From a virus (Duplodnaviria > Caudoviricetes), in IMG/VR virus record IMGVR_UViG_3300020045_006845, positions 1 through 36,959 of that record: DNA of 36,959 bases; one strand, 5' to 3'. Positions 1 to 36,959 of the stretch are shown here, one piece after another. Every line of letters begins with the position of its first letter. Within the stretch, counting starts at the first letter, position 1. The notes under the pieces are model-generated. The model worked only from the letters and a program-made list of their open reading frames with translations. It searched no databases and was not told the DNA's origin. A program made the position numbers and the translations under genes.

Positions 1-173
1 ACACCGTTTACGGTTACTGTAACTTCTTCTGCTGGAATTGCATTTTTCGGAAAACTTGAATTGTTTGGAAATATTAAAACAAAAGTGTTGGCATTGTCGT
101 CAAACTGATAATCCCAATCCGACCAATTGAATCCATCATGATACCAAACGTTATTTATTGGTTTTATTTCCAT
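1..173 (-). CDS. Tail-region protein, truncated by window edge (MEIKPINNVWYHDGFNWSDWDYQF...)
   Basis: ATG at 173, 3 nt after the stop of the upstream gene; open to the window edge. Confidence 0.7.
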   Translation of the reverse strand, partial: MEIKPINNVWYHDGFNWSDWDYQFDDNANTFVLIFPNNSSFPKNAIPAEEVTVTVNG

Positions 174-176
174 TAG

Positions 177-1184
177 TTAGTTTCTGGTTTGGTTAACAAA
201 TAAATATCTATTACTTATTGTAATTGCAGATGTAGAAGTTATGTATATATATCCGCCATATTGTAAAAAATCCTCTTCTACTGGTGTTAAAAAAACATAA
301 TCAATTGTATCTACAACACCAGTTGCTTTACTGAAATGGTGCGTTTTTGTTCTATAAACAACTGAATTACTCTCTAACTCTACTATTACAGTTTGATTAG
401 TTCCGGATGGCGTTGGTGTTGTGAATAGTCCGTTTGTTCCCAAAGAAGCTAATAGTTCTGTTGGCGTAATTCTTAAGTCAGGACTTGGGACTAAAGCACC
501 ATCATTATTTGCTATTAATGAAACATCATTATTTTTTCGCTCGCTACCAACAAATAATAATTTGGTTCTTGTGTTTGCAGGAATAACTTGTGATGATACA
601 AAATCTTGTGTTCTGTGCCAATTGTTTTTATCGTAAGGTGTAACGCTATATGCACTCGGCGCATAAACACCATCGTTAATTAATTCAAGTTTTAAAGCAT
701 CTAAATAGACTTTTCTAGGAACTACTAAATTGCCAAATCTAAAATTAAAAGAAACTACATCGCCTGCCGTTAAAGGGAATGTTTGACACAAAGTATTAAA
801 ACCTACTTTTAATCCGTTTTCAGTAGTTAAAACACTTTGAAACGTTGTGTTTGTAGAAATTCCATTTACAAAAACCTCAAAAGTAACCGTTAAATTATCG
901 TTTGTTGATGTATAAACCTGACCTTGCAAACAGTAATCTCCATCTTTTGTAGCCGTGAAATTCATTTGAGAACCACCGCTATTAAAGGCTATACTTCCAA
1001 CATTAGCAAAATCAATTTCAACTGAATTTTTGCCCTCGTAAACTTGCGTGTTTGATGTTTCAACAGTGCCAACAAGCTTTTCGTCTATTACGTTCCATGT
1101 GTGTGGTGTATCAAAATCGCAAAATCTTGTTAGTAAGTTAGGTCTTATTTTTGGTGCTATAAAATTTGCTATTGCTAAAATCAT
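177..1184 (-). CDS. Putative tail/receptor-binding protein with a carbohydrate-binding-module-like beta sandwich
   Basis: Beta-rich 335 aa; YEGKNSVEI and VYLDALKLE resemble CBM-like domains; distal tail position. Confidence 0.5.
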   Translation of the reverse strand: MILAIANFIAPKIRPNLLTRFCDFDTPHTWNVIDEKLVGTVETSNTQVYEGKNSVEIDFANVGSIAFNSGGSQMNFTATKDGDYCLQGQVYTSTNDNLTVTFEVFVNGISTNTTFQSVLTTENGLKVGFNTLCQTFPLTAGDVVSFNFRFGNLVVPRKVYLDALKLELINDGVYAPSAYSVTPYDKNNWHRTQDFVSSQVIPANTRTKLLFVGSERKNNDVSLIANNDGALVPSPDLRITPTELLASLGTNGLFTTPTPSGTNQTVIVELESNSVVYRTKTHHFSKATGVVDTIDYVFLTPVEEDFLQYGGYIYITSTSAITISNRYLFVNQTRN

Positions 1185-1189
1185 AATTA

Positions 1190-1681
1190 TTAATTTTTAA
1201 GTAAATAAAATGTATCAAAAGTAACTGATTGACCTGCTGGTATTAATCCGTTTATACTTATAACATCGTTGTTTATTAATATAATACATCTATCTCCTGT
1301 ATTCGCTCTTGCTTCGATTGCCTGAACATAAGGAATAGAGCCTACGTTTGTATCTTTAGCCTCATATTCTGAATTGATTATATTAGCTATATTTACTCCA
1401 TATCCAATGGCTTGAGTTGAACCATTAGAAATATACCCTTTTATATAGCATTTATTAGCTTCTTTTTTCATTAAAAAGAAAAAATCAACATAAGTAGTTG
1501 ATGAACTAACTACCTTTTCTAAGATAGTCATTTCAGACGGAACAAGTGAATGTTCTGTTATAGTTTCAGAATAAATCTCGTTAGCTGTATTAATTTCTAC
1601 TTCTCTTAATTCGCTTGCTGTAATGTCGCTACTATCTGCTAATTTAGTATTTATAGCGTCTATAAAATCTGTTTTATTCAT
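1190..1681 (-). CDS. Putative minor tail protein
   Basis: Tightly packed in the tail operon. Confidence 0.5.
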   Translation of the reverse strand: MNKTDFIDAINTKLADSSDITASELREVEINTANEIYSETITEHSLVPSEMTILEKVVSSSTTYVDFFFLMKKEANKCYIKGYISNGSTQAIGYGVNIANIINSEYEAKDTNVGSIPYVQAIEARANTGDRCIILINNDVISINGLIPAGQSVTFDTFYLLKN

Positions 1682-1684
1682 AAT

Positions 1685-2845
1685 TTATGATGTAAAAAAA
1701 TCATTACTATTAAAGTGTAAAGGACTAAAATCTCCATCAGTTACCGTAAACTTCCAATTTCCTATTGCTATCCCATCAAAAGTAAATAGCTCCCAATAAA
1801 TACCATCTGAAACTGTTATTTTGTAAATACCGTTCTCAAAAGTGTACGCTCCGAAATCTATTTCTAAACTTTGACCGTTAACCGATGGCGTTCCATTTGC
1901 TACAAAGGTATCGTTTTTGTATAATTTTATTGCTAAAGTAGGTAAAATTTCAATAGGTTTATTAAAATTCATCTTAAATATTGATGGAATACCTGCAATA
2001 GTCGTAACGCTGTTGTGTGGTAATTCTAAAGATAAAAGCTGTAAACCTGTTAATAATTGAATTGTAGGCTCTCTATATTCGTTTTGTGGGTTAACTAAAA
2101 ATTCCCCACTAAACATATTTGTAGTGCCTTTTCGCTCGTCTTTCGTAAATTCTTTTAAAGTGCATCTTTGACCATCAACAAAAACTACTGAATGACGAAA
2201 AACAAAGTCCAACGCTCTTTTAGTTTGAATATCAATCTTTTCACAAATATATTTATTGTAATAGGTCGTGGTTGATTTAAAGTTTAAATTTGTTCCGTCA
2301 ACATCAATTCTGCTTCTTTTTTCTGTTTCATCATCAATATCATAAAAGTAAACATTTGAAATTCTAATCGATTGCATGAAAGGCGCAAGTTCATAGTTTG
2401 TTCCCTCAAGTATTTTAGTATTGAAAAAATCAAACCTTGTGCTTTTTTTGTCCTCGTATTCGGTTAGTAAAAAATTAGTCGAATAGTAAACATTTTCATT
2501 TATATCGTCGGTTAACTTTAGGTGTAACGGCTTTGTATAATAATCAATTCCAATATACCCAAACTCAAAAGAAATTTGATTTATTCCTTTGTGGTCAATA
2601 AAACCCGCATAAGAAAAGCTATTAGTTATATCTTTGACAAAACTACCGCAACCGTCGATAAGTTCAGCGGTTACGGTAGAAATAAAAGAAATATGAGTGT
2701 TAGAATTAGTTGTTTGTAGCGTGCTTTCGCTAGGGCGTTGTTTAACAAAACCCGAATAAGAAAGCTCGACTATTTTAGGGTCGGAACTTTGCTTTGCTTT
2801 TGCAAAATCGTTAAGATATAATTGTATGAAATTAATGTTTTGCAT
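1685..2845 (-). CDS. Tail protein with C-terminal Ig-like domain
   Basis: C-terminal FNKPIE...YKITVSDG...WKFTV pattern is Ig-like; tail operon position. Confidence 0.55.
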   Translation of the reverse strand: MQNINFIQLYLNDFAKAKQSSDPKIVELSYSGFVKQRPSESTLQTTNSNTHISFISTVTAELIDGCGSFVKDITNSFSYAGFIDHKGINQISFEFGYIGIDYYTKPLHLKLTDDINENVYYSTNFLLTEYEDKKSTRFDFFNTKILEGTNYELAPFMQSIRISNVYFYDIDDETEKRSRIDVDGTNLNFKSTTTYYNKYICEKIDIQTKRALDFVFRHSVVFVDGQRCTLKEFTKDERKGTTNMFSGEFLVNPQNEYREPTIQLLTGLQLLSLELPHNSVTTIAGIPSIFKMNFNKPIEILPTLAIKLYKNDTFVANGTPSVNGQSLEIDFGAYTFENGIYKITVSDGIYWELFTFDGIAIGNWKFTVTDGDFSPLHFNSNDFFTS

Positions 2846-3003
2846 TAATGCTGTTTTACTACTTTTCCTTTGACAACAACAGTTTTTACCTCTTTCGATT
2901 TACCAAAGAAACGGCTTTTATTTACTGAAACTTCGTTAATATTATGCTCCAAATAAATTGGAAACCCTAAAATATCTACTCCTATTTGATATGTTGCTGT
3001 CAT
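2845..3003 (-). CDS. Small hypothetical protein, 52 aa (MTATYQIGVDILGFPIYLEHN...)
   Basis: Read manually; fills the gap exactly, with TAATG stop/start overlap with the downstream gene. Confidence 0.65.
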   Translation of the reverse strand: MTATYQIGVDILGFPIYLEHNINEVSVNKSRFFGKSKEVKTVVVKGKVVKQH

Positions 3004-3005
3004 AA

Positions 3006-5687
3006 TTATAAATTTTCCAATGCCTCAATAAGTAATTGTTTAGTGTTGTAACTTACACCGTTCAAAATTACTAAATTAAAATTATAAAAGTTACTAATTG
3101 GACGCATTTTTTCATCAAACACCCTAAATTCGTCGTTTCTAAACTCCCACCATTTATAAATACCAATTGATTGATACAAAGCATCATTAACTAATAAACC
3201 ATCATTAGTAATTGTTAAAACTAGATTAATTGGTTCGTATTTACGTTCCAAATCAGCATCCAACTCTTGCGTTTGTGGGTTGTATTTGAAACTTTTAATA
3301 AATCCCTTAAACACTTTATCCCCCCTGTTTACTCTAATAAATCCTTTTTTAGTTTTATACAAATTAAGCATATTAACAACATCGCCATAATCCGCCCCTA
3401 AATAAAAAGTATCAATGTCATTTGTGATATTTGGCGTTTGTAAATCCGCTTTAAATATTGGTGCGCTTTCAGCTATCGGGTTTGCTTCGGTAACTTTTTG
3501 CGAAACAAAATCTTTGTTTGGGTAATACTCTACATTCGTAATTTTATCTAAAGGCGAAAAAGTCAAAGCATTAGCTAAATATTTTGAATAGTATTTTATC
3601 AATATCCTTTTTAGTGATACTTCTAAATTTGAATAAGTATTTTCATCATCAACCAAACCGATAAAATTCTCATTTGTTTGATTTGTAAATTTAACACCGA
3701 TTGGATAATATTTAACAGTTACCCCTGCGTCGCCCTCGTAACTTGGACTTCCGCCAAATAAAGTAAGTACGTTAACCGTAATAGAATTAACTGTATAAAC
3801 ACCAACATTTTGACCGAATGTGATTTCAAATTGCGAACCAACTTGCACACCAATTAAATTCCAATTTACAATAAAATCGTTTGCCTCTCCATTTGAATCC
3901 CTGTTTAATACCTCAAGATTACCGTTTACAATTCTAAAACTTAAAAGTGCGCTCCATGATTCAAAATAACTAGGCGGTAACGGTGTGATTTTTTCCATTA
4001 TCACACTACTATCCTCTGTCGTACTAGTTTCGGGTATAAAAAACACTTGGTCGACTATTTCCTGTATTTTGTTGTAATCACGAATGTAAGGAATGGTTAT
4101 CTCTTTGTAACCATCGCATTTAGGGTTGACAATATTCCACTCGCTACGACCATGAATAGTTGTGTTGGTATTTTCTAATGTTTTTTCCTGAGCAAATTCT
4201 TTGTACTCAACTTTTAATTTGTTAACTGCAAATTTAGGATTAAAAGCCGTTCTATATTCTTTGCTTACCGCTTCTTCAAAATAACCTATTTCTACATTCT
4301 CATAAAACTCGTCTTCTTGTCCAATGAATGCAAAATCGTTATTTAATTCAATATCAGAATTAGTTTCTATTAATTGACTATAAACATCTTTTGGTGCTGT
4401 TAAAAATAAATCGGTTTTACCAGCAATCATATTTTTATTGTAAACAACATTATTGTACTCGTCGCCCCCAATATCGTACAATTTTGATTGTACAGGCAGT
4501 CCGTTTATGCTTTTTAATGATTGTTTTATTAAATCTATATATCTAACCGTTGGAATTACTACGCTTAAAGGATTTGAGGTTACATTAACTTCTAAATCAA
4601 AAAGGCTAATATTATGAACGCACAACATACCACCACCACCAGAATTAGACTTTCTCACAAATGATTCAAAGAAAAAATATAAGTAAGCGCCTGCAGGAAT
4701 ATAAGGGATATTATACGTGTTGTTTACCGTGAAAGTTTCACTTTCTCCATCTTCTAATGTTCCGTTTGTTGTCGTTACCAGCTCTGTATATCCTATTGGG
4801 TCATCTACTGAAAAACCCCACGCTAAAATAAGCTTATTTACAACATATCCGTCGCCCTGCCCGGGCAAAGTATCTGCATCTTGCTCCCATACAAGATTTG
4901 ATATTTTAACAGAAACATTTGTTAATTCTGTTTTCGCTCTTAAATATCTTAAATCTTCTCTTTCATTACTAGGATTATTTATTAAATCGATTAAGCCTAC
5001 TAATGTATTTTTAATGTCCGATTTTTCAATTCTTACACATGGATTCCAGTAGTAATATCTGTCGCCTGAGCCAACAAAACTAACTTTTGTTTCTATTACA
5101 GTAGCTTCTTCACATTTCCATTTGCTTTGTCTTTTCTTTGAGGTTCCGCGTCTTAAAATCTTTGTTACTGGCGCAGGCGTTATAACATCGTCTTTGTAAT
5201 TTTTAGTGTCAAATACGTTAAATTTACTATCCAGTTTTCTTTTAATTTCGCCAGCTTTACCCGATTGAATTAGTTTGCACTCTAAAAAAGTTTCATCGTC
5301 AGTCTGCTCAATTTCGTTAAAATCTAATTCTAAATATGGAAAAAATATACCATTTTGCGAAATGTATAATTCAATTTCTGAATTAACACCAAAGCGATTT
5401 TTTATGTACAAAATCCAATCGATTCCCATGTCCATATACTCACAAGTGTCGCCTCGTTCGTTTATAACACGTGGCGCATCTAATCTTTTACCCTCGCAAA
5501 GTTCAAATCTGATTTTATCAATAGCGAAAAACTCAACATCCCTTGCGTGGCGTTTGTCTTCTTGTTTCTTTTCGTAATACGATTCCTTAAACCCAGTCGG
5601 GGTAACGATTTGATATAAGTCATCATTACCCAAACTTTTGAATTTAAGATATACCTTTAAAGTATCATTATCAATTGGATTTGTCAT
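3006..5687 (-). CDS. Large tail/baseplate-hub protein
   Basis: 893 aa immediately after the tape measure gene, TAATG-coupled. Confidence 0.65.
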   Translation of the reverse strand: MTNPIDNDTLKVYLKFKSLGNDDLYQIVTPTGFKESYYEKKQEDKRHARDVEFFAIDKIRFELCEGKRLDAPRVINERGDTCEYMDMGIDWILYIKNRFGVNSEIELYISQNGIFFPYLELDFNEIEQTDDETFLECKLIQSGKAGEIKRKLDSKFNVFDTKNYKDDVITPAPVTKILRRGTSKKRQSKWKCEEATVIETKVSFVGSGDRYYYWNPCVRIEKSDIKNTLVGLIDLINNPSNEREDLRYLRAKTELTNVSVKISNLVWEQDADTLPGQGDGYVVNKLILAWGFSVDDPIGYTELVTTTNGTLEDGESETFTVNNTYNIPYIPAGAYLYFFFESFVRKSNSGGGGMLCVHNISLFDLEVNVTSNPLSVVIPTVRYIDLIKQSLKSINGLPVQSKLYDIGGDEYNNVVYNKNMIAGKTDLFLTAPKDVYSQLIETNSDIELNNDFAFIGQEDEFYENVEIGYFEEAVSKEYRTAFNPKFAVNKLKVEYKEFAQEKTLENTNTTIHGRSEWNIVNPKCDGYKEITIPYIRDYNKIQEIVDQVFFIPETSTTEDSSVIMEKITPLPPSYFESWSALLSFRIVNGNLEVLNRDSNGEANDFIVNWNLIGVQVGSQFEITFGQNVGVYTVNSITVNVLTLFGGSPSYEGDAGVTVKYYPIGVKFTNQTNENFIGLVDDENTYSNLEVSLKRILIKYYSKYLANALTFSPLDKITNVEYYPNKDFVSQKVTEANPIAESAPIFKADLQTPNITNDIDTFYLGADYGDVVNMLNLYKTKKGFIRVNRGDKVFKGFIKSFKYNPQTQELDADLERKYEPINLVLTITNDGLLVNDALYQSIGIYKWWEFRNDEFRVFDEKMRPISNFYNFNLVILNGVSYNTKQLLIEALENL

Positions 5688-8600
5688 TATCTTGATGTAG
5701 GTTTAAAGTTAACTCTTGCATCTGCAATCTCTCTAATTTGATTTTGTTTTCTTTCGTAAGCTCTTTCGCCAAACTTATCTTTAATAACGTGCAATTCTGT
5801 TTTATTTTTGATGGTTGATACAATTCTATCTACTTGACCATCAGTAAAACCGCTATTAACATTAACTATTGGTTGTGGACTACTAATTTGATTATTCGTT
5901 AATATTCCGTTTAATTCATTGTTAAACATAAGGTGTTTCATTGTTTTAGCATTCGGAATTACTTTATCCCCTTTGTTTAACCATGTTTTAGTTGCCCCTT
6001 TATCATTACCTAATGATTTAATTTTATTGTTTTTATCAGTAATAATCTCACGACCTTTTTCTTGTGTTAACGCCCAACCCTCGTTTGCGTTATCAGTTCC
6101 TTTCCAATACTCAGGCATTTTTTGACTAGATATAATCGCTAATTGAAGCGCACTAATACCAGCTATTATAGCGGTCATTGTTCCTTGACTTATCCCCGTC
6201 GGGTCAGGCGAATGACCCCAAATAGACATGATAGCTTGCGATGTATTAATTAATACATTTATTTCTGCCATTTTTTGTTTTTGCTTAAACTCACGTTTTG
6301 CGATTTCTTTTCGTTTTTCCTCCGCTTGTCTTTCGATTTCAACTCTCGCAGATTCACTTTCTCCCGCAAATGCTAATGATATATTTTTCTTCTTTTCTAA
6401 ATTAGCATATTCAGCTTGAAAATTAGCGTTTGATGCTTCTGACATTAAATTGAAAACATCTTGGGCTACTTCTGAAACAGCTAATAAAGCAACCTGCATT
6501 CCTTTACTTGTGTTTTTAGCATAGTTATACATCTTGCTAAAAGTCGTTTCTCCTGCTTCATCAAAGTCAGTAAACATTTTTAAACTAGACAATCCAACGT
6601 CGTCTAATGCTTTTTGAAAGTCATTAATAGGTTTTGTTTTAAATGAATCAATCCATTTTTCAGTTTCTTTTTGAATGGCTTGAATTGGTGTTACTTGCTT
6701 TTCAATCTCTTTTCTTAATTCGGCATATTTTTGACGAATAACATCGTGTTTTTCAGGGTCTGCTTTTGACAGCTCAACCAACATTTCCAAATCAATTTGA
6801 GCAAGTGCCAAACGCTTATATTCCAAAAATGCTAATTCTCTAGCTTTTACAGTTCGTTTGTTGTCTTCTGAAAACTTTAAGAATTTCTTTTGTTCAACCT
6901 TATTTAATGCTAAAGCTAATTCCATTTCGGCTTCAAGTGTTTTTTTACGATGGTCTTCTTCTTTTTCAAATTGCGCTTTTCTGATTTTTTCAGCAAATTC
7001 AGCATCTTGAATCATTAAGTCGTAAATCTGCTTATCTCTGTTTTCAGTAGCCGTAACGGTATTATTAAGATATTTATTTAAAATATCCTGTTTAGCTTTT
7101 GCAAATTCTACATTATTTTGAATATCATTGTAACCGTTCTTTTTATTTTCTTCGTATTTCTTTTTTGCTTCGGCTTGGTCGTCGTCAAACTGTTTTTTAG
7201 AAAGCTCCGTTTCTAATTCATAGTTGGCTGTGATTATTTCCGCCTCCAAACGAGAATATTCTTTTCTTGCTTCCAATCTGCCTACATCATAAGCGTTTTC
7301 ATTTTCAGCTATTTCTTGTTGTTGTGCTTTTAATAACTCAAGTTTAGCAATTCTTAATTTATATTTCGATTCAACTTCAGCATAATCTAACTCGATACGG
7401 TCTTTTTGTGCTTTTCCTTTGTCTTTGCTTTGGTCGTCAATTATTGTTGCTTTTGAGGTTAAAAAGTCAATTTCTTTTTTAATTTCATCTTTTCTGTTCT
7501 TAATTCTTTTATAAAAACTTTCGATTTCGGCTTCTCTGTTTCTTATTACATTTCCAAATTCATCAGTTGTTTCAAAATTAGCTTTTTGGATATTTTTCAT
7601 ACCCTCTGCATATTCTAAATCGGCATCTAGCATTTTACCTTGTAACTCTGATAATTTACTCATTATCGCTTGGTTTAATGCTACTTGAATTAAAGATTTT
7701 GAAAGCCTATCATAAGCGGAACTTGCTCTGCCTGCTTTTATAGCTTCCTCGTCCATATTTTTAAAATACGATGGGTATTGCTCTTGTAATTCTTTAACAG
7801 CTAAATTTCTTTGTTCCATTGGAACGTTTAAGGCTGTTGCTTTCGTGTATAACAAATCTAAATTAGCAATTTCTTTTCCTGCGCTAACATTAGCCTCGTC
7901 TTTAACTGCTAGATAATCTTTTTCTAATTTGGTTAATTGAGAACGCCCTTTTGACAACACTTTAAAGTAATCCCCCATTTCTTGCGAATAAGCAGAAAAG
8001 AAACCAATTCCAATAAATAAAGCCGTTTGCCAACTTAATATAGCAGATGTTAATGTAGAGAATATGCTTTTTTGAGCCATTCCCTGTTGTCTTAATATCT
8101 CATTTTGCGCTTTTACTTGTGCTATTCCATCAATTAGCGCACCAATATTATTGGTTAGCGACAACACCCCTATTTGGAATGATTGACCAAAATTCGGTAA
8201 TTCACGGCTAATTTGACCTACTGCATTTGCTAAATTTGTATTTCCTTTTGCATAATTACCAACCTCAAGCGAGTAGTTTCCGTACGCTTTATTTACTTTA
8301 TTTAATGTCTCTCTATACTTTATTAACCTCCCCTCGTTCAATGCAAGTTGTCGCTCCTCTGCTTTTGATAGTTTTAAACCTAATTCAACTTTAGTTTTAA
8401 GATTATTGTAAACAGGAAGCATTGAATTAATCTTAGCTTTAACTCTTTCGTAAGCATTTTCACTTTTTGCTAGTTGCGCCTGTTCTTTTTCTAATTGTTT
8501 GTTTTGCCTGTCTAGTTCTGTGTTTACAAGTTTTTCAGTTCTTAGTTTAGATTGCTTAGCTCTTTCGGTTGCGCTTATTGCGTTTTGAACTTCTTTTTCT

Positions 8601-8794
8601 GAACGAGCAACTTTATAATTTATATCAGCTATTTTCTTTTGCTCCTCAAAATATTTGCTAGGAACATTTTTATAGTTTGTATTTAATTTTGCAACTTCTG
8701 TCGATAATTCAGTAGCTATAGCTATCTGTTTATCAAGTGCCGTTGTAATATCGTCAACCGCTTTTTTAGTTTCTATAAAATTACTCTTTGCCAT
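5687..8794 (-). CDS. Tail tape measure protein
   Basis: 1035 aa, mostly coiled coil with hydrophobic segments; QISRELPNF..LTNNI and C-terminal PEYWKGT..QEKGRE motifs; follows the chaperones. Confidence 0.9.
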   Translation of the reverse strand: MAKSNFIETKKAVDDITTALDKQIAIATELSTEVAKLNTNYKNVPSKYFEEQKKIADINYKVARSEKEVQNAISATERAKQSKLRTEKLVNTELDRQNKQLEKEQAQLAKSENAYERVKAKINSMLPVYNNLKTKVELGLKLSKAEERQLALNEGRLIKYRETLNKVNKAYGNYSLEVGNYAKGNTNLANAVGQISRELPNFGQSFQIGVLSLTNNIGALIDGIAQVKAQNEILRQQGMAQKSIFSTLTSAILSWQTALFIGIGFFSAYSQEMGDYFKVLSKGRSQLTKLEKDYLAVKDEANVSAGKEIANLDLLYTKATALNVPMEQRNLAVKELQEQYPSYFKNMDEEAIKAGRASSAYDRLSKSLIQVALNQAIMSKLSELQGKMLDADLEYAEGMKNIQKANFETTDEFGNVIRNREAEIESFYKRIKNRKDEIKKEIDFLTSKATIIDDQSKDKGKAQKDRIELDYAEVESKYKLRIAKLELLKAQQQEIAENENAYDVGRLEARKEYSRLEAEIITANYELETELSKKQFDDDQAEAKKKYEENKKNGYNDIQNNVEFAKAKQDILNKYLNNTVTATENRDKQIYDLMIQDAEFAEKIRKAQFEKEEDHRKKTLEAEMELALALNKVEQKKFLKFSEDNKRTVKARELAFLEYKRLALAQIDLEMLVELSKADPEKHDVIRQKYAELRKEIEKQVTPIQAIQKETEKWIDSFKTKPINDFQKALDDVGLSSLKMFTDFDEAGETTFSKMYNYAKNTSKGMQVALLAVSEVAQDVFNLMSEASNANFQAEYANLEKKKNISLAFAGESESARVEIERQAEEKRKEIAKREFKQKQKMAEINVLINTSQAIMSIWGHSPDPTGISQGTMTAIIAGISALQLAIISSQKMPEYWKGTDNANEGWALTQEKGREIITDKNNKIKSLGNDKGATKTWLNKGDKVIPNAKTMKHLMFNNELNGILTNNQISSPQPIVNVNSGFTDGQVDRIVSTIKNKTELHVIKDKFGERAYERKQNQIREIADARVNFKPTSR

Positions 8795-9431
8795 GATTAT
8801 TTCTGTTTTTTGCTATTTTCTCATAGCTTAAAAATTCTGATACTACTAATGTTTTTACATCAATCATTATTGGAACTGGTAATGAAACCACAACGCTTGC
8901 GACAATATCAAAAGCGTTCATTATTTCTACTTCCTCTTTACTTCTTATATCCAGCTTTATTTTTTCGATTTCATTTTCTAAATTCTCAATAGAATTTGAA
9001 ACTCTTTTAAAAAAACCATCAAAGTCAAAAAATACAAAATTGTTTTTTAACTGCTTTTTGTATAAATCAATTAACTTTTTGGTTAATTCGTTTGTTTTTT
9101 CGCTAGTTTCTAATTTAGACAATGTTACAATTGAATTTCTTATTGAGTAAAGAATGGTTAATTTTGATTCTTTTATTAATAATTCATTTTCTTTTCGCAA
9201 CATATATTTTGCCAGCTTGTCGTTTTTCTCTATCCAAAAATCATCATAAATCTTTTTCCAAGCTTCTTCTAGTTGCTTTTGGCTTGCTTTTGGGTGTAGA
9301 AGTTTTAGATTTTTTGTTTGAATTATTTTTATGAACGTTATCATTAATAGCGTTTCCAAATTCGGCAATATGACACCATTCAGCCCCATCATTATCTTTA
9401 ATTTGCCCCAAAATTTTATTAAAACTTTCAT
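8781..9431 (-). CDS. Tail assembly chaperone-like protein (true start uncertain)
   Basis: Directly upstream of the tape measure gene; helical; overlaps the upstream ORF by 188 nt. Confidence 0.6.
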   Translation of the reverse strand: MKVLIKFWGKLKIMMGLNGVILPNLETLLMITFIKIIQTKNLKLLHPKASQKQLEEAWKKIYDDFWIEKNDKLAKYMLRKENELLIKESKLTILYSIRNSIVTLSKLETSEKTNELTKKLIDLYKKQLKNNFVFFDFDGFFKRVSNSIENLENEIEKIKLDIRSKEEVEIMNAFDIVASVVVSLPVPIMIDVKTLVVSEFLSYEKIAKNRNNHGKE

Positions 9432-9579
9432 TGTTTGCTATTTTTGTCGTTTCTTCTTTATTTTCTTTGTAAAACCAATAAACCTTACCTGTTTGCTCAA
9501 ATTTTCTTTTGTGTAATTCAAGTTCTAGTTTTAAGCTATTCGATGCTGTTCTTTGACAGCTAAAACATTGTTTTTTCAT
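9244..9579 (-). CDS. Hypothetical protein, possibly a first tail chaperone ORF
   Basis: ATGA-coupled to the upstream gene; N-terminal CxxC. Confidence 0.5.
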   Translation of the reverse strand: MKKQCFSCQRTASNSLKLELELHKRKFEQTGKVYWFYKENKEETTKIANNESFNKILGQIKDNDGAEWCHIAEFGNAINDNVHKNNSNKKSKTSTPKSKPKATRRSLEKDL

Positions 9580-10016
9580 AATATATACTTGTTGTATAAA
9601 TATTCGATTGTCATAACCGATATTTCATTAGTTAATTCTTCTTGTTCTTGGTCTGTAACATTGAAGTTTTCAATACCGTATTTTTCAACTATCTTTTGAT
9701 ATTTCCAATCAGTAGAGAATATTTCAAAATCTCCTTTTCTTCCAAATATTTCAATTCCTTTCCATAAACCACCGTCTAAAATTAAATCGACATCACCGCC
9801 TGCTAATGGATTTTTGAAATACTTGTTTTCTCTATAATCTTGGTCGAAATACACACCTATTTTACTTCCGTCAGGTTTTTTACCTAAAAGCCAACGTCTA
9901 TAAATTAAGTCTCTTATTATCGGCTCTTTTTGATAAAAAAACGCATCAAAAGTAGTTTGTGTTTCCTCTTTTACCTTTTTTAATCCTAATAATAAAACAT
10001 CTGTGTATAGTTCCAT
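9576..10016 (-). CDS. Putative neck/tail-completion protein
   Basis: GKKPDGSKIG..Y..K..NP...VDLILDG motif; morphogenesis operon. Confidence 0.5.
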   Translation of the reverse strand: MELYTDVLLLGLKKVKEETQTTFDAFFYQKEPIIRDLIYRRWLLGKKPDGSKIGVYFDQDYRENKYFKNPLAGGDVDLILDGGLWKGIEIFGRKGDFEIFSTDWKYQKIVEKYGIENFNVTDQEQEELTNEISVMTIEYLYNKYIL

Positions 10017-10021
10017 TTTAT

Positions 10022-10051
10022 AAAAAACCCCCTCAATTAGTGAGAGGGTTC
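10022..10051 (-). terminator. Intrinsic terminator after the major tail gene
   Basis: Minus strand AACCCTCTCA-CTAAT-TGAGGGGGTT followed by T-run. Confidence 0.7.
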
Positions 10052-10074
10052 AATCTAAACAAATTATGAAAAAA

Positions 10075-10974
10075 TTATGATTTAACAACCAAATCAGAGC
10101 TTCCACCGTAATAAACACCATCAATGTCAATTGACTCAAATCCTGTTTCGGCTATTTTAACCCCAACTGTATCAGCTGTTATTAATGCACTATCTAGCGT
10201 TAGTGTGTAAACTCCATTACCAACACTTACAACTGTATCAATAGTTGATGGTGTTGCTTGTTTACCTAAAAATTGATACATGTCAACATCAGTAACTCCC
10301 GCAATTCCATTTCCTGTAGAGGCATCGGTAATCGTAACTGATAAATGTGTGGCGTCTGTAATAACTACAACAACATTTAACGGAACGATTCCTTTTGATT
10401 CTTTCAACGCCTGTAATTCGTCTGTTAAAGGAATTAAGGTCATTCTCTCGTTGTACTCAACATTTGAATTAAGTTGCGCTTTTAACGTTTTCATTTGTTT
10501 TTCTCCAGACTGTTTTAGTCTAGTAGTTTCAGCGTGTAAAAGTGCTAAATCAAAACCTTTGAAATCTCCGTTTGCTTTTGTTGTACAAATTAAAGCGTTC
10601 TCGAATAAGTGCCATAAATCCCAATTTTCAGGAGAATTATTGATTTTAGAAACCTCTTTTGATTGCCCGATACTTACTTTAACATCAATTTCAAATTTAG
10701 GCTTTCCTAATCTTTCAAGATACTCTTTCCCTAGTGCCGTTGTGCTTACTTGGTTATCTTCATGTGCGTTTCTGTAGTCCCAAGCATCAAACGGTAAAAT
10801 TTGATTTTTTCTAATACCCTCAATAAACTTTGTTAAAAAAGTAGCATCATCTGGAACTCCTGTCATTTTTTTAGAAACAAAAGACATTACATAGTCTCCT
10901 GTGTTGTAATCTCCGCAAGCTGTTATTCCGTTAAAGATTCTGCCTTGCTCATCACAATTAATTTTTGTGTTCAT
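10075..10974 (-). CDS. Major tail (tube) protein with C-terminal Ig-like domain
   Basis: 299 aa after neck genes, followed by a terminator; C-terminal GNGVYTLT Ig-like segment. Confidence 0.7.
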   Translation of the reverse strand: MNTKINCDEQGRIFNGITACGDYNTGDYVMSFVSKKMTGVPDDATFLTKFIEGIRKNQILPFDAWDYRNAHEDNQVSTTALGKEYLERLGKPKFEIDVKVSIGQSKEVSKINNSPENWDLWHLFENALICTTKANGDFKGFDLALLHAETTRLKQSGEKQMKTLKAQLNSNVEYNERMTLIPLTDELQALKESKGIVPLNVVVVITDATHLSVTITDASTGNGIAGVTDVDMYQFLGKQATPSTIDTVVSVGNGVYTLTLDSALITADTVGVKIAETGFESIDIDGVYYGGSSDLVVKS

Positions 10975-10994
10975 TTTTTATTTTTTTTAATTAA

Positions 10995-11528
10995 TTAATT
11001 AATACAATTTGCTTTTATTCTCAATTTAAAATCAACTACTAAACAATCAACTAAATCTATACTAATTGCTTCCTCTTTGGCTGGATTGGTATTTTTCAAG
11101 TCGTTAGTTTCACTAGAAACGCCAAAATTAGGACTTGCCATAATCTTAAAACGGTCTTGTCTATTACCTACTATTTCAGTGAAATTACTTCTTATCAATC
11201 GCTCTTTCACAACCTGCCAAACTGGTTCTAAAATACCATCGTAACTATTTTGTGTACGCCAGTCGTTTAACTGTTTTAATTGCGTATCCTGCATAATTAC
11301 TAATCTTGCATCTGTTTCATACCAACCGTCAAACTCTGTGTACTGGTTTAAAACATACCAAACCAAAGGGTAATTAGCTAAGTTTTTACGTTGCTCAATC
11401 CAAGAAATTAACTCTTTTTGGTCGCCAAACCAAAATTGAATACTTGTGTTTGGTTTTGGTGTTCCCAAAAAAGTACAATCTGCAACCGCACCAGTGAATA
11501 ATCTCTTTAAAGCGTTTGCGATTATCAT
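10995..11528 (-). CDS. Putative tail terminator/neck protein
   Basis: YPLVW motif, size, position before the major tail gene. Confidence 0.55.
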   Translation of the reverse strand: MIIANALKRLFTGAVADCTFLGTPKPNTSIQFWFGDQKELISWIEQRKNLANYPLVWYVLNQYTEFDGWYETDARLVIMQDTQLKQLNDWRTQNSYDGILEPVWQVVKERLIRSNFTEIVGNRQDRFKIMASPNFGVSSETNDLKNTNPAKEEAISIDLVDCLVVDFKLRIKANCIN

Positions 11529-12148
11529 AAACCTAATGAATTAGAGTTACTAGTATTGTCAAACGTGTAAAGTTGTGCATCTGGATAGTCTGTTGGATTG
11601 TCTTTTATGAATTGCAACAAAGAAACGTAGTTACTGTTGTTTCCGTTGAAATAATCAACAAAAGTAGTTCCGTTTATATTGCTTACACGTGGTAAACAAT
11701 TAACATTGCTTAGTCCTTGATACATTTCTAAAAACTTATTCCAAACATTAACCATCGTGCTAGTTGGATTGATATTTTCAGCATTTTTAGGTTGTGTTTG
11801 ATAACCGCTAGAATTGCTTTCGTTTAACCAATGCCAAAAAGTGAAATAAGCTAATACAGAAACTTTAAAACTTCCCTCTTGGTAATTTAAACCTCTCCAA
11901 ACTTTATCACTATAAGTACACCCGTTTACAAGATTTTTCCATTTTTGGTCTGCGTTTGTATTTAAAACACCGCTTGTAACCTGACTGTTTAATTGAGAAA
12001 ATAAAACGTTACCTAAACTCATCTGTAGTAACAAACAAGGCTTTTCATCTGCATAATAATTCAGTTCAGTAGCATTACCACTTTGTGAGCTTACTAGGTT
12101 TGGAATTGATAACTCCCTTGTGAAATTAGCCTCGTTTATTAAGTACAT
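11525..12148 (-). CDS. Putative head-tail adaptor
   Basis: LG..L...L and WK.LVNG..Y...WRGL motifs; position after the capsid gene. Confidence 0.55.
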   Translation of the reverse strand: MYLINEANFTRELSIPNLVSSQSGNATELNYYADEKPCLLLQMSLGNVLFSQLNSQVTSGVLNTNADQKWKNLVNGCTYSDKVWRGLNYQEGSFKVSVLAYFTFWHWLNESNSSGYQTQPKNAENINPTSTMVNVWNKFLEMYQGLSNVNCLPRVSNINGTTFVDYFNGNNSNYVSLLQFIKDNPTDYPDAQLYTFDNTSNSNSLGL

Positions 12149-12150
12149 TT

Positions 12151-12291
12151 TTATTTAGATTTTGGTTCTACTTCTTTTTCTTTCTTGAAAAAGCCTTTTT
12201 TCTATAAGGCGTCCATTACGCTTTTATCTTGCAGGTCTAAAGTATCGCCTTTTTTATACTTTGACCAGTCTTTAGATAATACCTTTGCCAT
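12151..12291 (-). pseudogene. Small post-capsid gene (MAKVLSKDWSKYKKGDTLDLQDKSVMDAL*KKGFFKKEKEVEPKSK) with an internal TAG
   Basis: Fills the gap exactly and is TAATG-coupled to the capsid gene; in-frame TAG at 12202-12204 lies next to homopolymers. Confidence 0.55.
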
Positions 12292-13541
12292 TATACGGTT
12301 GCTATTGCTGTTTTAATTGTTGCAATATCATCATAAATAAATGCTTGTTCGTCTAATTTTTTAACGAATGCGTGGAAACGGCTTTCTCCTAAGATAACAA
12401 ATTGATTTTTGATAAAGTCGTCATTAACCCATCCAATTTTAACTGTGTAAGTCATGTAATTAGTTGTGTTATACTTAGACATATCAGCAACAAATATTTT
12501 ACCGCTTGGAATTGATTCTTCGGGGATAATTGTCATTCCACCAATTGAAACTTGGTTGAATAATGATGCTGTTGGGTATAATGGATTTCCAAAACCATCT
12601 TTAGCAGATACTAACTGAATAAAATAGTCAATTGGATTAACCATTACTAAGTTAGCCATATAAGGAACCTCATCAGTAAAGTTGTGAGTTGTTGCAATAT
12701 CCGTAACGCAAGCATTAACAACATCCATAAATGTAGGGTTTGCAATTGCCAAAGCCATATCTCCAGCTACAAACGGACGACCGTAAGTTGTCGCTCCTTT
12801 TGGATTTGGTGCAATACCGTCCCCAAACAAAATCCCTTTTGATTTTTTAAGGTTGTGTTTCTTGAATAAGAAATCACGTGCAACACTTTCTAAGCCAGCA
12901 ACATCTTGAATAGATTCCTCTGTTAAACGTTCCCACGCAGCAGTTTTAACTGGTGTTGCGTATTTAGTATCCCAAGAAAAATCAATTTGTTGTTTTGTTC
13001 CTCCTTCTGCTAAAAATGTATAATCCCCATCTTTTGGTTTAGCCTCTGTATAAGGGTAAGCAGCTAAAGTAGTCGTTACATTGTTAGTTAATGGCAAAAC
13101 TCCAATTTCACGCAAATTAATATTGCTTAGTGGTGCTTGTTGTGTACCAGTAATTGCTGGCGGCGAAGTGTTTGTTCCACTTGCTGTTGTGATATTTCCA
13201 ACTGCTTTTAATGTAAGCTCTACAACTCCATTGTTTTTAAAAGCTGATTTAATATCCTCGTGTTTTTCTGCAATTGCTTTTGATAATTGAACATCAAGGC
13301 TTTCAATTTCCTGTGTTCCTTTATTAGCATCAAGCAATTGTTTAGCGATTTCGTCGGCGATTCCGTCTTTAGCTTTTTGAATTTCAGTATCTAATGTTTC
13401 TTTAGATATAGAGTTTTCTAACTTCTTTTCAATACTGCCTAAATACTCATTCTGAATATCGGCTTGTTTTTCAACTTCCAACGCTTTAAATGCGCCTAAA
13501 GTGATTCCTTTTGTTTGTAAAAACGTTTCAAATGGATTCAT
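12291..13541 (-). CDS. Major capsid protein, HK97 fold
   Basis: 416 aa; N-terminal helical delta domain; AEGGTKQ, K.AAW..LTEE, ILFGDG..PN.KG, GWVNDDF.KN..VILGESR. Confidence 0.93.
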   Translation of the reverse strand: MNPFETFLQTKGITLGAFKALEVEKQADIQNEYLGSIEKKLENSISKETLDTEIQKAKDGIADEIAKQLLDANKGTQEIESLDVQLSKAIAEKHEDIKSAFKNNGVVELTLKAVGNITTASGTNTSPPAITGTQQAPLSNINLREIGVLPLTNNVTTTLAAYPYTEAKPKDGDYTFLAEGGTKQQIDFSWDTKYATPVKTAAWERLTEESIQDVAGLESVARDFLFKKHNLKKSKGILFGDGIAPNPKGATTYGRPFVAGDMALAIANPTFMDVVNACVTDIATTHNFTDEVPYMANLVMVNPIDYFIQLVSAKDGFGNPLYPTASLFNQVSIGGMTIIPEESIPSGKIFVADMSKYNTTNYMTYTVKIGWVNDDFIKNQFVILGESRFHAFVKKLDEQAFIYDDIATIKTAIATV

Positions 13542-13552
13542 TTCTTTTTGTT

Positions 13553-14350
13553 TTAAATTTTAATAAATAAGTTTACTTTTCTTTTTGGAATTTCTTCCGC
13601 TTCTTGAGTGCCGTTTGACGAGTCAAATTTATTAGAAGTGCCGTTTGGCGAGTTCTTTTTATTTTCAAATTTTGATAATAATTCTTTTACCGAAATCATT
13701 TCTGTATATACTTTTAATTCTCCTGAAACACTATCAACAATTACATTTTCAAATTCTCTCATATTGTGCTCTTGTAGTAATAAATCATATTTATTTTCTA
13801 CATTTAAAGATCGTTTCCACATCGTTGGAAAGTGAACATCTCCGTGAGAATCAAACACGTTACTAGGAGATATTGCGCATTTTACTTTAATTGTATTTTC
13901 ATCTATAACTTCCATATATAAAACTGGAGTTAAGAAGTTTGAGCCTTTCACTACTGCTGAACCCTCTATATTTTTAGCTTCTAAAATTGCCCAAAAACAA
14001 TCATTTACATCGTCTTTGTTTAATATTTGTGGATAGTATTTATCAAAGTTTTCTTTATATTGGCTATACTCTGGCGCATCATTATCATAACACCACAATA
14101 ATTTTACATAACGCATTCCTACTGAATGGTTTAAAACCCACCCATTGAGATAGTTTTTAAACATTTCTTCGTTACGTTCTTTTTTAATTACCGCTTCATA
14201 AATTAATACTTCTAATTTATCGATTCCGTTTGTAAATGCTTTTTCAACTGATTCTAACATTACATTTGAAAAGTCTGTTTTTTGAATTTCAGCTTTTTTA
14301 GTATGTATCGCAAAATCAATATCTTTTAAAACTTCTTCTTTGTTTATCAT
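13553..14350 (-). CDS. Prohead protease, HK97 gp4/S78-like, with permuted motif order
   Basis: NHSVG (Ser76), EGSAVVKGSN..TP, DSHGD and LLQEH (His195); lies between portal and capsid genes. Confidence 0.85.
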   Translation of the reverse strand: MINKEEVLKDIDFAIHTKKAEIQKTDFSNVMLESVEKAFTNGIDKLEVLIYEAVIKKERNEEMFKNYLNGWVLNHSVGMRYVKLLWCYDNDAPEYSQYKENFDKYYPQILNKDDVNDCFWAILEAKNIEGSAVVKGSNFLTPVLYMEVIDENTIKVKCAISPSNVFDSHGDVHFPTMWKRSLNVENKYDLLLQEHNMREFENVIVDSVSGELKVYTEMISVKELLSKFENKKNSPNGTSNKFDSSNGTQEAEEIPKRKVNLFIKI

Positions 14351-14463
14351 TTCTTTACAATTTTATTATTTTCAATTGCGTTTTTTTTAATCTCAAGAGC
14401 TATTCGTAGTTCAGGACTAATATTTTTATCTTTTAGCATCTTGTTTATTTCATCAATACTCAT
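14347..14463 (-). CDS. Small hypothetical protein, 38 aa (MSIDEINKMLKDKNISPELR...)
   Basis: Read manually; ATGA overlap with the protease start. Confidence 0.55.
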   Translation of the reverse strand: MSIDEINKMLKDKNISPELRIALEIKKNAIENNKIVKK

Positions 14464-14620
14464 ATCCACAGTTTTTATTTATGCATTTCTTTTTCCCAAA
14501 TAAATATACCCAATACTTTCTAATCATACTGCTATTACATTTAGGACAAATAGCAACTTGTCGAGTTTCGTTTATAACTCTTGAAAGTGGCATCTTTGGC
14601 TTTTGTATATCAGTACTCAT
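14453..14620 (-). CDS. Small zinc-ribbon protein, 55 aa
   Basis: Read manually: CPKC...CINKNC; overlaps the portal stop. Confidence 0.6.
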   Translation of the reverse strand: MSTDIQKPKMPLSRVINETRQVAICPKCNSSMIRKYWVYLFGKKKCINKNCGYEY

Positions 14621-15806
14621 AAATCTGTTCTAATTTAGTTTTTACTAATGCTTCATCTAATCCCAACTCCTTAGCTATTTTTAAACTTTCTAATTCAACT
14701 TTACGATTGTTTATTTTTTCTACTTGCTGTATTGCGTAACATGGCAAATGATTAAAATTCCCTCTTAAATCTTCTTCTCCTAAAATAACCTCGTATGTAT
14801 CGGTCATTTGTTGCACTTTAGGATTTTCAAAGTAACCTATAAAGTTTAATATTGCTTTATCATAATTATCGTAAGTACTGCCTTTTGCAATTATAGCAAT
14901 AACATCTTTGCTTAAATTAAATAAACTACCTACTTTCAATAAATCACTTTCCCAAGATTCATCTAATTTTAAATCCTTTATGTTAGACACCATTTGTTTA
15001 ACATCGACTTTTGATTTAGTTGCGTTTATTTTGCGCCCATATTCTAAACTTTGCTCGATACTATCTTTTTCAGATTCAGCCATTGGTTTAGTAGTGGTGT
15101 CTTTAGGGTCATGTTGACCGCTAACAAGAATCTTTTCAGTGTATTTTAAATTTGTTCCTTTACTTGAAAGGGCTAAATCTGAATTAATAGCTATTTGATA
15201 AAGCGCATCTAATCTACTGTTCCCTTTTAGCCAATTCCCACTAATCCCGCCTGACATATCAGTGAAAACGTAAAGATTAGCAAAGTCTAAGGTATCAACT
15301 ACACCGTTTGGATTTGTATATTTAAACGTTCCTTTTAATAAATTCTTTTTGTATTGACCGCTAAACGATATTTGACTAAATGCTTTCATTTGTGCATCAG
15401 TAAAGTTTAAGCCCATTGGACGCAAATAATACCAAACATCTTTAAACTTGTACAAATAAGCGTTCCCGCTTGCTAACCAAAATCTGTGTTCCCAAAATAA
15501 ATCAGTCCATGTTTGCCAATCGTTTGGCGTTTTTTGAACTGAATATAAAAAGTCTTTTTCTTTTAATACATCATTAACATACTTGTCAATTTTAACCTGG
15601 CTATACGTGTCTGCTAAAAAGCAAAACACTTTTAAAATAGCTGGATTTGATAAAATAGTTTCTAACTTATTACTCTCGCTTTTAAATCCTTTTTTCTTAC
15701 CACCGAACGCATCTAATATAGAATAGAACCAATTATTTGAACTATCTCGTTCAACATAATTTGGTAATGAATTGCTATTGTAACCTATATTAAAATTAAA
15801 TCCCAT
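14610..15806 (-). CDS. Portal protein
   Basis: 398 aa after TerL; PN.WQT, SGNAY, G.SRL.AL, STY.N...A motifs typical of HK97-like portals. Confidence 0.9.
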   Translation of the reverse strand: MGFNFNIGYNSNSLPNYVERDSSNNWFYSILDAFGGKKKGFKSESNKLETILSNPAILKVFCFLADTYSQVKIDKYVNDVLKEKDFLYSVQKTPNDWQTWTDLFWEHRFWLASGNAYLYKFKDVWYYLRPMGLNFTDAQMKAFSQISFSGQYKKNLLKGTFKYTNPNGVVDTLDFANLYVFTDMSGGISGNWLKGNSRLDALYQIAINSDLALSSKGTNLKYTEKILVSGQHDPKDTTTKPMAESEKDSIEQSLEYGRKINATKSKVDVKQMVSNIKDLKLDESWESDLLKVGSLFNLSKDVIAIIAKGSTYDNYDKAILNFIGYFENPKVQQMTDTYEVILGEEDLRGNFNHLPCYAIQQVEKINNRKVELESLKIAKELGLDEALVKTKLEQIYEY

Positions 15807-15814
15807 ATAAAGTA

Positions 15815-15848
15815 AGAAAGCCTTAACCGAAATTAATCGATTAAGGCT
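15815..15848 (-). terminator. Terminator/attenuator in the leader of the portal operon
   Basis: Minus strand AGCCTTAATCGA..TCGGTTAAGGCT then TTCTT, ending about 10 nt before the portal ATG. Confidence 0.65.
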
Positions 15849-15916
15849 GTACTATAAAAGTTAGTGTTTACATTCATTTGTAATAGTTTTGCGCGTCTTC
15901 ACACAAATAATTGCTA

Positions 15917-15924
15917 CAAATATA
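15917..15924 (-). promoter_or_regulatory. Bacteroidota sigma70 -7 box TATATTTG
   Basis: Matches TAnnTTTG; intergenic, upstream of the portal gene. Confidence 0.7.
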
Positions 15925-15969
15925 ATAATATTTATTTAGATTGGTTAAAAATTATTAATTATTTTATAT

Positions 15970-17247
15970 TTAATTATTTTCGATATATCGTCGTCCGTAT
16001 CTGATTGGGTCAATAATATCGTCAAATGCTTTTATAACCTCATCGTCAACAACTCCTAACCTATCATTTGCGTAGCTATAATTCTTAAACTCTAAATCAA
16101 TACCATCTGAACAATCAGTATAAACTACGTTAGTAGATTGTAAAAGAGTAATTCCAGCCATTACACTACCTTTTGGTTTATCTATTCCTATTGCATATTC
16201 CCAGCCATAATCACGTAAAAGTAAAATATTATCAGGAACTGCACTATCGCAAACTATATCAGCATCAAATGGAATGCCTAACTTCTTAAAGGTGTGTATA
16301 ATTATACCGCCCTCGTTATTTATGTTTGCTAATTCAATAGGCTCTAACTTTGAAAGTAATTCATTTTCACTAAAATAGTTTCTTTGATGACAATAAAGCG
16401 TATTTGTATACCTATCATATTTCAATTCTACTATTCCAAACTTATGATTTTTACCCCAGTCAACTCCAAAGAATGATTTTAATGGTAGGTTAATGAAATC
16501 TTGGTAGGTGTTGCGTGTCCAATTTGTAAATACACGTCCCTCAACCGCTTCCATCCAACCGCCTAAAACAACTTGATTATATTTCTTTTCATCTTTTTCT
16601 TTTAGTTGTTGGTAATAGCTTACAATATTGTCAGCTAAATATTCTCTTTCAACATCTAAATAAGAAGTGTGAATATAGCAAACATTGTCTTTTATTAAAT
16701 TACTACCAGCATCAATATTCATACCGCTAAAAAAGTGCCTAAATATCCAATGATGCACACTCGCTGGATTTAAAATAAGAATGGTTAAATTACGTTTGTC
16801 TTTTGAGCGGATTGATAAAAATACTTTTTCGTAGGTTTCATAATCAGGTAACTCTTCCGCTTCATCTACTACAAAACAATTGAAGCCGAATAATGATTTT
16901 AGATTAGCGGTTTGTTGTTTAGAACCCGTTTTAATACCTTTAAAAGCTATTCGATTTCCGTTGCTTTCAATATGTGTGTTTGTTGAATTAACATAGTTTT
17001 CATAATTCAACAATTCTATTTTATCATCAACCTCTGGTTTAATGCTATCAATAATAGAAACATTTGTAAAACGTGTATAAAGTACGTTCCAACAATGTTG
17101 CACTAAAGCAATAAGTGAAAATACAGAAATAACAAACGACTTCGCACTTCCCCTGCCTCCCGTTATAATAATTGTATCTACTTCTGGGTGCTTACCTTGT
17201 AGTATTTCAAAAAGTGGTTTGTATTTTTTTGAGAATTTAATCTGCAT
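15970..17247 (-). CDS. terL: Terminase large subunit (PBSX-like)
   Basis: GGRGSAKS Walker A, VVDEAEE Walker B, ILNP..HWI, GVDWG and D.IDPIRY nuclease motifs. Confidence 0.96.
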   Translation of the reverse strand: MQIKFSKKYKPLFEILQGKHPEVDTIIITGGRGSAKSFVISVFSLIALVQHCWNVLYTRFTNVSIIDSIKPEVDDKIELLNYENYVNSTNTHIESNGNRIAFKGIKTGSKQQTANLKSLFGFNCFVVDEAEELPDYETYEKVFLSIRSKDKRNLTILILNPASVHHWIFRHFFSGMNIDAGSNLIKDNVCYIHTSYLDVEREYLADNIVSYYQQLKEKDEKKYNQVVLGGWMEAVEGRVFTNWTRNTYQDFINLPLKSFFGVDWGKNHKFGIVELKYDRYTNTLYCHQRNYFSENELLSKLEPIELANINNEGGIIIHTFKKLGIPFDADIVCDSAVPDNILLLRDYGWEYAIGIDKPKGSVMAGITLLQSTNVVYTDCSDGIDLEFKNYSYANDRLGVVDDEVIKAFDDIIDPIRYGRRYIENN

Positions 17248-17644
17248 TATCTGTATCGATAAATACTATTTGTGGTGGTGTATTTCCTTTAATTTCTCCA
17301 CTATGTTCTTGCTGAACCTTATCCCCGAACATCTTAGGATAGAATTTTGAAGCCGTCCATTTTTTTGTTTGTATCAAAACATTTGCAACGCTAGGCTCAA
17401 GTTCTCCAGCTTTTAACATATCGTAAACATGGTCGATTTCTTCAATCTCACTCTCGGCTTTATCTTGCATTGCCTTTACATATAGGTCAAATAATTCTTG
17501 GTGTTCACGCTTCCAATTACACCAAGTTTGGAACGTAGGGTATTCTGGTTTCGATTTTAGAATAGTTTTTATATTAAAACCCTCTGCTACTTCTGCGCAG
17601 ATTGTTTTACACATTTCAAAATCATATTCGCTTAATCTAGCCAT
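17237..17644 (-). CDS. terS: Terminase small subunit
   Basis: IC..VAEG....I....P...T...W and KW.ASK.YPK.FGDK..QEHSG; directly upstream of TerL. Confidence 0.9.
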   Translation of the reverse strand: MARLSEYDFEMCKTICAEVAEGFNIKTILKSKPEYPTFQTWCNWKREHQELFDLYVKAMQDKAESEIEEIDHVYDMLKAGELEPSVANVLIQTKKWTASKFYPKMFGDKVQQEHSGEIKGNTPPQIVFIDTDNAD

Positions 17645-17648
17645 AAAA

Positions 17649-17787
17649 CAAAATTACTATTTATTTTTGAAACCGCAACATTTATAATAAAATTTAACAT
17701 TGTTATTTAGAATATGTATAAATAACGTTATAAAGCGAAAATAATTTACAAAACACTTGCGTGCTAACTAAATAGTTATTACTTTTA
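17649..17787. promoter_or_regulatory. Divergent promoter region
   Basis: Minus-strand TAATTTTG at 17649-17656 just before the terS ATG; plus-strand TTGC (17757) and TACTTTTA (17780) with palindrome TAACTAaaTAGTTA between them. Confidence 0.55.
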
Positions 17788-17815
17788 CATCATAATAATA
17801 AACAAAAAAATAATT

Positions 17816-18136
17816 ATGAATGCAGTATTAAAAATAGCTTTAGAAATTGCAAATGGAAATCAAATTTTTTTAAATAGAAATGAAGCATTGACTACTGAGT
17901 GGATTAATGACAATCCTAACTCTAAATTATTTAACTCTTTGTATTTTTCTAAAAATGGTATAGAGTTTAGAGTTTCTAATCATGAATTGCCAAATAGAGA
18001 TTTCATGTGCGCTCACAATTATACAAGTAATGAAATTGCAAAAGAAAAGGGGATTGAAAAATTATATCATAAAAATAACATAGAAATTATCGTTGTTGAT
18101 GGCGAAATTTTAAAAACTAAATTAAATTTTAATTAA
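17816..18136 (+). CDS. Hypothetical protein (plus-strand accessory unit)
   Basis: 106 aa with SLYF..RVSNH motif; A-rich initiation region. Confidence 0.75.
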   Translation: MNAVLKIALEIANGNQIFLNRNEALTTEWINDNPNSKLFNSLYFSKNGIEFRVSNHELPNRDFMCAHNYTSNEIAKEKGIEKLYHKNNIEIIVVDGEILKTKLNFN

Positions 18137-18138
18137 AC

Positions 18139-18390
18139 ATGAAAAACCTTATTAGAAAAATTATCGATTACTGCTTTTACAACTTTTTAGTTGATTTATT
18201 AGAAGAAGAATTTAGAATCAAAATCTTTTTATGTGATGGCGATTTTAAGTTTGAAATTCACATGCTTTATGTCCCTTGCGTTGGTTCGTCAATTAGATTA
18301 GAGAATGGAATATTTAAAGTTAACAATGTCATTCATTCAACTTACGGAATGGTGGTGCATTTAGAAGGTAAATTTATAAAGGGGGTTTAA
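18139..18390 (+). CDS. Hypothetical protein
   Basis: 83 aa, coupled to the upstream ORF. Confidence 0.65.
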   Translation: MKNLIRKIIDYCFYNFLVDLLEEEFRIKIFLCDGDFKFEIHMLYVPCVGSSIRLENGIFKVNNVIHSTYGMVVHLEGKFIKGV

Positions 18391-18420
18391 TTACCCCCCT
18401 CAATCAAAAAAATTAAAATA

Positions 18421-18606
18421 ATGGATTATCATAGCCAGACAAAAAAATTAATCGTTACGCTTGGAATGAGTAGTACGATAGTCGCTAAAATTTTGAATAT
18501 TTCAATAAGTTTTTATAAACAAAAACGCTACAAAATAAAGTCAAGCAAGTTCACGGAACGCGATTACATAGCAGTCAAAAATTTTGTAATTAAAGCGATT
18601 ATATAG
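18421..18606 (+). CDS. Small helix-turn-helix-like protein
   Basis: LGMSSTIVAKILNISISFY HTH-like pattern. Confidence 0.55.
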   Translation: MDYHSQTKKLIVTLGMSSTIVAKILNISISFYKQKRYKIKSSKFTERDYIAVKNFVIKAII

Positions 18607-18611
18607 CAGTC

Positions 18612-18648
18612 AAAAAACCCATTAAATTTAGTTAATGGGTTTTATTTT
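18612..18648. terminator. Bidirectional intrinsic terminator
   Basis: AAAAAACCCATTAA-attta-gTTAATGGGTTTTATTTTT between convergent genes. Confidence 0.8.
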
Positions 18649-18737
18649 TGAAACTATCGATATATTTAGCATATTTTTCTGCAATAGCTGTTATACTGGT
18701 GTATTATGGCTTGAACCATTTATTTAATGGTAGTGGT

Positions 18738-19304
18738 TTATTTTCCATTTTCTAGTGTATTAATATCGATTGCTAAACCTTTTTCGATTAGATTGTTGAT
18801 GTCGAAGTGCCATTCAAAAAGTTTATTTGTGTATTTTAAACCAAAATAACAAGTTAATTCTTGTGGTGTAAATAATGAAAATAAACCTCTTTCATCGCTA
18901 TAGGAAAATCTAAATTTTAAATTCTCTTGAAAATAAGCTGAAATAGAATTATTATTTACAACTTCAAATTCAACAATATTTTCAGATAAAAAATAATTTT
19001 CTTTAGCATCATATTCATCTATTGCTATTTTACATAGTTGCTCTAAAGGCACAAACTTTTCTCCATCAACTTCAATTTCTTTTGTAAGGTCTGATAGTGG
19101 TCTTAGGATTGGTTTAAATTCATCTATTCCACACCCATAATCAACGCTATTGTGATTGTTTACATAGGTTTTTAAAGTAAGACTAAAATCTGAATAAATC
19201 CCAATTAATTCGTCAATAGTTGTTGACATTCCATTACTTGAAAACCCTTCCAGCCCATAAGGTAAATAAGGTGCTAAATGTTCTAATGTTAGTTTATTTT
19301 CCAT
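18738..19304 (-). CDS. Conserved Bacteroidota phage hypothetical protein
   Basis: LAPYLPYGL..KPILRPLSDL..WHFDI..LIEKGLAIDIN motifs. Confidence 0.8.
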   Translation of the reverse strand: MENKLTLEHLAPYLPYGLEGFSSNGMSTTIDELIGIYSDFSLTLKTYVNNHNSVDYGCGIDEFKPILRPLSDLTKEIEVDGEKFVPLEQLCKIAIDEYDAKENYFLSENIVEFEVVNNNSISAYFQENLKFRFSYSDERGLFSLFTPQELTCYFGLKYTNKLFEWHFDINNLIEKGLAIDINTLENGK

Positions 19305-19306
19305 AG

Positions 19307-19720
19307 TTAATAAATTGGTGGCTGTGGTTTAATAATTGGTTGGTAGTGGGTTGCGTAACCTATTTCTAAATAATCACCACTAAGATTAATTTCTATTTCT
19401 CCTAATTTATTTAAAATATAAATATCCTTATCAGTTGTAATTTCATTAGCTATTCCTTGCAGCCTAATCCAACCATTGTTGGTTTCTATTCCTTGTAGGG
19501 ATTTTGGTCTGTAGATTAAATCAGAACCATTTGGTTGATATTTTTTTGGCATTCTTTTTGGTAAATTTAGAATGCTATCGCATAATTGCCCTTTTTGCAC
19601 ACTTAAAAATAAAAGACAATTACTTTTCGAATATCCATTCTCGTTAATTGTTAACTTTTTAAAGTTTTCAACACCAACTAACTTAACCTATTTCTCTTGT
19701 ATTTTTTCTTTCTTTGCCAT
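19307..19720 (-). pseudogene. Phage hypothetical gene interrupted by an in-frame TAG at codon 11
   Basis: ATG at 19720 is in frame with ORF 19307-19600: MAKKEKIQEK*VKLVG..NENGY..RPKSLQGIETNNGW. Confidence 0.55.
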
Positions 19721-19747
19721 AACTTCACATTTATTTTAATTTTACCG

Positions 19748-19981
19748 TTATTGAATAACCTCGCAATCTCTTAAATAAAAAGATTTATAATTATTAACTC
19801 CTTCTAAATCTACCATACAAAATCCATTTTCATCTGAAAAATACGCCTCTAATTGACCATTGTCAAATCTTAATTTTGCTAATTTACTATTAGGCAACTT
19901 TAAAGTAGTTGTTTCAAAATATATTTTAATTCCGTTTTTGTCTACTTCTCCAGTAAACATTCCATCTAAAATTGACTTCAT
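19748..19981 (-). CDS. YopX-like small protein
   Basis: FTG..DKNG.KIY...CEVI motif. Confidence 0.55.
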   Translation of the reverse strand: MKSILDGMFTGEVDKNGIKIYFETTTLKLPNSKLAKLRFDNGQLEAYFSDENGFCMVDLEGVNNYKSFYLRDCEVIQ

Positions 19982-20181
19982 TTTATTTTTATATTAATTG
20001 ATATTTGATTGTTTTGATATTCAAACTCTTTTATTTCTAATTTCCGCATAAACTCAAATAAACGCTCGTAATTAACGTTTTTTGATTTTCTAAAGGATAT
20101 TACCGAAGAAAAGGAAACGTTTAAAATTTGGGCTAATTTGTATGTTGAGTGTGGTGTTTGGTTGAATAGGTGGTTATACAT
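19978..20181 (-). CDS. Small Cro/XRE-like HTH protein
   Basis: STYKLAQILNVSFSSV pattern. Confidence 0.6.
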   Translation of the reverse strand: MYNHLFNQTPHSTYKLAQILNVSFSSVISFRKSKNVNYERLFEFMRKLEIKEFEYQNNQISINIKIK

Positions 20182-20184
20182 TGG

Positions 20185-20607
20185 TTAGTTATTTATATAA
20201 ACATAAATTGATTTAAAACCAGAATATCCAGGATTTGTTTTTTCTTGTCCAAAATATTCTAGGAATTCAAATTTTTTACAATCTGAAACCCAAGATTTTA
20301 AACATTCTTGCCCTTGATTGTTGTACTTATTAATGGTGTAATCTTGTCCTCCATTTTCTGGAGTCCTTTTAATTAAAACATCGACATAAGAATCTAGTTC
20401 TTTTTCGGAATCGTAAACCTTTGTAATATTTAATTCCCCTATAAAATAAGGGGTAAAGAAATTATTTAACTGTACAACGTTTCTAAATCCAAATCTTTCA
20501 TTAAGAACTATCCCTAATTCAGAATTGTTTTCAATTTTTGCTTCTTCTGATTCATTTACTAAATTAGTAAGTAAATCTCTTAATAAATTAAAATTTGTAG
20601 TTTTCAT
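20185..20607 (-). CDS. Hypothetical protein (likely start MKTTNF)
   Basis: The ORF-track TTG start overlaps the -7 box, so the downstream ATG is preferred. Confidence 0.7.
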   Translation of the reverse strand: MKTTNFNLLRDLLTNLVNESEEAKIENNSELGIVLNERFGFRNVVQLNNFFTPYFIGELNITKVYDSEKELDSYVDVLIKRTPENGGQDYTINKYNNQGQECLKSWVSDCKKFEFLEYFGQEKTNPGYSGFKSIYVYINN

Positions 20608-20634
20608 AATATTTTTTCTTTTAGTTTGATAGGT

Positions 20635-20665
20635 CAAAGATAGTATAATTTTTTATACTACCAAA
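20635..20665 (-). promoter_or_regulatory. Promoter (TTTG..TATCTTTG) with a perfect operator-like palindrome
   Basis: TAGTATAA-tttt-TTATACTA at 20641-20660 between the -33 and -7 elements. Confidence 0.65.
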
Positions 20666-20689
20666 CTTTTGAGTTAATTTATATTGGTT

Positions 20690-20857
20690 CTAAATAATCT
20701 GCACCGCTTTATAATAATAATTACTGTTTCTTTTTAGTGTTTGGTATTCGTGGTAGGTTGTTATTTCGCTTGTTTCTTCAAAGGTTACTTTGTGAATTGT
20801 GGTTAGTTTAAGTTTTGTTTCAGGTGCTAATAGTTGGATTTGTTTAGATTTTGCCAT
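20690..20857 (-). CDS. Small hypothetical protein, 55 aa (MAKSKQIQLLAPE...)
   Basis: Read manually; TAATG-coupled to ninG. Confidence 0.55.
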   Translation of the reverse strand: MAKSKQIQLLAPETKLKLTTIHKVTFEETSEITTYHEYQTLKRNSNYYYKAVQII

Positions 20858-21546
20858 TAGTTAAAAACGCTTTGATTTTCAGAATATAAACCTATTTTTA
20901 AATTTAATTCGTTTCTTAGTTCAATTCTCTCTTTTAAAGAATATGTTCTGTCTGTTTTTTTTAGTGTTTTTGTAACTTCTAACGCATTATAATATAGTTC
21001 TTGATATTCTTTGTTGGTTTTATTTGGAACTTCAAATTTACGCAATGATTTAATAAACTCTAAATATTCCGTGCCGTATTCAATTTCTAATTTTTCACGT
21101 AAAAGTCCATCATCATTTTGACAATTATTTGATGCAAAACTTTGTCGATGTATATTATGTAGATTAAAACGCATTTGTGAATGACCACCTTTAGAAAATA
21201 TATGCCCTCCTGCCATTTTACCAAACTTTCCACGAGCCAAACAAGGTAAATCTTTATCAATTAATCTTGCTATTAGTTGTATTTCGGTTTGTAGTTTGTT
21301 TTTCCAATTGGTTAAACTCTCTCTTTGCTCTTTTGTTTTTTGATACTTTATTTTTTTTAAGCTAATATCAACTTTTGGCATTATTCTTTTTTGAAATAGC
21401 AATTTTCCTGCATCGGTGTCAAATAAAAAGTCAGCTAAACAACTCGAGCAAAGTCCATGAGTTCGGTGTAAGGTTTCTCTTCCACATCCACTTACTCCCT
21501 TTGCTTTATTAATTCCTTTGCATGGTTTTGGTTTTATTTCAATCAT
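20857..21546 (-). CDS. ninG: NinG/Rap-like recombination endonuclease
   Basis: ARLIDK..PC...GGH..S.G.....RFNLHNIH.Q...N HNH-like NinG motif. Confidence 0.8.
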   Translation of the reverse strand: MIEIKPKPCKGINKAKGVSGCGRETLHRTHGLCSSCLADFLFDTDAGKLLFQKRIMPKVDISLKKIKYQKTKEQRESLTNWKNKLQTEIQLIARLIDKDLPCLARGKFGKMAGGHIFSKGGHSQMRFNLHNIHRQSFASNNCQNDDGLLREKLEIEYGTEYLEFIKSLRKFEVPNKTNKEYQELYYNALEVTKTLKKTDRTYSLKERIELRNELNLKIGLYSENQSVFN

Positions 21547-21552
21547 TTTATT

Positions 21553-21693
21553 TTAGTTTAAGTTAATGATGTATAAATGTTTTATTTTATTGTAATTGGT
21601 TTCATAATTCAAATAATCATGTAAATTTATTTTACCATAAATAAATTGGTTTGTTATTTTATCATGTCGATTTTGTAATAGATTGTAATTCAT
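21553..21693 (-). CDS. Small hypothetical protein (likely start MNYNLL)
   Basis: ATG just after the primase-helicase stop. Confidence 0.45.
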   Translation of the reverse strand: MNYNLLQNRHDKITNQFIYGKINLHDYLNYETNYNKIKHLYIINLN

Positions 21694-21694
21694 T

Positions 21695-23530
21695 TTAAAA
21701 CGGAACATCTGAATTATCATCATAAGGCATATCGTCAAAAACACCTTTAACCTGCTCTAAACTTATCAATTCAAAAGGTGCTACTGCTTCTTCTAGGCTA
21801 ATTTTTTCTTGTCTAATTTCATTTTTAATTTTATCAATTAGATTTTCGCATTGCGGTTCTGTTCCTCTTTCGTAATATCTGCCTGATGGTTTATGATAAT
21901 CAAACTCTAAAGTTGCCCCTATTTCTCCTTGAAAAGAATATTTAGTTTTTAAATTAGTAAAGGTAGTAAATGGTTCGTCGCCAAAATATCTATAAATACA
22001 AAATCCATCATGTGTTTGGTTTCTAAAATCTGCGCTACCTGAAACATCATATAAACTTGGCTTTTCATAAACACCGTTCTCTTTTTTCATTTTTGTAGGG
22101 TGCGCTATAACAATTATTAAAACATTGTTTTGTTGTGCGAATTGCGTTAATCTTGATAAAGTCAATCCTATATTTTCTCTTTCGGTTTTATTTCCAGTAT
22201 GTTCTACTTTATTCCATGCGTCAACTACAAAAATATTTATACCAAAAGAATAAATTTGTTCTCTAAATTTTTCAAATATCCAATCCCAAGTTGCAAACTC
22301 TCCATTTTCAGGACTTGTTAAGTATAGTTTTTGATTTGCCCATTCGTGAAATTGCATTATATCTAACTTTGAACATTTTGGCGTATTATTCATTTCAAAG
22401 AAATAGTTTTTACCAATAGTTTTTTGCACAAATGTACTCATGTGTAATTCCATTGGTTGATGTTCTGGACTAAAAAAACTAGCTTTAACGTCGTTTTCTA
22501 AAAGATAATTTATAACTAACCATTCAGTAAAATTTGATTTTCCATGCGATGGTATTCCTGTTCCTATACATAAATGACCATACATTAATTTAAACTTATC
22601 ATTCAAACAACTTAAAGCACGATTTTTAACTTCAATACAATTTGGTAAACCATCATTGTATAAATTAATCATTTTTTCAATTAAGTCTTCTGTTGTGAAA
22701 ACTCCTGAAACTGGATATTTTTTTCTATTGTAAATACTTTCTTTTAAAGTGCCATCTTTTAAATCGTCGTTAGCATCTTTGCCATTGAACAAAACTCTTT
22801 CGCATCTGTAACGCCCTAAACGTTGTGCGATTTTTTCAGCTACATTGTTACCGCTTTCGTCATTATCAGTTGCAATGTAAAACTTCTTAACTTCTTTTAG
22901 ATACTTTTCAGAATTAATCCAATAATTATCATTATCATTTGCTCCGTTTGGAATTGATATTGCATTTTTAATTCCAATTTCATAAAGTGCTAAAACATCA
23001 AACTCGCCCTCTACTATATAAACTTCTTCTTCTCCGATAATTGAATTAATGTTATAGAAAATTGGTTTACCATTTTTTGATTGTGTAAACTTTTTATTTC
23101 CTGAACGATATTTTTTATTAACTAACACATCGCTTTCAAAGTAATTAAACACTATGTTGTTTACTTCTTTATTTAAGGCTGGCTGGTAAAATTTTTCTTC
23201 ACTAACGTTAAAATGATTTAAAGTATATTGATTAATTTTTCTTTCATTTTCACAATGTTTAACGAGCGCATCTGATAAATCTGTATAGTTTCTCCACTCC
23301 TGACTTGGTAAAGTGTAATTTGATTGCACTATTGATTTTTGAATACTATCACGAAAAAACAAAGCATTACACCCATCATTGAAGCACTTTGCAGTACCAT
23401 TGTTAAACCAAACCATCAAAGATTTATCTGATTTGTTTTTACGAGTATCGGTGCAAATAGGACATTTTATTTTTGCAGTTCCGCTTGTCTTGTTCGTTTG
23501 GATTAAATCCCAATTTTGTATATTACTCAT
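21695..23530 (-). CDS. Bifunctional DNA primase-helicase (T7 gp4/Twinkle-like, SF4)
   Basis: Zn motif CPIC..CFNDGC; TOPRIM IVEGEFD and ATDND; GIPSHGKS, VVDAWN, AHPTK, LYDVSGSA. Confidence 0.93.
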   Translation of the reverse strand: MSNIQNWDLIQTNKTSGTAKIKCPICTDTRKNKSDKSLMVWFNNGTAKCFNDGCNALFFRDSIQKSIVQSNYTLPSQEWRNYTDLSDALVKHCENERKINQYTLNHFNVSEEKFYQPALNKEVNNIVFNYFESDVLVNKKYRSGNKKFTQSKNGKPIFYNINSIIGEEEVYIVEGEFDVLALYEIGIKNAISIPNGANDNDNYWINSEKYLKEVKKFYIATDNDESGNNVAEKIAQRLGRYRCERVLFNGKDANDDLKDGTLKESIYNRKKYPVSGVFTTEDLIEKMINLYNDGLPNCIEVKNRALSCLNDKFKLMYGHLCIGTGIPSHGKSNFTEWLVINYLLENDVKASFFSPEHQPMELHMSTFVQKTIGKNYFFEMNNTPKCSKLDIMQFHEWANQKLYLTSPENGEFATWDWIFEKFREQIYSFGINIFVVDAWNKVEHTGNKTERENIGLTLSRLTQFAQQNNVLIIVIAHPTKMKKENGVYEKPSLYDVSGSADFRNQTHDGFCIYRYFGDEPFTTFTNLKTKYSFQGEIGATLEFDYHKPSGRYYERGTEPQCENLIDKIKNEIRQEKISLEEAVAPFELISLEQVKGVFDDMPYDDNSDVPF

Positions 23531-24195
23531 TATGCTGGACTGTCAAAAAATGGTTTAGCTTTAGTGTTTTTTTGTTGGCTTAACCAATTTACAAAATGAC
23601 TTGTAAAATCATTTTTATTTGGCTTAATGTCAAATTTTAAATCTAAATCATTTTTAAATTCAAGTAACTTTTGTTTTACCTGAACTAAATTAAATTTAGG
23701 TGTGTTTTGCATCGCGCAAGTTTCTAACCAGCTTTCTGAATTTAATAAATCGGTATAAAAAAAATCATTTTTATTTGTTATTTGGTTTATTGGTATAATT
23801 GTATCATGTTTATTTATACTATCAATGCTTTGCATAGTGCTTTCGCTTTGCTTTATACCGTGCTTTATTAGTGCTTTATCTAGTGCTTTATCTAGTGCTT
23901 TATTAAAATTTGATATAGCAACTATATTGCTTGAGTATTGATTTTTTGATTTTTCAATTAATTCTATTAATCCAAAATCAACTAAATCATTAAGGGTTAC
24001 TATATATGTATTATAGCTTCTTATACCTATAGCATCTTTAGCCATAGTAGTAGGAAGTCCAAATTTATGTTTCCATCCTAAACGATTGCAATGCTCTACT
24101 ATAAAAAGATATAAAGCACAATGATTTGGTTTAATTTTTTCTGGATTTTCAAAAGCAAAATCCCAAAAAGCACGAGTTAATTTAAAGTAATCCAT
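23530..24195 (-). CDS. Replication initiator / replisome organizer (likely start MDYFKL)
   Basis: N-terminal wHTH-like ALY..I...N..GW..LVDFGLI; repeat-containing linker; C-terminal HF.NW; coupled to the helicase. Confidence 0.75.
   Translation of the reverse strand: MDYFKLTRAFWDFAFENPEKIKPNHCALYLFIVEHCNRLGWKHKFGLPTTMAKDAIGIRSYNTYIVTLNDLVDFGLIELIEKSKNQYSSNIVAISNFNKALDKALDKALIKHGIKQSESTMQSIDSINKHDTIIPINQITNKNDFFYTDLLNSESWLETCAMQNTPKFNLVQVKQKLLEFKNDLDLKFDIKPNKNDFTSHFVNWLSQQKNTKAKPFFDSPA
23826..23905. repeat. Iteron-like repeats, putative replication origin
   Basis: TAGTGCTTTAT three times at 12-bp period plus degenerate TGCTTT copies inside the initiator gene, next to an AT-rich tract. Confidence 0.7.
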
Positions 24196-24207
24196 ATAGT
24201 ATAAAAT

Positions 24208-24298
24208 CAAAAGTCCAACAAATCAACCGCTTCTCACTTCGGTGTCATTGTTGGACAATGTGTAATACTGATGTTGGTATAATGTGAGAAGCCAACTA
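24208..24298 (-). ncRNA. Putative structured leader RNA (kissing loop plus terminator)
   Basis: Hairpin loop CUUCUCAC is complementary to terminator loop GUGAGAAG; begins just after TATATTTG at 24304-24311. Confidence 0.6.
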
Positions 24299-24340
24299 CG
24301 TTACAAATATAAACATTATTTCAATATAAAAAACAAATTA

Positions 24341-24757
24341 CTAAAAAAATTGTTCAATACTATCTAAAATATCTTGCTTGTCTATTCCAAGCCATTTTAC
24401 AACTACATCAATAATCTTACTATACACCTCACTAAATTCGTTTTCGTCCATACTAGAAAAAGAAATGCTTTTCGCTTCTTGAATTTCAACTCCTTCAATA
24501 TTATATCTTAAATCGTAATAACCTGCAGATATAATTAAGTCTTTTCGTAAGTGTTCGATGTTGTTATACTGTTCTTGATTTTCAAACACTAGATTAAGCA
24601 ACGCAAAAAACTTTTTATGAAACTTGTAATTTCGCTTTTTCTTGAACTCAAATTCAATTGGCTCGTTTACAGCGATTTTCTTTGCAATTTCATAATCGGA
24701 ATTGTAAGCTATTTTAAAAGTATTGTTTAATTGCTTAACTAGTGTTATTTTACTCAT
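24341..24757 (-). CDS. DUF1367/NinB-like protein
   Basis: RNYKFHKKFFALL and KSISFSSMDE.EF..Y motifs. Confidence 0.75.
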   Translation of the reverse strand: MSKITLVKQLNNTFKIAYNSDYEIAKKIAVNEPIEFEFKKKRNYKFHKKFFALLNLVFENQEQYNNIEHLRKDLIISAGYYDLRYNIEGVEIQEAKSISFSSMDENEFSEVYSKIIDVVVKWLGIDKQDILDSIEQFF

Positions 24758-24800
24758 TTGATAAATCGAATGTTTTTATTAGTAATTGTAAGTTTTAATG

Positions 24801-25172
24801 TCAGAACGGCAGATCGTCGTGTTCTTCTTCTTTAAAGTCTGTTGCTGGAGCAAATGCTTCCGCAGATGGTATTGGTGGTGTTTGTGGTTTTGATTCTGCT
24901 TGTAATTTTTCAATTCTCCAACCTTGAATTGAGTTGAAATATTTAGTTTCTCCTTGTGGATTTACCCATTCACGACCACGTAAATTAATAGAAACTTTCA
25001 CGTTTTCATTTATTTTATAGTCGTCTAACAAATCACACTTATCTTGAGTAAACTCAATTAAAATATGTTGTGGATACTGCTCATCTGTTGTAACTACTAA
25101 TTCTCTTTTTTTAAAAGATGCGCTAACATCTTGCGTTGGATTAACTACTTTAATTTTTCCTACTACTTCCAT
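24801..25172 (-). CDS. Single-stranded DNA-binding protein, DUF3127 family
   Basis: F.KRELV.TT.EQYPQ, LRGREW, YFNSI.GWRI, acidic DDLPF tail. Confidence 0.88.
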   Translation of the reverse strand: MEVVGKIKVVNPTQDVSASFKKRELVVTTDEQYPQHILIEFTQDKCDLLDDYKINENVKVSINLRGREWVNPQGETKYFNSIQGWRIEKLQAESKPQTPPIPSAEAFAPATDFKEEEHDDLPF

Positions 25173-25190
25173 TGTTTAAAATTTAATTAT

Positions 25191-25715
25191 TTATTTTTTA
25201 TATGTTCCCCATTTAAAACGTGCTTTTCCGTTTTGGTCTTTACACGCTAGATAATTTAGTTTTCCTTTTTCGTTAAATTGACTGAACCAAACCCACTCTT
25301 TTAGTTTAAAATTCCAAGTCGGTTTATTTGTCGTTTTATCAAATTCATCATCATTTAATTTTACTTGTATAATAGGATAGTCATATAATTCACGACCTAT
25401 ACCTAAATTAAAACATGCTCTTTTAAATGCATCAGACGCTTGTCCTTTTTCTTTTTCTGTGTTGCTTTCAGTTCCTACATCTTGAACCCAAACCCACTGA
25501 TTAAGCTCTTTGTTCCAAATACCAACGCTACAAAATAAATTATCATTTATAACATCATATTTCTTTTGCCAAAATCCAACTCCATAAACAGCGTCAAGTC
25601 TATTCATGTCTACCCTTGCATCTTTATAAGCTAATATAGTTGCAAAACCTCCTTTATTAATTGATTGCACTCTAAAGTCAATTTCATTTATTCCTAAAGG
25701 TGTATTAATTTCCAT
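25191..25715 (-). CDS. Rad52/Sak-like single-strand annealing protein
   Basis: LAYKDAR..M.RLD.V.G...W and EKG.ASDAFKRA...LGIGRELY. Confidence 0.85.
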   Translation of the reverse strand: MEINTPLGINEIDFRVQSINKGGFATILAYKDARVDMNRLDAVYGVGFWQKKYDVINDNLFCSVGIWNKELNQWVWVQDVGTESNTEKEKGQASDAFKRACFNLGIGRELYDYPIIQVKLNDDEFDKTTNKPTWNFKLKEWVWFSQFNEKGKLNYLACKDQNGKARFKWGTYKK

Positions 25716-25720
25716 AATTT

Positions 25721-25936
25721 CTATTTATTTCGTTTATTGTATAAATAAGTCTGTAAATTGTCTTTTGCTTTTTTCTGTTCTTTGTAAAGTTTTAAATACA
25801 TTTGGTCGTTTCTGTTGTTTTCGTACTCGTTTTCTTCACGAACCTCAACATATGTAAACTTACTTCTTTGCGTTTCTGAAAGTTCATTAAAATCACTCTC
25901 ACGCATTCGTAAAAACATTTCTTTACTTGCTCCCAT
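25721..25936 (-). CDS. Hypothetical protein
   Basis: 71 aa, tightly packed. Confidence 0.7.
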   Translation of the reverse strand: MGASKEMFLRMRESDFNELSETQRSKFTYVEVREENEYENNRNDQMYLKLYKEQKKAKDNLQTYLYNKRNK

Positions 25937-26097
25937 TAGTTATAATTTACTTGTTTAACAATAATTCTCGTTTCAAATTTCTCAAAGCATTGTTTGGGAG
26001 AAAGTCCCGCCCAGTACATTTCAAATCTGTAAATTTGTCGGTTGCCTTTCCAAAAAGTGTAACCGCTTAATTGGTTTGTAAAATCGGTGTAGGTCAT
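25936..26097 (-). CDS. Small hypothetical protein, 53 aa (MTYTDFTNQLSGY...)
   Basis: Read manually; fills the gap with TAATG coupling. Confidence 0.6.
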   Translation of the reverse strand: MTYTDFTNQLSGYTFWKGNRQIYRFEMYWAGLSPKQCFEKFETRIIVKQVNYN

Positions 26098-26099
26098 AG

Positions 26100-26345
26100 T
26101 TATTCAAACATTTTTAAAGCATTATCTAATGTATTTTGCGCTTGTTCATTTGTTATAGATAAAAACACTTTATCTCTTGTTTCAGTATCTTCGTAACCAT
26201 AAGAATATTGACATTTTACACCATTAATATAAAAAACAACTAACAATAAATCGTTTTCTTCTTGCTCTTCATCATTACTAAAATCTTTTTGTAAAAGCAC
26301 TTGATGAGTTGGTAATTCAATAATTCTAAAATTAATTTCTTTCAT
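26100..26345 (-). CDS. Hypothetical protein
   Basis: 81 aa ORF in operon. Confidence 0.7.
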   Translation of the reverse strand: MKEINFRIIELPTHQVLLQKDFSNDEEQEENDLLLVVFYINGVKCQYSYGYEDTETRDKVFLSITNEQAQNTLDNALKMFE

Positions 26346-26356
26346 TTTTTCTTTTT

Positions 26357-26851
26357 TTAAAGTAGCGGCTTTGCGGTTAGTATTAATTCACGGAAATTCT
26401 CTAAAAATAAATCACGTGTTTCAGCGTCTTTGAATGATAGAAAATTACTTGTGTTATAGTAACTATCTTTATTTATTACATCATTATGAAATTCTATACA
26501 ATACTTTGAGAAACTTGAATCTTCCCAATCCGCAACCCAACCATCATTATAAACTTTCATTAATTGCGAAAGTTGAGCAAGCGCAATTGACGCTTCGGCT
26601 TGTTCATGTGTTGCGAAAAGTTGTTTAGAAAGTATTTTATTTCCTTTTGTTTCAGCAGAAGACTCTATTGCTTCGTCAAATACAGAAACATAATAACCTA
26701 CAATCTCTCCCAACTCCTCCCAACTTTTAGGCAATGATTTTTTACCAAGCTCAGGGAATGTTGTTAAAGCTAATTCTTTTAATTCTGCATCGTTTCCGTT
26801 AAACCAACGTTCGGCAGTTGCTAGTGTGATTTTTATTTTTCTTGTTTCCAT
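26357..26851 (-). CDS. Conserved Bacteroidota phage hypothetical protein
   Basis: LPKSWEE..ALAQL.QL...YN.GW..DW..FL.F......FL.NF..LI. Confidence 0.8.
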   Translation of the reverse strand: METRKIKITLATAERWFNGNDAELKELALTTFPELGKKSLPKSWEELGEIVGYYVSVFDEAIESSAETKGNKILSKQLFATHEQAEASIALAQLSQLMKVYNDGWVADWEDSSFSKYCIEFHNDVINKDSYYNTSNFLSFKDAETRDLFLENFRELILTAKPLL

Positions 26852-26873
26852 AATTTCTTTTTTTAAAGTTTAT

Positions 26874-26881
26874 CAAATTTA
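26874..26881 (-). promoter_or_regulatory. -7 box TAAATTTG
   Basis: Matches TAnnTTTG, intergenic. Confidence 0.55.
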
Positions 26882-26937
26882 AACTATTACAATTTGTTGT
26901 GCAATAGGTTAGGTTAATTTAGAATGAGTTTAGATAG

Positions 26938-27867
26938 TTAAAACAACGTAGCTTTATTAATATCTCCTTTGCCATTCCAGAATATACTTTCAAACACTTT
27001 CTTTTTATTATTGGTAGCGGATAAACTACTTCGGTGTTTAAACATTTCAATCTTTTCAAATGGTGCATCGTACTCGCTTAAATAAGCGGGATAATCTAAA
27101 TTTGAAAACCACTCGTAAAAAGTATCGTGATTAAATCCACCCTCTTTATATTCGCCTGTGCCTTTGTATGGAATATCACAATAAATAATTGGGTTTTCAT
27201 TAGGATTTATAATAACTTTTTCGTAACTTGTATTCGTTATTTGTAGGTTTTGTAGGTTTTGTAGGTTTTGTAGGTTCTGTATTCTTTCTAATTGAACTAT
27301 CCGCTCAAGGCTTTGTACATCAAACCTACTTTTATCCTCTTTTTTTATAAAGTTGCAAAATTTAATCCGCCTTTGTTGAATATCTTTTATCTTCAATAAA
27401 TTAGGAATATCAACTCCAATTTCATGCATTGCATATAAATCACAATTGACAATAAATTCGTGTGCTAATCGTTTTATACTTTCTATATCTGCACCATACA
27501 AATAACTATTTTGACTATTCCCAAAACTCCAGCAACTCATTACAAAACCGCTATACCAATCTGCGTCGTCATTAGTTTTATTAATTTGCTTTTTAAATTC
27601 TTCACGTGTTACCCATTCGTAGAATTTAGGCTCTAATTCTTTATTATTTTTAAGATACTCTACTAAACTATAAATATGTTTATTTAGTTCGTTATAATGT
27701 ACTTTAAATCGATAATCACGTATTGCAGTAAAACTAATTGAACCACCACCACCAAACAAATCATAAAAGTCTGTTATATTATTGTGGCGTTGCGTTATTT
27801 TCTGCAGTATATCACTTGCAAGTTTTCGCTTTGAACCCATATATGGTATTCCTAATTTTTCGCTCAT
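26938..27867 (-). CDS. DNA adenine methyltransferase, D12/Dam-like (likely start MSEKLGIPYMGSK)
   Basis: PYMGSK, DLFGGGGS (SAM binding), YCDIPY (DPPY-like), F.H..FY.W. Confidence 0.9.
   Translation of the reverse strand: MSEKLGIPYMGSKRKLASDILQKITQRHNNITDFYDLFGGGGSISFTAIRDYRFKVHYNELNKHIYSLVEYLKNNKELEPKFYEWVTREEFKKQINKTNDDADWYSGFVMSCWSFGNSQNSYLYGADIESIKRLAHEFIVNCDLYAMHEIGVDIPNLLKIKDIQQRRIKFCNFIKKEDKSRFDVQSLERIVQLERIQNLQNLQNLQNLQITNTSYEKVIINPNENPIIYCDIPYKGTGEYKEGGFNHDTFYEWFSNLDYPAYLSEYDAPFEKIEMFKHRSSLSATNNKKKVFESIFWNGKGDINKATLF
27241..27276. repeat. 9-bp tandem repeat x4 (TTGTAGGTT) encoding NLQ repeats in the MTase
   Basis: Directly visible. Confidence 0.9.
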
Positions 27868-28097
27868 AATACTATTTTTACTAAAACCAATCCTACAATA
27901 GCACCGCAACCAGCACCAAGAGCATAGGTTAATTTTTGATTTGTCGTTGACACACTAATTTTTGATACATTGAACGCCCACAATAAAGAAATGGTAAACG
28001 ATGCTATAAATATACCAATCCAATTAAGTTGCGTTATAAAATACGTGTTTATTGCAACGCAACCTACTTGCATAAACGATGTTAAAAATGTTTTCAT
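27864..28097 (-). CDS. Small membrane protein
   Basis: 77 aa with about three hydrophobic helices. Confidence 0.7.
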   Translation of the reverse strand: MKTFLTSFMQVGCVAINTYFITQLNWIGIFIASFTISLLWAFNVSKISVSTTNQKLTYALGAGCGAIVGLVLVKIVL

Positions 28098-28109
28098 AAT
28101 TAATTTATG

Positions 28110-29414
28110 TTATAAAAGGGTTGAAATTAATTCGTCATAATATAAAGAAAATAAATGATTTTGAAAATTTCTAGATTCATCATTAAATCCAGTGTAATTA
28201 TGTTCGTTTTCTTCAATTATTACTTTTGCAATCTCATCTATACTATAAGTATCTAGCTTTATTGATAAGTAAATTTTCCCATCGTCTGCAAGCCCTAGAA
28301 CATCATTTTCATTAAATTTAACATAATTAATATTAATATTGCTTAACCTATATTGATAACGTGTTTTGTTTAATTTTGAAATAGCTTCTATAACCTTATC
28401 GACTAAAATTTTTGAAGGATTATTTTCTATCACAAAATTAACACCTTTACTATTTTTAGAAAGTCCTAAAATATCTAATTTAGGAAATTGGTCAAATAAT
28501 GGCTTTAATAATTTAAGAGGTAAAACAATTCTATCTTTTAAATCTCTATCGTTGCAAAACATTACCATTTCAGCAGGAACGCATTTTAAATTTGAAAAAA
28601 CATTTTCCCATTCACTAGAAAACTCTTCTCTGTATGTAGAATAATTTAAATTATGTTCATAATATCCTGCATTTCCACCCGCTAAACTTTTTATCAGACT
28701 AAATATTAATTTTTCATCTGAATTTTTTTTCCAAAAAGAACTTATTGCAATTAAAGCACCATAACTATTTGATAAAACCCTGCTTTCATTTATTTCAAAT
28801 TCTTTTGAGTTATATGAATATAAAGATTTTACTTGCTGGTCATGATGGCATAATATACCTTTTCTAAAAAGTCTCAATTCTCCATTTTCAGTTTTTGGAT
28901 ATAAAGAAGCATATTGATTAACAGACAAAACATTTTTATTTTTATTACAAAAATATAAGTCATAATTATCGAAAAAGTGCTTTACATTGTCATTAAAATC
29001 TATGTATATTGTAGTATATCCAGCTTCTCCTATAACAATTGATGTTTTTTCTAAAGATGCGTTTTCGTCCTCGTCTATTGCATTTGAATAAATTTCACGT
29101 ATTGGAGCAAAAGGCAAGTCCCAATCCTTACCGCCCATTGTAGTAGTCAAACTTGTTTCTTTACCATCTACAGATATAGCATAATACAATTCATTCCTGA
29201 ATTTTTTTTCTACTTTGTCAAACTTAATTTCCGCTGTTCCTTTAAATATTTTAAAGTCAATTTCATTTCTTATCAATGATGCAATTGAATATTTAAGACC
29301 GCTCCCAAAAAAGCCTATTTTAGAACTATCGTTTCTTTTTGAACTTGCGCCAATTAAAGTAAATGCTTCTTGTTCAATTTCTCCTGTTGATTTGATTTTT
29401 AAAAATGTTTTCAT
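28110..29414 (-). CDS. GHKL (HATPase_c-like) ATPase with C-terminal zincin-like region
   Basis: IGASSKR..KIGFFGSGLK (G2 box), IREIYSNAIDE (N box), C-terminal IIEENEH. Confidence 0.75.
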   Translation of the reverse strand: MKTFLKIKSTGEIEQEAFTLIGASSKRNDSSKIGFFGSGLKYSIASLIRNEIDFKIFKGTAEIKFDKVEKKFRNELYYAISVDGKETSLTTTMGGKDWDLPFAPIREIYSNAIDEDENASLEKTSIVIGEAGYTTIYIDFNDNVKHFFDNYDLYFCNKNKNVLSVNQYASLYPKTENGELRLFRKGILCHHDQQVKSLYSYNSKEFEINESRVLSNSYGALIAISSFWKKNSDEKLIFSLIKSLAGGNAGYYEHNLNYSTYREEFSSEWENVFSNLKCVPAEMVMFCNDRDLKDRIVLPLKLLKPLFDQFPKLDILGLSKNSKGVNFVIENNPSKILVDKVIEAISKLNKTRYQYRLSNININYVKFNENDVLGLADDGKIYLSIKLDTYSIDEIAKVIIEENEHNYTGFNDESRNFQNHLFSLYYDELISTLL

Positions 29415-29421
29415 AATAATT

Positions 29422-29512
29422 TAAAAAGCCTTACTTCTAATCATACGACTGGAACTCGTATTTTCAAAATAAGGCGTTAATGTTTTTTGTTAGGTAGTTC
29501 CAGTACCTTTTG
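29422..29512 (-). ncRNA. Putative structured leader RNA (kissing loop plus terminator)
   Basis: AGGUA-CUGGAAC-UACCU hairpin and AUACGA-GUUCCAG-UCGUAU hairpin inside a terminator stem; after TATATTTG at 29519-29526. Confidence 0.65.
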
Positions 29513-29545
29513 ATTTGACAAATATACAACTAATTCAGTTAAGAA

Positions 29546-29752
29546 TCATTCTAAATTAAGCACCTCCCTTGCTATTTTACATTCACGTTCAGAAAGATTT
29601 TTATCGTCGATATAATCTGAACCGTGCATTTTTATAAGTTCAACAATATGGTTAATGCTTTCACGGGATTTTTTACCAAGTAGAATTTTACTCATAAACT
29701 TATCTTTTTCTACAAGTCTTTGGTAAGTTGGTGTTTCTTCAATTTTTATCAT
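29546..29752 (-). CDS. Hypothetical protein
   Basis: 68 aa, overlaps the upstream stop. Confidence 0.6.
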   Translation of the reverse strand: MIKIEETPTYQRLVEKDKFMSKILLGKKSRESINHIVELIKMHGSDYIDDKNLSERECKIAREVLNLE

Positions 29753-29954
29753 AATTCATTTTTGATTCTAGTGTTATGTATAAATCTTTTTTGCTTTTAA
29801 GATAATCTTGAACTAATCTATCGCACATATAATAGGTTAGTTTGCCTTTCATTTTTTCAGCCACCCAATCAAACGGCTTGCCTAAATTATCGAAATATAA
29901 ATATATTACTTCGGCTTTTAATTCGGGTGCTATTTCTTTTTTTAATGGTGGCAT
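29739..29954 (-). CDS. Hypothetical protein, possible HTH (likely start MPPLKK)
   Basis: Tight packing; helical pattern. Confidence 0.6.
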   Translation of the reverse strand: MPPLKKEIAPELKAEVIYLYFDNLGKPFDWVAEKMKGKLTYYMCDRLVQDYLKSKKDLYITLESKMNYDKN

Positions 29955-29956
29955 AA

Positions 29957-30565
29957 TTAACAAGATTCGTTTCTAATTTTTCTAACATAATCACCAAGAT
30001 TAAAATTATTGCTTAAAGTATCAATCGTGCTAAATGGAATTGAAACGCATTTTTCTGATACGATTGTAGGGTCGACTACCTCGATGTCGTTTGTTTCTTT
30101 TTTAATAATTTCCGCCCATTTGCCGTCTTTAAAAACACACCAATTATTAAAAAGTAAAGAGCTTCTATTTTCATCAAATCCAAATCTATTGTCTTTTGAA
30201 ATTATGTGTCTTGGTCCGTCAACAATAGTGTGAGTAACACCATAAATAAAACCCCTCTTAACCGCCTCATTTTTTAAGGCAGTTTCTACTTCTTGGGGGG
30301 TGGCTAAAGTTAAATTTTCTTTTAAATTTTCGTTAAAAAACCATCTATGGGCGTCAAACCATTCTTTACCCAATCCATGAAAACCATAAGAATTTACATT
30401 GTCTCCTTGATAAAAACCTAAAGTACCACCCTCAAATTTATACCACTTTCCAGCTTCCAACTCATTTTTAACCACTCCGTTATTAATCAACGTTTGCTTA
30501 ATATTCTCATCTTTGCAAAGTTCTGTTATTAACTCTGGTGTTAGTTTACTTGTATCTATTTTCAT
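29957..30565 (-). CDS. Conserved Bacteroidota phage hypothetical protein
   Basis: GKWYK..YGF..AT..EV..AL..EA.KRG..F.DGKWAEII. Confidence 0.8.
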   Translation of the reverse strand: MKIDTSKLTPELITELCKDENIKQTLINNGVVKNELEAGKWYKFEGGTLGFYQGDNVNSYGFHGLGKEWFDAHRWFFNENLKENLTLATPQEVETALKNEAVKRGFIYGVTHTIVDGPRHIISKDNRFGFDENRSSLLFNNWCVFKDGKWAEIIKKETNDIEVVDPTIVSEKCVSIPFSTIDTLSNNFNLGDYVRKIRNESC

Positions 30566-30570
30566 AATTT

Positions 30571-30873
30571 TTATTTTTTAATTGGTTCGTTAAAATTCAC
30601 ATCCATTAACGTGATACTTTTTGCTTTAAATGGATTTGGAGCGAAAAAGTTATCGATTGTTTGATTGTCTTTTTCTAGTTCCTTAATAGTGTTGTTGTTG
30701 TTTTTTCGCTCTTGTAGCTTTTGTATAAACAACGATTCTACTTCCGAAAATATAAGTATCGATTGCGATGTAGAATGACCGTTAAAAATCAATTCTATAC
30801 ATCCCTTGATGTGGTCGTGCTTTTCTTGTTGTGGTTGAAATAAGCTATTCCACCATTGGGTTAAATTTTTCAT
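30571..30873 (-). CDS. Hypothetical protein
   Basis: 100 aa, ATGA-coupled. Confidence 0.7.
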   Translation of the reverse strand: MKNLTQWWNSLFQPQQEKHDHIKGCIELIFNGHSTSQSILIFSEVESLFIQKLQERKNNNNTIKELEKDNQTIDNFFAPNPFKAKSITLMDVNFNEPIKK

Positions 30874-31088
30874 AGTTCACGTTGTTTAAGCATTGCATCG
30901 GCTATTTCATAACATTGTTCAATAGTTGGAATATGAACTTTATTTTGACCATCAAATATTCCATAATATGGATTTGCCATCATTCCTTGCATCGCTGAAT
31001 TAGCGAAATAATCTCTTAATGTCATGCCGTTATTTCCAAAACTTGGAAATGCATTAGGATTCTCTGGTTTTTTATTTTCTGTTTCCAT
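30870..31088 (-). CDS. Widespread small phage protein
   Basis: AFP..GMTLRDYFA..AMQG..Y.IADAML..R motif. Confidence 0.85.
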   Translation of the reverse strand: METENKKPENPNAFPSFGNNGMTLRDYFANSAMQGMMANPYYGIFDGQNKVHIPTIEQCYEIADAMLKQREL

Positions 31089-31254
31089 AACTAATTATAA
31101 TTTTTTCTTGTTCTTTTACTGTTTTACTGTTCCATGTTTCAATCCAAACATTACGGATTGAATTTGGTATTTGACTAAATTTAATTTTCGGTTCGTTATC
31201 ATCGGAATTAACCGAGTGATAAATAAATAGTTCTTGTGGGGTCATTTTATTCAT
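31072..31254 (-). CDS. Hypothetical protein
   Basis: 60 aa, overlaps both neighbours. Confidence 0.55.
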   Translation of the reverse strand: MNKMTPQELFIYHSVNSDDNEPKIKFSQIPNSIRNVWIETWNSKTVKEQEKIIISYGNRK

Positions 31255-31666
31255 ATTTCGATTTTAAGTACTGTAATTGAGATAATTCAGATTTTTCTTT
31301 GTTCCTTTTTTCACTTGCTTTTCGTAAGTTAGGTAATGTTGTTTTTAACCTTTTATAAAATGCTTCATACATATCTTTTGCTGCATTAAAATATGTAGGT
31401 TGTTCAACTGGTTTTCTGCCTCCAATAAATGTTTTTCCATCTACAATTATTGATTCTTCAATGACAAACTTAAAGCCATTAATTGAACAACTGCCATTCA
31501 AAGGGAAATCGTTAAAATGATAAGCATCTCTTTTATGAATATCTTTCATAAATTGAAATAAATCATCAACATTATTAATTTCACGCTCCCAGTCCCAAGT
31601 ATCTTCTGGATATTGTGGATGTCCTCTTTGCGAATATTCCGCAATTAAATTTTCCATTTTTTTCAT
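31247..31666 (-). CDS. Hypothetical protein (likely start MKKMEN)
   Basis: The ORF-track GTG start lies inside the attC-like element. Confidence 0.7.
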   Translation of the reverse strand: MKKMENLIAEYSQRGHPQYPEDTWDWEREINNVDDLFQFMKDIHKRDAYHFNDFPLNGSCSINGFKFVIEESIIVDGKTFIGGRKPVEQPTYFNAAKDMYEAFYKRLKTTLPNLRKASEKRNKEKSELSQLQYLKSKYE

Positions 31667-31703
31667 TTTTTTATTTATTAATTCCTCGCTCAAAAAGTTT
31701 AAA

Positions 31704-31763
31704 AACCAGACTGATAACAGCACATATGCGCCATTAAAACGAGCGCATAGCTACAAAACTTTA
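31704..31763. repeat. Degenerate solitary attC-like hairpin
   Basis: TGATAAC-AGCAC-ATATGCGC..GCGCATA-GCTACAAAAC-TTT; same layout as the 35.9 and 36.5 kb elements, with the terminal GTT changed. Confidence 0.55.
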
Positions 31764-32222
31764 ATAATTACCCTCCAATACCGCTAATTTCAATTGCTCT
31801 AAACACCAACCATTTAAAGCAAAATATATCGATACATCGTTTACTTTTACATCCATTATCGAAAACCCGTGTGATGTCCCTGTTGTTGGGTCGGCTTTGT
31901 CGTAAACCCCGATTACCTCAAAGTTTACTGATTCTAATTTAATGTTGTGTACTGCCATCTTGTGTTCTTTTAAAAGGTTAATGAAATCGAGTTCGGTTAC
32001 TTGGAAATATTCTTTACAATCTGATTTATTTGCAAAAACAAAAAATGATTTGTCAAAAAAATCAGAATCATCGAAAGCAAATACGTTTCCATTGTGATTA
32101 AAATTAAAAGCATAACTACTATTCCAATAATCCAACCCATTATCAATACAAAGTTTTTTCATTCTGTCGCAAGTAGCTTGACTATCCATAACCACATAAA
32201 CGTTAAATATTGTTTTTTTCAT
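31761..32222 (-). CDS. Hypothetical protein
   Basis: 153 aa ORF. Confidence 0.7.
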   Translation of the reverse strand: MKKTIFNVYVVMDSQATCDRMKKLCIDNGLDYWNSSYAFNFNHNGNVFAFDDSDFFDKSFFVFANKSDCKEYFQVTELDFINLLKEHKMAVHNIKLESVNFEVIGVYDKADPTTGTSHGFSIMDVKVNDVSIYFALNGWCLEQLKLAVLEGNY

Positions 32223-32234
32223 TACTCTGTTATT

Positions 32235-32351
32235 TTAGTTAGTAGTTGTTTTATTCTCAAGTCTTTTTAATTGTTGCTTTGCTAATTTTAATTGAAGCGG
32301 TGTGCAACTATTGATTTCTATTATCTTTTTTAATCTATTTATTGCTTTCAT
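32235..32351 (-). CDS. Small basic protein, 38 aa
   Basis: Read manually; ATGA-coupled. Confidence 0.45.
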   Translation of the reverse strand: MKAINRLKKIIEINSCTPLQLKLAKQQLKRLENKTTTN

Positions 32352-32509
32352 TTTTTCTCGCTATTAAACTCCTCTTGAAGTTGGTTAATGAATTGGTTAA
32401 CTCTATCTTGTAATTGCTCGGGTGTAAATTTGTCAATTACTTTCTTTTTTACGAAAACCCGAATGAGTGTTTTTTTCTCACTCGGGTCAATTGCTTTTCT
32501 TCCTCTCAT
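32348..32509 (-). CDS. Small Arc/ribbon-helix-helix-like DNA-binding protein, 53 aa
   Basis: MRGRKAIDPSEKKTLIRVFVKK..: GRK..DP..K followed by an alternating beta strand and helices. Confidence 0.55.
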   Translation of the reverse strand: MRGRKAIDPSEKKTLIRVFVKKKVIDKFTPEQLQDRVNQFINQLQEEFNSEKK

Positions 32510-32511
32510 TT

Positions 32512-32763
32512 TTAAAGACTTAAATTATCCTCTTCATTTTTTTGTAACAAATTACCATTTTCTATAAAGTTTTGAATTTTAATTAAAACTTCGTTCATTT
32601 GGGTTTTAACTATCTTTTGCGTTGCTTCAATAGTTGCCGTTTCACTATCAATAACTAAAGTTTCATCATTTACTTTTGTAAACGCATCTCTCCAAGAAGA
32701 GTAATTTTCATCTGTTTTAGTTTCTAATGTTACAGAAATTTTAAGTTTAAATAAATTTTTCAT
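32512..32763 (-). CDS. Hypothetical protein (likely start MKNLFK)
   Basis: ATG at 32763, downstream of the -7 box TATATTTG at 32804-32811. Confidence 0.7.
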   Translation of the reverse strand: MKNLFKLKISVTLETKTDENYSSWRDAFTKVNDETLVIDSETATIEATQKIVKTQMNEVLIKIQNFIENGNLLQKNEEDNLSL

Positions 32764-32896
32764 AATAAATGTGTTTTTAAATTGTTTTGCTTTATTGCTG
32801 GTACAAATATAATACAACATTATGAATAAAAAAACTTTTTTAATACTTTTTTAAAATTATTTATTAATTTAAACTCATTCTAAATAGTCTTTAAAT

Positions 32897-32922
32897 AAAA
32901 AAAGCATCAATTACGATGCTTT
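32897..32922 (-). terminator. Intrinsic terminator
   Basis: Minus strand AAAGCATC-gtaatt-GATGCTTTTTTT. Confidence 0.75.
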
Positions 32923-33050
32923 GGTTTTAAATAACTTGGCGGTATTGGTATTTTTCTTGTGTAGCCGTTAAAGTTTTTATCTAATACAATGAATAGTAAA
33001 ACTATCACTATTGGTAAAAGAATTGCTATTGTTATAATTCCGTATATCAT
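32907..33050 (-). CDS. Small single-pass membrane protein, 47 aa
   Basis: MIYGIITIAILLPIVIVLLFIVLDK.., read manually. Confidence 0.6.
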   Translation of the reverse strand: MIYGIITIAILLPIVIVLLFIVLDKNFNGYTRKIPIPPSYLKPKHRN

Positions 33051-33074
33051 AATTACGATGCTTTAGTGGGGGGA

Positions 33075-33395
33075 TTAATAATTAAATTTTTCTACATGGC
33101 TAAATTTTAAATCGCAATTATAAGCATCTGACGGATAATAAAAATCTCCTCCGCCACTTCTTGTAATATTAGTTATGTCATAATATACTTTTGTTGAAAA
33201 AGTTTCAAACATTATTATTTTACCGCCTATTTTACAGTTAATATAATTTCCTTTTAAAAATACTTTTGGGTATTTTTCGTCTTTACACCAAATTGAGCGA
33301 TTATACCAAATGTTTTTAATTTCCATTGGGTATTTTGTTTTTATCTCTATTGGTTTTATTTCTTTTTTTTTAAATAATTTCTTTAACCATCTCAT
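33075..33395 (-). CDS. Hypothetical protein
   Basis: 106 aa, ATGA-coupled. Confidence 0.7.
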   Translation of the reverse strand: MRWLKKLFKKKEIKPIEIKTKYPMEIKNIWYNRSIWCKDEKYPKVFLKGNYINCKIGGKIIMFETFSTKVYYDITNITRSGGGDFYYPSDAYNCDLKFSHVEKFNY

Positions 33396-33940
33396 AACTC
33401 TAATTTTTCTTTATCATTAACAATTTTTCTACTCCAAACTACAAACCAAATAATACAAATACCGAATATAATTAATAAAATCCAATTCCAAAAATTACCC
33501 TTATCGCTTACGGTTGATTTGTCTTTTGTTTGAACACTCACTTTGCTTTTAGTTTTAATATCGTTTTGTTGCTTTTTAGCGACTTTTTCAACTTTATCAA
33601 CTACTATATTAGCTTTTTTGTTTTCGTTTGTTTTACGCTTTGTTTTTGTTTTTGTCTTTTTAGCGTTATTCAAACTTTGACTTTTACCGTTTTCATCAAT
33701 ATAGGTAGCTGGCTTTGTATTGTCAATTGGCTCTAATGTTTCCGTTTCTGTAACCTCGCCTGTTTCTTTGTTGGTTTCGGTGTTGGTTGTAATTTTTACA
33801 TTAGTATCAGCTTTTGTTTCGGTAATTGATTTATCAATAGTAACTTCTTTAGTTGTTACATCGATTTTCTTGTTCTCGACCTTGCGAGTGCCACAACTAA
33901 ATAATAAAATAGTTGATAGTAGGATTAGTTTATTTTTCAT
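33392..33940 (-). CDS. Lipoprotein with C-terminal transmembrane helix, unimolecular-spanin-like
   Basis: Lipobox LLFS-C16, K/T-rich periplasmic region, WNWILLIIFGICIIWFVVW TM segment followed by basic residues. Confidence 0.7.
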   Translation of the reverse strand: MKNKLILLSTILLFSCGTRKVENKKIDVTTKEVTIDKSITETKADTNVKITTNTETNKETGEVTETETLEPIDNTKPATYIDENGKSQSLNNAKKTKTKTKRKTNENKKANIVVDKVEKVAKKQQNDIKTKSKVSVQTKDKSTVSDKGNFWNWILLIIFGICIIWFVVWSRKIVNDKEKLEL

Positions 33941-34104
33941 TTTTTGTATTGTTTAAGTTTATGTTTTAGTATTATAAAAGTAATTAATGATGTTAATAAA
34001 ATAATATTTAAAAATATTCCTTCAATAATGATTATTTCTTTAATCCATAAAGGTAAGTTATTATAATAAAAATCGTAAGGTAAATTATATTTTTTCATAT
34101 ACAT
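33937..34104 (-). CDS. Small membrane protein
   Basis: Hydrophobic C-terminal half; start uncertain. Confidence 0.5.
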   Translation of the reverse strand: MYMKKYNLPYDFYYNNLPLWIKEIIIIEGIFLNIILLTSLITFIILKHKLKQYKK

Positions 34105-34297
34105 TCTCTTTAAAATATTGTTGTAGTTTTTTTGCCCTGTCATCAGTTTCGTAAATTTTAGAATTATCCATCATCCATTTATAAAACTTAATACTAAAAT
34201 CGTCTGTTATTTGTTCTAATTTATTTGTAAGAATATCAAAATGATTATGGTTTTTTATCTCACAAATATCGTTAAACTTCTCTCTTAACTTATTCAT
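34085..34297 (-). CDS. Hypothetical phage protein
   Basis: DDFSIKF..W..L.QYFK motif. Confidence 0.7.
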   Translation of the reverse strand: MNKLREKFNDICEIKNHNHFDILTNKLEQITDDFSIKFYKWMMDNSKIYETDDRAKKLQQYFKENVYEKI

Positions 34298-34646
34298 TGT
34301 CTTTTACTTTTTTGATTAGTTGTTGAATGTCAATTCTATCGTTAGGAAATAATCCAAAGTGAGTTTTTAATCGCTCCAACATCTCCAACATCTCATCTCG
34401 TTGCTCTTTCAACTCCGATAACTCGCAGTTTATTTGCTGACGAACTTTGAAAGCGTCGACTATTAGATTGGCGCTGGCTTCAAACTCCTCTTTTTCCTCA
34501 TCAATAATTGCATTTACTTGACATATCCAAACACCATTAGGATTTTTTACATTTCCATCAACATAAATCTCAATAGTATTTACGCCTTTTGTATATTCAA
34601 TAATAGGACTTGTTTTAACCTCTCCTATTGTTCCTTTAAATCCCAT
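34290..34646 (-). CDS. Hypothetical phage protein
   Basis: FKGT.G..ANA/SANLIVDA..MLEML motif. Confidence 0.75.
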   Translation of the reverse strand: MGFKGTIGEVKTSPIIEYTKGVNTIEIYVDGNVKNPNGVWICQVNAIIDEEKEEFEASANLIVDAFKVRQQINCELSELKEQRDEMLEMLERLKTHFGLFPNDRIDIQQLIKKVKDNE

Positions 34647-34648
34647 AA

Positions 34649-34978
34649 TTATTTGTTTAATTGGTTAAAAATTTCTGATGCTTTTTCGATTGCTTTTTTT
34701 GTGGCTTCGGTTCGTGTTGTAAAATCTACAGAGCAATAAATGTATTTTTCATTATCTATAATTTTATACCAAAAATTAATAACATCTAAATCCTCTAAAT
34801 CGTATTCTGACTTTATTTCAATATAAATCCCAACACTATCAAACCAAAGAATACAAAGTGCATTTTGAAATTCAGGAAGTAAATCGTTAAAAATTCCCTC
34901 ATCAATTCTATTATACTCATTGTTTAATGATTGTTTTAGCCATTTAAAAAACTCCTCTTTTGCTTTTCCTTGTAACAT
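34649..34978 (-). CDS. Hypothetical phage protein
   Basis: L.GKAKE.F..W..WFDSVGIYI..R.EA...AIEKA..IFN. Confidence 0.75.
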   Translation of the reverse strand: MLQGKAKEEFFKWLKQSLNNEYNRIDEGIFNDLLPEFQNALCILWFDSVGIYIEIKSEYDLEDLDVINFWYKIIDNEKYIYCSVDFTTRTEATKKAIEKASEIFNQLNK

Positions 34979-34980
34979 AT

Positions 34981-35343
34981 CTATAAATTTATTGTTAGTT
35001 CCTCGTTTGTTAATGCGAAATAAAGGTTTTGCAGTTGGTGTAGATATTTAATGTATAATAAATCAACAAAATCATATCCATTGTTTAAAATTATTCTTTT
35101 AGATGAAAAACAAATCTCTAAACTAACGCCTCTTTTTTTTGTTTTAATTTTAAACCATTTTCTTGGTTGATTTTCTAATTCTTTAAACCCACACCTCAAT
35201 AGAATTTCTTCGGTTAGTTCTATTTCTTGAAGTTCTTCAAATTCATAACATTTACCAAAACCTATGTGTGCTCCTTTTTCCCAAAAGTTTTTTATAATAC
35301 CTTGTTTTGTTGCGTTTCCAATTCTCAATTCACTTGCTTTCAT
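34981..35343 (-). CDS. Conserved Bacteroidota phage hypothetical protein
   Basis: ELRIGN..LTEE.L...GF..IKYLHQLQNLYFALT.EEL. Confidence 0.8.
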   Translation of the reverse strand: MKASELRIGNATKQGIIKNFWEKGAHIGFGKCYEFEELQEIELTEEILLRCGFKELENQPRKWFKIKTKKRGVSLEICFSSKRIILNNGYDFVDLLYIKYLHQLQNLYFALTNEELTINL

Positions 35344-35443
35344 CTTTTATTTTTTTAATTAATTCCTCCGCTTTTGGTTTTAGAAATTTCGTCTGTATTA
35401 ATGACAAAAATTCTATTAACTCTTGTTTTAATTGTGGTGTCAT
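35330..35443 (-). CDS. Small hypothetical protein, 37 aa (MTPQLKQELIEFL...)
   Basis: Read manually; A-rich initiation region; overlaps the next start. Confidence 0.45.
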   Translation of the reverse strand: MTPQLKQELIEFLSLIQTKFLKPKAEELIKKIKDESK

Positions 35444-35505
35444 TTATTTTGTTTTTTGTTAGATATGTCTGATTTTTTCATCCCAAGCCGATAGTTATGC
35501 GAGAT

Positions 35506-35886
35506 TTAATCCCAATCACGCATATAATCCATTACATTTCCATTTTGAGGAAGTTCTTCATCAGAACAACTATTATATTCTCTTAAACAACTACCGCACA
35601 GATATTTATGATGTGTATTTGTAGGGGTTACGTCTTTTGAACAATATTCGTCATCATAATAACAAAATATTTTTTCTATACTGCCTTCCTTTATTTTGCA
35701 TTTTACAACTTTTGTTTCATAGGGATATTCTTCGTCATTACTAACTTCTTTTATTTTAACATAAGTTTCAATCCATATAAATTTTTGATTATAGCTTTTT
35801 GCATTTCCAAAAATATCTTGTCCTATTTCTATGTCATCAAAAAGTTCATTATTAATAAATTCATCAGAAATTGCTATTACATTCAT
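35506..35886 (-). CDS. Cassette 1 gene, hypothetical protein
   Basis: 126 aa between repeats 35494-35508 and 35901-35915. Confidence 0.75.
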   Translation of the reverse strand: MNVIAISDEFINNELFDDIEIGQDIFGNAKSYNQKFIWIETYVKIKEVSNDEEYPYETKVVKCKIKEGSIEKIFCYYDDEYCSKDVTPTNTHHKYLCGSCLREYNSCSDEELPQNGNVMDYMRDWD

Positions 35887-35908
35887 TGCATAATATTTTA
35901 TAAACCTC

Positions 35909-36044
35909 GCATAACAGCAGTTAAACGCTAGTGTCAGGCTTGGTATTTATCCGAAATGTGTCGGATGCACTTAATTTTTATTGTTTGTTTGTAATGTTAG
36001 GTGTTCAATCGTGCCACCAGTCGTTTAGCTGCCAAACGTTAGTA
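35909..36044. repeat. attC-like site 1
   Basis: GCATAAC-A-GCAGTTAAACGCTAGTG...CACCAGTCGTTTAGCTGC-CAAAC-GTTAGTA. Confidence 0.75.
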
Positions 36045-36059
36045 GAAATGGCTACAACC

Positions 36060-36398
36060 CTACATATAGTAAGCCATATAACCTTCATTTTTACCAACTA
36101 TTGCAGACATTAAATCACCCCAAGCACGCCACGAAAAGCCTAATGAATTACCGTCTGAAAAAACAAAGCAAGTATTATTTGCTTTTCTATCAGCAGTTTC
36201 GCCAACCCAAGATAAATCCTCAATAGCTTTTTTGATTAACCTGAAATGCGGTTGAAATTCTTCTTTGTAATCAGATAAATATTCTTCCCAATTAGGAGAA
36301 ATATCCATACCTCCAATTATTGGTTTGTAATCTTCTGGGTGGTTAGTTGTTACAGTAAGCTCTAATCCGTTTTCGTTTTTTAATTTTATAAAATCCAT
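36060..36398 (-). CDS. Cassette 2 gene, hypothetical protein
   Basis: 112 aa, FSDG....FSWRAWGDLM.A motif; between repeats 36038-36052 and 36437-36451. Confidence 0.8.
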   Translation of the reverse strand: MDFIKLKNENGLELTVTTNHPEDYKPIIGGMDISPNWEEYLSDYKEEFQPHFRLIKKAIEDLSWVGETADRKANNTCFVFSDGNSLGFSWRAWGDLMSAIVGKNEGYMAYYM

Positions 36399-36444
36399 CT
36401 TTTTGCAATTTAAAATTATACTCTTGTAAATTATCTGCCACTTC

Positions 36445-36580
36445 TACTAACAGCCGTTTGCGAGTATGGCTGTCTTAGTTTTTCCTGCGGAAAAACATGA
36501 GGCATCGGTTATTGTTATTTTGTTTCTGTTTCGGTTAGTGCTTAACCACCGCCACACTCGCAAGCGGAATTAAGTTATAA
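36445..36580. repeat. attC-like site 2
   Basis: TACTAAC-AG-CCGTTTGCGAGTATGGC...GCCACACTCGCAAGCGG-AATTAA-GTTATAA. Confidence 0.75.
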
Positions 36581-36587
36581 GCAATGG

Positions 36588-36959
36588 TTATAAAGATTGC
36601 GATAAAACATAATCTTCATAAACTTTCTTTCCTTTATAGGTGCAATAATGTCCAGTATAAAAACAATAATTATCAATTCTTTCAAAACTACTTTGAATCA
36701 AATCTTTTTTACACATTTTTCCTAAATAAGAAAATGTCATTGTATCTATTACGGTTTTTGCAGAACGAGCAAAAGAATATTTTTCAATTGTTTCATTGTC
36801 AAAAATAATCTTAGTAAGCATTCTACCGTGAATAGGATTTTTCCAATTTATATCTTTATTTACAAGAAATTCTAAAACTTTAAACTCTTTTTCTGTCAAT
36901 TTACCACTGCTTATAACAGCGGTTTTGGTGTCAGCTTGTTCGGTAGTGATTTTAGTTTT
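36588..36959 (-). CDS. Cassette 3 gene, hypothetical (winged-helix-like); frame is open to the window end
   Basis: Between repeats 36574-36588 and 36903-36917; frame continues upstream as KTKITTEQADTKTAVISSGK. Confidence 0.7.
   Translation of the reverse strand, partial: KTKITTEQADTKTAVISSGKLTEKEFKVLEFLVNKDINWKNPIHGRMLTKIIFDNETIEKYSFARSAKTVIDTMTFSYLGKMCKKDLIQSSFERIDNYCFYTGHYCTYKGKKVYEDYVLSQSL

Follow-up and report, generated by a model that had tools for sequence, protein, structure and literature searches.

At the right end of a phage genome, three short genes follow one another, each enclosed by its own inverted repeat. This arrangement raises the question of whether the genes are integron-like mobile cassettes and, if so, which enzyme moves them. 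The window, that is, the whole stretch of DNA that was analysed, is an entire linear virus record of 36,959 bp (88% complete). Its genes for terminase, major head, tape measure, primase-helicase, Erf, NinB and NinG all lie on the minus strand (PHROGs, 39 ORFs), and the three-cassette array continues past the right end of the record. When the array was compared with phages and plasmids by blastn, nothing matched.

An earlier note on this DNA had described three pairs of 15-bp inverted repeats, starting with GTT and ending with AAC. All three pairs (35494/35901, 36038/36437 and 36574/36903) were recovered at the stated coordinates, each complementary at 14 of 15 positions. The sole mismatch is at position 11 in 3/3 pairs, with A in the GTT arm and C in the AAC arm. 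Arms from different cassettes pair at just 7-10 of 15 positions. The features of the array are as follows.

35484..35496, plus strand: left array boundary ending A/GTT; a decayed hairpin arm and a secondary insertion site are the candidates
35494..35508, plus strand: cassette 1 start arm (GTT core and 12 nt), with the presumed crossover between 35494 and 35495
35506..35886, minus strand: cassette 1 gene, 126 aa, no homologue except itself
35901..35915, plus strand: cassette 1 end arm, 14/15 complementary to 35494-35508
35913..36040, plus strand: hairpin site 1 (AAC, 2 nt, stem 35918-35926 with 36023-36031, 6 nt, GTT)
36038..36052, plus strand: cassette 2 start arm
36060..36398, minus strand: cassette 2 gene, 112 aa, family of 64 proteins
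36437..36451, plus strand: cassette 2 end arm, 14/15 complementary to 36038-36052
36449..36576, plus strand: hairpin site 2, stem 36454-36473 with 36548-36567
36574..36588, plus strand: cassette 3 start arm
36588..36959, minus strand: cassette 3 gene, open frame through the end arm into hairpin 3
36903..36917, plus strand: cassette 3 end arm, 14/15 complementary to 36574-36588
36915..36959, plus strand: hairpin site 3, start only, cut by the contig end

Taken by themselves, 14/15 pairs at 250-600 nt spacing gave 12 hits in 6 clusters over the whole window. Three of these clusters are outside the array, and none of the three starts with GTT. Inverted pairs of 15-18 nt, 450-590 nt apart and without GTT cores, were also seen at 12394-12993, 25972-26519 and 27398-27858 of the window; such non-array pairs are probably due to chance. 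A stringent detector based on GTT/AAC cores and the position-11 signature identified 219 pairs (191 with a hairpin) in 150 real loci versus 2 pairs (0 with a hairpin) in 1.42 Mb of shuffled loci. Thus, it is the combination of cores, common mismatch and tandem layout, rather than the 14/15 match alone, that is beyond chance. In another locus, L206, a 13/15 pair at the corresponding place was judged a chance match, since one of its ends falls within the endolysin gene.

The hairpins between cassettes, previously given as 136 bp, measure 128 nt from AAC to GTT and 137 from arm start to arm start. Hairpin 1 would belong to cassette 1, forming a unit of 544 bp (35495-36038), and hairpin 2 to cassette 2 (36039-36574, 536 bp). 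Relative to shuffled sequences, folding was strong for hairpin 2 (z -3.7 / -3.0) and within the shuffled range for hairpin 1 (z -1.2 / -1.75). On the bottom strand, circle forms of the window sites fold 9-12 kcal/mol better than array forms. In a set of 326 sites selected for arm match and position-11 signature, the circle form was more stable than the array form for 324, and the bottom strand more stable than the top for 320.

Distribution of these sites was assessed by searching viral and genome collections with one strict site pattern. At least 122 viral and at least 143 genome loci were matched, with estimated totals of about 190 viral and 1800 genome stretches. Among the genome matches listed, nearly all were Bacteroidota, and the most matches in one locus (16) occurred in Flavobacterium. 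The site family and its distribution point to a Bacteroidota host for the window phage, in keeping with the Bacteroidota setting suggested before. One Cyanobacteria-labelled bin and one Blastocatellia bin (L233, L245) were also matched, which may reflect binning error or spread beyond Bacteroidota. In loci retrieved by protein only, the enriched geometry was a 4-nt offset: read in gene direction, AAC is followed by 6 nt and GTT is preceded by 2.

It had also been proposed that the end of each cassette matches its own start and not the arm closing its hairpin, with cores following RYYYAAC/GTTRRRY. Using sites chosen by hairpin only, with arms unselected, an own-end match of at least 13/15 was found for 61/129 viral and 76/93 chromosomal neighbours, and a match to the hairpin-closing arm at the same level for 0/129 and 3/93, respectively. 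A second count gave own-end matches in 24/65 and 50/83 cases and matches to another site's arm in 0/65 and 0/83. Own-start matching therefore holds both in the window and in the hairpin-chosen viral and chromosomal sites, but the GTTRRRY consensus does not: as read from the sequence, the window cores GTTATGC, GTTAGTA and GTTATAA fit it strictly in 0/3 cases. End-to-end complementarity does not extend past position 15. An A occupies position 11 in 222/222 sites, with C opposite in 81-90%. Inner-stem positions outside the search pattern pair in 83-92% versus 30-67% in shuffled sequences, and they do so with several pair types, which indicates covariation. The bubble between arm and stem is 6/2 nt, and the first 9 stem pairs are unbroken.

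Cargo genes gave few functional clues. Pfam, PHROGs, PADLOC and the atlas provided nothing usable on function, the lone atlas lead being MarR-like (0.88, 29% of members). No viral loci were found for cassette 1 or cassette 3 proteins. A 125-aa protein on a separate 1047-bp contig matches the cassette 3 gene, and its start lies 2 codons past the window edge. In the cassette 2 family, nearest relatives retain the cassette arms and distant members are plain phage genes. The window cassette genes run against the cassette top strand, whereas host-array genes run with it; accordingly, cargo opposes the GTT strand in 222/229 viral cassettes with a dominant ORF and follows it in 115/127 chromosomal ones. 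The window shows the viral orientation, which makes the plus strand its top strand and assigns to each window cassette the right-hand hairpin, upstream of the gene. The first ATG was inside the hairpin for 80/183 viral cassette genes (a count without control), and the cassette 3 frame likewise begins inside its own hairpin.

The window contains no tyrosine recombinase detectable by PHROGs (39 ORFs) or PF00589, and a profile of the recombinase family described below gave no match there (best E 0.64), in agreement with the earlier note. When related phages and host arrays were searched for an IntI/XerC-like enzyme, a Xer-like family without the IntI insertion emerged at array heads. In 10 phage loci, a member of this one family (a frame of 267-329 aa) lies on the opposite strand, at a distance of 13-106 nt from the first cassette, and chromosomal arrays have relatives of 349-376 aa upstream on the same strand. 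All 12 array-linked recombinases tested keep R-K-H-R-H-Y. These 12 proteins scored 115-211 bits versus an IntI cut-off of 265 (TIGR02249); array-linked recombinases have no insertion relative to XerC/XerD, leave IntI model positions about 180-238 unmatched and are 27-29% identical to host XerC/XerD. Associated with the arrays by position only, this family likely acts on these sites.

Array heads in relatives have no hairpin, and A or T precedes GTT, versus C in 279/282 hairpin-preceded sites. At the left end of the window A precedes GTT, as in heads, with a poor fit to the head profile and no recombinase there. The putative remnant at 35481-35496 scored -23.4 bits with the in-register hairpin-arm profile, -6.3 bits with the array-head profile (built without the head of L141) and +5.4 bits when treated as a hairpin arm with a 3-nt shift; a left arm partnering it was not found. 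Position 35494 was considered as an attI-like head, given the A preceding GTT, and the head-profile score did not support it. Next to this boundary, a 13-codon ORF (35443-35484) continues the frame of the cassette 1 gene beyond the stop codon of that gene and is coupled to the following gene, of 37 codons. It may be the tail of a gene disrupted by the array.

Lack of the enzyme is not peculiar to the window. The family recombinase was found neither in L136 (100% complete) nor in L160, despite their arrays. Among near-complete carriers, 0/3 had the enzyme in one set, and 16/25 had no match in a second, biased set, in which 9 of the 40 records, the first ones, had been picked because they were known positives and the rest lacked a nearby recombinase, so that this figure is not a population rate. 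Because the window and many near-complete carriers have no such enzyme, we infer that it is supplied by a host or helper. The missing ~12% of the window phage may also hold one.

If the genes are cassettes, related phages should differ exactly at G/TT. Such changes in content were found in three comparisons (L136/L160, G005/L150 and cassette 2 relatives), and exchange of genes at the GTT boundary, as first proposed, is thus borne out in related phages but not at the window locus itself. The 11-cassette array of L136 shares with L160 blocks of 98.6-99.9% identity, bounded by G/TT and including the right hairpin, with a different cassette between them. G005 (95% complete), a close relative of the window phage (96.8% identity over 2.8 kb), has no array at the window's place and carries at least 4 other cassettes near terminase (L435, G005:C1:32500-36469), so arrays sit at different places in kin phages. 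One G005 cassette is 92% identical to L150 over a stretch that begins at its GTT and stops immediately short of the following GTT, and this common cassette is mid-array in one phage and at the head position in the other. At the exact window locus, neither an empty site nor a different cassette was found in relatives: a scan for phages with the same left flank returned G005 only, and its junction there is not at G/TT. Across loci, only 18/62 alignment ends were within 25 nt of a core, many of them redundant.

Flanks of the cassette 2 gene were read for 30 of 66 loci. Both arms are kept in L366-L368, the core is changed in L369, and one arm is present in L001. A second type of arm is found in the homologues from L372 and L003; the L372 end arm fits the L003 start arm better than its own, and the L372 start arm differs at positions 5-7. 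The remaining loci read, mostly more distant, have no arms. Between the window and L366-L369, the cassette 2 body shows 83-87% identity versus 44-50% for left flanks (random 50%), and three further left contexts of this cassette were seen. In relatives, both arms are altered together from T-A to C-G, a compensatory change. The right hairpin of cassette 2 is only 44-50% identical between the window and L366-L369, i.e., different, and L151 and L158 have the same body with unlike hairpins on both sides, which indicates that the hairpin is not always carried along with the gene. In addition, the phages Freya and Leef have the same arms and hairpin start around unrelated genes. The idea that these two phages share one cassette was dropped, as just 43 nt are common. 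Although 3/3 window genes have one arm pair each, as previously noted, arms are therefore not strictly tied to a gene, as cassette 2 relatives and Freya/Leef demonstrate. Both the replaced hairpins and the unrelated genes within the same arms could be explained by an additional crossover, at the AAC core, or by the copying of new genes into old arms.

These observations are best accounted for by an integron-like array of a Bacteroidota-specific type, whose units are swapped at G/TT in relatives and which is here likely moved by a Xer-like tyrosine recombinase of the host or another phage; we consider this reading probable. Each unit would consist of TT, the gene, AAC, the hairpin and G. By analogy with integron and Xer chemistry, as outlined in the accessible portions of two sources (PMC4792948, PMC8371274), the bottom strand would fold during replication, and the outer 15-nt arm and inner stem could serve as two enzyme-binding arms, for two monomers, across the 6/2-nt bubble. 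Cleavage of the bottom strand at AA/C would then be followed by exchange of one strand and resolution of the junction by replication. Cassettes would be released as circles, with full pairing between their two ends. The fixed mismatch at position 11, which is G.T in the bottom and A.C in the top strand, is a candidate strand selector replacing extrahelical bases. Phage cargo may be inverted so as to read with the early genes, often starting within its own hairpin.

The main rival, ranked directly below this explanation, is that the array is a frozen relic: the system would be real, but the array would have been captured once, have lost its head and enzyme, and now be inherited or moved by homologous recombination. 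A contig without recombinase, a left end resembling a hairpin arm short by 3 nt, and decay of cassette 2 homologues (changed core in L369, one arm in L001) are all consistent with such a history. Yet all three window pairs are intact and carry the signature, and L136 and L160, themselves without recombinase, still differ by exact cassette swaps. We regard a relic as unlikely, while taking it seriously.

How the array relates to integrons can be assessed feature by feature. Single-gene cassettes, GTT/AAC cores, the match of each end to its own start, the G/TT crossover and long host arrays are common to both. A hairpin-free head site beside a tyrosine recombinase, a possible counterpart of attI, is seen in relatives, and the left end of the window fits the head profile poorly. 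The chimeric site expected from own-start matching was present, and gain, loss and exchange at G/TT occurred in relatives. However, IntI is defined by a domain of about 35 residues, according to the part of the source consulted (Cury 2016, PMC4889954), which the family recombinase does not have; neither the window nor the array-linked recombinases provided an IntI integrase with its specific insertion near patch III. The attC consensus (RYYYAAC/GTTRRRY, L box extrahelical bases, central spacer) was not found either: family cores depart from GTTRRRY, the 15-nt arm with its fixed mismatch replaces a 7-nt box, and the 6/2 bubble without a bulge in the first 9 stem pairs differs from the 6/5 bubble and one bulged base seen by eye in attC-aadA7. 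The longer repeats and different inner spacer noted at the outset thus proved correct. Phage cargo is inverted as well. As a CALIN, the array has no integrase but does not have canonical attC sites. In short, it works like an integron but falls outside the IntI and attC definitions.

That these are nevertheless ordinary attC sites of a CALIN, moved by the canonical IntI of some host, would be suggested by the GTT/AAC cores and the integron-like chain rule, and by a report on Polaribacter phage P12002L. In the accessible portion of that study (Qi et al. 2023, PMC9892861), two sites were scored as attC, and IntI1 recombined attC2 and not attC1. We found that the P12002L genome carries the present site family, position-11 signature included, and, like the window, has no adjacent integrase; it has methyltransferase cargo. 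By our reading of the sequence, attC1 corresponds to the hairpin that separates two cassette genes, and attC2 to the array left boundary, not to a family hairpin. The family-type hairpin is thus the site that IntI1 did not recombine. Together with the divergent bubble and with the lack of any IntI above cut-off in three Flavobacterium genomes with arrays, this makes the canonical reading improbable. The parts of Qi et al. available to us treat the sites, two in number, as canonical attC and describe no long arms, head sites or non-IntI recombinase. Beyond that partial account, no prior description of the system as such was found in the literature searched, which was mainly openly accessible.

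Xer/dif systems and CTX phage offer another comparison. As envisaged for the present sites, they involve a Xer-like enzyme and two binding arms around a short spacer; the dif layout is 11-6-11 (PMC8371274, in part), and CTX demonstrates that a folded single strand can be a substrate of XerCD, which has no I2 domain (PMC4792948, in part). In contrast, the present system combines tandem arrays and cassette-specific arms with a dedicated family recombinase, which differs from host XerC/XerD. Its sites are not of the conserved 28-bp double-stranded dif kind used by host XerC/XerD; arms vary per cassette and flank 128-nt hairpins.

The hairpins could instead be RNA elements, such as terminators or translation control elements, and at the same time provide common linkers at which homologous recombination occurs without any site-specific enzyme. 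In line with this idea are three plus-strand terminator-like hits, versus 0.6 expected, and the uncontrolled count of first ATGs within hairpins (80/183). The Flavo-1 RNA motif is similarly a widespread structured repeat in Flavobacteriaceae, present on either strand (PMC9723704, in the portion seen), but its Rfam model is unmatched in the window and in 11 array loci, where Rfam gave no matches at all. RNA function would leave unexplained the complementarity across 400 nt, the compensatory change, the G/TT breaks, and the adjoining recombinase and heads, and we find it slightly harder still to credit than the canonical attC reading. Finally, an array at the end of a linear record, and Flavobacterium chromosomes full of the same sites, might suggest that the contig end is host chromosome or misassembly, but the cargo is inverted as in phages (222/229) and opposite to chromosomes (115/127 forward), and cassette 2 relatives sit among phage genes, so that this is hardly credible.

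The mobile, integron-like array that we favour has a wider implication, on which our judgement is evenly balanced: a second, largely unseen integron of Bacteroidota and their phages, in which an I2-less Xer-like recombinase would shuffle single-stranded hairpin cassettes. It would represent an independent invention or an ancestral state preceding IntI; phages would trade cassettes freely, most would borrow the enzyme, and many 'integrases' of Flavobacteriia phages, now taken as markers of lysogeny, would be cassette recombinases. The I2 helix has been credited with letting IntI handle single-stranded sites (PMC4792948, as far as the available text goes), and if an enzyme did cassette work without this helix, the origin of integrons would become open to testing. 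The system would also be a precise route to mosaicism in phage early genes. The estimated abundance of the site pattern (1800 genome stretches, about 190 viral) contrasts with the one complete integron, in Salinibacter, that the accessible part of the IntegronFinder 2.0 report names for Bacteroidetes proper (PMC9024848). The window array itself is a small, enzyme-less example.

Cultured representatives are at hand. Freya, Leef and Ingeline, phages of Polaribacter and Cellulophaga, carry the enzyme and a head site, with clear cassettes in Freya and Leef, and the system is therefore testable now. Their GenBank 'integrases' match the recombinase family at 38-41% and are located at head sites (L430-L434). 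In the text available to us, Bartlau et al. (PMC8776804) took these integrases as signs of temperate life; judged by homology and location, they may not be lysogeny integrases.

Two further observations concern arrays in other genomes. In a Flavobacterium array (L268), two related cassettes at about 15630-15320 and 12440-12135 have G+C-rich repetitive bodies with no obvious gene by eye. To the left of many heads (L024, L074, L092, L109, L116, L123, L133, L145 and others), a conserved protein of 59-71 aa is present instead of the recombinase; by eye, it looks like a ribbon-helix-helix regulator.
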